A stretch of DNA of 64,000 bases from Perna viridis (Eukaryota), in assembly GCA_037379345.1 (NCBI GenBank), contig CM074516.1:18476001-18540000 (forward strand). Reading direction: 5' to 3'. Below the pieces are notes generated by a model. The model searched no databases, was not told where the DNA came from, and saw nothing but the letters and a program-made list of their open reading frames with translations. Below, one piece after another: positions 1 to 64,000 of the stretch (within the stretch, counting starts at the first letter, position 1; each line of letters opens with the position of its first letter). The translations under genes were made by a program, and so were the position numbers.

Positions 1-1090
1 AAGTGTTTTAAAAATCTGAAGTACCTTTTTACTCGTCTGGCTGTATATTTTTTCGTAAATGCTTTAATAAGCACAAGGATGAATAGGTATGCTATTACGC
101 TTAGGTCTTGCAATGCTTATTTTTAGTTAAACAATTACGGAAAATGATGTTATATGTTGTTATAGTAACCGGTTGATTTTTATATAAGGCGTTTTTCTTT
201 TAATACTTCGTTTTGGTTAAAAATTTCCAAGATGTTTTGCATAAATTTTGCAAATATGTCTGTATTTGCTAATGGAATGTAATTTTACAAAAAGTACATG
301 TCAGTATGTACTTGTTCTTAAAAGAAGGACACAAAAATGCATATGCCTTTTTTGTCAAGTGACAAATCATGATTTGATGGTCTCCCAATTCAGAGGTATA
401 ATGATTCATCCACGATGCCTTGAAACACGATTATTGTACTACAGAATTACCGTTTTTTTTTACTCTTTTTGTTTATTTTATGGTACAAAAGAAGCAATTC
501 TTGTGTATATCACCGAAAAAAAGTATATTATGATTAATATAGTACGTCTATAAAAGATAATTCACTAAAGGTAATTAATCAAAAATGAATGTTTCTAATG
601 TCAATGTCACTTAAACCCACAAAACGCAAAAGCCTAAAATCACGGATTTAAGGATTAAGGAATAAATTTAAAAAAACAAAAAAAGCATCCACTGATGCAA
701 CTATTAAAAGAAAAAAAAACACAAAGTAATGTGTTGAAGGAGATATAGACAATGTTTTCTAATTTCCGTTATGTGACTTTACTTTTCTACCAGAAACATG
801 TTTCGCAACACTATCAAAGCTAGGTTTTCTTTGAGTTCAAATTGAATATTACAATGGGATATTTGTGAACTTTAATGTATGTAAATTAAACTGATTAGTC
901 TTTGGTATTGATGTTTCAAAAAAGTAAAAAAACAACTGCTTTAGGCAAAGTGACTCATAAGTCATTATTTGCTTGGTACCAATATTTTATTATGATGATA
1001 TATGTTAAACGATATAACTTGTGGTTTTTTGGGGGTACAATGTACGTGGTACTCAAACACAGTATTCCCTGTATCTGTCAAATGGAAAAT

Positions 1091-1159
1091 GTTTGTTTGT
1101 TTGTTTGTTGGGGTTTAACGTCCGAGCAGCAATATTTCAGCTATATTCAGACGATGAAC
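1091..1159 (-). mobile_element. 5'-truncated copy (tail only) of the SINE-like family
   Basis: Tail sequence identical to the full copies; 12-bp TSD CAAATGGAAAAT (1079-1090 / 1160-1171); absent from the duplicated region near 11100. Confidence 0.85.
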
Positions 1160-1219
1160 CAAATGGAAAATAGTTACTACAAATCGACACATGCATAATA
1201 GGCCGATCAATTAACAAAG

Positions 1220-4200
1220 TCAACATTCCTCAAAGTAATGGTATGCTTCTATGGTACTGTTAGTTATTGTTCTGCTTGTTTGGTAAAAATAGCATTGTTT
1301 ATTGAGATCAATAGTGAAACCTAGACACCAAGGATGTCTCCCACAAAACATACTGCATGACATCTTTCTTGGTAAATTGATAGGGACAATGTTGAGACGG
1401 TGGATTGGTACTTTGTTTAGTTCTTGACAGAATTTAGCCTTCGCTGAAAAAAAGTATTGAGGCGTATTACCTATTGAATGCTTCAAACTTCCTAAAAACT
1501 AAGAAAAACTCTTTTTCGTAACTACTACAAAACGCCACTTCTATGTGAAATCACAAACGTCGTATAGTACTTTATCTCCAAAGTGGAAAATTCAAGTCTA
1601 AAAAGTGAGAAACTATTCGAACCAAAAAATTACTAACATTTAACATTGTCTTTTGCATACTTAAGTTCGTGTTTCAGAATTCTACCAACCACATTTTCGT
1701 CTAGATTACAATTTGTCAATACTACCATGCTTTCGGTTTATCGTAAAAATTCGGTTAGACAGTTACTGAAATGAAAGCTTCAATACTTTTTATATTGGTC
1801 CCTTGGTTTGGGTACACCTCAAACTCACAAAGTACAAGTGCATCGTCGCCAGGCAAATGCTGATATGTTTTATAGAGCTTGACATATCTTCCCATTGTTC
1901 CATGGTTACAAGCAAAGTTAAGAATAGGTGGAGGAATTTCGATTTGTCGGAAACAAAGGGCAGCTGAACCCATGTCGAGACTCTGTCATTTGGTAAGTTC
2001 TGTACCATCGTATACGTACAGGAGAAGATTAGACATCCTCTCTCGTTCTACAAATGGTACAATTCATCTAATCAGCTATGACAAGGTTATTTCATGTATA
2101 CATGTATTCAATGCACTTTTTAGATAAAGGAAAGTACTTTAGCACATTACCTGCTTTATCATCTAATATGGTTTGATAATTTAATTAAATAACCTTTGTA
2201 AAATCCTGCTTTCCTAAAAAAAACAACAAATATCCCATCGAACGCAACTTTTTCTGACTTATTGTTCTTCTGCAATTAAAAATTCAAGCTCGCAATACTT
2301 TGGAATGAAATCGTAATAAAATGATATTTCATAGGTCCTGAATATGACAAAGGCAAAATTAGGTCCTTGACAATCAAGATACAAATGTAATTTTGTATAT
2401 TTCCGACGTCAGATTTTTTTAAAACATAACCGTATGGTCTGACATTACATATATTATCCTATCAAATAACTGTTCACGAAAGTCAATTTCAATGTCATTT
2501 TCTTCAAATTTATCATAGTTTTCCGTGATTTGAACATATTTGTCATCAAAGTCAGCAACATAAATCTATAAACCGTATCATTATTTGGGTAAGTGGTTCT
2601 TGTATATTTTTATTACATGTCATTATTATACATTTATATTTAACCAATAAAATTCGATGTAGAGGTCACGTTATACAACTTTACTTTCCGAATTATATAT
2701 ACACTTGGGAAATATCTATAGGATACTACATATATACTGTTCAAAATGCGGATGTGAGTTTCGTTTTGGAAGTTCGAAAATTTTGCAGTACAACCCGAGC
2801 TTTGACGTTACTTAATTACTGTTTTTATACTCTCCGTGATGAGTTTACGGATGTTGTGTAATGGATAGGGTGACAAAACCATGTAGAAGACAGAATATTC
2901 CGTACAAGTTATAACTTGTATGACGCAAAAATACAAGTTATTACGTGTACAATTCGGCTTGTACATATTACAACTTGTTCAAGGACATGACAGAAAATAT
3001 TTCAATTAGTACAATATTGTAATGAATCTTTTAATATATGAAGTATTGTCAAATGAAATAGAAATATGATAAATATTAATTAAACAAAATTTAATAAGAC
3101 AATTAGAAAAACAAAACATACACAATATTTCTTCTTCTACCTATTTACTAATTATAAAAAAACACCATAAAGGGTGAACTCTATGATGTTCATAAGTTAA
3201 CAAAATAGCTCCTGATCTTCGTTAAACCATTTTTACGTTCGGAGGGTTAACATTTTTAGGTCGCTTTAAAAATGGAGGTTGGTAAACAAGACACAATTTG
3301 ACCAATGAACCTTCGGAGACAAAAAATGTTGAATCAGAGCCTCCAGATATCAACATTCTAGAGACATTTGGTACGGCTATTTTGTGAATATCAGTCTAGA
3401 CCTCGTAAAAGAGCACTTTCTGCGAGTGACGATGCGTTTCCTTCGATTTCGAATCATGCTATAAAGAGAGCTAGAATAAGAGTATTATCACATCAATTAC
3501 TACTAGCTGACCGTTTAACACAAAAAAAAAAGAAAGACAATCCTTACTGTCCTTAATATTGGTGATAATGTAAAATGGCCACTTCCGTCCGTATATAATG
3601 GTCCAACTGACGTTAGAAATATAAGAGGTGTTAAACATTAAATAAAATTATAAGATACAATGTTTGATAACAAAGATGGGAAAATTATAGGGTTTGTCAG
3701 TCGAAACCATTTTTAAGGTCTTTCTAATGCTACACTTGGAGTGTCTAATATTCCAATGAATGAATGTGGTGTAAGAGAGATTGTCAGTAGGTTATCATTG
3801 AGTGGAGGAGAGGGACATCTTCATTGTAATTGTAAGAAAGACTGTAAGAGTGGAAGGTGTAAGTGCTGAAAAATTAAAGTTGTGTGCAATTCCAGGTGTC
3901 ATATGTCAACAACTTGTAACATAAGTACAAATGTATACCCATCACGTATGTGGTTAGTAATTATGCGTTTTTTATTGTTTGGTCAATAAGCATGCATAAA
4001 ATATAAATGTTATGTTTTTTTTTAAATATTGTACAAGTTAACATCATTTTTGGTAATTTGTTGTACATGCTATAACATTTCCAGCCAAACTTTGTACATG
4101 TTATAACTTGTATTTTTGTGTCATACAAGTCATAATAGGTACAACAATTTTATATATGTAATAACATATACAAAACCACAACTTGTACACAACATAAACA

Positions 4201-4490
4201 TATGGGGCCAACTCATGTTTGACGTAAAGTTGTTTTAATATAAATAATTAAACATACTACCCATGTTCTAAATTAAGACTGTCTGAAATAGATAGTAATC
4301 GTTTCTATTGTATATACTTCTCCAAGATCTACAGCCCACCAATACTCAAGTTCATTTAACAAGGTATGTGCAAATCAAATTCTAAAAATCTATTTCCATC
4401 ATTGGCATATTTAGCATATCCTACTTCTGCGTGTGTTGAACTTAGAATCCTTTCTGACTGCAACATTTTCTCTATATTCTACAAACAAAT
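1220..4490 (-). pseudogene. F-type lectin (fucolectin/FTP) + PAN/apple domain pseudogene, copy 1
   Basis: Exon ~4490-4275 reads ENVAVRK..STH..YAKYANDGN..AHT..WWAVDLGEVYTIETITIYFR with frameshifts. Exon ~2048-1803 reads ERMSNL..(TGA)..GRYVKLYK..LVLCEFEVY. Exon ~1445-1220 has the PAN-like CSMFCGRHPWCLGFTIDLNKQCYFY. Interrupted by a Ginger-like element. Confidence 0.78.
2852..4194 (+). mobile_element. Internally deleted Ginger-type (KRBA2/SCAND3-like integrase) DNA transposon
   Basis: Termini TGTTGTGTA...TACACAACA; ~60-bp subterminal inverted repeats (2902-2961 / 4081-4142). Broken coding remnant LNIGDNVKWPLPSV..PTDVRNIRGV and GGEGHLHCNCKKDCKSGRCKC*K..CNSRCH..CN. Absent from the paralogous copy 2. 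No clear TSD. Confidence 0.72.
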
Positions 4491-4819
4491 TACCCCTGTA
4501 TATTAGAGATATTCTCGGGTAATATCCAATTACATTTTAAAGAACAATGTTTTCAACTGAAACAAGAATATGGTAATTAATTGAGTAAAATGTTTCTGGA
4601 CATTAAATAAATTTATAAAAATCAAATTAATTTAAAGCCAATATCTATGACAAACACTTAAACAGAAGTTTCACGCAACAAGAGTTGTTGAAACTACAAC
4701 AAATACCATCGAAAAAAGATAAGTGTTACTGGTTTGTGAAGGTCAATTTTTGTTTAAAGTGTCTATATCTGCACAGGTGGATTGAAATTCCAATGTGTTA
4801 ACAGTTTGTGATAGTCTAT

Positions 4820-5143
4820 CCTCCTGTACTATGAAAACTGATTTTTTTCAACGGGTCATAGTTTTCCTTTTCTCGTTTGTCTACCCCGGACTTTACTTTT
4901 TTATGAGCAACTCGATGGGTGTTTCTAGAAAAGCAGGGGACGCTTACCCTACCGGTGCACCTGGCCCATGCTTCCAGTTTTTAATTGAGTCCGATTTGCT
5001 CATTTGCTTTTGTTACTTTGTATGGATGATTTTAGTTACATTATGTTCTTTGTTGTGTTTTTTCTGTTTTTCGTGTCTGGTCTTTGTCCCTGGATTACAT
5101 TCTTTTGATTACTGCAATAACCTTGGTTCCCTTGATTACTCTT
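4820..5143 (+). mobile_element. Naiad 3' end fragment
   Basis: Same 3' UTR, ending CCCTTGATTACTCTT. Confidence 0.85.
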
Positions 5144-6722
5144 AAATCATTGAAGATGTTCTGGCTACAGAAACTTCTCAACAACTTAATAACCCCCTTT
5201 GAAAGTATCATTATCAAGTGTTATCGAAAAGCATAGGGTGAGCAGATCTTGAATAAGCCTAATAGGTTTGATTCAAACATTAAGATTAAAGGTACTATCT
5301 TTTTGAAGCAACAATTCTGTCAACAAACGTATTTATTCAATTATATGATTTCAGGTAATAGACTTCTCCGAGTTTTCAGAACAATACCAAAGAATAGCAA
5401 CATTTTTTTCTGGAATATTACGGTATTGATTCTGCACATAATCACAAAGTATTTATTTCAGCAATATTAATGAACGCCATTTTTTTAAAATCCATAAAAC
5501 TTTCAGTGCTGGAGTCTCTAGGTATATGTATGTTCTGACATCATAAATGTTTTAAAACCAATTTATGTCAACGATAACATTATTCAATCGTCGTTAGTAT
5601 ACATTCAAACTACAAAAAATGAAATGAGTGTCAGAACCGATTCAACATTTCGACTGTATGATTTATTGAATCTTATTTTTTGTTAAAACTGAAAATAATG
5701 TAATTCATATAAAATGACACGATAAAAAACATGTCTTCAAAATACCGAAACATCAGAATTAAAAGACAATTGACGTACGTCGATACCAAACCTCATGAAG
5801 AAAACGTGAAAAAGGAAACAAAAACGATCTACATACTACAATATATAAAACTTAAGCATTTGTAATATGAGCTCGCACAAAAGAACGGCGTAGACATAAG
5901 GTGCTCCGGTAGGGCATGTATGTCATCAGCACTTGTCACTAGAGGTTTTTTTCATATGACTAATCAGCTACTGGTATAAATCTTTTTACCGTAAATGTAT
6001 GTAAACAACGTGGCACCAAATATTATCCTCAGATTCATTCTTTTTTTTTGTCTCAAAATTTACAGATCTTTTTGAACTCAAATTAATTTTACCTATAAAA
6101 GCCTTAGAAAAGAGAGAAAAAAACCAAAACTAAATATACTTATAGATATCTACATAATACTTCGCAAATATTTGATCCTTTTGTTTGATATTTTAATTAT
6201 TAATCATATTACTAATAGAATTTTATATGTGATTGGTACTATTTTTATGTATTTTAATGCACATAGTACAGCTATCGACTACAGTTATTGACTTGAACGA
6301 AGTTAATTATCACTCGAGGTATGCAAAATGTATTTGTGCAGAATTTAGGAGGCTCGAGGGAACAGTTTCAAAACAAAGGATTCTGATTAACTGATACGGT
6401 GATATTGCAAAATGTATTTGCTCATTTTGGAGAGGCTAAACAGTACTGTACTTGCTCAAACCATGGGATTTTGATATAAATATGTTTAGTAGATCACATA
6501 GTTTGGGGAAATGGAAGTTACCTTTTCCTTCCAAATGTATGAAATAATTTTTTGTAAAGCTTGCCAATCAAGTAGCCACAACAGTGAATCGATGAAGTGA
6601 TACATTATGGGGTTCTGGATAATCTTTTTTTCTCTATTAAAAGACAAGAAATGTATATATTTATAACTATTGCATGAATTAAACTGCTTATAAATTTGAA
6701 ATACAATGAACAAAGACCTTAA

Positions 6723-6936
6723 GGAGGTAGACCTAGGGTAAGGGACGGAACTCACTCTTAAAATCATTGGAACGTTTGTATTCAGTATTTTACATCAATC
6801 TTATGTAAGCATTACAGTAACTGGGACTGTTATCAATCAGTTTCAAACGAAAGCTTGACAGGCTTTGGTGTATTTAATATAATATAAATATATCACTGAT
6901 TTCATGAGTTATGTCCCTTACCCTAGGTCTACCTCC
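6723..6936. mobile_element. 214-bp MITE with perfect 24-bp TIRs and TTAA TSD (Kolobok-type)
   Basis: TTAA|GGAGGTAGACCTAGGGTAAGGGAC ... GTCCCTTACCCTAGGTCTACCTCC|TTAA. Purine-purine termini with a TTAA target fit Kolobok rather than piggyBac. Confidence 0.85.
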
Positions 6937-7321
6937 TTAAATTCATCTTAATGGGTTCTTGCGATAGTTATTATATTCGTTTATAAGCACACCAGTATTT
7001 GATAGCCAACCTTCTTATCAACTGTCATAAAAACTATTTGAACGCTTAGGAGGATTGGAGCTCACCATGCAAAAATGCTGAATGGCAACAGACAGATATT
7101 TTTGTAATGGCGTAATTCAATATAATTTCGTAAACTTTATTTCTACAAATCTTAACATTTTATAACATTCATGGTATTTTTATCAAATTGAAATTGGAAT
7201 AAAGACTTTCATGCTTATAATTAAATAATGACAACAAAAAAGGCATGTTTTAAACGTTCAACTAATCAAAGACACAAGCAATCTATTGAATATAACTGCT
7301 ACTATATATATACAACTATAT

Positions 7322-7385
7322 AAGAGTAATCAAGGGAACAAAGATTCTAGCAGAAACCAAAAGAATGTCATTCAGTCAGAAACAC
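7322..7385 (-). mobile_element. Short degenerate Naiad 3' tip
   Basis: AAGAGTAATCAAGGGAAC...CAAAAGAATGT. Confidence 0.65.
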
Positions 7386-9849
7386 TAGATATATAATAAG
7401 GAAGTTAGGCAGATAAATGAAATAAACAGAATAATTTCCAACAACAATCATTACAATGCTACGATGCAAACGTATTATGAAGGGGCAAATTTTAAGAGGC
7501 TGTCCATTTATAGACCAATCAATTCCTTTGTTATGGATGGCACAGGGTAAATTTTATGACACAGATTTTTTGTTCCAATGTAATGCAAATATCATATATA
7601 TGTCCAATAGTACAAAGATAAATTGACAGGGTAATATTTCATCCGGATAGTATTATTTTGTCTTACATATGTCCAATAGTACCAAGATTGACAATAGACG
7701 GCTCAAAAAATGATTTTAAAGTTCCCTAAGAAAGCACGTTTTTTTCAAAAAATGAAAAAGTATAGTCCCTTTTCCAATGAATTTTAATGCTTCCAATATA
7801 ATTCATTTCTCTTTAACCGTAGCAGTTTATCAAAAAGCCAACATCCAACTTTGAGAAAGGAAGCATTTGCGATATGAAATGAATGATTTTGTTTTTAAAA
7901 CGAATCCCCTTTATATTAATTTCTGAATCCACCCCTGGTGGTTAGTTTTATTCAATATAATATGAAAACATTAGTTTATTGAGTCATATGATCAATCCAG
8001 ATCGACCAAATTCTGTTGGAAGCAAGTAAAACATAGTCATGTACTATTATGGAAAAAATAAAACCGGTTGACCGATCGAGCAGACCTGTTTTTTTTATTC
8101 AGGACAACAATTCTTAAGGTAATCTGTGTACACAAATCTACTATTGGTTAAATTTCAACTTGAAAATATATGTCATTGAAATTGCTAGTACATTGTCGGG
8201 GCAGTATAGTAAGGATTTAATGTAATTGTAATTGTACCACATTTAATCAGTTTTGCATTCCTGATTTAATTTTGTGAAAAGGTTTGAATATTTTTAGCAA
8301 ACATCGACAAAGTATTCCGATAAAAAATCTTCGGAAAATTCAGAGGCATCACAATCAAAGTGCATAGTCAAAATAAAGACCATCGTCAGACATGTAGTAC
8401 ATAAATTTACATAAAACAATATTTAATAATGAAATAAGATTGTTCCCAAAAACTTAAGAATTTGCAATATACGATTCTACAAAATTGGGACATCAGCTAC
8501 TAGTACGACCTGCACTGCCAGTGGAACTCATCACATCCGATTTCATATGTAGAGAATGCTTTATTAGGGAAAATGTGAACATTATCATTATAAAGGTAAA
8601 ATGGAATTGAAGAAACAAACGAAACGTATAAAATATAGAAAATGAGGCTCACATTTTCGAGCAAAGAGTATTAAAAGAGAGAAATAACTAGAAGAACTTT
8701 CGACCGGACTGAGTATTCCTTGATTCCATTTTGAAGCCTTATGTAAAGTAGTTAAGAATTTTAACAAAACGATACGTGCTATGTTTGCGGTAGACCAAGC
8801 AATATACCTCTGTTTGTTTAGACACTACGTGTCTGCATCCAATGCATACGTCGGAGAGGAATGAAGAGTCATAACAAAATTACCGAACTGATAAAATCTA
8901 GGCATACGTCTAAACAAAAAGTCAATAGGAAAGTCCGAATACCAAATGGTAAAAATCAAGGTAAAAACAGAAACGTTGTACATTTGTAAACCACAGCAAT
9001 TGTTTTGAATTCGTTCAGGCATTTCCAATATAATAGGTGGATTAAAACAGGTTTCATATTATCATCATTTGAAGTTATATTTTTGACGTATGCACAAACA
9101 TCTTTTGTTAATTATGTAACAGAGATACATATCAACGGCATTTCATTGTTTTTGTTATTTAACCTATTGTTCCCGAATTCATCCATATTGATCTCTGATT
9201 AAGCCTTTTGTGTAACTCAGGTGAGCTAAATTCGCTTTGGTATATATTTGATATTTCCAACATTATTGCAATCATTCGTGTAAGGACATTTCGAGTGGGA
9301 CTTTTCCATTTTGTCTGACATTCACAAAGACCTGTTTTCCATTAAATGCATAATTTAAATTTATACTTTGCGTTAGATATCAATTTACGTGAGTGTATTG
9401 TACTCTTTTTATTTGAAAGTATAATGGTATGTACATGAATGGCCACAAAATATTGTGTCTGTATCTTGCTACCCTACCTTCTCTATTTTTGGTGCCTATC
9501 CTAAACATCTTAAGGCCATTTTGGCTTAAGCAAATGTATTCTCTACCTTCCTACCTTTTTTTACTGGTAGCAGCAGGAAAGAAGACTATTATTTTGTTTT
9601 GCCTAAGTGACAGTTTTGTATATCACAATGAGTCCGTTAGGGCGATGTGATGGTCTGAGTAGACGTTCAAAATGGTGTTATTCCGCTTATCGGCGACACC
9701 ACAGTCACTTAGAGGTAACGTTTTCATTGGTAATTGTCAATAAGTTTTCAATATCATGGCAGTAGCCTGAAATAAACAGTCGTCTTGGAATTGGTTTTAA
9801 ATCAATTTGTCAATATTTTTCATACCTGAACTAAAATATTGTTATTTTA

Positions 9850-10030
9850 TTATGATTATGATGTACCACGCCAGGGTTACCCCATTCCACCACTTGGGAC
9901 ACACAACCCAGTTGCTCTGTGGGCAGAGCGCCCTAGCCCCCGGCTAGGGTGCTGGGCACCATTTAATCGCCTTTTACGACACGCTTAGCGTGCTGCAGGC
10001 CTATTCGTTTGACACCCGGACCTGCACGGG
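9850..10030 (-). mobile_element. Stand-alone 5' module (~165 nt) of the SINE-like family with its own (ATCATA)n-like tail
   Basis: Matches the first ~170 nt of the long element, then runs into CATCATAATCATAAT instead of the middle domain; no TSD found. Confidence 0.75.
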
Positions 10031-11174
10031 TCTCTTTAGCATTCATGATAAAGCACTCTACATATAGAAATAATGTTGTAAGGTTATACCCCCAGGTACA
10101 ACATCTTTATCATGATGAGAAGAGAGGAACATTATACAGCTAATGTTTAGGGCAATCATTTATACAGTGTTAGAGATTATAAATGCGACGTTGTACATGT
10201 ACCAATCAAACTAACTATTTTACCCATTCTGACCATGAGTCAAGATCTGGTCTCTTCAATCACAACTACTGCGTCAATTATGAGTTTAAAATTATGGTAC
10301 CAGTTTCTTTGTTGCGATTTCTAAACTTACGGCCGTGACATATATTCTCATTTTGAATGGTATTCAGCTGAGATGGCTTGATTTAATGTAAACAAAAGAT
10401 TTTTTCGAACAATTATAAGTAGGAGGAGTTTTTAGGTAAATTACTAAGCATAGGTCCTGTAATGCTTGTTTGTAGTTAAAATGTTATGGGAAATGGTGTT
10501 GTTGTTTCTTGTTTTATCTATAGTAGGTGGCAAATAGTAACCGATTGATTTTTGATATAAGGCGAAAGTTCTTTTAATACTTCATTTTGATTAAGAACTC
10601 CCTTATGCTGATCGCAAATATGTCTTATTTGCAAATGACTTCTATGTCAAGTTACAAATAATGATTTGATGACGCCCCAATTCAGAGAAATAATGATTCC
10701 TCCACGCTGCCCTAAAACACGATTGTTGTACTAGAGAATTACAATGTTTTCTTACTTAACTAGAATAGTTAATTTTGTGGTACAAGAGAGGCGATCCTTG
10801 TGTATTTCACTGAAAATAAACCAGTATATTGACTATTTGACAAAATCAAACAATTTTCGCAACACTATCAAATATAGGATTTCTGTGAGTTCAAATTAAA
10901 TATCGCAGTGGAAAGCTTGTGAACTTTGAAATTATGTGAAAAAATTTTGCTTTAATCTCATATACTTAAAATATTAAAAAACAATCTAGTTTAGGCAAAG
11001 TGACTCATACGTCATTTTATGATTGGTACTAACATTTCAGTATGATGTGCTCCCGATCGTTGGGTACAATGTACGTGACACTCAAATAAAGTATTTTCTT
11101 TGTCCAACTAAAAAAAGGGTACTTTACATACTACAAATCGACAAATGCAGAAAAAAAACGAGCAGTCAATAAAG

Positions 11175-13075
11175 TTAACATTTCTCGTAGAAATGGTATG
11201 ATACGATGGTACTGTCAGTTATTGTACTGCTTGTTTGGTAAAGATAACATTGTTCATTTGGTTCAATAATGAAACCTAGACACATAGGATATTTCCCACA
11301 AAACAAACTATCACTCTTTGCAAATTGATAGACATAATGTGGAGACGAAGAAGTGGTTCTTTGTTTAGTTCTCGACAAAATTTAGTCTCCGAATAAAAGT
11401 ATTAGGGCGTATTAACTATTGAATGCTTCAAACTTCTGAAAAACTAGAAAATTATGTATTTCTCAACTACATTGTATTACAAAACGCCATTTTCTATGAA
11501 ATAACAAACGTGAAACATGAAATCTTTTAATGGTCAAAATAGAAATTTCCTTATCTCAAAAGTGGAAAATTCCTGTCTAAAAGTGAGAACATATTAGAAC
11601 CAAAACGTTACTAACAATAATTCTAAGATTGTCTTTTACATGCCTAAGTTTCAGATTTCAGTCAATTCTACCTACAAAATTTTCGTCTAGAAGAATCATA
11701 GTTAAATTTTGTCAATACTGTCATGTTTTCTGCTTCAACAGTGTAACAAATCTGGTGGACATTTACTGAAATAAAAAGCTTTAATACCTTTTATATTGGT
11801 CTCTTGTTTTTGTAGACCTCAAATTCACAAAGTACAAGTGCATCGCAGGCAGGCAAATGACGATTTGTCTTATAAAGCTTGACATATCTTCTTCCCATGG
11901 TTCTTTGGTTGCAAGCAAAGTCAAGAATAAGTGGAGGAATTTCGTTTTGTCTGAAACAAAGCGCAGCTGAACCCATGTCAAAACTCTGGCAATTGGTAAT
12001 TTTGTACTATCTTATACGTACAAGGAAAAATTCGACATCCTCTCTCGTCCTACAAACGGTATAAGTCAGACAAAGTTAGATATACAAATATTATATATAC
12101 ATAGTATAGTTGCTACTTAATCTTTTTTTAATCTTCTGTATACATGTATTCAATGAACTGTTTAGATAACGGAAAATTCTTTAGGAAATTACCTGCTTTA
12201 TGATCTGATGTGGTTTGATTATAATGAAATAACCTTTATTAAATGCTGCTTTCCTGAACAACCAACAATCTCATCAAACACAACTCTTTCTGATTTTGCG
12301 TTCTTCTGCAATTCAAAATTCAAACTCGCAATAATTTCGATTGAAACCGTAATAAATTATACATTTATGCCATAGGTCCTCAATAATGACAAAGGCAAAA
12401 TTAATATATGGAGAGGTGCTCTTATATTTGTTTATCACAGGACATTATCATACAACTTTATGTATTTACCAATGAAATTCGATTTGAGGTCACATTATAC
12501 AACTTTCCCTTTTTGAATTGTATACTTTATATTAATATTTGATAATATATCTGTACTGTTCCACATATGGATGTGTACTTCGTATTGGATATTCGGAAAT
12601 TCGGTACTACACGGAGATTTATAAAGTCGAATAGGCAGTTATTGAAGTGAATGTTTAGGAACATTTACAAGTGGTCCCATTGTTTGGGTAGACCCCAAAC
12701 ACACAAAGAACAATGGCATTTTTGCCAGGCAAATACGGATAGAGCTTGACGTATCGTGAAGCCAACTCATTTGTTGACGCGAAGTTATTTTTAATATAAA
12801 TGATCAACCATCCTCCGAATGTTCTAATTAGATAATTAAGACTTACCTGTCAGTCTCAAGAAGATTGCAATCATTTCTATTATATACAACTCTCCAAGAT
12901 TTACAGTCCACCAATGCGCAGGTTCATTGGTAACGGTATGTCCGCAATATTCAAGCTTTTCGTAATCGAATTATAAAATCATTTCCCATCATTGGCGTAC
13001 TTGGCGTATGTTATATCTGCGTGTGTTGAACTTTGCTTAGAATATTTTCTGACAGCAACATTTTCTCTATACCCT
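11175..13075 (-). pseudogene. F-type lectin + PAN/apple domain pseudogene, copy 2
   Basis: Exon ~13073-12847 reads ENVAVRKYSKQSSTH..ANDGK*, frameshift, CGHT..WWTVNLGELYII, with a GTAAGT donor. Extra C-half remnant ~12785-12690 (RYVKLY..AIVLCVFGVY). Exon ~12050-11800 has an in-frame TAA and GRRYVKLY..LVLCEFEVY. PAN exon ~11385-11175. Confidence 0.78.
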
Positions 13076-16000
13076 ACAAACCAATTACCTTTATATATTA
13101 AAGATATTCTTGGGGAATATCCAATAAGATTTTTAAAAATTCCATCTGATACAAAGACATGGTAACTAGAGTGATTAAATGGTTTTGGCCACAAAATGAA
13201 TTTATATATATAACATATCAAAAAACCAAACCCTTTTGAAAAGAAATAGAATTGAAGGTTCCCGAAACAAAAGTCGCTACAACGACACAATATATATTAA
13301 ATAAATGCTATTATTGAAACTTTTTGAAACACAACTGTTTCATAGAAGATATACAGATAAATGTAACTGGTGTGTGAAGGTCATATTTTAAAAGTATCTG
13401 TACCTGTACACCATGTGATTAATATATCATTGCGTAAACTATACAAATGGTACTTAATATAGCTCAAAAGTTCATATTTGAATCTCTGAATTTACATATG
13501 TTTGATATATTTACAAATGAGTACACTGTTGATTTAATGCCATATATGTGTTTTTGGTCGCTAAATTATTGGTTCACATCTAAAATTATTTATTAAATTA
13601 CTATCGACACTACAAGAATACGGCTATGGACTCTAATGATAATCATTAAAGCATTTTTTAAACACAAAAAAATTGCTGAGCAGAAATATAATTGATATAA
13701 ACGCGATTGGGCTCCATGGTAGCACTTCATCTGAATTATAGCACGGGTGACGATAAACAAAATATGGCCGAAAAGTATGTTAAAGTGAGACAATACAAAA
13801 AATTGGAAATGTTTTGATTTGTTGAATCCTTTGCTTGTTAATGGATTGATGCAAGTTACATCAACATTTAAAATATAAAACAGGGGCCACTTTTCGATTT
13901 GTCACAACATTACTTATCAAAATTGAAAAACTCGGTTATACAAATTTCCCCATTTTTCCTATTCTGATGATTTTATCTTATAGTGGACTATGATCTACCT
14001 ACATATTTGGTGCCAATTCAGCTCATGAGAGGTTTCTGCTTAAAACACGTATACAACATACCTTGACAATAAATAAAATTGTTCCATTCCTCCCTTTTCT
14101 GTGTATAAATATAAATGTAATATTTTACAACTCAAAAGGCGTTGTGGTTATTATACTTTTATTTAGCCCTCTCTTAACAGAACATATCGAGGGGAACGTC
14201 TGATGGGTTTCAATAAGACCGATAACTCTTATCAGAATGTCGTGTTATTCGAATCCATTGAAAATATTATTTGAAGGTGTTCTGTACGAAGTAACAAATG
14301 AATTACTACACTGACGGATGAATACGAACATTATACGCATCACTTTGGACATTGACGTAAATATAATATGAACAAAAAAAACGTAAAAATATCGAAACAT
14401 ATTTTTTAAATATTTTGCAATATTTTTACTTTTTATTCATATTCATTTCTTTTTTTTTAATTCCTTATTACATTTTTAAACGTTGATATTGTTCACTTAT
14501 TCATTATTCTTATCTAGGTTTAATTTGAACAACTTCTCAACACATATATTTTTAGTATTGAAACTAAAAATTCTTAAACATTGGTGCTGCACTCTTTATA
14601 TCGAACGTAAAATAGCTTCTCTGTGGTCGTTGAGGCTTTCTATTTCGATATGCTTACGTACGTTTAATATTTAATTTATTTTGTCGGCTTATTTATTATA
14701 TATACATATGAAGTTGCACCTTACACTGAAGTAAGAAGAAAGAGATTTATCCTTGAAACTTGTGTATATCATGACGAATTTGCAATATTGAAAGAATTTG
14801 TACTTTTGTATCTATTACACTAACAAAAACTCATTTATGTTTCTCACAATTAAGAATGATAACTAACCTAATTCTAATTATTTTTTTTATTTACTCCCAA
14901 ATCATAATTTTGAAAGGTAAGGACTTTAATAAATTAAATGCCCATTTTTTTATACCAACAATACATACCACTATTTAGTGGAAAAAAATATCATGTCATT
15001 AATATGTCTCGCAATTATGGGGCTTGGTAACCGTATATCATAGTGAATGTAAGTAGAAGAATCTAAAATGTTTGAGATTCCAAGAGATTAATCTGATAAC
15101 CTAAAATATATTTAGGTCGTTGTAAAAATTTTATGCATATATAAACGGGATATTCTATATGAATAAGTTTGTTTATTATTCCATTGTATAAACTGATCAT
15201 TCAGTGAAGTGAGAAGTTTGAAAGTTCACTGGAACTTTGATATATTCGGTTATTTTTCCTTTAATATAGACTAATATTTTGTATAATGTGCAGTGATTAG
15301 CAAACATGTATTGTATACTTCCATTATCTGGTATTTGTTAATATATAAAACAAATCTCAGTCAAATGCACAAAATATGTAAGAGATTGTTAAAGATAATC
15401 TAAACGACTTGGTTTCCATGCATCATTAAGAGGTTTTCGTTTTTTTTTGTATTAATCATGTGTCCAATCACTGTATCATTTTGGTAAACAAAAATAGCAT
15501 TGTCTTATCCAGTAGATATTTATACACCATGAATCACCTTACCTTAGACAGTGTCTGAATTTTATATGGACTGATACTTAAAACATATTAAATAATGATG
15601 TAAAGGGAATTTAAAATGTGTTTGGTTTGGACATGTTTTGCAATAGTTAGGGTCAGGTTTAGACAGTTTTTACTGATCATACAAAAAGTACACTTTTGGC
15701 CTTCCTCCAATGAAAAATAACCTTCCCAATGACCTATTTGATATCCAAACCTTCGGCAATGTGCATCAAGTTGAAATCGTATGTTTTGAACTTTGTATGC
15801 TATGCCCTTTCAATAATAAAAAATAAACGATAAAATTAATAACTGGACAAATATGGCAAGCAGGTCCAATGACAGATTGGGTAAATTTTATTTATTTTAT
15901 TATGCATCACATCAGAAATAAAAGAGGTCATTAGTATGTATCTGGTTTTAAATGCTGACGTTCAGTAAACATATTAATTAACTTTTTTATTTCTTTCCTT

Positions 16001-17008
16001 CGAATATGTAAAGTAGAATGTGTGCATATTGGATATAACGAGAGTGGATATGGTGAGTGTTTCTTCGGGAAAACAACCCCACCGGGATGGAAAATGTCTG
16101 CTCAAGGCTACACATGGGTTTACGAGGAAACCTTCAAAGCACAGAGCAAGCTAGCTAGCCTAAAATATATACAGCCACAGCGAATAGTTTTCTTTGTATA
16201 CTACAGTAACATGAAAGTAAACTTATTGAAAGAGGAAACAAAATAAGTCATACAGAGGTCAGAATTTTCACTTGAGACAGGCGCAAAATTGTGGCGCGGT
16301 TAAGTACTTGATGTTATCACAACTATCCCCTGTTAAATCTGGTCACTGTGGGGAAAATATTACACAATTGAATACATCAATAAATCAGTACAAAAAAGTC
16401 TTTGTCCCTTTTTTTTAAAAACAGAGAATACAAGAAGAGTATTATACATTACCCAAATGCATGAAGTGTATTTTTAGCTGTCCTGTAATTTAGACAGAAA
16501 ACTGCATCATTCTTCAAATAAATTATTCTAATGTGAATAGAATGGCATTTTAGTTATTAATATATAACTAATCGGGAACCTTTTCAATATATTCTTTTTC
16601 TATTAGTATTGTAATACAAATCAATTGTTTTTAGTCATAAAATGTTTACGGTAAGTGGTTCAGACGTGTTTTAACGAATTCAGAATACACTTTATACAGG
16701 TTTCACTGTGCTACTGCGTGGCCTTTAAAACTCAATTACGTATCAAACAGGTTAAGTAAGTAGTAAACATTAACATAAATTCATATTGTATTTGTATGTT
16801 AATTGTTTACAATTAAAAAAATATGTTGTATATGCCTGAAACGGCCGATGATCTGTTTCATAAATTATTCTATTCTATTTTATTCTATTTTTCAAAATTT
16901 GTTATCATCTATACAAACTTCACACTATTATAAAATAAGCAAATATGAAAGTATGAATAAGCCTGAATTGCCACACTCATAAATTACAAAAACAAACTTT
17001 GAAGTAGC

Positions 17009-17181
17009 AAGAGTAATCAAGGGAACCAAGGTTATAGCGGTAATCAAAAGAATGTAATCCAGGGACAATAACCAGACATGGAAAACAGACATACACAACA
17101 AAAAACATAAAGTAACTAAAATCATACATACAAAGTAACAAAATTAAATGAGCAACTCAGACTCCACTAAAAACTGGGAGC
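17009..17181 (-). mobile_element. Naiad 3' end fragment
   Basis: AAGAGTAATCAAGGGAACCAAGG...CTCCACTAAAAACTGGGAGC. Confidence 0.85.
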
Positions 17182-17762
17182 AATACAGTACATTCATATG
17201 ACAATCCAGTCTAGTTGAATTGTTGGGTTGATGAGTAAATGAAACAATAAGCTATCAATAATGGAGATATGCTCTTTATACTACCGAAGGAAGAGACCGA
17301 TTTCTGTGAGTCTCAATTCCTCTGACACCATACAAGGTCGAATATATTTGTGATATGAGGTATAAATGTAGTGTTGTGTACTTCCTTAATTTGTCTTTGA
17401 AACAATCTTTTTTTCTACGGAAACGCGCCTTTTTGAGAAAGTATCCAAATTTAAGGATAGTCATTGATGCGTGTGTCATAATACGCTTCCGCGCATGCTC
17501 AATCGACAAACTGCCCGGATATTGTGTACATGTGTTACAAGAGTATTGTAAGTTCATTGTTTTCCTTAATTAAAAGATATCCATCATTTTTCCGCGGTGT
17601 AAAACTGTCCAGACATGGATGTCGTAGAAAGTTCGAAATAAGCCTTCCTTCTTTAATGTGTAAAAAAACACCTACACTTCCTGTTTGCCTACTTACAATA
17701 TTTTTAAACATTTAGGGTTAATGACGAAATTTTCCGTATTATTTTTTTCTCAAGCAGTATTA

Positions 17763-18053
17763 GGGGACCGACCATTTAACTTCAAAAGGGGCCTTGGTTT
17801 TCTTTTAGGCCCAGGAAAGAAGATCATGCGCCAGCACAGGAAATATGTGTGTATTATTGGAACGCCTCATAGCGACTTATTATACTTTTTTTTATTGTAA
17901 CATGGGTGCATCTGGGGTTTTTTTTTTGTATTTCCATTTTATATTTTTTATCCCTTTCCTACCAAGATATTTTTTTTCTCCAAAGTCTTGATCAAAAATT
18001 GTTTTTCCAAAAAAAAACATGCCCCCTCCCCTTGAATTTAAATGATCCGTCCC
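17763..18053. mobile_element. PIF/Harbinger-type MITE
   Basis: Imperfect ~28-bp TIRs GGGGACCGACCATTTAACTTCAA / TTGAATTTAAATGATCCGTCCC, flanked by TTA on both sides. Confidence 0.7.
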
Positions 18054-19224
18054 TTACTACATATTACAGGATCTTGAAAATTGTGTTTGCATCTTCAGTA
18101 TGGGTCACATGTCGTGGGATAGGATACTCATTTTGTTTGGATTCGTTAATTAGTACTGTGTCCACACTTTGGTCAATTGACCGTGTTTTCGCGGGCATCC
18201 TCTAATATATCATAATATGAATGTCTATTATAATTGGCATATTGCTTCGTGTCTACGAATAGAATGAAAAAGTAAACGTAAGACTCTTTAACAGTAATTA
18301 GGATTAAAAATTGCATTATAATCATAATGATTTCTTCGAGTTTTGATATTCATTCTTTTCATGGATATAAAGAAAAAAGACTTCTAAAAATATTTTATTG
18401 CATTGGTGCATGGTTTTGACATTCTTAGATAAAAAAAACATGTATATGGAGTAGGCAATTTTATCGTTGCATCAACATGTAAGGGTAAGCATTCAGTTAC
18501 TGCATTATTAGTGCTAGTTTCTGTCTACTATTTATCATAATATGTTATATTTCGTTCGTATTTTTAAAGTTACCGGGATAACGAATTTATAAATGGATTG
18601 TTTCTCTTAATATTATACCGTATGATATGATATTGTTTTCGTTATACGTTCCTTTTCATTTGATTCTGTCTTTCGAACTTTACAAAATTATAAACCCACT
18701 GAAATTTATGGATGGATTTATATTTTATGATACAAGCGAGTTCCAGTACACGAGCTATAATTATCAAAGTACTAAATTTAAGTATCACTCGAAAGAGATC
18801 CACAGTTCAAATAAGCATTAAAGATAGTTTTGTCCGGTATTCATGTCGGTCTAGGTCATTACATCATTAAACGATGAAGTATGCAAATTGGTGGGTGTGG
18901 CATGTATAAGGTATCAACAAATTGGTATGGATTGAAATTTTAATGGAACATCGGATGATTCAAAGTACAGTTTCTCGATCACCGTCTGTATATGTGTTAT
19001 ATATATTTGGTCTTCCACATCTCAACTCTAGTGGTGCGTGAGGATGATTACTGAGTTAATGATATACTGGTTGCAGGGCCTCACATTAAACATAAAGTTC
19101 GGGTATTTCTTGGCAAAATGTGCTGAAGATAAACTAACTGTAATCTACAATAAAAATTGTCATGATGATAGAAGTTATATCATTTCAACTAATTTAATTT
19201 CATGTGCAATGGTTAGTACATAAC

Positions 19225-19520
19225 TCAGTTGACCTATGCCTTGTTGATTCCTTGACAGAGTTTATGCCATTGGAAAACTTCCTCCATCTCACTTGGTTTT
19301 TGGCGTGCTGAGTCATGGTGTTTCAACTTTATCCATTTGTTTTCATTTCAACCTCAACTATATTTCGAAGTCCTCTTTTTCTTTCTTCCTGAGTCAACGG
19401 AAGAGCCTGTCTTGCTGTATTTACTGTGTTCCTTCAAAGATGGTGTCCGATCCACGTTCACCTTCTCTTCTTTATCTGCATTGAAGGTGGTAGCTGAGGT
19501 GTAAATTACCAGAGATCCTG
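19225..19520 (-). mobile_element. RTE LINE 3' end remnant
   Basis: Broken minus-strand frames give IKKRR..WIGH..ARQAL..RKKRG..EMKTNG..VRWR, the usual RTE ORF C-terminus. Confidence 0.65.
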
Positions 19521-19630
19521 GTTAAGACTTTCTGATTAAACAAGTTCATTTAAACCACTTGTAAGGATTGTTTACTTTTCAAAAATGTGTATTTCTACAA
19601 AGTAAAAAGGAATAAATGACTTTTAAAATG

Positions 19631-20152
19631 GCCCCGTGCAAGTGTTAAAAGAATAGGCCTGCAGCAGCACTAAGGGTGTCGTAAAAGGCGACTAAATAGT
19701 GCTCAGAAACCTAGCCGGGGGCTAGGCGCTCTGCCCACTGAGCAACTGGGATGTGTGCCCCAGGTAGTGGAATGGGGTACCCCTGGCGTGTTACATGTTG
19801 GGGTTGTCAGGCTATAATACGGGAGACCTGACCGCAAACCATAGTGGTACACTGTGTTGGGAAAGATGCCACGTTCCTCGCACGTTAAAGAACCCTACTG
19901 TGGTATTCTCCCGGAGTAGGAACCATAGGGCTCCCCCACAGGAGGCTAAATTGCCCGACCCTACCCACCTCTCCCTATTTCCAGTGGCAATCAAAATTTG
20001 TCGACCCCATTGTCCTTGTGTCCATTCCCTTTTTCATTTCATCATCATTTCATGTTCATTTTATCATCAATTTCATGTTCATCGTCTGAACTGAATATAG
20101 CTGAAATGTTGCTGCTCGGACGTTAAACCATAACAAACAAACAAACAAACAA
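19631..20152 (+). mobile_element. ~520-nt structured SINE-like retroposon, full length
   Basis: Starts GCCCCGTGC and ends GGACGTTAAACC + (CAAA)n; 12-bp TSD ACTTTTAAAATG (19619-19630 / 20153-20164). Confidence 0.92.
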
Positions 20153-21044
20153 ACTTTTAAAATGCAAATCATTTTTTTACAAAATAAAGGATTTGCGAAT
20201 AGATTGGGGAATGAAAAATCAGATGCACATAGAATGTTACCACAAATGAATGGAAAATTGTCAATTTGAATTGAAAACTCTAAAACTGGTCGTACTTTCA
20301 GATCGATATATTTTGACCAACTGTTATAACATGAATCACTGAATTTGGGATCGTTCAATGATCATTTTTTTTAAAACTCTTAACTGGAGAAGTGAATAAC
20401 AAACCTACAGTAGCTTTTTTCTCGTCTATGTGTATAATTTTTTTTTTCATTAATGCTTTAATAAGCACAATAACAGCAAACATATATTTAAAGAGCTCTT
20501 TTAATCGTCTTGACAAATTTACAATACAAACCTTAAATTATACTTTGTTCATGTATTTCTATGTCTTCGATCTTTGATACTTTTGTATAATACTTTCAAA
20601 TTTCACAAGAAAAGTTTTATTTTTACTTTTGACCCTAGGCCGCTCCTTCAAAACTATTTATTGTAACATGTATATTGTATTATATAAATTTGCAAAACAA
20701 AACAAAAACTCATCTTGTAAGTATTATGTGCGTCACATAACCGTAGAAATATTTCGTTTGAAATAAGCACAAGCACACACAAATATCGATAACATATACG
20801 TAGCAATATGTATCAATAGTGACATTGACGGGAATCTACCTTAACTTATTTCTAATCCTTACTTTGTTATTAGTCTTTATAATGATTGGTTTCATACTTA
20901 ATAAAAATAATAATTATGCAGGGCTTTCCTACATTTAAAAAATTAACCTTTATATACTTTTAAAGAGCATAACGCCACACACTGCAAAGTTGTTTAATTT
21001 CAGAAGTAGCGTGCTTTATGATTTGCTTGTTAAATTTTGATTGT

Positions 21045-21565
21045 TTGTTGTTTGTTGTTTGTTGAGGTTTAACGTCCGAGCAGCAATATTTCAGCTATAT
21101 TCAGACGATGAACATGAAATTGATGATAATATGAACATGAAATGATGATGAAATGAAAAAGGAATGGGACACAAGGACAATGGGGTCGACAAATTTTGAT
21201 TGCCACTGAAAATAGGGAGAGGTGGGTAGGGTCGGGCAATTTAGCCTCCTGTGGCGGAGCCCTATGGTTCCTACTCCAGGAGAATACCACAGTAGGGTTC
21301 TTTAACGTGCGAGGAACGTGGCATCTTTCCCAACACGGTGCACCACTATGGTTTGCGGTCAGGTTTTCCGTATTATAGCCCGACAACCCCAGCATGTTAG
21401 AAGCCAGGGGTACCCCATTCCACCACCTGGGGCACACATCCCAGTTGCTCTGTGGGCAGAGCGCCTAGCCCCCGGCTAGGTTTCTGAGCACTATTTAGTC
21501 GCCTTATACGACAAGCTTAGCGCTGCTGCAGGCCTATTCTTTTAACACCCGGACCTGCACGGGGC
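21045..21565 (-). mobile_element. Same SINE-like family, full length, inverted relative to the 19631 copy
   Basis: 16-bp TSD GTTAAATTTTGATTGT (21029-21044 / 21566-21581); same 5' start GCCCCGTGC. Confidence 0.92.
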
Positions 21566-22259
21566 GTTAAATTTTGATTGTAAACTTTAATCTTAAGGCA
21601 TCACTCGGTGTCTTTTTTCGTAATAAAGTTTATCATGTTCATCACGTGAGTCTTTGATCTCATAACTCCCAATCAAAAGCAAGGTAATTGGTTATTGGGG
21701 TAGAAAAGACAATCCTTTCAATGAAAACATCAGATTGTGTAAACGTCATAATAAAAAAAATATGATGATTCTTCAATACAAATTCTATACTGAATAAAAA
21801 CTCTGTGATTCTGAAGTAGCGAACTAAATAAAATCGGACTTCAGTATTAAATGCTTCCAACCAATTATAGTCTAGAAAAAAAGAATTGCGAAAAAGACTT
21901 ACAGGTCCCCTTCCTACCGCTGCAATGATACACTTTAATAATAATTACGTTATGTTTATATGTTTTCGAAATTGTATCAGAAAATATCATTGCAGTCATT
22001 CTTATGAGATCAAATAAATAGTTCTTACTGAATGATCTCGATGTGTAATAATTCCAATTGTAAACGACTGGCATACTATTATTTTGAGAAAAAATGATAA
22101 CCCTTTGCAAAGTATTTAGGCAGATATTAAACTGGCATGGCATTTTTTCCTCTAATTTTCGACAAACATGCACCGGTATATTATCTCTAGCAACGGCAAT
22201 AAAAGTTCGAACCATAGGATATAAACAATGCCCAGGCTTATTATCAATTTTTTTTTCAG

Positions 22260-22627
22260 GCTCCCTTGTTGCATTTAAGGTACTTGTTGAAAAACAAGTT
22301 TCGAATCTTTTTGATAATCAAGACATACATTTTTTACTAATTTCAACAAACATAATGTACTAGACTGACCAACAAGTATCTTAGGTTTCCAGATGGTGGC
22401 TACTACTTCGTCATAAGTTCATGGCGTATCCTGGAATTCAAGTTGAAGCAAAATTTCTCAATGACGACAATAATCTCAGTATACAGATGTCGGATCGTCT
22501 TCATGTGTTTCTTTCTACTGCAATATGTCAATGCTGGAGGTAACATTTCGGTTACTGTACACGACGATTCAAATATTGACTAAAATGATGTTAACCATTA
22601 TTCAACCTTACTTCGTTTCAAACCTGA
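22260..22627 (+). pseudogene. C1q-domain pseudogene exon, paralogue of 51822-52222
   Basis: Collinear similarity to the intact exon (SLVAFKVLVEKQVSNLFDNQDIHFL; ggctactacttc; gttactgtacacgacgat; ccattattcaac) with several indels and stops; same TTTTTCAG acceptor context. Confidence 0.85.
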
Positions 22628-24659
22628 AATTATATTCCGATTGAGATGCTTTGTGATATAAAGGTTATGATGAGGAAATAATACAAATAGAGAGACTTAC
22701 TATTGCTTGCAAATTTACATGGCCAAACTAAATATGACAAAAAAACCACAGAAGTTTCAAGTTGTGAAAATACAACCTTTTACCACAAAGTTGGAAAATA
22801 ACTGGAACATGTATTCATAATTCCTTTGGATAAAAATCCTTGTATTTTGTCAGTGTTTCAAGAGAGAGAAAACATATTAAGAACGAAGAACATAATTTTG
22901 GATTTGTGAAGGACGCATCATATCGGTCGCCATTTGACTCAATGGGACTAATAAGTTTCATTTCAAGAATCGTTTGTAGATATATTTATACGCCATGTGG
23001 TGTCGCACTATATTTGGATAAATGTAAGGAAGGGGTGTTCGGCAGAGGTTAGCCTGTCATCAATATACCATTTCAGGCTGTAGAAATCATTGTGGTTGAC
23101 TTTGGATGGGTCCGTTGTCTCAATCATTACTTCTTTGTTTACATTTATTTTAGTATACACAAAAATAGGAACTTGTGGCTGTATACATGAAAGAAGTAAG
23201 TAGTAAGGCGTTTCATTTTGTTATCATTTAATTTGATCCAAACATGTCAAGATGATAACCTCAATCTTCGGAATTATACGTCGAAAATCTTAAATTGACA
23301 ATACTGACAAAAACTAGATATTTTCTGTAGCTTTTGGACTATCTTTGACGATCGGTGCCATTTAAAATAGCATCAATGACAAATATACCGGCAGTTGTAT
23401 TCACAATATAAATATTTCAAAATGTTTAAAATGCTAAAATAAGCAGAAAATTATATGTGACTCTACATAGAATCCTTGTTCATAAGAGATAAAACATAGA
23501 TGGAATGCACAGATGAATTGAAAACTAAGGGGGGTAACACTGTAAATGACACTAAAATACAACAGAAACTATTAGATTTTCAATGTGAACTAACCCCTGA
23601 GAGCAGACAGACTGAGTGAATAATTACACATTTTATCGTATAGACCTATAAAGCAAATTAAAAACGAAAATAAAAATGCGTTGCTTTTTATTTTGGATGT
23701 ATCGCATTTTACATAATTTGCATGATTCTTACAAAGACTGCTGCTTAAAGTTAAAAACATATTGTAATTGATACCAACAACTGGGCCAATATGCATTCTT
23801 TCCTGACACTACCCCCTTCATAAAACACACGCACACATACATAAAAAAATATAGAGTCGAGCATCCTCTGTATCACGTCATTTGTTCTTGATAGCATATT
23901 TAGAATTAGAAGACTTTATTAATAACAGACAAGAGGTGATTTATTCATGCCAAAATATCATCAAACTAACTTTTGTTTCTTGTTCGAAAACCTTTTCTAA
24001 TCACATAACCAGTCTAAGTTTTTATTGTTTATTTTATTAGATAACAAATTATATAGATTGTACATGTAATTTGCACTTTGCAAATGGTTATAGCTTTTGG
24101 TTTGGCTTCATTGGTTGGTTTTCGTGGGACTTTTCAGCAATACAGATCTTAGTGTAGAAAGGATTATTGTTATGTAAAAAAAGGATATGCGGAATAAAAA
24201 AGCAACGTTTGTTCGAAAGGTTTTCCATGAAATACCTCTACCATTGGCAGCGTCTGACTGGTACTCAAAAACTGGATTCAATTCGACGCAATTGCTATGT
24301 TGAACATTTGCCAGATCATCAGATAACTATTGCATCAATTAAAGTACATTGAATACTATCAGAAAAAGGACAAAATATCTTAATTATCAGTCTCTGTAAG
24401 AATTAGGCTGTAGTTGAATGTGGAATATAAAAAAAACATCATTTTTAAAGTTTGATTTGACTATTTGTACCATTCGAATCAAGGAATAAAGACAAGATTT
24501 TCCATTTTTGTAAACTGAGCTATAATTTCATTAAAATGCACTGACAAAGAACATTTCAAGGGTAGATAACTGTCAGAAACATCAATTTGTTTTTCTAATC
24601 TCTGTTTACATATTCTGGGCACATCAAGTGATCAAGAGATCAAATAATGATCTTTTCAA

Positions 24660-25209
24660 ATTACATTCTTTTGATTACCGCTAGAACCTTGGTTCCCTTG
24701 ATTACTCTTTCAAATAGAGCAAGAATCAGCGAGTCATATTATACTGTCAGATCGATGGATATTTGACATACATGTTTATGATTTTTCCCATTTTACCTGA
24801 TCTTACACTCAGTTCGAACTTTGTTGGAATATCTGTTTGCCTGAATCATTGCTAAGGACGGTTTTATTATGATAAAATCCGACAGTGATTGAAACATTTC
24901 CTTAGAGAAAAGTTTAATGCATGACATATTCAATCAAACAATATCGGAGTGATTGAGTGGTATTGTGATTTTCACCTTTTTCCTAAATATTGAAACATTT
25001 CTTTTAAGGACGCTTACCCCACCGGTGCACCTGGTCCATGCTCTCAGTTTTTAGTGGAGTCCAAGTTGCTCAATTGCTTTTGTTACTTTGTATGTATGAT
25101 TTTAGTTACTTTATGTTCTTTGTGTATGTCTGTTTTCAATGTCTGGTCTTTGTCCCTGGATTACATTCTTTTGATTACCGCTATAACCTTGGTTCCCTTG
25201 ATTACTCTT
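24660..25209 (+). mobile_element. Two tandem Naiad 3' end fragments (24660-24709, 25008-25209)
   Basis: Both end in CCCTTGATTACTCTT. Confidence 0.82.
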
Positions 25210-27202
25210 TTACTTTTTTGTCAAATAAATGAACCACTTCACAAGAACCAGCTGTTTTGCTAATCCTATGACTATTGTATCTTTATTTGTATTTGCTTAT
25301 GAGGTCAGTTTATATCATACAACCTAAGTCATTGTCATCACTATCTGATTTTAAACAACAAAGACGATGCATTACCGTCAATACAAAACATTAATAGCAT
25401 TCATATTCAGCATGTTTGTATGTTTAAGTACAAATTGTATGAAAACCAATGAGTTTGAATCAACAGCTTGGTTGCTACATTCTGTCGTTTGTGTTGACGG
25501 TTTACATTAGCACACTACAGTTTTCATGTATTTTGTAACATACGACTGGAAAAAATAGCGAATCAAATGCAACCTAAAAATGTGTTTTAGTTTAATACAG
25601 CATAAATAGTTTTGCTATAGAACAAATTATCTGCCGGTAGGAGCTGCAACGATTGTTAAAATATATAATTTGTCTACTTTGCAAATGTAAATTTGATTTA
25701 TATGGATATAAAAAAAAATAAATTTTACAGTAAGTATGATTAATGTCGATCTTTAATGCAGATATATTTGTAAGGAACAAATCGCTGCACCAAATATAAA
25801 CAGCATATCATAAGCTGTGCCATGGGTGTCCGTTCAATGTACTTTATTAACCACATTCTTCTCTCAAATGTACATGTTTAGTTCAAGCTGTTTATCTGCT
25901 TGCTGTTTTATCTGTATTTTGTTTATTTTTTGTAATTAGTACATTTTTTTGTTATAGTGTGTGTGTGTGTGTGTGTTTTATTGTCCATCTTTGTTTTCTA
26001 TTCATATTTATTAATTGACTTCTTCCAATGGTTCAAGTCTTAAAACCTCAGAGACGGTTAAATCATGTAAAGAATTTTGGCTGTACGAATTGTTTTACAA
26101 GCGTTACCATGACAAAAAAATAACATTTGAAACACGTAGTTATTTGTCCTCTATGTCTCTATACTACCTTAAATGTTTAATTTCCAATTTAACGATATAT
26201 TGTGGAAGTGATTGAGCTTTTATTTCATTGTAACAATCGATGCAATTCATGCAATTTAAACTTGCAGACTAGGCCAAAGGTTACACGATTACATAAATTT
26301 GAATCGGTTATTCTTCAAAACCTTTTGAAAGAGAGGAAGATTAAAAAATCTAAATCAATTTCACATATTGGTATCTTGTCGATGTTGATTCCATTAACAA
26401 TCTTATATAAGAATACTGACTCAATTAACAGTCCTAGACTCAATAAAGAATCCAAAATGTGGAGGCTATCCACTTCATTAATAATCCTTAATTTGGAGAG
26501 CATTAACTCCATTAACAGTCCAATATTTCTAGAGTGTATAATACTTTTTTTTTTATAAATAAATGAGGATAATAAAAAGACGCATTTCTTAATTTCCTTT
26601 GTAAATGAATATCATTTTGACAGACATATATGATTTGATTGTAGAAGATGCTGATTTACTGAAGTTGTCGGAAAGTAAAATAAACTTCACGATTCTTAAC
26701 TTGCTTTAATCATGTTGATCAAGCTGTTGTACTTAACATATATTATCGACTATTTCTTTCGCTTGTAAGTATGGGAAGGATTGAATACAATTATAGCTCT
26801 TGCCTGTACCATTTCTAAATCACTTACGTGTTTAATGATTTTTTTTATATAAAATGTATTTAGATATTTAAAATATTTTATTTTACTTTATTCTAATTAA
26901 CTATAAACAGTTACAGCGAGAATGTACAAGTGTATTGAATTGATAATTGTATAGAACAATTATTTGTTCGTGTGAACATGAAATTGTATATTCAGTCTAC
27001 GCGTCGTTAATGTTGTACATATTAGCCGGTATAGTCTATATACGATGACTAAAATACATGTTCACGCTAGATTAGAAGAAACACAAAGTAATGGTTCGTC
27101 GAAAAAAATAATAAAGCTATCAAAGCTCTTTCAACAAGATCTTGGATATACTCGAAGCTATTTGGAAATATAGACTGAAATAGTTGCTTCAAATGCTTAT
27201 GA

Positions 27203-27391
27203 AAGAGTAATCAAGGGAACCAATGTAATCAAAAGAATGTAATCCAGGGACAAAGACCGGACATGGAAAACAGACATACACAACAAAGAACATAAAGTAA
27301 CTAAAATCATACATACAAAGTAACAAAAGCAAATGAGCAACTCAGACTCCAATAAAAACTGGGAGCATGGACCAGGTGCACCGGTAGGGTG
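27203..27391 (-). mobile_element. Naiad 3' end fragment, in tandem with the 27525 copy
   Basis: Same 3' UTR on the minus strand. Confidence 0.85.
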
Positions 27392-27524
27392 TGATTTGTA
27401 CTCGGTTTAAACAAATTTGTACAAGGGTGTGCTCAACAGTTTCATTCAGTGACGCGTATTATATGATTTTGAATTTATATCTAGTATTAATTGATAGATC
27501 TCAATTATCTTTATAATAATATTC

Positions 27525-28760
27525 AAGAGTAATCAAGGGAACCAGGATTCTAGCGGAAATCAAATGAATGGACAAAGACAAGAAAATAGAAACACAACAA
27601 AGAATATAAAGTAACTAAAATAATACATACAAAGTATCAAAACTAAATAAGCAACTCGGACTCCTCTAAACTAGGAGCATGGACCAAGTACACCGGTATG
27701 GTAAGCATCCCCTGATTTTCTAAAACACCCGCCGATTTGCTCGTAAAATGTCAAGTTGAAGAAAGAGGGTTGGATATGACATGTTCATCAAATCAGTTTT
27801 CATGGTGCAGATGGATACACCGTAACGATCCACGAGTTCATGATGACTACCATAAAACTTCTGTAGTGATGACTTTAATCGTGTAGCAACATAACCTTGT
27901 TCCAGAAGCCTAATTGCAAGATGTCTAGTGCGATTCAAAAGTCTGCGTAGTCACGGTAAACTCTGGCATAACGTATAAGTTGTGGTATGAGAACTCCAAA
28001 CGCAGGTGCTGAAGGGATGTTGCCACAGATGAAAGGAAAGTTGACAATTCTGAATGAAAAGTCATCACGTTTTGTCGTAAAGTTTGGTCAATAGTTTTTC
28101 CTTTGCCATCAATCTCTAAGTATAGATTAAGATATGAGGCTGACTTCACAGTGACTGTGGTTGTCTTTATCTCAAGTTCTGTGGGGTAGATGAGATGTAT
28201 CCCACCACCGAAACTAGGATTGTTTAACGACAACACGTCATCTACATAGCGAAAACTGTGTGAATTGTGTTGGTTATGTTTTTGTGTTGGAGGGTGTTAG
28301 CCAAATTAATTGCATCTATACCTTTGTGGACAAACGGTAGTGGAAGAAATAGTCGTTTTTCTTCATCTTGACCTTTTACACAAATTGGTTTGATGAGTTT
28401 GTGGATACCATTATCCGACATGATCGCAACAAGTCTGAAAAATGATGAAGGTTCAGAAACAGGAGTGTCAAGTCTTGTTTTGTAAAGGGAATGTAGTAGA
28501 GTGAGAGGTATAGAATAGAGTCTAATTCGAATGTGATGAAGTCCAAGAGGTTTTTGTATGAAAGGAAGAAGACCATATATGGAGACATTATTCATCTTAT
28601 GTGACCTATAGTGACGTATAGTGGCGATGACCATGAATCCTTTTTTGACAAATAAATTCATCACATTTATGCTATTGTTATATTGGTTTGAAAGGTTTCT
28701 TCTACTTTTTATGTTGTCATTGTACCAGTAAGGTATTGTAGTATTGGTGCTAATATGAAA
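27525..28760 (-). mobile_element. Naiad element with a large internal deletion (end of N-terminal GIY-YIG + linker fused to the RT C-terminus)
   Basis: TTIPYWYNDNI..NLS..NVMNLF (end of the GIY-YIG domain), GLHHIRIRLYSIP and FVHKGIDAINL (linker), then a jump at ~28250 to SFRYVDDVLSLNN...KFYGSHHELVDRY and the family 3' UTR. Confidence 0.8.
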
Positions 28761-28766
28761 TTAATG

Positions 28767-28830
28767 TTGAATACAAACGTTCCAATGATTTGTAAGAATT
28801 GTGTCCCTTACCCTAGGTCTACCTCCTTAA
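28767..28830 (-). mobile_element. Solo end of the same Kolobok-type MITE
   Basis: Same 24-bp TIR and TTAA plus the adjoining internal sequence (aaatcattggaacgtttgtattca on the minus strand); abuts the Naiad at ~28760. Confidence 0.8.
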
Positions 28831-28996
28831 ACCATGTTAACGTCGTTTTCTTGAAATGCAGTTTGCTTTTAGCTATTAAAATGTTTTCTTTTTAGAACAT
28901 AATAAGTTGAATGTGTGAGACAGAAGACTGAATATGCATCGCTGTTTGTTTTCAAGTTGTTTGAATTATCCTTTACAAAATTGAAGTGAAGATAAT

Positions 28997-29057
28997 ATGC
29001 TGACCTCTGTATTCCTGGTTGTCATATCTTACTTTATATTTTGCCTTCAATATACAG
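28997..29057 (+). CDS. Exon 1 of PR/SET gene: signal-peptide-like leader MLTSVFLVVISYFIFCLQYT
   Basis: ATG, 20 mostly hydrophobic codons, then a phase-1 donor AG|GTAGTA; joins in frame to the knuckle exon at 29461. Confidence 0.6.
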
Positions 29058-31475
29058 GTAGTATCATACAATTATTATATTTCCATAGACATTTAAAGGG
29101 GGCTTCATTTTTACCACACATTTTAATCACAGTCAAACTTGTTTCATTTTTTATGTTTTTGGGGAACTTGTATGTAGAATATATTTTAGAAAAAATGGAT
29201 GATGAATATCATCTTTCCAATTAATCATTAAGTCAAACGTTATTTTGACTTTCAAAACAGAATCTGATATTTCGCGAAACGAGTGTAGTTAAACAGACAT
29301 AATCCTTATTTAACCTGCATATATATTTTATAGGACAAGAAGAAAACCATTATTGTCTGTTGGTAAGAGAGATTTGTTTGTTTTTGTTTTGTTAGTGATC
29401 ACAGATTTTATTATTATTATTATCATTATTATTACTACTATTTAATTTTATTGATTGTAGCATGCTATGATTGTGAACATCCTAATCTGCCAATGGAGCA
29501 CGGACTTTATGTCATTAAGAACGAAAAGGTTTGTCTATATTTCAACGATATTCGATTTTTTTTTAAAGATTTAGCCTTAAAGAATGTCAGAAAGTCTCGG
29601 AAAAGTTAAATTCGTAACACAGTTTTTTGTTTTGTTTTATTTGTTTTGTTTTTTTTTTTAATTTTAATGAGAATGGATAATTTTGAGATTTGGTGAATAT
29701 GCTAAAGATACAACAAACCCAACAAGGTGTAAAAAACAGGTCAAGACCCCAAGACCTAAGGGTCTTTAATGAACGAGAAAACCCTCACACCACAATGGAA
29801 GTTTCAGTTTCCTCCGAAGCAACATTATTAACAGATACAGCAAAATAGTTGCTCTTATGAACTACAGCAATATAACGGAAAACAAAAAAAAAACAAAGCA
29901 AGACAAGACACACAAAGGCAAAAAAATCCTGACGTGCTAAAAATGCGGTAAATGTGCTTTGGTGTGATTATAACTCTCCCCCTATTTTAAATCTGGCCAC
30001 TGTGAAAAAAAACTATTACATGTACGCAATTAAACACACGTAAAAACATTTCAAAAGGTCACAAAATGCTATCTTTAACAATTTGACAATATCGTAAAAT
30101 ATACCTCACGAATGAGTCTATTCAACGGTTTAGTAAAGCCGACATATTTTAATATCAGTACTTACTTTGTTCAAAGAAAGTTTTTCAGGATATATATTTT
30201 TATTATGAATATTAAAATTGACGTTTTTAAGACACAAACTATCGCCTAAATATCAAATATCTAGATCTGAAGGTGTTTTTTAACTTTTCTACCAAATGTT
30301 GTTTGGAAGGAACTTCATTCATTCTAGCCATTAATTGTGATCCGTAACAATACAATAAGTAGTGCAGAATTGGTTCCATGGGAATTCCAATGACTTGATG
30401 GTAGACGAAAATGGAGTCTTACAAGAATTTTGAGTGCTGTAAGCATATCAAAAGAATTCCAGTTATCGTAGTTGTTTTTTAAGTTTTTCATAACTAAAAA
30501 TCTGTTAATTAAGGGCATATTTGATATATGCGATTTGTTTTATTTGTTTATTTATTTATTTATTATTTTATTGTATTTTTTATTATTATTATTGTAGAAA
30601 TGTGGTGTATAGAGTAGAAAAATAATACTTTGAACAGATTCGAAAGATCCCACATGGGCATTAAATTTATTAAGCATTTCAAGCGAATTTTTAATATTCC
30701 AAAAAAAGTTAATTCCACTATTTTCATTTCATACACATTGTCCCAAAATCATTTGATCGTTTAACGTTAAAGTGCGCACTAGTATGTAAAATATAAGGTC
30801 TGGTTGAAGCGCAATGGCTTGAAAAGGAAATAAATCTGTATCTTAGGGTGTTTTGTGAAGTCTGGAAAACCAGTGCATTGTAGAAACTTCTAGGTTGAGT
30901 TTGTAAAGAGGTAGCGGTAGCTTGTGTGTGTTTACAATTTTAGGTTTTTGAAATTTAGTCAGTTGGAATGTAGATGAATTTGTGATATCTTTCTGTTGAA
31001 TTTAAATATATATATTTACGTCAAATAACAATATTATTTGCAGCTTTATCAGTGTGAACAAACGCAAATTCCTTGCCAAATTCGTTCAACTTGTATTTTA
31101 TTCGGGAGATTCGGTTTTTTATGTTTTTCTAAGGAGTAAAGTGTTCTGTAAAATGTTTTATTCGGATAACAACTATTTTCATAACTGTTTTGAATAAAGA
31201 ATACAAGCTCTATCCATCTATACAATGCGAATGGAGTGAGTTCTGAATGGTGTTTACGACATTTGTTCGAATTGGTAGTGGCTGGAGGACAATACTAATG
31301 TCCGTTTTGACGACTTTTTTTCTATTATTCAGTCGTTCACGACATTCAGATTGCCTTAATAACATGAGAACTGGGACAATACTAATATTTTGAGTAAATG
31401 CAATTTCAGGATATTGGTTATTTTTCTTAATGTTCACATCTTTGCCTAACTTCCTATAATTAACGACATATTAAC

Positions 31476-31520
<45 letters not shown>

Positions 31521-34500
31521 GGTTGTGCTAATATAGCAAATATACGGAAATTCAGTGTTACCAAAATAAATAAGGATGGTTTCCATTAATGTCGTGTCAT
31601 TAACCACTTCTTATGTTCCCATTACTTTTACATGTTGAAAAAGCAATTTTCAAAGTTTCACTGTGAATTTTCAGGATAAATGATATCTTAATGTTGCATA
31701 ATATTGTTAAGCTTGGAAAACGAGTCTTTGAAAATCATTATGCTAATGCTAATGATGGTTGGATTTTTTTCACCACATTGACTTGAATTGATAATACTGA
31801 AAATCTACATTCTTACCCTTTCTGCTAAATAGCAGCATGTGTAAACAATATTTATACAATTTTGAATTGTAAATTACAACTATAATTTTGAAGAACAAAT
31901 TCTAAGCTTTATTTTGACTACTTTTTTTCAATCATAATACACACAGAATATGCTCTTACTATCACCGATTTTTTTTTACTATTTTTTGGTACTATAAAGG
32001 GTGGATAGCTATTTGACCAGGAGTGGTAAGTGAGACCAGCACGCTCATTCAAAATACCATAAAATACCGGTAAAATCAATTCCTTAATTAATATATATTT
32101 AATGTTTATCAAATGTGATTTACTGGATAATCAATTTTCGGGAAAAGTATGGAATAACAGTAAGCAATAATAATTTGAACAGTTTCATAATTTGAAGTGC
32201 TGAACAAAATTTTATCACATTCCTCCACAATAGTGTGTAATCTAGTGACTAATATGGAACTAGTAAATGTTAATCAGGTTTGAAACCGTCGTATTGTTAT
32301 TTCGAGGTTTTTGTTTAAAACGATTTAGTCTGCGTCCATGAAACCATATTTTACGCATTAGTTGAGGAACTATATCACAAATGTTGACCGAATCTGTTCT
32401 TAAGGTGTTACCTATTCCCATAGACTGAAAGGGTAGACTGTTTGAAACTCCCGTATCCATTCCACGTCAATCAATCTACGGGAAAGGCGGAACTTTCAAT
32501 ACGATTCCCCTGACTGTTTATTAAGTATGTCGCATTCGCAAGTTTTATTTGATGCTTGTTTTGTATAAAAATAGAAGCTGTGCATATATGATGATATATA
32601 GATTTGATTTTTATTGCTACTAGTTTCAATTTTATTTTTTTCTCTTAAACTGATTTTTCATATTTTCAATTTGTTAGTTATACTTCTTTCATATAATTAG
32701 CCAGAGAATCGAAACGCTGACTACGCCATTGGAACAACGCCTCCTGGATTTTCAGTGAGAAAGTCGTCGATTCCAGGGGCTGGGCTTGGGGTGTTTGCTG
32801 AAACCACAATTCCTGCTAATACAAGACTTGGTCCATTCGAAGGTATTATCTACGCAGAAGCCACAAATGAGGATCAGAGTTATGTTTGGATTGTAGGTAC
32901 ACATATTTTTTTTTGTATTTCTGGAAGAAACATAAAACCATCGTCCTATTATGCTGTTTTAAATAACGGCAAAGCCCATTTTTTATTATAAAAGAAAGGA
33001 CAAAAGACGAGAGAAATTGTAAATTTTGATAAATATATGTGCATACAGAAATGATTAAGAGTAGTGAACAAATTGTAATTTTTCATTGCAATACGTAGAA
33101 ATAGAGGGACGTGGTAAGTTGTAGAGGACGATGTTCTCATTATGATAATTAATAATAATTTTACTCCAAAATTTAATTTTATTTTAAGATTTAAGAAGCA
33201 CTGAAAGTCCGATATCAGTGTAACTGAAATTTACCCTTCAACACAAAGTAAGGATCCATACCAGTTTCGTGTAAAAAAATAAACAAAAATATTTCAAATG
33301 CATAGTAGCACCTGCCTTATATTGAACTACTCTTCTTAATTATAGATATGATAGGCAGTAAGTAAAGCAACATCATATATAAGGGTAGTACTGATTTAAA
33401 GTAAATTAACCTTAATATCTTCTTTTCCTTTTTTTGCCATAGATTTACTACTCTGATAATTCGGATGACGAATACCGTTATATTGATGGGAAATATAAAA
33501 GTCACTCTAGTTGGACACGATACGTCAACATGGCAAACACCATTGATCAGGAAAATCTTTACGCTCATCAGTATAACTTTCAAATGTACTATGTGACGTA
33601 TGAATGTATAAAACCCGGAATTGAGTTACTAATATGGTATGGAGAAGATTACGGTGCTGCATACGGTCTGAAAAGAACGGAAGAGGACTATCTTGGACGC
33701 TTTAACGCTTCCACAGAAATATTTTACCTAAACACAGTACAATCAGGTATAGCGATAAAAAATCAAGAGGGCATTGTCAAATGATAATGCTGCGGGCAAT
33801 ACCTCACAGTAATTAATACCCATTTTAAATTCTTCAATGCAATAAACACTAAATTTTCTTAAAAATACTGCATCATGGTAAATTGAATACCCCTTTGAAT
33901 GTGCAGTTGTCTTTGATAATGACACTGCCCTCACCTGTGTCTCAATAATTTATCAACGTATCAGGCGGTAATACTCTACTCTAAGTGTTCAATTTATGAT
34001 GCCGATCTCTACAAATGGTGTTATCCGAAAATCTTCAGCATTTGAAAAACGAAAAAAAAAAGATGTCCTGTTGATAAATTTGTACGATTTCTTACAATTT
34101 TTGGAAGAGTTTTAAACAATTCCTGGCCTATGTTACAATGCGTGTGATAGATAATTCAATGTATATGCATGTAAGATGATATACAATGACAATACGAGTG
34201 AAATTGTAAGAACGATTTACAATACTAGAACAACTTAATGTGATGAAATGATGAATAGTTCAGTTTATTGAGCAACAATGTCCGTCCATTACGTATATAT
34301 TAACTAGGTATATTATTCCAACCCAACAACTACGGAACTTCTTTAAATTGTATCCCAACACGCAAAAGCATTCATGTTCATTACAAGTAGCAGTTATCAT
34401 CAATTGATGGTGTTGATAGAAAGACAGTATTGAAAAAATGTTGATTCAAGAGTAGAGATCTTAACCTTAAACCATTCTGAAGAAGCAGAAAATTTGCCGA

Positions 34501-37460
34501 ATTGTTGTTTTTATGACATGTTTTAACTAGAATTGAAATAATTTATTACGGTTTTTAGCTTAAAATTTAAATGAATAAAGAGAAAATTAGACTAAATCGA
34601 CCGCTTTGACACGTGTACTTATGTGGGAGAATGCATTGTATTTCAAGATTTAGAGACATCAATCGTGAATTTGACTGTGGTACATTTAGCTTATTGGCGA
34701 CGTGTAGGCGGATTGATGACGAAAATCTTCAAGTAAAATACGATAACCTCCATTCTAATGCAACCATTAAATATGTCAATGGAAATAATATATGATTTTC
34801 TAAATGAATAAGCGCGTGCGTTTAAATTTGAGACATTGGCGTCCTAAATATTTCGGTGTTATCCATTGAATTCCTTGTTACAACGGATGTAGCATTAGAA
34901 TTCATATTGTTTATGTTAAGAAAAAAATCTTGTTATGTGTATATTTTTTAAGACTTTATTTTTGTTTTTGTGTTTTACCTCTACTTAAAACATATGAATT
35001 GTTTTCAATTGTTGGTTAGAATATCAGATAACCATTACTTTTGATCGGTTTACGCTGCACCGTCTTAAGATACGATCATCGCATGACAAAACTGTGTTCA
35101 GACGTATTCAAACCTTATCTGCAAGGATTGACGAAATCGCATTTAATTATCAGCGAAATATTGTTTAAATTGACAGTAATTGAATAAGTAAAATAAATAC
35201 AGACTTTTTACTTGTTACATAGCTTAACTATAGACAGTTTTAAACATACTTTACACATTACTTTTTTCAATTTTATCTAATAGAAAAGGTTGTCCAATAC
35301 TCGTCAACGTGCTACAAGTTTAACCAGCAGTGTCCATTCAAAAAGCCACCAAATTATAATGGGAACTTCACTAAAACATGTCTCTACGAAGCATACCATG
35401 ATATTTGTAAATATGCAGCATGTGATATCAACCCATGTACTGGTGTAGATGACTGTGGTTATTGCAAAGGTAAATGGATTTCTGTTTCTACTGGAATTTA
35501 ATCGGCTTGTGTTCACTCTCAGGAAAGCAGATGATTTAAAGTGAACAGAACGTCTTTATCCATTTCACTAAGCATTTTTTAAATTGCTTAGAATCTCTAG
35601 GTAGCCCTGTTAATATATAAATATTTTAGGAAACTAAAACTGCTATAACATTCAATGCGCAGTAATAACTTATCTACCTCAGATGCTAAGAAATATTTCA
35701 GGATTTCCCCATTTTATCATTTGGAATCATAATAAATTACATACACGTGTTAAAATTCTCATTAAACCACCAATTTATTATTGTAAATAATATAATGATT
35801 ATCTTAAAAGCTCTACTACAAATGTATAATAAATAACACCAGAAACGCTACACAAATTTGTGTACTAAGTATCCCTAGTCCATGGGCTGGGAGGGTTCCC
35901 TGTGTATCCCACAAATCAACTTCATTATTATTTTCAGGCACCTTTTTCCCCATCAGTTTGTCGACAAAGAATATTCTCGGATTATTTTCCAGTACGAGCT
36001 TATCTGTATATCAACGAGGCCATAAAGTCAATATGTTTCTGACTCTACTGTTCGAGCTCTAAGTCATCCTTGGACATCTCACATTAATATTGAATACATA
36101 ATAGTATAAGCATGTAGCAAAATTTCTCAGTGCTCTAGTGATATCACGAATGTTGCAGTAAGACTCGAGGTTATTGGTTTAAGTAAAATATGTACCCCTA
36201 CCCAACAAAACAAATCCCTTGAATTGACATATTTTTCAATGTCAAAACCCTTGAGTATTTTAGGCGTCAATAATAAAATGGCCAATTTGATATTTTCTGT
36301 TTAGTACCCTCACAATTTCTGCCTCTGGAGTTCTTTTGTTGCCTTCAGGCGATTTCATATTAAGAATTTATTCACAAATGGCTAAAATTGGGCTTTTCAA
36401 ATAGTCCACTAAGTCCTGTAAATTCATCTATACAAGTAACTGCACGACAGATACGTCTCATTCGATGGATAATTCCATTTTCTACATTACGAAGCTTCCT
36501 ATATAATATTCAAAATATCACCCTACCAATCAAAAAACAAGTCCCCATAGAAACAATATCTTCATTCAGAACATATAAAAACTGTAAAAACCTACATCTT
36601 TGGCATTAATAATCAAATTATTGTGGCATTCTACATATCAGATCAATAACAGCTCTTAGTTTTTCGTTTTGAAGTAACAATTATTATGTAATTGTAAAAA
36701 GGGGCGTTTTCAGATTTTCATCTATTTCGCCTTTTTTCGCATTCTTTTAATACTGTAATTTAATTATAGCCCATAATGAAACAATGATAAAACAGAAATT
36801 CATTGATTTATTTCTTAAATTTCCCATCCCAAATGATATTTTGTCCCAGAAAAATTTCATAATAATAAGGTTGGTTATTAGATTACTTCATAAAAATATA
36901 AATCTAAAGCTTTCAGAACCTGATTAGTGTGTGCCATTTTTTTTTCAGCAACACATTTCCAGTAAATTGAAAATAGTATTTGTAATATTTTCTTAAACAC
37001 CTTTATGAAATAAACTATGGTTAGGCAGTTGCAGCCTACCTTGTGGTGTGAGGGTTCCTTCCTTTATTGAAGACCCATAGGTGGCCTTTAGCTGACATTT
37101 TTTATCCCAGTTGGGTATTTGTCTCTTTGACACTTTCCACTCTTGTTATTTTTGGTGAGACTTGGTATGTTTGAACCTTCCATTGGTAGTACTGTACACA
37201 TAGCCCCCTTACATATAAGCTCATTTGTATAATGTTTTTGTTAATATATATCGCCTTCTATCTATTAACACTTAATAAGTGTTTTTTTGTCATATTTTTT
37301 ATTAATTCTTACAGAATACTGCTTCTACATGGGAAAGTACTTTACACCACATCACGAATTTCAACATGTTGATAATGTTAATGTATGTTTTTGTACTGAC
37401 AGTTTGGAAATTAAGTGTTCTGAAAACTGGAGTACGTATAAAGACATGTGTTTTTATTGA
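28997..37460 (+). CDS. Multi-exon gene: signal peptide + degenerate PR zinc knuckle + PRDM7/9-like PR/SET domain + two Cys-rich modules (~318 aa), no C2H2 fingers
   Basis: Hand-assembled join 28997-29057, 29461-29528, 32701-32892, 33443-33746, 35284-35469, 37315-37460. All introns are GT-AG with compatible phases (1,0,0,1,1); total 957 nt with no internal stop. Translation: MLTSVFLVVISYFIFCLQYTA-CYDCEHPNLPMEHGLYVIKNEK-PENRNADYAIGTTPPGFSVRKSSIPGAGLGVF...LGPFEG...YVWI-IYY...YIDG...SWTRYVNMA...ENL...ELLIWYGEDYG...-8-Cys module-5-Cys module-stop. AATAAA at 37892. Confidence 0.72.
29461..29528 (+). CDS. Exon: degenerate PR-domain zinc knuckle (CYDCEHPNLPMEHGLYVIKNEK)
   Basis: TTGTAG acceptor and AAG|GTTTGT donor. 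The CxxC...HG...IK pattern matches the knuckle preceding PR domains (PRDM9 CEMC...CAAHG...VKD), with the third Cys missing. Confidence 0.7.
31478..31519. repeat. Poly-T tract in a PR/SET gene intron
   Basis: About 42 consecutive T. Confidence 0.95.
32701..32892 (+). CDS. PR/SET domain exon, N-terminal half (PRDM7/9-like)
   Basis: PPGFSVRKSSIPGAGLGVF...LGPFEG...SYVWI aligns by eye to PRDM9 PPGLRIGPSGIPQAGLGVW...FGPYEG...GYSWL. Phase-0 donor GTAGGT falls right after the YxWx motif. Confidence 0.92.
33443..33746 (+). CDS. PR/SET domain exon, C-terminal half
   Basis: YIDGKYKSHSSWTRYVNMANTIDQENLYAHQYNFQMYYVTYECIKPGIELLIWYGEDYG matches PR motifs YVDG..NWMRYVNCA..QNL..IFY..ELLVWYG. Polypyrimidine/TAG acceptor; phase-1 donor at 33747. 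Confidence 0.92.
35284..35469 (+). CDS. Symmetric phase 1-1 exon encoding an 8-cysteine module (loosely WAP/four-disulfide-like)
   Basis: Open 186-nt exon EKVVQYSSTCYKFNQQCPFKKPPNYNGNFTKTCLYEAYHDICKYAACDINPCTGVDDCGYCK, with TAG acceptor and AAG|GTAAAT donor. Confidence 0.7.
37315..37460 (+). CDS. Terminal exon encoding a VWC/pacifastin-like Cys module
   Basis: TTACAG acceptor; EYCFYMGKYFTPHHEFQHVDNVNVCFCTDSLEIKCSENWSTYKDMCFY* follows the C-x-Y-x-G...F...D-x-x-N-x-C-x-C...C...C pattern. Confidence 0.68.
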
Positions 37461-38649
37461 GTCCACTGGACAGACACAACACAGCTCAGATGGAGTAATA
37501 TTCATATGAATTAATTTTGTATATAGTTCATTTAGAGACATAATTAGATAAATTAAACAAAAGGATTGGTGGATCCAGGGGTGGGCGTCTGGTAAAAGGG
37601 CCTTCTTTTTGGTGGAAAATTTTCTTCGTTTTGTGCAAAATTTGGTACAAATTAAGCAAATCATAGTTTGAGCTAGTTTTAATTTTCTGGATGATGGATG
37701 GGAAGCCAACACCCCCTCCTTTAATCAAAAATGTCTGGATCTGAACGTGGCGGTTAGTTATGTTCAATATATAACAACATTAGTTTATAGAGTCAAATGA
37801 TAATTTCGGATCAGACTTTTGTTGGAGGCAAGTAAAACATAGTCATATACTAGTGTTCAAAAGTACAATGTATCATGATGAATTATGAGTAAATAAACTG
37901 TTTAATTCAGCAATGTGTATTTATTGTTGTTGTAATATATTACTGAATATTGTTGTTGCAGGAAAATGTCTATGAAACAAAAACGTATTTAGTGCTATTC
38001 TTTTTTAAAGAAAACAATTTTCAGGGTGGAGAGATACTACAATGCTATTTTTATTTTTTTTTTTTCGAAACTGCAAAAATTATAAACCCAAGAATATATT
38101 CAGTTGACAGAATCTGTGAAAATTAACGCGTGTATAGTACATACTAATCTCTTCATTATTACTTTGAAGTAATAACTGATAGCATATCATTTGTTATTCG
38201 TATCTACATAAGGGCAGGTGAGGTTGTTATTTCTACAGAACATTTGTTGTATGCTTTAACAAATGTTGAATTTCAAACTTACTGTCAAAATAATAACTAG
38301 AAAGAAAGTTTATTGATTGGTTGTGCTTTTATATCAGAAATAGCGGAACTTCAAACAATTTAATACGAGAACGATCAGCCGATCGAGCAGCCCTGTTTTG
38401 CTTTATTCAGGACAAAAATTCATAAGCTAATCTGTGAACACAAATCAACTATTTGTTTCACTTTCAAGTTGCACGTCATTAAAATTGCTACTGCGTTAAA
38501 GGGACAGTAGAGTAAGGCTTTATGGTAATTGTACAGGGAACCATATTTCACCAAGTTTGCATTTCTGATTTAATCTTCTGGAAAGGTTTGAATATTTTAG
38601 CAAATATCAACAAAAAATTCCGAATCAAAATCTTGGCAAATTGTAGGGC

Positions 38650-39080
38650 TCAAATGTTCGAGCAATGAGTATTATTAAAGAGGGCAACTAGGTACACTGT
38701 CGATCAGGCCTGAGTACTCTTGAATCCATCTGTCAATGCCGTATGTAAAATAGTAAAGAGCTTTGAAAAAAATGTCTGTTTTGTGTATGTAGCAGACCCA
38801 GCAATATACCTCTACTGATAAAGACACTTAATGTCTTTATCCAATGAAAAGGAGGGAGAGTAATGAGGGTCATAAGAACATTACCGAACTGATAAAATCT
38901 TGGCAAAAGTCTGGAGGAAAAGTCGAAAGGGAAGTCGAATGCAAATTACAATATTAAAGTTAAAACCGGAATGTTGTAAACCGCCGCAATGGTCCTAAAT
39001 TGTTACAGTCTTTTCGATGTGAAAAGATGGTTAAACCAGATTTCATATTATCACCAAGTTGTATCAATGACGTTAGCACA
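38650..39080 (-). mobile_element. Fossil Naiad-like RT N-terminal remnant (duplicated at ~8650-9080)
   Basis: Broken frames give LPPFHW..RYIAGSA..SKL.TIL here and KQRYIAWS..LTTL in the paralogue. Confidence 0.4.
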
Positions 39081-42000
39081 AACATGGTTTAATACTATTA
39101 AAATTTAATGTATAGTGCTAAGAGTATGTTGGGTTATATAGTGAATTATCAAGACCCATTTGCCTAATTAGAAAGCCAAGTAGTGTCTTTTGCATAAACT
39201 TAGCTTTTTCTGATGAAAAGAACACAAATATATCAGGACAATCTGTCAATATTGTCTTAACCTTAAGATCGTAAAATTGGAATGGGTTTCAAATGTTAAA
39301 ACACGGTTCTTCAAATAAGAAAATGAAAAAAAAACAAACCTTTCACCGCTGATGTGAAAGTAACACATTTCTGTAAATAAGTATGGTGACCAAGATATAT
39401 CGTATTACAAAGTTCTTACAATGATTCGGCATAAAAGACTAAACAAAGAAATCTAGTGATTTTGTCTTACAGTGGATTGTGATCTACCTACATATTTGGT
39501 TCCAATTCAGCTCATGAGAGGATTCTGCTTGAAACACGTAAACAACATGTCTTTATTGATGTTTACAATAAATAAGATTGTTCTATTTTTGTTTTTGTTT
39601 TTTGTTTTTGTTTTTGTTTTTATTTATTTTTGGTTTATACATGTAAATGAAATATTTTACTACTCAGAAGGCTTTGTGGTTTTTGTGGTACTTTTATTTA
39701 ACCGACTCTCATCAAATCACACGCATCACCTTGGACATGAACGCAAATAAAATATGAAAAAATAAGTATTTTTCTATATTTTTACTTTTTTATTGATATT
39801 TAATCTGTTTTTAGTTCCTTCTTACCTCTTAAACGTGGATATTATTCACTAATTCATTATTCTTATTTACGTTTAATTTGAACCACTTCACAACATACAT
39901 ATTTTAAGTATTAAAAATAAAAATTCTTAAACATTGACGCTGCACTCTTTATATCGAACGTAACATAAATGTTATGTGGTGGATCAGGCTTTTTACTTCG
40001 ATATGCTTAAGTGCGTATAAAATGCAATTTATTTTGTTAACTAATATCTTCATATGTAGGTGTACCGAAGAGGTCAAATCTCACTTCTAGAATGTGTATA
40101 GTATAACAGTTTGCAATATTGATATGATTTGTACTTTTGTATTTATTACACTGCGTTCAGTTTTCATCAGAATGTTTTCACAATAAAGAATGATAACTAA
40201 ACTAATTTTAATAAAGTTGTGGCGGAAAGCATAAAGGTTGTTCAAAAAAGCTTTCATCGTCTGCATTTTTTTCCGAAAACAACTATTTTCGAATACAATT
40301 ATGATAATGATATAACAATTACTTACCGACAACAGGTTTTAAAAAGGCCAACATTAAAATCAGTCCCCAAATTATTTTATCACGTCTTCATGTATTCTCG
40401 TAAAGACTTCATGAAATAATAAAAAAAAAACATCACCTAGTTTAGGCTGCATTGTCATACTCTGCTTACGTCAAGCGTTTACTTTACTACCGTTTTATTA
40501 GTTAGTATAAATATTCAATTTAGTCCCAGATCATAATTTTGAAAGGTATGGATTTGTGTTCGAAAGGGAATGAGAATAGATATCATTTTAATAATAAGAG
40601 TATATTCGCTGATACCTGGTTTTCAGTATTGTTACATGTATAATTAAAATTTTGACTTTGCCCACACATTTTTCCTTTTCTTTTTTTTTTATTTCAAGCA
40701 CAAATTGCGGTCGTTCACTCATACCATGTCGTCGCAGTCATTGTTAGACATTTAGTATACGGACATTAACGTGTGCATAAGTGAATGTTGATAAATTTAA
40801 TTATAGCACAAGGTACATATACCACACCTCAAAAGGAAAACTGAGATTTATTTCTAGGTTTGAAGCATTGAGGAATTAAAGGTCATAAAGGGGACAGGAA
40901 CGATGATTTTAACGATGTCAGGACATTAACTTTTGGATTTCTTTGAGGTTATATAACACGGAACCATACTATGCAGGAAAATGCTTCAATGGATGGAATT
41001 TAGGGGTCGTAAATTAAGGTCTTTAGAAACTAGTAGAAACTAGTTCACGATGCTTACACATTTACTTGACTGACATTTCATGGATTTCTTTGACATTGTT
41101 TCACATGCATGATGCAATCCTAAAAATAGACGGCCTGGATTAACACGTGCTGTACCTAGCAATAAAAGGGCAAAATGAACCAACTTAGATTGTTGTCAAC
41201 TTCTAGTCGAATCCTTCTCCCCATTTGCAAATTTTATCGCAATCATAATTCAGAGTTGTATCAAGTTTCGATGTTGCGCTCATACATTATTGCTTTACTG
41301 AAAAGTTTGACGATTTTTATTTACATTTTTATATTATCTCTTTGAACATATGAATTTATTAGTTCTACTGCTCTCTGAAATATTTGCAAGATGTTTTTTT
41401 ACAAACTTAGTAGATTGTCATATATTATTTATCATCAGCAAAAAACTAAACTTTTGTAGATGAATTTTTAAGTAATAGTCTTTATACAAATCAGATAATA
41501 GGTGATTCCTACAAGTCAAAACCAACCAAAATCATTTTTATTACTACTTCAGTCACGATTACAGGCACAAAACCGGTATGAGTTTCTTGGACTTGAGATA
41601 ATTATTATATAAATGTATGTATGGTTTGCAATTAGCATTTTGCAAGAGGCGCTATTCATTGTTTATATTTATCAGTTTATTTCATAGAAAATGAAGGTCG
41701 TTTTTTAAGATTTAATGCAAGAAGGAGTATTATCTTTTGAGGTAAAGTATATGTAGACCTTTTGTGGGCAGTTGTGGTCATTTTCACTTCGGTTGTCTTA
41801 ATGTTAATGTTAATGTACGAACTGCAAACAAAAAATCATTAGCCAAAATAACATTTGTTTACTAAATATAAATACCCATTTTTCTATACCAACCAAACAT
41901 ACCACTTAAATGGAACAAAACTATTTTAGTGAAAAAATATCATGTCACTCATATGTCTCACAATCATGGGGCGTGGTTACCGAATATCATGTTAAATATT

Positions 42001-42199
42001 AGTAGAAGAATCTAAATCGTTTGAGATTCCAGGAGAATAATCTGATAACCTAAAATATATTTAGGTCGTTGTAACCATCATATGCATATATAAACGGGAT
42101 ATTGTTTTTAAATAAGTTTGTTTATTATACTATTGTACAAACTGATCATACAGTGATTAAGCAAATGTGTATTGTATACTTCCATTATCTGGAAATTTT

Positions 42200-42255
42200 T
42201 ATTTATTAATTTATTTATTATTATTATTATTTTTATTATTATTATTATTATTATA
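42200..42255. repeat. (TTA)n microsatellite expansion absent from the paralogous block (~15335)
   Basis: Read directly and compared with the duplicate. Confidence 0.85.
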
Positions 42256-42959
42256 TGTTTTTTTGATATATAAAGCAATCATCGGACAAATGCATTAAAT
42301 GTGTTAGAGAGTGTGTAAGATAATCTACAGGACTTGTTTCCGATGCATCATTTAGAAGTTTACTGTCTTTAGTATATATCAATGGTCCGATCACTGTATC
42401 ATTTTTAATGTTCTTATCGTAAAAGCTTTAACAATTTGCTTTGAACGCGGCAGGTACAATATGAACAATTTATGTTGTAAAATTAGAAGCATATATTTTC
42501 AGCACAATAAAATGTATCCCTTTTCAGAACTTATAATTTTTTTTTATTTGGTTTGTTTGTTTGTTTGTTTGTTTGTTTTGTTTTTTTTTTTTTGCTGTTT
42601 TAGTGGAAAAGTAAGGCTTAATTTTCTCAAAAGTACAGTTCTAAGTACAAAAAGGACTAGTCACATAAAATACTGAATGTTTGAACCAAAATAGCATTGG
42701 CAGTGTCTGAATTTTGTATGGACTGATTCTTAAAATATTAGAAAAAACATGATGTAAAGGGACTTTGAAATGTTTTTGTTTGGACAGGTTTTGCAATCGT
42801 TAGGTTCAGGTTTAGATGAAAAACTACATTTCTTGCCATAACTCCAATAAAAATAACAGTCGTTATGACCTATTTGATATCCAAACATTCTGCAATGTGT
42901 TTCAATCTGAAATCGTATGTTTTTAACTATGTATGCTCAGGCCTTTTATTAATATAAGT

Positions 42960-45900
42960 TAACCGATGAAATCAATAACTCGACAAATATTTATTACAAA
43001 ATCATCTGCTGGAGACTTGTTATTTTTAGCATTTTTGATAGCTCTAATAACTTCCTCCTTAGTAGTAGCTTTGTTAAGTTCAGCATTAACAATAATATCG
43101 CCAGGATGAGTTACATTTGGTATATCTTCATAATTCTTATTTACCTCCTTAAAATAATCAAATGAAGTATCGATTTCCATATCATTACTGTGGACTGGTC
43201 TATCCCTATTCAGGACTTTCCAGTATTCACGAGGATTATTAGTTTTCAAAGATTTCTTCATTTTCTTCAGTTCAAACTTATAATTCTTAATACTATTGTT
43301 TAAAGTTTTCTCATAGATCTTTTCACTAGCCTGAAGGCCTGATTTTAAAATATTAGAACCATAATGTTTGTACAATCTTTGTGCTTTTCGAAAATCTTTT
43401 CTCTTTGTATAACAATCCTTGTCAAATCAAACTTTGGTTTGAATTTTATCAGGATTATTTTTCACGACATTTCTATTCCGCCGAACACCAAATGTTTGTT
43501 TTGCAGAATAAAGCAAAACATCTGTTATTTTAACCACAATATCATTTAAATAATCCTGATCAACACTCCGTTAAGATCAATATTATTTTTTATAGTCGTT
43601 TAATCTATTTTGGTCCCAGTGACCTATTTTCTCAGAATAATGAGTTTGCATTTCTTCATAACTCTCGTTCAAGTCATGATATTTATAAATATCAACACTT
43701 AAATGTAAAGGAGAATGTATATCTGAATAGAGACTGCTAAAATCAATTACCTTAAAATTATTTAGCCTGTGCATCATATTTGCAGTACATAACGTATAAT
43801 CAACAACAGCTCGTTGCTTTACCATTTCTATCCCCAGCTATTCGCCCATTTAATATAAACACATTGTTGTTTTTACAAAATGATAAAAATTTCCTTCCAT
43901 AGTTATTTATAGTTTTGTCTACAGAAATTCTGTCTCTTGGGATATTTAAACTGTCTATTTCCTGTATATAAGGAAACTGTTCACAAAAATAAAATTCATA
44001 ATCAAAATTATTATTTTCTGTCTCTCTAGAAATGTAATAGTCTGGCAAATTACCAGTTCTATTAATGAAATCGCCAAAAGAATAATGTTTGAAAATCCTT
44101 TTGCAACATTTGAAATTCTAATTCAATCTCATTAAATGCATCATTTGATGGATATCGAGAATTTTCAGGTGGAATGTAAACTAATCCACACACAACATCA
44201 TTGACAAGATTTTTTATTCAGCTTGAACCAATAAATGTATGGGCAGTTTTTCTCGATCGGAACTACATGTTTTTCAAACCCCTTTTACAACCAACAATGA
44301 TACCACCAGATTTATGATTCGAATAAGTTTTTCTATTTTTGTAGAAAAATGCAAAATTATTTAAATTTATAACATTCAAGTTATCTAATTTAGATTCTGT
44401 TAAACAAATAATATCAATTTCGTTTAGAAGATCTCTAAACTCAGGGTATAAAATTCTATTCTTCTTTGTTATTATTGACAAGGTTTTCATAATGAAAGTC
44501 AGTTACGGTAGAGTTAGTCTCGTCATACCTCTGTCTGTTAACCGTTGATACTTCTTGACCGGATTATGACTATCTCTGGGTTCCTCTGCGGGGTTTACCA
44601 CGTCCTCGAGTTGGTTGAAATTCAAACTTAGGTCGGGCTCCATGTTCACGGGTAGGAAGTCTCTCATTTGTTTCCATATCGGCTTCGCTCGTAACTGGTG
44701 GAATGAATTCACAACCATCAATGAATAATTTATCTATCTTGAAATGAGCTTTTTTTCCGCTGATTTTTAGCTTCCTTGTAGAAAAGCCATAGAACTTTCC
44801 GACGGTCAATAATTTCCTTTGGGTACTGCTCATTTACACCGCACCGGGTACCTTGTAGATTGGCAGCGGCACTTCGAACTGTTTCACAATCTTTAAAGCA
44901 TTTAAATCTACATACTATAGGTCTGGTTGCAAACAATGTATGGCCGTTTTGAGGATCTTTGACACCGTACTCTTTACCAAAACGATGAGCTCTATAAAAT
45001 TCGATAGGGCTTTCCATTTACATTTGGTTTGTCATAAAATCATTGATAACTACTTCAGTGTCTTCTGTTTCGAAAGGAACAGGGATTCCTGTTAAGACTA
45101 AATTTCCCCGCATTGACCTTGTTTGTAAGTAAAGGTGTCTTTCAAAAAGGTTATCTAAATCGGTTCTAAGTTTATCCACATCTTCTGATACGTCGTCGTA
45201 TTCGGCCTGTAGGGTGGCGATCGAAGATGTCATAGTTTTACAATCAGTTTGGTTTTGTTCATAGTTTTCGTTCATGAATTCCATACTTTTTTCTATTTCA
45301 TTCACACGGTTTGTAATTTTGTCGACATATTTGGCCAGGCTACTCATAGTGCTTTCGAATTTGTTCAGTTTTTCGCTCAGTTTGTCTAAAATGTTTAGTT
45401 TTGTGGACATTTGTTCGATCTTACTGATGAGAGAATCCATTTTTGCATTTGAGTCAGGTCCGTGACTCATGGTGGACTGTAACATAGGTTGCATAGGGAT
45501 CGACATTGGGCTTGTTATTGCTCCATTATAATCAGAAGATCTGACCATATGTATATTCGGCTGAGAAGTATATTGGAAAGGAATCTGCTGCATAACTGGG
45601 GTCTGACAAAAACTGTTCATACCTGTTGTCTATTGTGATGCCACTTGATTCAACGAGTCATTGTACAGAACATTTCGTGACTGAGTAGTGTTTATCTTAC
45701 TTGGATTATTATTGTCAGCATTTTCATTGTGATCTTTAGAAGTTTTCCTTTTTTTTGCAGCATTTTGTTTCTTCTTCGCACTCATAAATGCAGTATTAGT
45801 CACTTTTCAGTAGTATTTTGGCACTCACAAATGTTCATTTTCACAAAGAGATCTTCATGGAGAAAAAAATCAACACGTCCATTTTGTTTTCACACATACA
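42960..45900 (-). mobile_element. LINE (RTE-X/CR1-group-like): ORF1 + APE endonuclease, RT missing (3'-truncated), pseudogenised
   Basis: ORF1 from ATG 45785: coiled coil, then RSMRGNLVLTGI, RAHRFG, RPIVCRF, EQYPKEI..RR, DKLFIDG. ORF2 pieces: IICLTESK, SGGIIV, NNYGRKFLSFCK..ILNGR..GD, VVDY, SDIHSP, ending at KNNKSPADD. Many stops and frameshifts. Confidence 0.88.
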
Positions 45901-46049
45901 CACTTTGAGTTTTAATATTTATTTTTATAGACATGACGACAAATGACTTTGTAAAAATTCCATTGCATAGGGATATAGTTTAGACATTTTGAGATAAAAA
46001 ATGTCCCTGGAGTAATTTTATTTTTGCACCAACCTGCAAGGTGAGGCAT

Positions 46050-46460
46050 TTCCTAAGTAGCACGAACATTTGTCGAAATACTTTATTTAATGTTTATCGG
46101 TAGTTTGCTAAACATTTTCAACAGGACATTTTAAAATAGTTTTTAAAACATTTTGATGACGTTTTTTAAACATTTTAGCGTTTAAGTTTGAAAAAGGTTT
46201 TCGGAACTGTTTCATGAAATGTTTTTTGAAATGTTTAAATAACGTGTCACTGTAATGTTTTTGGATCTATTTCCAGATATGGTTTTAATACGGTTTTCTG
46301 AAATTTTCTAAAAAAATATTTTTAGAAATGTAAGAAAAACATTCTAATGTATTATTTTTTAAAAACATTTTAAAACGAATTTAGAAAATATTTCTTCACT
46401 ATTTTAAACTGCATATTAAAAAAATAATTTTCTTATAAATATCAAATGTACAATAAAAAA
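46050..46460. repeat. AT-rich array of AAACATTTT/AAATGTTT motifs, probably transposon subterminal repeats
   Basis: The motif recurs in both orientations. Confidence 0.4.
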
Positions 46461-46693
46461 TGAGTATGCCATGAAATTAAAATTCTGATTATCAAGCACT
46501 ATTTGGACAATAGAGGCTATATAATTACATCATTATTCAATTTAAAAAAATACCGAACAAGGATACATGTGTTATACACATGCATTGTACATGTACATGA
46601 CGTACTAGTCTTGTTAATTTGTCATGCATATTTGATTTACAATTAATTCACCCCACTTATCTGTGCCTTGTCTTTTAATTAACCAACATCGAT

Positions 46694-47004
46694 GATGACA
46701 TCTCATAGAAATAATAAGATAATAGTGTAAATGGTGTACCACATGCTGCTATTGAAATAGGGTAGAACAAATCTTTATCAGTGTGGGTATTGTCCTGCAC
46801 ACGTGTACAAGAGGCATACACTATTGTGAAGACGATTCAAAGAACTGGATGACATCTCATAGAAATAATAAGATAATAGTGTAAATGGTGTACCACATGC
46901 TGCTATTGAAATAGTTTAGAACAAATCTTTATCAGTGTGGGTATTGTCCTGCACATGTGTACAAGAGGCATACACTATTATGAAGACGATTCAAAGAACT
47001 GGAT
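46694..47004. repeat. Tandem duplication, 2 x 154 bp
   Basis: Units start at 46694 and 46848, are nearly identical, and have GAT microhomology at the junctions. Confidence 0.95.
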
Positions 47005-47534
47005 CTGTCCAATAAGATGTGAGTACAATTCTTTGTAATTAAAAGAGCCAAAGTACTTTGAATAAAAACTAGTCTGTGTAACCTTGATTTATAAACATAG
47101 CTGGTCAATTAGTCATTTTACGATTTCCCAGTCACTAAACAACATCACGCTGTGAAGACAAACACTCAAGTGATTTCTGATTTTGTTTTACTTTTGTTTT
47201 TGTAATACCCCGAAAATGTGTACTGCTACGGAAAATGTATGTTTCTCCGTTTCCTTTTTTCCGTTTGCATAATATTGATTCAATTGTATATCCGGAATGA
47301 CAAAGTGAACATGTCAAAATTTATATCACACAATTAGGTGTTGACCCTGTACGGAGTAAGTTTTTAATTTTTTATTATTTTTTATGATAGACACATTTCT
47401 CAGTGAATTAATTGATATGTTTATATTGCCGTATTTTGTATAAATAGGCGTCATTTGAGCGTCACAAAGAACATCCTATATCCTGGTGTCATTGGTTCTC
47501 GATAGCATATCAATGTCGTTTACATGTTACCCTG

Positions 47535-48549
47535 GAGTGTTCATATAACAACTCATACGTTATGCCAGAGCTTGCCAAAACTACGCAGACTTTTTGTATC
47601 GCGCTACAACTCTAACAAATAAGCTTCTGGAACAGGGTTATGTTGAAGTCATCACTACAGAAGTTTTATGGTCGTCATCATGAACTCGTGGATTGTTATG
47701 GTGTATCCATCTGCACCATGAAAACTGATTTATTCAACGAGTCATAGTTTTCCTTTCCTCGTTTGTTTACCCCGGACTTGACTTTTTATGAGCAACTCGG
47801 CGGGTGATTCTAGAAAAGCAGAGGACGCTTACCCGACCGGTGCACCTGGTCCATGTTCCCAGTTTTTAGTGGAGTCCGAGTTGCTTATTTGCTTTTGTTA
47901 CTTTGTATGTTTGATTTTCGTTACTATCTGTTCTTTGTTGTGTGTGTCTGTTTTCCATATCTGGTCTTTATCCCTGAATTACATCCTTTTGATTACCGAT
48001 ATAACCCAGCCCCGTGCAGGTCCGGGTGTTAAAAGAATAGCCCAGCAGCAGCGCTAAGCTTGTCGTAAAAGGCGACTAAATAGTGCTCAGAAACCTAGCC
48101 GGGGGCTAGTCGCTCTGCCCACAGAGCAACTGGGATGTGTGCCCCAGGTGGTGGAATGGGGTACCCCTGGCGTGTTACATGCTGGGGTTGTCAGGCTATA
48201 ATACGGAAAACCTGACCGCAAACCATAGTGGTGCACCGTGTTTGGAAAGATGCCACGTTCCTCGCACGTTAAAGAACCCTGCTGTGGTATTCGATAGGAG
48301 TAGGAACCTTTGCGCTCCACCACAGGAGGCTAAATTGCCCGACCTTACCCATTCCCCTTATTCCAGTGGCAATCAGAATTTGTCGACCCTATTATCCTTG
48401 TGACCCATCCTTTTTTTTTTTTCATTTCATATTCATTCTATCATCCATTTCATGTTCATTGTCTGAATATAGCTGAAATATTGCTGCTCGGACGTTAAAC
48501 CCCAACAAACAAACAAACCGATATAACCTTGGTTCCCTTGATTACTCTT
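47535..48549 (+). mobile_element. Naiad 3' fragment interrupted by the SINE-like element
   Basis: QLIRYARAC...KFYGRHHELVD remnant followed by the full 3' UTR ending GATTACTCTT. Confidence 0.88.
48007..48516 (+). mobile_element. Same SINE-like family, full length, nested in a Naiad 3' end
   Basis: 12-bp TSD ACCGATATAACC (47995-48006 / 48517-48528) duplicates Naiad sequence. Confidence 0.92.
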
Positions 48550-49084
48550 GCATGTGTGGAAAGCCAAATTGACACTAATTTTTAAACATTTACATTACAC
48601 AAATCATCAAAATTGGGTTCATAACATTGAACATGTTCTGTTAGTTTTGAATATTATGATTTCTTGCATATTTATGTTTGTAAAATTGCTTTGTTTTGTT
48701 GTTTGAAGTTCATTATTAACCATTTATAACAATAAGCCTGTGTCACGTTTGAATTCGATCCCCGTACTATCCATTTATACCATATTTTTGCAGTTTGACC
48801 ATTATTTTAGGCGTAAAAATTCAAACAATCGATATAAATTGATTCAGTACATGAGTACTTTGACTTTTATTTTGTTATGATAGAACATTAGTGGACTTAG
48901 TTTGTACGCATTTAAAATCATTGAATGTCGAGTTGATATCATCAAAATCAAGGCTTAACCGTTTATCTTCAAGATAAGACTTAGACGTTCCATTTTTAAC
49001 AGTTCTGACACGCTAAAGGATATGAATTCATTGGTGTTGAAATATTTTGTCATTTTTAACTTCTTTTTTATTTCTGTTTATAAG

Positions 49085-52000
49085 GCAACAAGAGACGACA
49101 CATATGTAACCTACAAGGAGTTAGATGAAATAAAGTCCAGTATACACCAGATCAGTACTGAGAAAGACGAGCTAATTAGAAAGCAGTCAAATGAACTGAA
49201 GGAGTTGAAACAGATGGTCGTTGATCATGGTCAGTTTGACTAAAATATCTTTTGTACAGCTAAGTGATAGGTATCATTGTTATGCTGTTGAAAATTGTGT
49301 CCGCAGTACTTGTGTCAAGGACTTAAACACTAAAAATTGGGATGGAAACTAAAACAATCTACAACAAATATTAATAAAACAATACTATGGAAAACCTCAA
49401 CATTAATTTACACAGTTGTAAATATTTCACATTACACCCCACTTCCTTATTTAGTGTTTTGGTAGTTAAAATTTCAAAACACGTCATATAATGTAACAAT
49501 GTGGTTGTTTTCTAATAAGTTGTTTTTATCTGTAAAGCAGAAATTGAAAATGGCATGTTAAGAAGGAAACTTCATGAAAATGTTCAAGTTGTAACAAAGA
49601 GGTTCTTGGAATTGAATAATACTGTATCCCAACTACAGAGTGGAATGGAACTCATGTCTAAGGCAAAAAGCGTTGTTAAACGAAACACAGGTTTGTTGAC
49701 GTATTCAAAATGTTAAGTAGCAGTTATTGTAAAAATGTCGCAAATTTTGTAATATGTGATGCATGTTCATCTCAAAAAGGCTACACATTCTTATTTTCGG
49801 TTATTACGTTGTTTTAATGGTCTTTATAATGAAGTTTATGACTATTTTTTTCATTCTGTCTGCCCGTAAGAGATAATTCATATTTAAATTTCAAAAGTGT
49901 CTATTTCATTTCAGTGTCATACATAGAGTAAGCACTCTCTATTTTGAATTATACAGTACATACATATATATACTGTAAAACTTGAGATCATGGGTTCTAT
50001 GAAATGAAACATATAAATTTATGTTAACTTTAACATTTTAAACGAAATATTGAACATTAAAATATGTAAGCTTTCTAACCATTTATCACATTTTGTATGA
50101 TTTTTAGGTGGAAAGCTACGCACGCTTTATCACTTTAAGTCATACTTTGTCTAAAATCACACCAGGTACAAACATGTTCCATGGGCTACGTTGTTAAGTT
50201 CTAATGTGAAGTTCAAATAGAAAATATGATACAAAATTGGTTTTGTACGAGTAGATTTCATATTAAAAAGCATGTAAACTTGAATAAAAATAAGTGTTTT
50301 GTGAATTTAAATGCAGCTTAATAGGGTTGTGGGTAATACGTAGAAATCGGCGAGTAGTTATCGGTTTTATGTGATAGTTCATATTGCCAGTGCTATAGTT
50401 TTGTATGTCATGTCTTGTTTTCCTTATTTTTATATCGAATCTATTTTATTTGATTCTCTACATTCTGTATGTATATTGTTCTGTTGTGTGTTTTTGCATT
50501 AATGTTTTTTGGATCTTGATGTGTCTAAACTATACCACTGCTGACGTTTTGGTATTTCTCTTTGCTGATATCAACACACAATTTTACACAAATGCAACTT
50601 ATATTTTAGAGATAAGTTATGCACTGTTAAAGGTATACAGCTATTTTAGTGTTTGTTTAAATGCTTGATTTTATTTAATTATTTAACTATTTGTAAGCAC
50701 ACAAGTTCAGCAAATGTAAATATTACTTTAAGGCAGTACAACCATCGCTATCCACACTTTTAGTCTTAATATAATTGCAAGTAGAAAAAATAATTGACTG
50801 CAACATGACTACAAAAATCTTGAGAAATGTTTTCATCAGAAAAAAAACCAAATCAGTGTATATGTATATTAACTTCAAATAAAACAACAGTTTTCTCAAT
50901 GAGGATATACACTCCAGTTCTTAAATCTAAACAAAACGTAGTAGTATATAATGTTTCTAAATATCGATACTTGCATTGCTGAAAGAAAATGAGATTTGCT
51001 TAAATTGCCGCTTTATTTTTTTACTTGTTAATATCAGAGAAAATATTTAAGCTTCAATACAAATAGACAATATAAGCTTAACAATGACATGACTAAGATT
51101 CCATTAAATCGGGATGATTCACAAACATAATGTAGACATAACAAATTTAAGTTTACTATAAAACCTGAAGATTAAAAAACACAAGACGGCTAAGACAACT
51201 AGCACAAATATAGTCATTGTAATGATAAGTCCGTAAAAAATATCTTAAAATTTCATCTGGTTCGCTAGATGAGTAAACATGTCCTGCTCTGTCAGGAATA
51301 ATCATGCATATTGCAAACTGGCCAATTATATCAAAGTCATTTTTCGCTCTAAATATCACATTAATATACAAATCACATTCATCACTGAAACGGTATTAGC
51401 TATAAAATGTATACTATATATCCTCAAGATTTTAGTAAACTTCGAAAATACTAATGTTCGTGGGGTTCCAATTTCGTAATTGTCGTGAGTAGGTCAAACC
51501 ACGATACTTAGTTTAGTTCCCTACGAAAATGAATTTTTTATTGATGAGTATACTGAAAACCAAAACCCCAAGAATCAACGAACATGTGCTTCTTCCCTAA
51601 TCTACGAAAATTGGTGCCCACGAGTTTAAGTATTTTCACAGTATTGCCACAAAGATAGGGGATGTTGTTGAGTATTGGACTTGATTGGAAAAAACAAATA
51701 TAACTTTAGGTTAAGATTAAAGATGCGTAATACACTCTAGCAACGATGATGCAAAGTGTGATTCATGGGTCTAAAATAATATACAAATTTATTATTAAAA
51801 TCCAAGTCATTTTTTTTTCAGACTCACCTGTTGCATTTTACGCACTTGTTAAAGAACCTATTTTGAATCTCGGCGATAATCAAGAAATACATTTCCTAAT
51901 TGTTGCGTCAGACACACATAATGCATTCGACGGACCAACAAGTGTATTCACGTGTCCAGAAAGTGGTTACTACTTCTTCATACTATCAATTATGACATAT

Positions 52001-52222
52001 CCTGGAACCCACATCGAAGCCATTATCCTCCATGACGGAGACAAGTTTGCATATGTTCATTCACAGGGAGGATCGTCTTCATATGACCAGGGTACAACTG
52101 GTGCAGTAGAATATGTAAATGCTGGAGATAAGATTTGGGTTACCGTACACGACGATGTCCATATTGGATCGGGGAAAATGATTTTCAGCCATTATTCAAC
52201 ATTTTCTGGTTTCAAAATTTAA
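49085..52222 (+). CDS. C1q-domain-containing protein (coiled coil + gC1q); 5' end uncertain
   Basis: Exons 49085-49229 (heptad-rich YKELDEIKSSIHQISTEKDELIRKQSNELKELKQMV), 49538/49541-49690 (coiled coil ending VVKRNT) and 51822-52222 (SPVAFYA...HNAFDGPTSVFTCPESGYYFF...VNAGDKIWV...YSTFSGFKI*). Phase-1 joins stay open; ATTAAA at 52281. The start is either the ATG at 49022 or an unidentified upstream exon. Confidence 0.85.
51440..51643. mobile_element. Tc1/mariner-like MITE remnant
   Basis: Right end cgaaaattggtgcccacgag...ttttcacagTA is inverted to ttcgtggggttccaatttcgt at the left; left terminus degraded. Confidence 0.5.
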
Positions 52223-52699
52223 CTCAAATTCCAATATAGATTTTATTTTGAAAAATGTAGATGTAAGAGTTTTCATATTCATTAAAAGAAACTATTTCAG
52301 GTTTTACAAATCTTTATGGTTGAATCTAAAGATGGGTCTAGTGTCTCAATTATAACTTCTTGGTTGGCATTTATTTTAATATACACAAAAAGTTAGTAAA
52401 TCCTAAAATTTGGGTTGATTTTTATTTCATTTTTTTTTTCATATAAAACTGCAATTTTCGTTCATCATAGAAGAAAAACTAACTGTTAAATTGAAGGGCA
52501 TTTGTTGTTGTAACGAATCTTAAGTCCTGTTTGTACAAGTAAGGCTACATAACTATTTCATTTGATATTGGGTAATGATGTAGCTAAGTGTAGAGGTGTA
52601 ATAAGACTATTTATCACACAATTAATGGAAATCAAAATAATTACGTAGTTATTGTTTCTGTGTACATGAGTTTCTTTTTCTTCCCTTAATTGTTTAGAA

Positions 52700-55210
52700 A
52701 AGTTTTAAAACATTGTCCATTAAACTATTTAATGCTACTTTAACTTGACCAATTATGTTGCTGCTTACTTTGTTATTGTTATATGGTGATGCTGAATCTA
52801 ATCCTGGTACCGGGTGCACATGAACGGTTTCAAACGATATCAATTTACCAGTGCAACATCAGAAGCCTCCGAAATCAAATTAGTTAGTCGTCACAAATTC
52901 TTTCTTAAACTGACATAGCTTTCTTTACAGAACCCATTTAGACCGTTGCATTTCCGACGTAGAGATTTCTCTCAAAAGATTTCTATTTTAATATCGAGGG
53001 ATGCAATTGATGAGAACTATAATGTAATCTGTTTGTGTGATCTGAATATAATTCTCATGTAAGACCTACCAAGGAATATTTCAGATATAGTATTTATGAA
53101 CGGGCTTTTTAACGTATTTAGTGAACCAACATGTTTCGATTTGCGTACAAGCGGTACTTAATTCCTATTTTGGATATAGATTAAATTTATGTGATGGATA
53201 AAAGTACAATACCTATTTAACGGGAAGTGGATGATCATGACAGTACATGCGTTACGATCGGGGATGGCTATAAGTGCAACCGATATTACTGGAGACGGTT
53301 GTGGTAGTATGAGAAAGGTGCATGTCATACTTAGTGATGCGAATTGGGATGCACTCATTTCTGACGCCTGTAATATGTGTGATGCTTGTACTGCTTTTAC
53401 TTTCATTTTCCTTGACATACCTTCTACCTACTTATAACGTTAAAATTAGATGCAAGGATAAAATTTTGTTTAATTTGATTCTAATTCGTGCCGAATGATT
53501 AGAAAGCGCGGTCCGATAGATTCTGTAAGCACTTCTTTAAACCTAAAAGGCTTGCTCGTTGCAAACTAGCAGCATTGATGAAATATAAACAACAATGAAA
53601 TATTGTCAATAACCTTAAACAAAAGCAGAAAAACACGTTTTTACGCATCAATTAATTATTCGTTTTATGAAATTAAGAAGTCAAATTCTAAACGGCATTG
53701 ATAAACTGATAATATGACCATGGGCGTGAAACTGATCAAAGATGTTTTTTTTTCTTTTACCCACGGCCGATCCGAATAACAATTTTAACTTAGAATATAA
53801 GCCTACTGAGAAGGCGAAGGTCCTTTTGCCGATACTTATGTGCTACATATATAACCGAACTTCATACCACTAGTAAGAACCCTCCCGCTTTCAACGGCAG
53901 GTGTAAAATATTCTAGATAAAAATTCAGTTACCAAAGTACTTCATAAACTATCCACTCTTAATCAAAATTAATCAGTTGGACCTGGTAGTAGTAGCAACA
54001 GAATGTTGAAGTGGAAAGGAATGAAACCTCTTTGCTTACTGCTTAACAAATCTCTTAACGAAAGATGTTTCCCTGAAAAATGGCGTATTTCATTCCATTT
54101 AAAAAAGGGCGATAAGGCCCCTCTTTATGTACTTTCTTGTATTAGCAATTTTTTAAAGAAAAGATAGCTTTTAATCAGATATATAACCGTCTTCATATCA
54201 ACATTTCAGTCTTGGTTTATTCAGCGTCATTCTACTACTCTTACGTCAAATTAATTATAAGAGAATATGTTGATGACCTTAAACGAGATACGAGTTGTGT
54301 ACCTTGTTTTCGTAGATATCAGTAAAGCCTTTGATACAGTATGGATAAAAGCCTTATTTAAGTTAGAAAAATATGGAGCCTATAGAAAATACCTGTTTTC
54401 CTAGTTGAATAGTTATTTATCTTCTTGATAGCAAACGTTTGTTTTGCGATGTTGCCTATTAAGTGTGGATAAACTGAATCTTTAAGCCTTGCGGCAGGGA
54501 TTACTAGATACTTAAAACTTTTAGTTGGTGTTGATCTACAATACTTACAAAATGTGTCAGAAAAATATGCAGTTAACCTGAGCCCAGGTAAAATTAAAAT
54601 TATTATATTCAGCTTAAACTATCAAAAACATCTTGGTATTACTTTTAGTGGCAATTGCAAGTTGACAGTTCACATTTATAGCAAAATGGACGCGACCTCG
54701 AAACAGCTAAATGTTTTATGCAGATTGAAAAATGTACTAAAGAGGGAGTCCTTAAAAAAGATATATCTTATTTATAGCATGCCCTTTTTATTATACTCTT
54801 CGAATACTCTTTCAAAGATTAGATTAGAAAAGATTCAAATCGGACCAATTCTTTGTCATTTGATGAGCAATTACGAACTTTAAAAATATATAATAATATA
54901 TCTTTGTTTCGCGATAGAAAATTGCCGGTTTGGCACACGATGTTACAAAATGGTTGTATTAAACTTAATTATGATTTTTGTTTCAAACCTTACATTATTC
55001 AAATTTCAAAATGTTTTTTGTGAGTTCAAATTTACAAAAAAAACGTTCCTTACATCATTTCACTCACTATCATTGTGTATAACTGTTAATGTAGTCATTG
55101 ATGGGTTACTGAATGGTGATGTAAATCAAAATTGTCAAGAAATATATATGCTTTTGAAACTCTTCAGAAATATATCAAGTGTACTAATATATTTCAATTT
55201 TAACATTTTT
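52700..55210 (+). mobile_element. Fossil near-full-length CR1-type LINE with an N-terminal 2A-like motif
   Basis: Ordered remnants: GDAESNPG (52785), DDHDS..RRLW*YEKG (~53230), KPLCLLLNKSL..FPEKW..KKGDK (~54025-54115), VFVDISKAFDTVW..KLEKYG (~54306), KHLGITFS (~54626), LLNGD (~55108). Confidence 0.8.
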
Positions 55211-55409
55211 GTTGATTATTTACATTGAAGCAATGACACTATGCCATGTTCAACGGTTGGTACATCTCAATTGATCTAACTTACATTTGCCTAAGTACGC
55301 GTACATATTTGCTTGATTGATATCGTCTGTTTGACTGTTTTTTTTGTTTACTTGTTGATAATCAATCCAATTTTGAAATCCACAGAATAAAAAAAATCAT
55401 TTGTTTAAA

Positions 55410-56000
55410 TTCCTTCACTCTTATGAGGCTGACTTATAGCTCATCTGATCCAAAAGAACGAATATTGTTTGGATAGATCCTCTAATCTCAGTTTCTGCTA
55501 TATAGATAGATGACGTGTTATCTTAAAACAATCCTAAGTTCGGGCATTTGATACATCGCATCTACACCCAAAAACCTTAAGATAAAGGAAACTATAGACA
55601 CTGTGAAGTCAGCCTCATATCTAGACCTACACTTAGAAATCGATGGTGAAGGAAAACTATTGTCCAAACTTTACGACAAACATGATGACTTTTCATTCAG
55701 AATTGCCATCTTTCCTTTCATCTGTGGCAACATCCCTTCAGCACCTGCGTATTGAGTGTTAATATCAAAACACATACAGTTTGTATCACGCTAGAACTCT
55801 AACAAATAGGATTCTGGAACAGGGTTATGTTGCTACAAGATTGAAGTCATTATGAACTCGTGGATTGTTACGGTGTATCCATCTGCACTATGAAAACTGA
55901 TTTATTCAATGGGTCATAGTTTTCCTTTCCTCGTTTGTCTACCCCGGACTTGACTTTTTATGAGCAACTCGGCGGTTGTATCTAGAAAAGCAGAGAACGT
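55410..56000 (+). mobile_element. Naiad RT C-terminal fragment (degenerate)
   Basis: Collinear with the 62955 copy from FLHSYEAD to the start of the 3' UTR; ends in a (TA)n tract. Confidence 0.85.
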
Positions 56001-58639
56001 ATATATATATAGATATATATATATGATTATACGGTATTGAATTATATTTTAATGTTTATTTTGAAACATTATTATCCTTTACGGTATTTTAATGTGATAG
56101 ATATATGTATTTTTATAACATTGTCATTTAACTTTTTTCAAGGCATATTTTAGTTGTATAATTTTATGATAGACAGAACTCTGGATGACTTGTTTTGTTG
56201 TTCACATATTTACTTACATTAACCGACATTATTACGTATGTGTTTTATTTAATTTGTTACAGAAAATTGCAATGTATGGAATAAAAGAAAACGTTGCCAA
56301 ATAAGACATAACATACAAAAGTTTTTGCTTTTGAAAACGTCATGCAACATGCATATGATTTTAGGGAGATATAGCGGGTTTTTTAGTCGTACATAAAATT
56401 TTAATTTTGTGTTGTTATACATGCAGAAACATTACCATATTTAATTCCAATGTTTTTGTTGTAATATAAACTTTGGACATACATTTATTTTCAATACAAT
56501 ATCTCAAGCCTCGAGATGTGATGAAAACGATTGCATTGTCATTGAACGTTTAAAAAGTGACACAACAAGTGACTTTAAGTGACATTGCATATTCTGCACA
56601 TAGTCATTGAATTTCCCGTGCTTCATAAGAATGTGCTTTATTCCATATTTTAACATAACTAATTTACAACACATTTTGTTTCAAGTATGACACTTATCCA
56701 AAACTAAAGTTTGAAAAATTATAAGTATATAAAACGTACTGAAGCCTGTATGCATTCGAACTACATTTTGGTTGATAGTTCGATTCGACTAATTTTAGAC
56801 AATAACTAAATAGCTGGAACATAATATGCCTTTTACATTTATAATCGCAGTTGCGGAGCATGAAGGGGGTTTGGAGTTTGGAAACACGTTTTTTATTGGA
56901 AAAGTAAACTTATCATATGCAAAATTAAGACAAAAACGAGTTATTAATAGCCTTGTATTCCGCTTATTTAAGCCGCTTCACCCTCCCCTTTTTTAATCTC
57001 TGGGCCCGCCCCAGCAGTCGCATTTATCTGCTTATTGAAAGTAATGCACATAATATGAGATTCAAAATTTTGTGTTAATAGTGTTGGTCTCCAATAAAGA
57101 TATGAACAGTGAAATAGATATGAATGGTTCCGTTCCACGATTTTCATCTGCACTAATAAACAATATCTCCCGACCTTCACGGTCTATCGCCTAAGATGTT
57201 AGAGTGAGTTTCGATGAGTTTCGTTTGTTTACGGCGAGTTCCGTTAAATTAGTGAAAATCTCTATAATGATATTTTTTTTTTCTAGATCGGCTTTGGAAG
57301 TCTCAAAGCAAGGATCCCTAACACTTGGACGGTCCAAGGCGCTATCACTTGACCTCCGTCTAAATTTCCTGATCAGATCCTATCCTAATCATCTTCATTG
57401 ACATAGAATTTGTCTAGAGATCGCGAAGAACATTATTACGGCGCTTAAATGAAGCTCAAATAGGGATGAGAGTTAATCACATATCATTTGTTCTTGCATG
57501 CAAGCCTTAACAAACCCTCTTTGTTGCTCGTCTATTTTCATTTCTTTCTGTTGTATCTGTGAACGTTGCTTTGGCTTCACCGTTGATAAAAATGATTTAA
57601 ATAAAGATTGTATTGATATATATTATAATTTATGTTTTTTTTCACAAATAACAACAGCGTCATTAATATTATGAGAAAAAAAAATATGACTCGAATGTTA
57701 TAAAGAAAAAGGTAAACAGATGTATCTGGAAGCACGATCTCTTTTTTGTTGACAAATAAGCTTTACTTCAATCAAGGGAAAGAAGTTATTATCCCTCTGA
57801 AATACCATGACAACACATTTGAAAGTCTTAAATTTGTCTTAATCAAACGCACGACTTCCTGTACCCAAAACGACCGCGACGTTTTTTTATGATATATTTA
57901 AGTTTATAAAAAAATTGTAGTCGTTAAAGTCATCATTTTTTAATGAATATTAGAGCTATTACTATAGGTGGTTTGGTTTGATGTCGTTTTGTTTTAAAAG
58001 TTATTACGTTTTAGCCTAATATACTGATTCCTACGAACAATCCCGTTCTTTATTTTTACAAAACATTATTTCTGTTTCAGCTTTAACATTTTATGAAAAG
58101 ACGCATACTTGAACCTTGTCGATGTGCCGAGTGTTCATTGAGTGTTCGTATCACTTACATACAAATCTTTACAAAATTTTCAAAACGTACCTCTCGGATG
58201 TTTTTTAAGGGATTTCTTACTTTGAATACTGATACCTTTGAGTACCTGATGCTTTTTTTGTAATATTGATATAAATATTAACCAATTTGTAGAAAAAGTT
58301 TAATCGGAGTTTCTTCTGAAATTACCAAAAAGCAAATGAGATTTCATTTTTAATTTTCGTACACAAGAATATCAAGAATCATAAATAAATAAACAATAAT
58401 ATATAATTAAAGAGAGTATGCATTTAAATCGACTATTTGTCTCAGACATACAAAAAATGTACATAAACAGTATAGCGATGTTTTTGTTATATAATTATTG
58501 CAATATTTATCAGGCTTAAGTAACAAAGTAGCTACTTTGCTCAAAATATGAAATGTAATTTCTTGTATAGTTTACATTGTTGTTGTTACACTTATTAATG
58601 TTCACTTAAGCTACTTTACAAGTTCTCGATTCTAACCAT

Positions 58640-59142
58640 TGAAATTTTTTTGTATATTCGTTCAAAATTTCACGATGTGTTTCATTGTATGTATCATCAT
58701 CAGATTCTCTAGACCCAAATGTAGAATCGTATATGTTATCACTTTGTAACTTTTTATTTATTTGCTTGAAAACATGATTTAGTCTATTATAATCTCCTTA
58801 ATGGACGTCATCTCTGTTGTACATTTCTTTATCATGTGAGGTTATATCCTTCTTTGGCTAGTTGAATACTGCATACGTATTGAAATAGTGCTCAGGGTCA
58901 ACATTTGTTTTTTTCCAGCAGCTTCAATAAAAGAATCGCTGTTTAATGAAGTTACATGCTCTTAAACTAGTGGGTTGATTGTATTGTCACTTGAATCCCA
59001 TGGTGACTCATAATTTGCAAACGAAATATTTTTCATCTGACCCTGTGACGTATCCTCATTAAAATCTTTATTTCTTTGATAAACATCCTTAAATTTGTTG
59101 TACAATAGAAGCAGACCCAGATTCAAACTTTCTTTTCCATAT
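58640..59142 (-). pseudogene. Degenerate terminal exon resembling a Tyr-motif cytoplasmic tail of a cell-surface receptor
   Basis: Good acceptor TTTTTATTTACAG; translated pieces NYESPWDS, GDYNRLNH, DNIYDSTFG..DDDTYNET; contains stops and frameshifts. Confidence 0.4.
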
Positions 59143-59182
59143 CTGTAAATAAAAAGCAAAAATCAAAATACACTACAATTTA

Positions 59183-59270
59183 ATAAAAAACAAAAACAAA
59201 AAAAACAAAAAGAACAAAACAAAAACAAAACAAAAACAAAAACAAAAACAAAAACAAAAACAAAACAACA
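59183..59270. repeat. (CAAAA/CAAAAA)n microsatellite
   Basis: Read directly from the sequence. Confidence 0.9.
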
Positions 59271-59639
59271 GAAGGCTCAATTGTTAGAAAAATGCTGTTC
59301 AAGCGCCCAGCTTTTCATTTGATTTTGTCGAAAAATATATTTAATTAAAATTAAACATTAAATGTGACCTGAAGTATTGAGAAATAAATACTTGTGCAAA
59401 AGTGGTAATTTTCATTTGATATACATTGACAAAAATACCAAAGTATCAAAATGAGAAGAATGACTAGACGGCATTGAAATATAAAGACATGGTCGCAACG
59501 TTAAAAAAGAAATCAGAGACGATCTAGTATACAATGCCTACAAGATATTGACGTAAATACATACATTGTAAATAAGAAGAAGAAAAAAAGCATGTAAAAA
59601 CTAAACAAACTTGACATATGAATTAAAAAAATAAAAGAA

Positions 59640-59920
59640 ATAAATGAGAAAAGGAGGTGATAGCATGTGCTTGAACATAATGTTGCTCTGCAAGCAGCAT
59701 CCGTCACATTACAGGTGAGTTATATCAAGTAAGCATCACGCTCGTAATGTTGTCAATCCGATGAGACGTGAGAACTAAATGAAGATATCTTGTCTCATCT
59801 ATTTATTACGAAGTTCATATCGGTCAATTTCATTGTGACGACGACCATAGATATTCTGAAATGAAAATATAAAAAACTGCTTAACATTTCGGTGTTAATG
59901 TAGCGTAATGGCATTATCTC
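59640..59920 (-). mobile_element. Older Naiad-like family, RT C-terminus remnant
   Basis: Minus-strand SFQNIYGRRHNEIDRYE resembles KFYGRHHELVDRY. Confidence 0.45.
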
Positions 59921-60289
59921 ATATCAGTGTAAAATCAGTATTTTAAAATTGGAAAAACCTGGTCAGGTGGTATTAATTAATTTGCAGTAAAATGTTTCAC
60001 AAATCAATACCATGATGTCATAATGTGATAATGCCCGGTTACGAGTTTAGAGTTACATCCCTTCATTCAAACGTGAAATGGACTGGCCATATGCTGACAT
60101 GTTCTACGAAATTTGAAGGTTTCCATTAGAAAGTGAAAAAAATAACGTTCAATTTCAAATTTCAATTTTCAAAAGTTTTGTATGTTGTATATATCGAAAA
60201 GGTCTGGGTATGATACAGAAACAGATGTATATGTTATCTCATTACAAACAACAATTTATTCATTAAGTGATAGTCACTTCTTACATTTT

Positions 60290-60814
60290 GAAAGGATAAG
60301 ATACCATAAGGGACATATTTTGCCCCCTATTAGAGAAAAAAGTTTAAAGTAAAAGACAACAATGTGATATACACTGACATTTTTTATAAAATGTTTTTTT
60401 TTTTAATTTTCCCAAATTCATCAAATATCAGTTTTATGGAAGCCTTAAATCTGTTACAAAAAAGAAAAACAAAACAATTAGGAAAAATGCCAATATTCAA
60501 TGCTAATGTTGTTTTTTAAGGTCTCCACCAATAATACCTAGGGATATCTTAACTAATCTGGATTCCTATCAAAATAATATTGAGAAATCATAAACAATAT
60601 GTGTGGGTCAAATTGGATGAGGCACTCAAAAGTCAAACAGACCGTGATCTTTCAAATTATGACATATGTTCAATCATTAATAAATAATATGCTTGAAAAT
60701 GTAAAATAAACATACTAAATATTTCATTTCACCTTCTAAACAGAAAAAAACCTTCATATCAAATATCTAATTTGGGGGGGTCAAATATGGGTCTTATTGT
60801 ACCTAGTTCTTTAA
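60290..60814. mobile_element. Old non-autonomous TIR element (probably Kolobok-type)
   Basis: Degenerate ~45-bp inverted ends (aaaggataagataccataagggacatattttgccccc / ggggtcaaatatgggtcttattgtacctagttcttt); TTAA at the right end. Confidence 0.55.
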
Positions 60815-61855
60815 CTCTCCACAAATATTTTTTGGAAGTACATATAGTCTTAAGCAGCTTTTATGAGCATTATACAAAGTAAGTTTTGAATTGAAAATAC
60901 TTCTATATAATTTTCCAAAAAAAAAAAAAAAGAAATCTAAAAATGTACCTAATTAATAATAAACAAATTAGTTTTCAAGTCTGTCATTTTTTGTGCCATT
61001 TATGCCTGTAATGGGGTATTTAGCTTGTTACACTACAACAATACTTTTCTATTTGAGCAGTAAAATACCTTGACGATATACATCTTTAGTAAACTTTACA
61101 TTACGTCTCGTTTCAAACCACTGACCAATTGCCTTTAATACTTTAGTATAATTTACCATTATTCAATATCAATATAAAGAATGGGGGGAAATATTTAAAA
61201 TATGTGTACCTTTTCAGTCCAATTAAGCAATGCTGATTTTTGCACCATTTACCCCCTATTTTCTTAAATTGAAATAATATTGGAAGAAGTGATGAAGTCC
61301 ATGAAATTTTAACCATTACTGGATCAATTGATTGTCTGAACTTGGTAGTAGATGGTACTGGAATCTTGACTCTACTGTTATCCAGGATGCTTTACAACAT
61401 TGTATCGATATGATGTCAAACCAGGAATCAACTTCATTACAGCTACAATAGATGGAAATTGTCTCTGCACAATCCACATGTAACTGTTTTCATCAGCCTC
61501 TTTGAGAGTTCCTCAAATCTTCTATCTGATTCCCTGTCTTGTTGGTTTATATAATCTAACAACTTATTTAACAATTTAACAACAGGACAAATTGTTTTCA
61601 TCACAGCACTAAGGCACTGCTTTGCTTTTGTTACATATTTATGATCTGTTCTTTTGCTAGCTGTAATTAGGTTCTCATGATTCTTTGTCACAGGATTGTC
61701 ATACACCGTGGACAGAAAAGAATTGAGAAATTGCAGTGGGATTCTTTTTCCATCTGGTTCAAATGAAATACTCTTAATATATGCACTGCATTTTGAATCT
61801 TAAAAAAACATCTGCGAATGAAAAGGTGTCTTATAATCTTGCAAAACCTTTTAGT

Positions 61856-62950
61856 TGAATTATCTCCCTTTTGAGTTCCCTGACAGAGACTATCTTCATA
61901 CACAAATATCAAAATATGATGTTCAACCATCATATACAGTTTCATAAAAATCCCTTGAGTGATTTTAGAGGAATTGCGCTTACAATTTTTACATTTTGGA
62001 GATATCTACTGATTTTATGGGATATACAGATTCTCCTCCAATGCTCTCAGTGATTACAAGATTTCTCCATTTGAGGAAGTTAAATTTTAGATTTAACCCA
62101 CGAGCTTCTAAAATTTAATCTTTAGTGGACAAATATTGTAATCCCTAAAGACCGAAGAATAATATATTTTTATCTCCCTTTGGAGTTCGCTATCAGTAAC
62201 TATATTTCTCCATGCATATCTACATATTCCAACATATCTATAAAGTTTCATTGGAATCCCTTGAGTGATTTAGGAGGAATTGCACTTGTAACAAATGTGG
62301 ACAGACAGACAGACGGAGTGATACCAACATGTTTTTATACTCCCAAACTCTGTTTGTTGACGGTGTAATTTTATTAAAATTTGATGTATAACATTCACCT
62401 TAAATGCTGAATTTGAATGCCAATGAGTGCTAAGGAATATTGTACCAAACATTTTGTTTATCTTGACAAGATTTGCATTTGAAAAACAATGTGCAACAAT
62501 TAACTTGCTACATAAAAAAAACATATGTTCTTTAATGCAGTTATAAATGTAAGTTTTTACTTTTCCTCATATAACAAAACTGCGATAGCAGAGAAAATTT
62601 TAAAAAAATCAAAGAACCTTAGTGAGCGTGCTCATATACCCCACGTGTCCCAATGTTGGATACTCAAGTAAATTTGTGTGATTTTTTGAAATTTAACTAA
62701 TCCGAAATTAATACAATCGTAGCGAAAGAAAACATACACTTGAGCTGTAACTTATATCATGTCACAATCTGCAAGCGTTTAGATAAAAAGTCTGAAAAAC
62801 TGTTATTTAAAATCATCGGAGCGGAACGAAAGTTAAACTTGACCTGTATCTTATCTTGGTGAACTTATATACCAAACATCATGCTAATATTTCCAAGCGT
62901 TCCAAAAAAAAGTCCGGAAAACTGAAGATGGAGTAACGGACGGACAGGTC
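61856..62950 (+). mobile_element. Helentron/HINE-like non-autonomous repeats (two elements, ~61856-62370 and ~62610-62950)
   Basis: Repeated core units (agtttcat..aatcccttgagtgattt.gaggaattgc), (GACA)n/(GGAC)n microsatellites and a short terminal hairpin-like end near 62345. Confidence 0.55.
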
Positions 62951-62954
62951 AAAA

Positions 62955-63825
62955 AGTAATCAAGGGAACCTAGGTTATAGCGGTAATCAAAAGAATGTAA
63001 TCCAGGGACAAAGATCCAACATGGAAAACAGACATACAAAACATACACCGTAACGATCCACGAGTTCATGATGACGACAATGAAACTTCTGTAGTGATGA
63101 CTTCAATCTTGTAGCAATATAACCCTGTTCCAGAAGCCTATTTGTTACAGTTCTAGCGCGATACAAAAAGTCTGTGTAGTATCGGCAAGCTCTGGCATAA
63201 CGTATGAGTTGTGATATGAACACTCCATACACAGGAGCCGAAGGGATGTTTCCACAGATGAAAGGAAATTTGACAATTCTGAATGAAAAGTCATCACGTT
63301 TGTCGTAAAGTTTGGTCAATAGTTTTCCTTTACCATCGATTTCTAAGTGTAGGTCAAGATGTGAGGCTGACTTCACAGTGTCTGTAGTATCTTTTATCTC
63401 AAGTTCTTTTGGGTAGATGCAATGTATCAAATCCCCGAAATTAGGATTGTTTAAAGATAATACGTCATCTATATAGCGGAAACTGAGATTGAAGGATCTA
63501 GCCAAACAATATTCTATTTTTCTGATCAGATCAGCTATAAAGTCAGCCTCATAAGAGTGAAGGAATAGGTCAGCTAGTAAAGGAGCACAATTTGTTCCCA
63601 TTGGAATGCCGACCATTTGTTAAAAAACACGTCCACCACACTGGACAAATATGTTGTCGATTAAAAATTCCAGCATTTGGTAAACATCTTCCTCTGTATA
63701 TTTGGAAGATGATTTGGAATTATTTCTTACAAAGTATGAGGAATCTCTACCAAGAATTATATATTTGTATCTAGGTGTACCATCTTTTTTGGAAAAACAA
63801 CGATGTATAATGTTTTTAAGAAATA
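62955..63825 (-). mobile_element. Penelope-like retroelement (Naiad clade) RT fragment, 5'-truncated
   Basis: FSKKDGTPRYKYIILG..YFV..MLEFLIDNIFV..GGRVF*QMVGIPMGTNCAPLLADLFL..FRYIDD..LYDKRDDF..ISQLIRYARAC..HHELVDRY. No C-terminal GIY-YIG; one TAA stop; internal deletion in the 3' UTR. Confidence 0.88.
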
Positions 63826-64000
63826 GATTTATTTGTATAATTTGTTCAATTTCGTTTAAGAATATTGTATATTGGGGAACCAGGGGGATGTTTCCCGGGA
63901 AGCTCAGAGATGTATGGGTTTTGGAATGCTTCTATTTCAACACAAAAGTAATCTTAAGACTAGTTAGTTTAAATTTCCTGTTTATATTTTGTCAATAATT

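Follow-up and report, generated by a model that had tools for sequence, protein, structure and literature searches.

A mytilid gene family joining a hydrophobic leader, a PRDM9-type PR/SET domain and cysteine-rich modules: candidate proteins of the secretory pathway

PR/SET domains are familiar from nuclear proteins of chromatin and transcription, and PRDM9 sets the hotspots of meiotic recombination. In PRDM9 and PRDM7, the domain is combined with a KRAB/SSXRD head and a C2H2 zinc-finger array, and the canonical PRDM9 proteins of mussels (P0174, P0048, P0056, P0177) begin with a long polar N-terminal region. SET-fold methyltransferases that are exported from the producing cell are known from bacteria, where proteins of the LegAS4/RomA type of Legionella reach the inside of host cells by type IV secretion and methylate histones. 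These effectors have neither a PR-type SET domain nor disulfide modules, and their likeness to the proteins described here is one of idea only. In molluscs, a hydrophobic N-terminal leader together with a PRDM9-type PR/SET domain and extracellular-type parts, without zinc fingers, is found in oysters (P0211 of Magallana gigas; P0200/P0205 of Saccostrea), in which the PR/SET domain is embedded in a split C-type lectin domain, and in the snail Gigantopelta aegis (LOC121386784, P0165), which differs in that PR/SET is present twice, along with short Cys motifs. Three Mytilus RefSeq models named ‘histone-lysine N-methyltransferase PRDM7-like/PRDM9-like’ (P0167, P0172, P0173) share the architecture and exon structure of the protein described here at 45-60% identity, and they represent this family in other species under automatic names only. 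No description of the family turned up in literature searches that covered PRDM7/9 in mussels or bivalves, secreted SET domains and secretory-pathway lysine methyltransferases, and neither a bivalve CTL survey nor a green-mussel byssus paper mentions it. This is consistent with the view of a preliminary description, made from the DNA alone, that no described animal family of this architecture is known, even if its proteins are already present in RefSeq as ‘PRDM7/9-like’.

The gene lies on the forward strand (28997-37460) of the window, i.e. of the whole 64,000-nucleotide stretch of Perna viridis DNA that was analysed. Splicing as rebuilt from the sequence joins six exons to 957 nt, coding for 318 amino acids and a stop (Table 1), with AG at every acceptor, GT at every donor and matching phases throughout. 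The protein contains 17 Cys, one of which (C16) lies within the leader, so that 16 follow beyond it, and its sequons are NAS (195), NFT (236) and NWS (308). The single in-phase frame of six GT-AG exons, the 16 Cys of the mature chain and the three sequons of the preliminary description were all reproduced when rebuilt and recounted, and its statement that DNA-binding fingers are lacking is borne out as well: the C2H2 pattern C-x2-4-C-x10-13-H-x3-5-H has no match in the whole 64-kb window when all six frames are read, which rules out zinc-finger exons downstream of the PR/SET domain within the window. The gene had also been placed among immune lectin genes. Here, the C1q part stands, with a C1q-domain exon at 51746-52222, but no F-type lectin was found among the 20 longest other ORFs scanned in the window. 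A database contig (P0001, L030) was rejected as a transcript, as it is collinear genomic DNA (33247-34063). Database queries were made with single exons or with database homologues, and the joined 318-aa protein was used for counts, alignments and dN/dS.

Table 1. Features of the locus (feature, position in the window, strand, description)
exon 1	28997..29057	+	start codon and uncharged hydrophobic leader of 20 aa; phase-1 end at G/GTAGTA
exon 2	29461..29528	+	degenerate PRDM9-type knuckle (CYDC...H); enters in phase 1, leaves in phase 0
exon 3	32701..32892	+	N-terminal half of PR/SET; GAGLGVF; GPFEG = Y276F
exon 4	33443..33746	+	C-terminal half of PR/SET: SWTRYVN, MYYVT = Y341, ELLIWYG = Y357
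exon 4, 3' part		+	post-SET stretch and NAS sequon; phase-1 end
exon 5	35284..35469	+	8-Cys module; symmetric 1-1 phase
exon 6	37315..37460	+	terminal 5-Cys module and stop codon
ATTAAA	37552..37557	+	possible polyadenylation signal, 92 nt 3' of the stop; read from the sequence

Compared with PRDM9 and PRDM7, the protein shares the PRDM9-type PR/SET domain with Y341, Y357 and the SAM-binding motifs as well as the remnant of a pre-SET knuckle, whereas KRAB and SSXRD are absent and the leader, directly followed by the knuckle, occupies their position. A C2H2 array is likewise absent, zinc ligands of the knuckle are lost, Y276 is replaced by F in the window copy, and two Cys-rich modules follow 3' of the SET domain before the frame stops at 37460. 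Against Pfam PF21549 (PRDM2_PR; curated cut-off 27 bits), exon 3 matches profile positions 2-48 (E 7e-9, 35.8 bits) and exon 4 positions 53-121 of 123 (E 2e-19, 69.9 bits), and as both exons jointly span positions 2-121, the PR/SET domain is complete, as had been claimed initially. The knuckle of the window copy, C-x2-C-x8-H, retains three of the four ligands of the PRDM9-type C-x2-C-x7-C-x2-H found in the canonical mussel PRDM9 P0174, in line with the one missing ligand noted before; it is present in all ten loci of the family (see below), but its His is not conserved among the paralogues. In a PDB search, the closest solved structure by sequence for exon 4 was PRDM9 (E 4e-19), followed by the next PRDM at 4e-9, and the matches of exon 3 include PRDM9 and PRDM16. 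In a motif table of 20 family members from mytilids, Y357 is kept in all, Y341 in 18 (His in the other two) and Y276 in 16 (Phe in the other four), and the motifs GxG, RYVN and ELLVWYG are shared by 20/20, with GxG, RYVN and ELLxWYG in the window copy. The catalytic tyrosine set of PRDM9 thus reads F, Y, Y in the window copy and is not complete. The roles of Y276, Y341 and Y357 in PRDM9 are taken from PMC5519329, and Y276 has been rated ‘probably dispensable’ in one preprint.

The same genome contains at least ten loci of this kind, including the window copy, in tandem and dispersed positions and with identical exon order, phases, open frames and canonical splice sites. Some of the paralogues are compact, with spans of 4.8 kb (L019) and 3.9 kb (L021). 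As purifying selection has preserved exons, phases and open reading frames at nine further loci, the gene model is beyond chance. Synonymous divergence is saturated among the paralogues, and dN/dS is 0.09-0.29 for the SET part and the Cys part alike, the near-identical pair of the window copy and its neighbour L018 aside. Beyond this genome, leader, knuckle, PR/SET and Cys modules are found in one ORF of P0168, an intronless contig of 1088 nt with an Illumina adapter at its start, and P0171 is a second intronless, cDNA-like mytilid contig of the family. Two further members with a leader come from RefSeq models of M. trossulus (P0172, P0173). The checks suggested by the preliminary description, a search for the architecture in other bivalves and a test of dN/dS, have therefore both come out in its favour, and its proposal of one gene with leader, knuckle, PR/SET and two Cys modules agrees with ten collinear loci, the Mytilus models and the single-ORF cDNA-like contigs. 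In a quick tree of the PR/SET domain (141 columns), the 20 leader/Cys sequences of mytilids form a clade of their own (SH-aLRT 99) apart from canonical bivalve PRDM9, which mussels also possess, and the oyster and snail proteins with leader and PR/SET fall outside this clade. Judged by its sequence, the window gene is an intact, selectively constrained member of a mytilid family that has split from canonical PRDM9, and the PDB and tree results support the view that its domain is a PRDM9-derived PR/SET domain in a new context.

No residue in the leader of the window copy is charged, an acidic flank comes next to it, and the 12-residue hydropathy of the leader is 2.85, versus -0.5 for the N-termini of canonical PRDM9. 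A clear -3/-1 cleavage site is not visible in it. The 61-nt leader exon and its donor are common to the window copy and the paralogues L018-L021, and identity of the window copy to L019/L020 is 0.82-0.84 inside this exon but 0.57-0.66 in the flanks. Some charged residues occur in the middle of the L019-L021 leaders, and in case of five paralogues on chromosome 11, the leader exon was searched for but could not be fixed. A gene of M. trossulus, spanning 7.8 kb, has a phase-1 leader exon at the equivalent place. That homologues carry the leader is thus true for P0168, P0172 and P0173, but not for the RefSeq model P0167, which has a polar N-terminus where the others have the leader.

No Pfam family matched exons 5 and 6 or the tails of P0168, P0167 and P0003, the best score for the Cys modules in the ESM Atlas was 0.76 and below the useful range, a homology search limited to the tail region returned family members only, and a search of the own genome with the Cys exons matched only the ten loci. 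The 8-Cys module that had been described is coded by exon 5, which is collinear in 10/10 loci and in which seven of the eight Cys are invariant in all 16 members compared. Over the whole protein, all 16 members share ten Cys without exception, and 10 of the 16 retain the post-SET sequon. An even number of Cys had been pointed out before; this holds for the window copy, but across the family the count is even in just 12/16. Some Cys are lost together, C22 and C225 in L024 and L025, and C295 and C305 in L023, and although exceptions occur, such co-losses are suggestive of Cys pairing.

The structure was modelled for the homologue P0168 in place of the window protein (AlphaFold with a deeper alignment). 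This model (pLDDT 88, pTM 0.79), in which residues 1-20, the leader, are the sole unfolded part, replaced one from a fragment-only alignment with a poor SET part (pLDDT 54). The SET part superimposes on PRDM9 (4c1q_A) with a TMt of 0.78 and an rmsd of 1.6 Å over 146 columns, and LegAS4 is among its structural matches with an E of about 7e-7. The equivalent of exon 6 is a small beta fold (pLDDT 79-97). Its best VIA-align scores are Z 4.3 for FCGBP, 3.5-4.0 for FnI, 2.8-2.9 for VWC and 2.3 for pacifastin, with Foldseek E-values of 0.14 or higher, both below the significance guides of the tools, and its top structural neighbours are all extracellular disulfide modules, with no zinc finger among them. 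As in VWC, fibronectin type I, TIL-E and pacifastin modules, the nearest solved folds, the last module is thus a small Cys-rich beta fold, but it has no Pfam or sequence match to them and its Cys spacing is unlike that of any single family. Of the earlier label ‘VWC/pacifastin-like’, a weak fold similarity (Z 2.3-4.3) remains, whereas a sequence-family match is absent.

How can these features be combined? We consider it fairly probable that this is a PR/SET family of the secretory pathway, with the domain acting as working methyltransferase or as lysine-peptide binder and the Cys modules serving its tethering or targeting. In this family, the KRAB/SSXRD head and the zinc-finger array would have disappeared, and a phase-1 leader exon resembling a signal peptide as well as two Cys-rich exons would have been gained. 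The leader, acting as a signal peptide that is cleaved or else as an N-in signal anchor, would most likely bring the protein into the ER, and entry into the secretory pathway is suggested by its hydrophobicity, the conserved Cys, the conserved sequon, the exon phases and the weak fold similarity. This would place the PR/SET domain and the presumably disulfide-bonded modules on the luminal or outer side, where the domain may work as a SAM-dependent protein lysine methyltransferase, or at minimum bind lysine peptides, with proteins of the secretory pathway as putative substrates, and the Cys-rich modules may tether or target it. A working methyltransferase or lysine-peptide-binding domain is proposed because the paralogues, although saturated at synonymous sites, have retained the motifs of PRDM9 for SAM binding and catalysis. 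Several points count against this explanation, namely the charged leaders of L019-L021, the polar N-terminus of P0167 and the Y276F exchange of the window copy, but also the Cys-module fold matches below significance, the zinc-binding Cys-rich post-SET regions that SET proteins often have, and the uncertain supply of SAM outside the cytosol.

Little SAM is expected outside cells, and a secreted protein that is no enzyme therefore has to be weighed, in which PR/SET would be a peptide- or lysine-binding module of a recognition or matrix family and the Cys modules would serve binding or oligomerisation. The expansion in tandem and dispersed copies with a C1q gene nearby, the Y276F and Y341H exchanges and the placement of PR/SET within a C-type lectin domain in oysters would fit such a role, but Y357 and the GxG, RYVN and ELLVWYG motifs would hardly be expected to persist in all 20 members over saturated synonymous divergence, and whole-gene dN/dS is low (0.1-0.25), unlike in fast-evolving recognition proteins, so that we regard this as a possible but unlikely explanation. 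More doubtful is an intracellular PR/SET protein whose Cys tail binds zinc, as a post-SET-like region or a novel finger, and whose hydrophobic N-terminus is a membrane tether or not used. Cys-rich zinc-binding pre- and post-SET regions are common in SET enzymes, exon 5 contains a CxxCxxxC run, the pTM of the P0168 model suggests that the tail packs on the SET domain, and P0167 is modelled without leader; however, not a single His is conserved in the tail, whose structural neighbours are extracellular disulfide modules and not fingers, the leader is found in cDNA-like contigs and Mytilus models and is conserved in paralogues, exon 1 leaves in phase 1 and exon 5 is of the symmetric 1-1 type, conservation extends to the sequon, and where Cys differ, the count mostly stays even. 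Least probable is that expression is confined to other members and the window copy, as a duplicate of L018 (94% identical, 92 kb away), is silent or decaying. The dN/dS of 0.52 for this pair, based on few changes, would fit such decay, but frame, splice sites, conserved Cys and motifs are all intact, and the coding dS of 0.035 is below the whole-locus divergence of 6.4%, introns included.

If a secretory-pathway PR/SET family indeed exists, an animal would have put lysine methylation or a methyl-lysine-type recognition to use in its secretory or extracellular space. It is conceivable, albeit only as a tentative extension, that mussels, perhaps bivalves in general, possess an expanded set of PRDM9-derived lysine methyltransferases that act in the secretory pathway or outside the cell, on secreted matrix, mucus, byssal or immune proteins or on microbial surface proteins. 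Automatic ‘PRDM7/9-like’ names in mollusc genomes also conceal proteins that are unable to act like PRDM9, a point to be heeded when the presence and function of PRDM9 are surveyed across animals. Should the domain be a working methyltransferase, the members of this family would be the first SET-domain enzymes known in animals from an extracellular or luminal compartment, and the family would raise the question of whether, and on which substrates, lysines of proteins are enzymatically methylated in the secretory pathway of animals.

The six GT-AG exons that the preliminary description had joined into a candidate secreted PR/SET protein were rebuilt by script exactly as proposed, with matching phases and an open frame of 957 coding nucleotides, i.e. 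318 residues plus stop. The PR/SET domain is complete, as exons 3 and 4 match Pfam PF21549 (PRDM2_PR) with E-values of 7e-9 and 2e-19 and together cover profile positions 2-121 of 123, while a Pfam search with exons 1, 2, 5 and 6 gave no match in any family. Exon 5 is symmetric (1-1), because phase 1 follows both exon 4 and exon 5. The protein contains 17 cysteines, one of them within the leader, and the expected sequons NAS (residue 195), NFT (236) and NWS (308). DNA-binding fingers had been described as absent, and a six-frame scan of the whole 64-kb window gave no C2H2 pattern.

Features of the gene, its paralogues and its surroundings; window positions unless a contig or locus is named
Feature	Position	Strand	Properties
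Exon 1	28997-29057	+	GT donor; phase 1 after exon
Exon 2	29461-29528	+	AG acceptor, GT donor; phase 0 after exon
Exon 3	32701-32892	+	AG acceptor, GT donor; phase 0 after exon
Exon 4	33443-33746	+	AG acceptor, GT donor; phase 1 after exon
Exon 5	35284-35469	+	AG acceptor, GT donor; phase 1 after exon
Exon 6	37315-37460	+	AG acceptor; terminal exon with stop
Paralogue L018	contig 6: 18599989-18606099		same exon order as window gene
Paralogue L019	contig 6: 18689000-18698999		same exon order; compact, 4.8 kb
Paralogue L021	contig 6: 18707500-18717499		same exon order; compact, 3.9 kb
Paralogue L020	contig 12: 6970500-6980499		same exon order
Paralogues L022-L026	contig 11		same exon order
Intron 1, 3' end (P0003 contig)	L028: 1-130		polypyrimidine tract and CAG
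Second M. trossulus PR/SET gene	L029: 21792-27792		240-aa product, cut by locus end
C1q-domain exon	51746-52222	+	Pfam PF00386, E 2e-16
Coiled-coil ORF	45018-45620	-	200 aa; strand opposite to C1q exon
116-aa ORF	21865-22215	-	sub-threshold Pneumo_M2, 24.2 bits (cut-off 27)

An exon-by-exon search across the 723-Mb genome, in which the window lies on contig 6, revealed nine further loci with collinear homologues of exons 2-6 in the same orientation. Contig 6 carries three of them, contig 12 a single one and contig 11 the other five, and they include two convergent pairs, L019/L021 on contig 6 and L024/L025 on contig 11, and the same-strand neighbours L023/L026 with about 17 kb between them. 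Each of the ten loci has canonical splice sites in homologous places with identical phases, and the spliced frame is open from exon 2 to the stop (290-303 residues). Pairwise dN/dS values (Nei-Gojobori, own script) range from 0.09 to 0.29, in the knuckle-plus-SET part and the Cys-rich part alike, and comparisons of the contig-6 with the contig-11 group are saturated at synonymous sites. The collinearity in ten loci with open frames and low dN/dS thus indicates, at the sequence level, that the Cys-rich and the PR/SET exons belong to one gene and that both are under purifying selection. The nearest copy, L018, lies 92 kb downstream and is 93.6% identical across 7.8 kb (compared with window positions 28775-37984, which cover the whole gene); as this identity extends through the introns, L018 is a recent segmental duplicate of the window copy, and read mapping needs a stringent likeness threshold to keep the two copies apart.

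The architecture, for which a search in other bivalves had been proposed, was recovered in full-length mytilid relatives by a HMMER search with exon 4 against 1.84 billion representatives, followed by two homology searches. The queries in the database work were single exons of the window gene or the homologues P0168, P0003 and P0167. The homologue P0168 (316 residues) is encoded on a 1088-nt contig that opens with an Illumina adapter and a 37-nt 5' UTR and holds the leader, the knuckle, the PR/SET domain and both Cys modules within one unbroken ORF; P0171 (316 residues, 1146-nt contig) has the same layout. Since these genes are interrupted by five introns in the present genome and extend over 7.8 kb in Mytilus trossulus, the intronless contigs represent transcripts. 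In the contig of P0003, introns 2-5 are spliced out, and the sequence starts inside the 3' end of intron 1, so that its “MLFISV” start is an ORF-calling artefact and not a leader. Hydrophobic N-termini are also found in the RefSeq models P0172 and P0173 of M. trossulus, and the leader exon of the P0172 gene ends in phase 1 (ATC G/GTAAGG) right before the CxxC exon, like that of the window gene. The P0172 gene is followed 4 kb further downstream by a second PR/SET gene, and the arrangement is therefore tandem in M. trossulus too.

Exon 1 encodes 20 uncharged residues and ends G/GTA in phase 1, immediately ahead of the CxxC in exon 2. L018-L021 share this 61-nt exon with identical start and donor, and between the window copy and L019/L020 it is 82-84% identical, in comparison to 57-66% in the adjoining 61 nt on each side. 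In case of the five contig-11 loci, more than one candidate leader exon exists and no single choice emerged. One model, P0167 of M. edulis, has a polar N-terminus and no knuckle. The leader of the family lacks positive charges, and an acidic stretch comes after it; by the positive-inside rule, the protein body is predicted to be luminal, whether the leader is cleaved or not.

Among solved structures, PRDM9 is closest to exon 4 (E 4e-19; next PRDM 4e-9). A quick maximum-likelihood analysis of 71 PR/SET domains placed 20 mytilid sequences (the ten loci plus Mytilus and transcript-derived proteins) in one clade (SH-aLRT 99), separate from the canonical PRDM9-like proteins of Mytilus, oyster and scallop, which in contrast carry a long polar KRAB/SSXRD-type N-terminus, with fingers in scallop. 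Mussels therefore possess a canonical gene as well as the derived family. In the window copy, the knuckle retains two Cys and the His out of four zinc ligands, in line with the one missing ligand reported before; most paralogues have a substitution of the His and three have one of the first Cys, and zinc binding has probably been lost in the family.

For human PRDM9, Y276, Y341 and Y357 have been described as markers of catalytic competence (PMC5519329), and a 2026 preprint regards Y276 as probably dispensable and Y357 as best conserved. Y357 is found in 20/20 family members, Y341 in 18 and Y276 in 16, with Phe replacing Y276 in the window copy, its duplicate L018, P0171 and P0003. The GxG, (S/N)W-x-RY(V/I)N and EL(L/M)(V/I)WYG motifs are present in nearly all members, a few of which show single-residue variants, and their survival despite saturated divergence speaks for a functional SAM pocket, the activity itself being only predicted. 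An AlphaFold2 model of P0168 (alignment A2, 75 rows; mean pLDDT 88, pTM 0.79) falls below 50 only in the leader (residues 1-20), and its SET part matches PRDM9 with H3K4me2 and AdoHcy (4c1q_A) in Foldseek with E 4e-15 and an rmsd of 1.6 Å over 146 columns at 40% identity.

The last module (residues 267-315 of P0168, equivalent to exon 6) had been likened to VWC/pacifastin domains. A weak fold resemblance was found and a Pfam match was not: the nearest solved folds are TIL-E parts of FCGBP, mucin and VWF, fibronectin type I, VWC and pacifastin, all extracellular disulfide modules with no zinc finger among them, at scores (Z 2.3-4.3, Foldseek E ≥ 0.14) that do not reach the significance guides of the tools. 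For the exon-5 module, sequence-family and structure searches gave no match. Ten tail cysteines are invariant in all 16 full-length members, two more occur in 15 and 14 (L023 lacks both), the count past the leader is even in 12, and in 10 members an N-x-S/T sequon directly follows the SET domain, a pattern that would be an indirect signature of a disulfide-bonded, glycosylated protein.

The immune-lectin surroundings were borne out for C1q, but an F-type lectin was not found among the 20 longest other ORFs; the Pneumo_M2 match is probably due to chance, being sub-threshold in AT-rich sequence. In oysters, P0211 (Magallana gigas), P0200 and P0205 (both Saccostrea) combine a hydrophobic leader, the first ~40 CTLD positions, a complete PR/SET domain and, at the C-terminus, a CTLD-like end, as if PR/SET had been inserted into a C-type lectin domain, although this arrangement may be a gene-model artefact. 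In the vent snail Gigantopelta aegis (P0165/P0015, LOC121386784), two PR/SET domains lie behind a signal-peptide-like leader; a short Cys motif comes after each of them, and fingers are absent. These proteins suggest that unusual leader-bearing PR/SET architectures are more widespread in molluscs.

The mytilid genes thus constitute a real family in which a PRDM9-type PR/SET domain has lost its chromatin-targeting parts and gained two Cys-rich exons plus a leader exon of phase 1, and we consider entry of its proteins into the secretory pathway to be likely. As the single mechanism, a SAM-dependent protein lysine methyltransferase that is luminal or secreted appears most likely, as the catalytic and SAM motifs are retained; the main rival is a non-catalytic binder of lysine peptides. 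For the methyltransferase, the leader, cleaved or uncleaved, would place the protein body in the lumen, and the SET domain would methylate lysines there or outside the cell, for which SAM would be needed in the lumen. Mollusc glycans carry O-methylation, and such a luminal supply would be plausible. Family proteins already exist in RefSeq under automatic “PRDM7-like/PRDM9-like” names. As had been presumed, neither a molluscan PR/SET family with leader and Cys-rich modules nor any animal SET enzyme of the secretory pathway was described in the papers that our full-text literature search returned, and the mytilid family represents a known domain with a new architecture and, probably, a new compartment.
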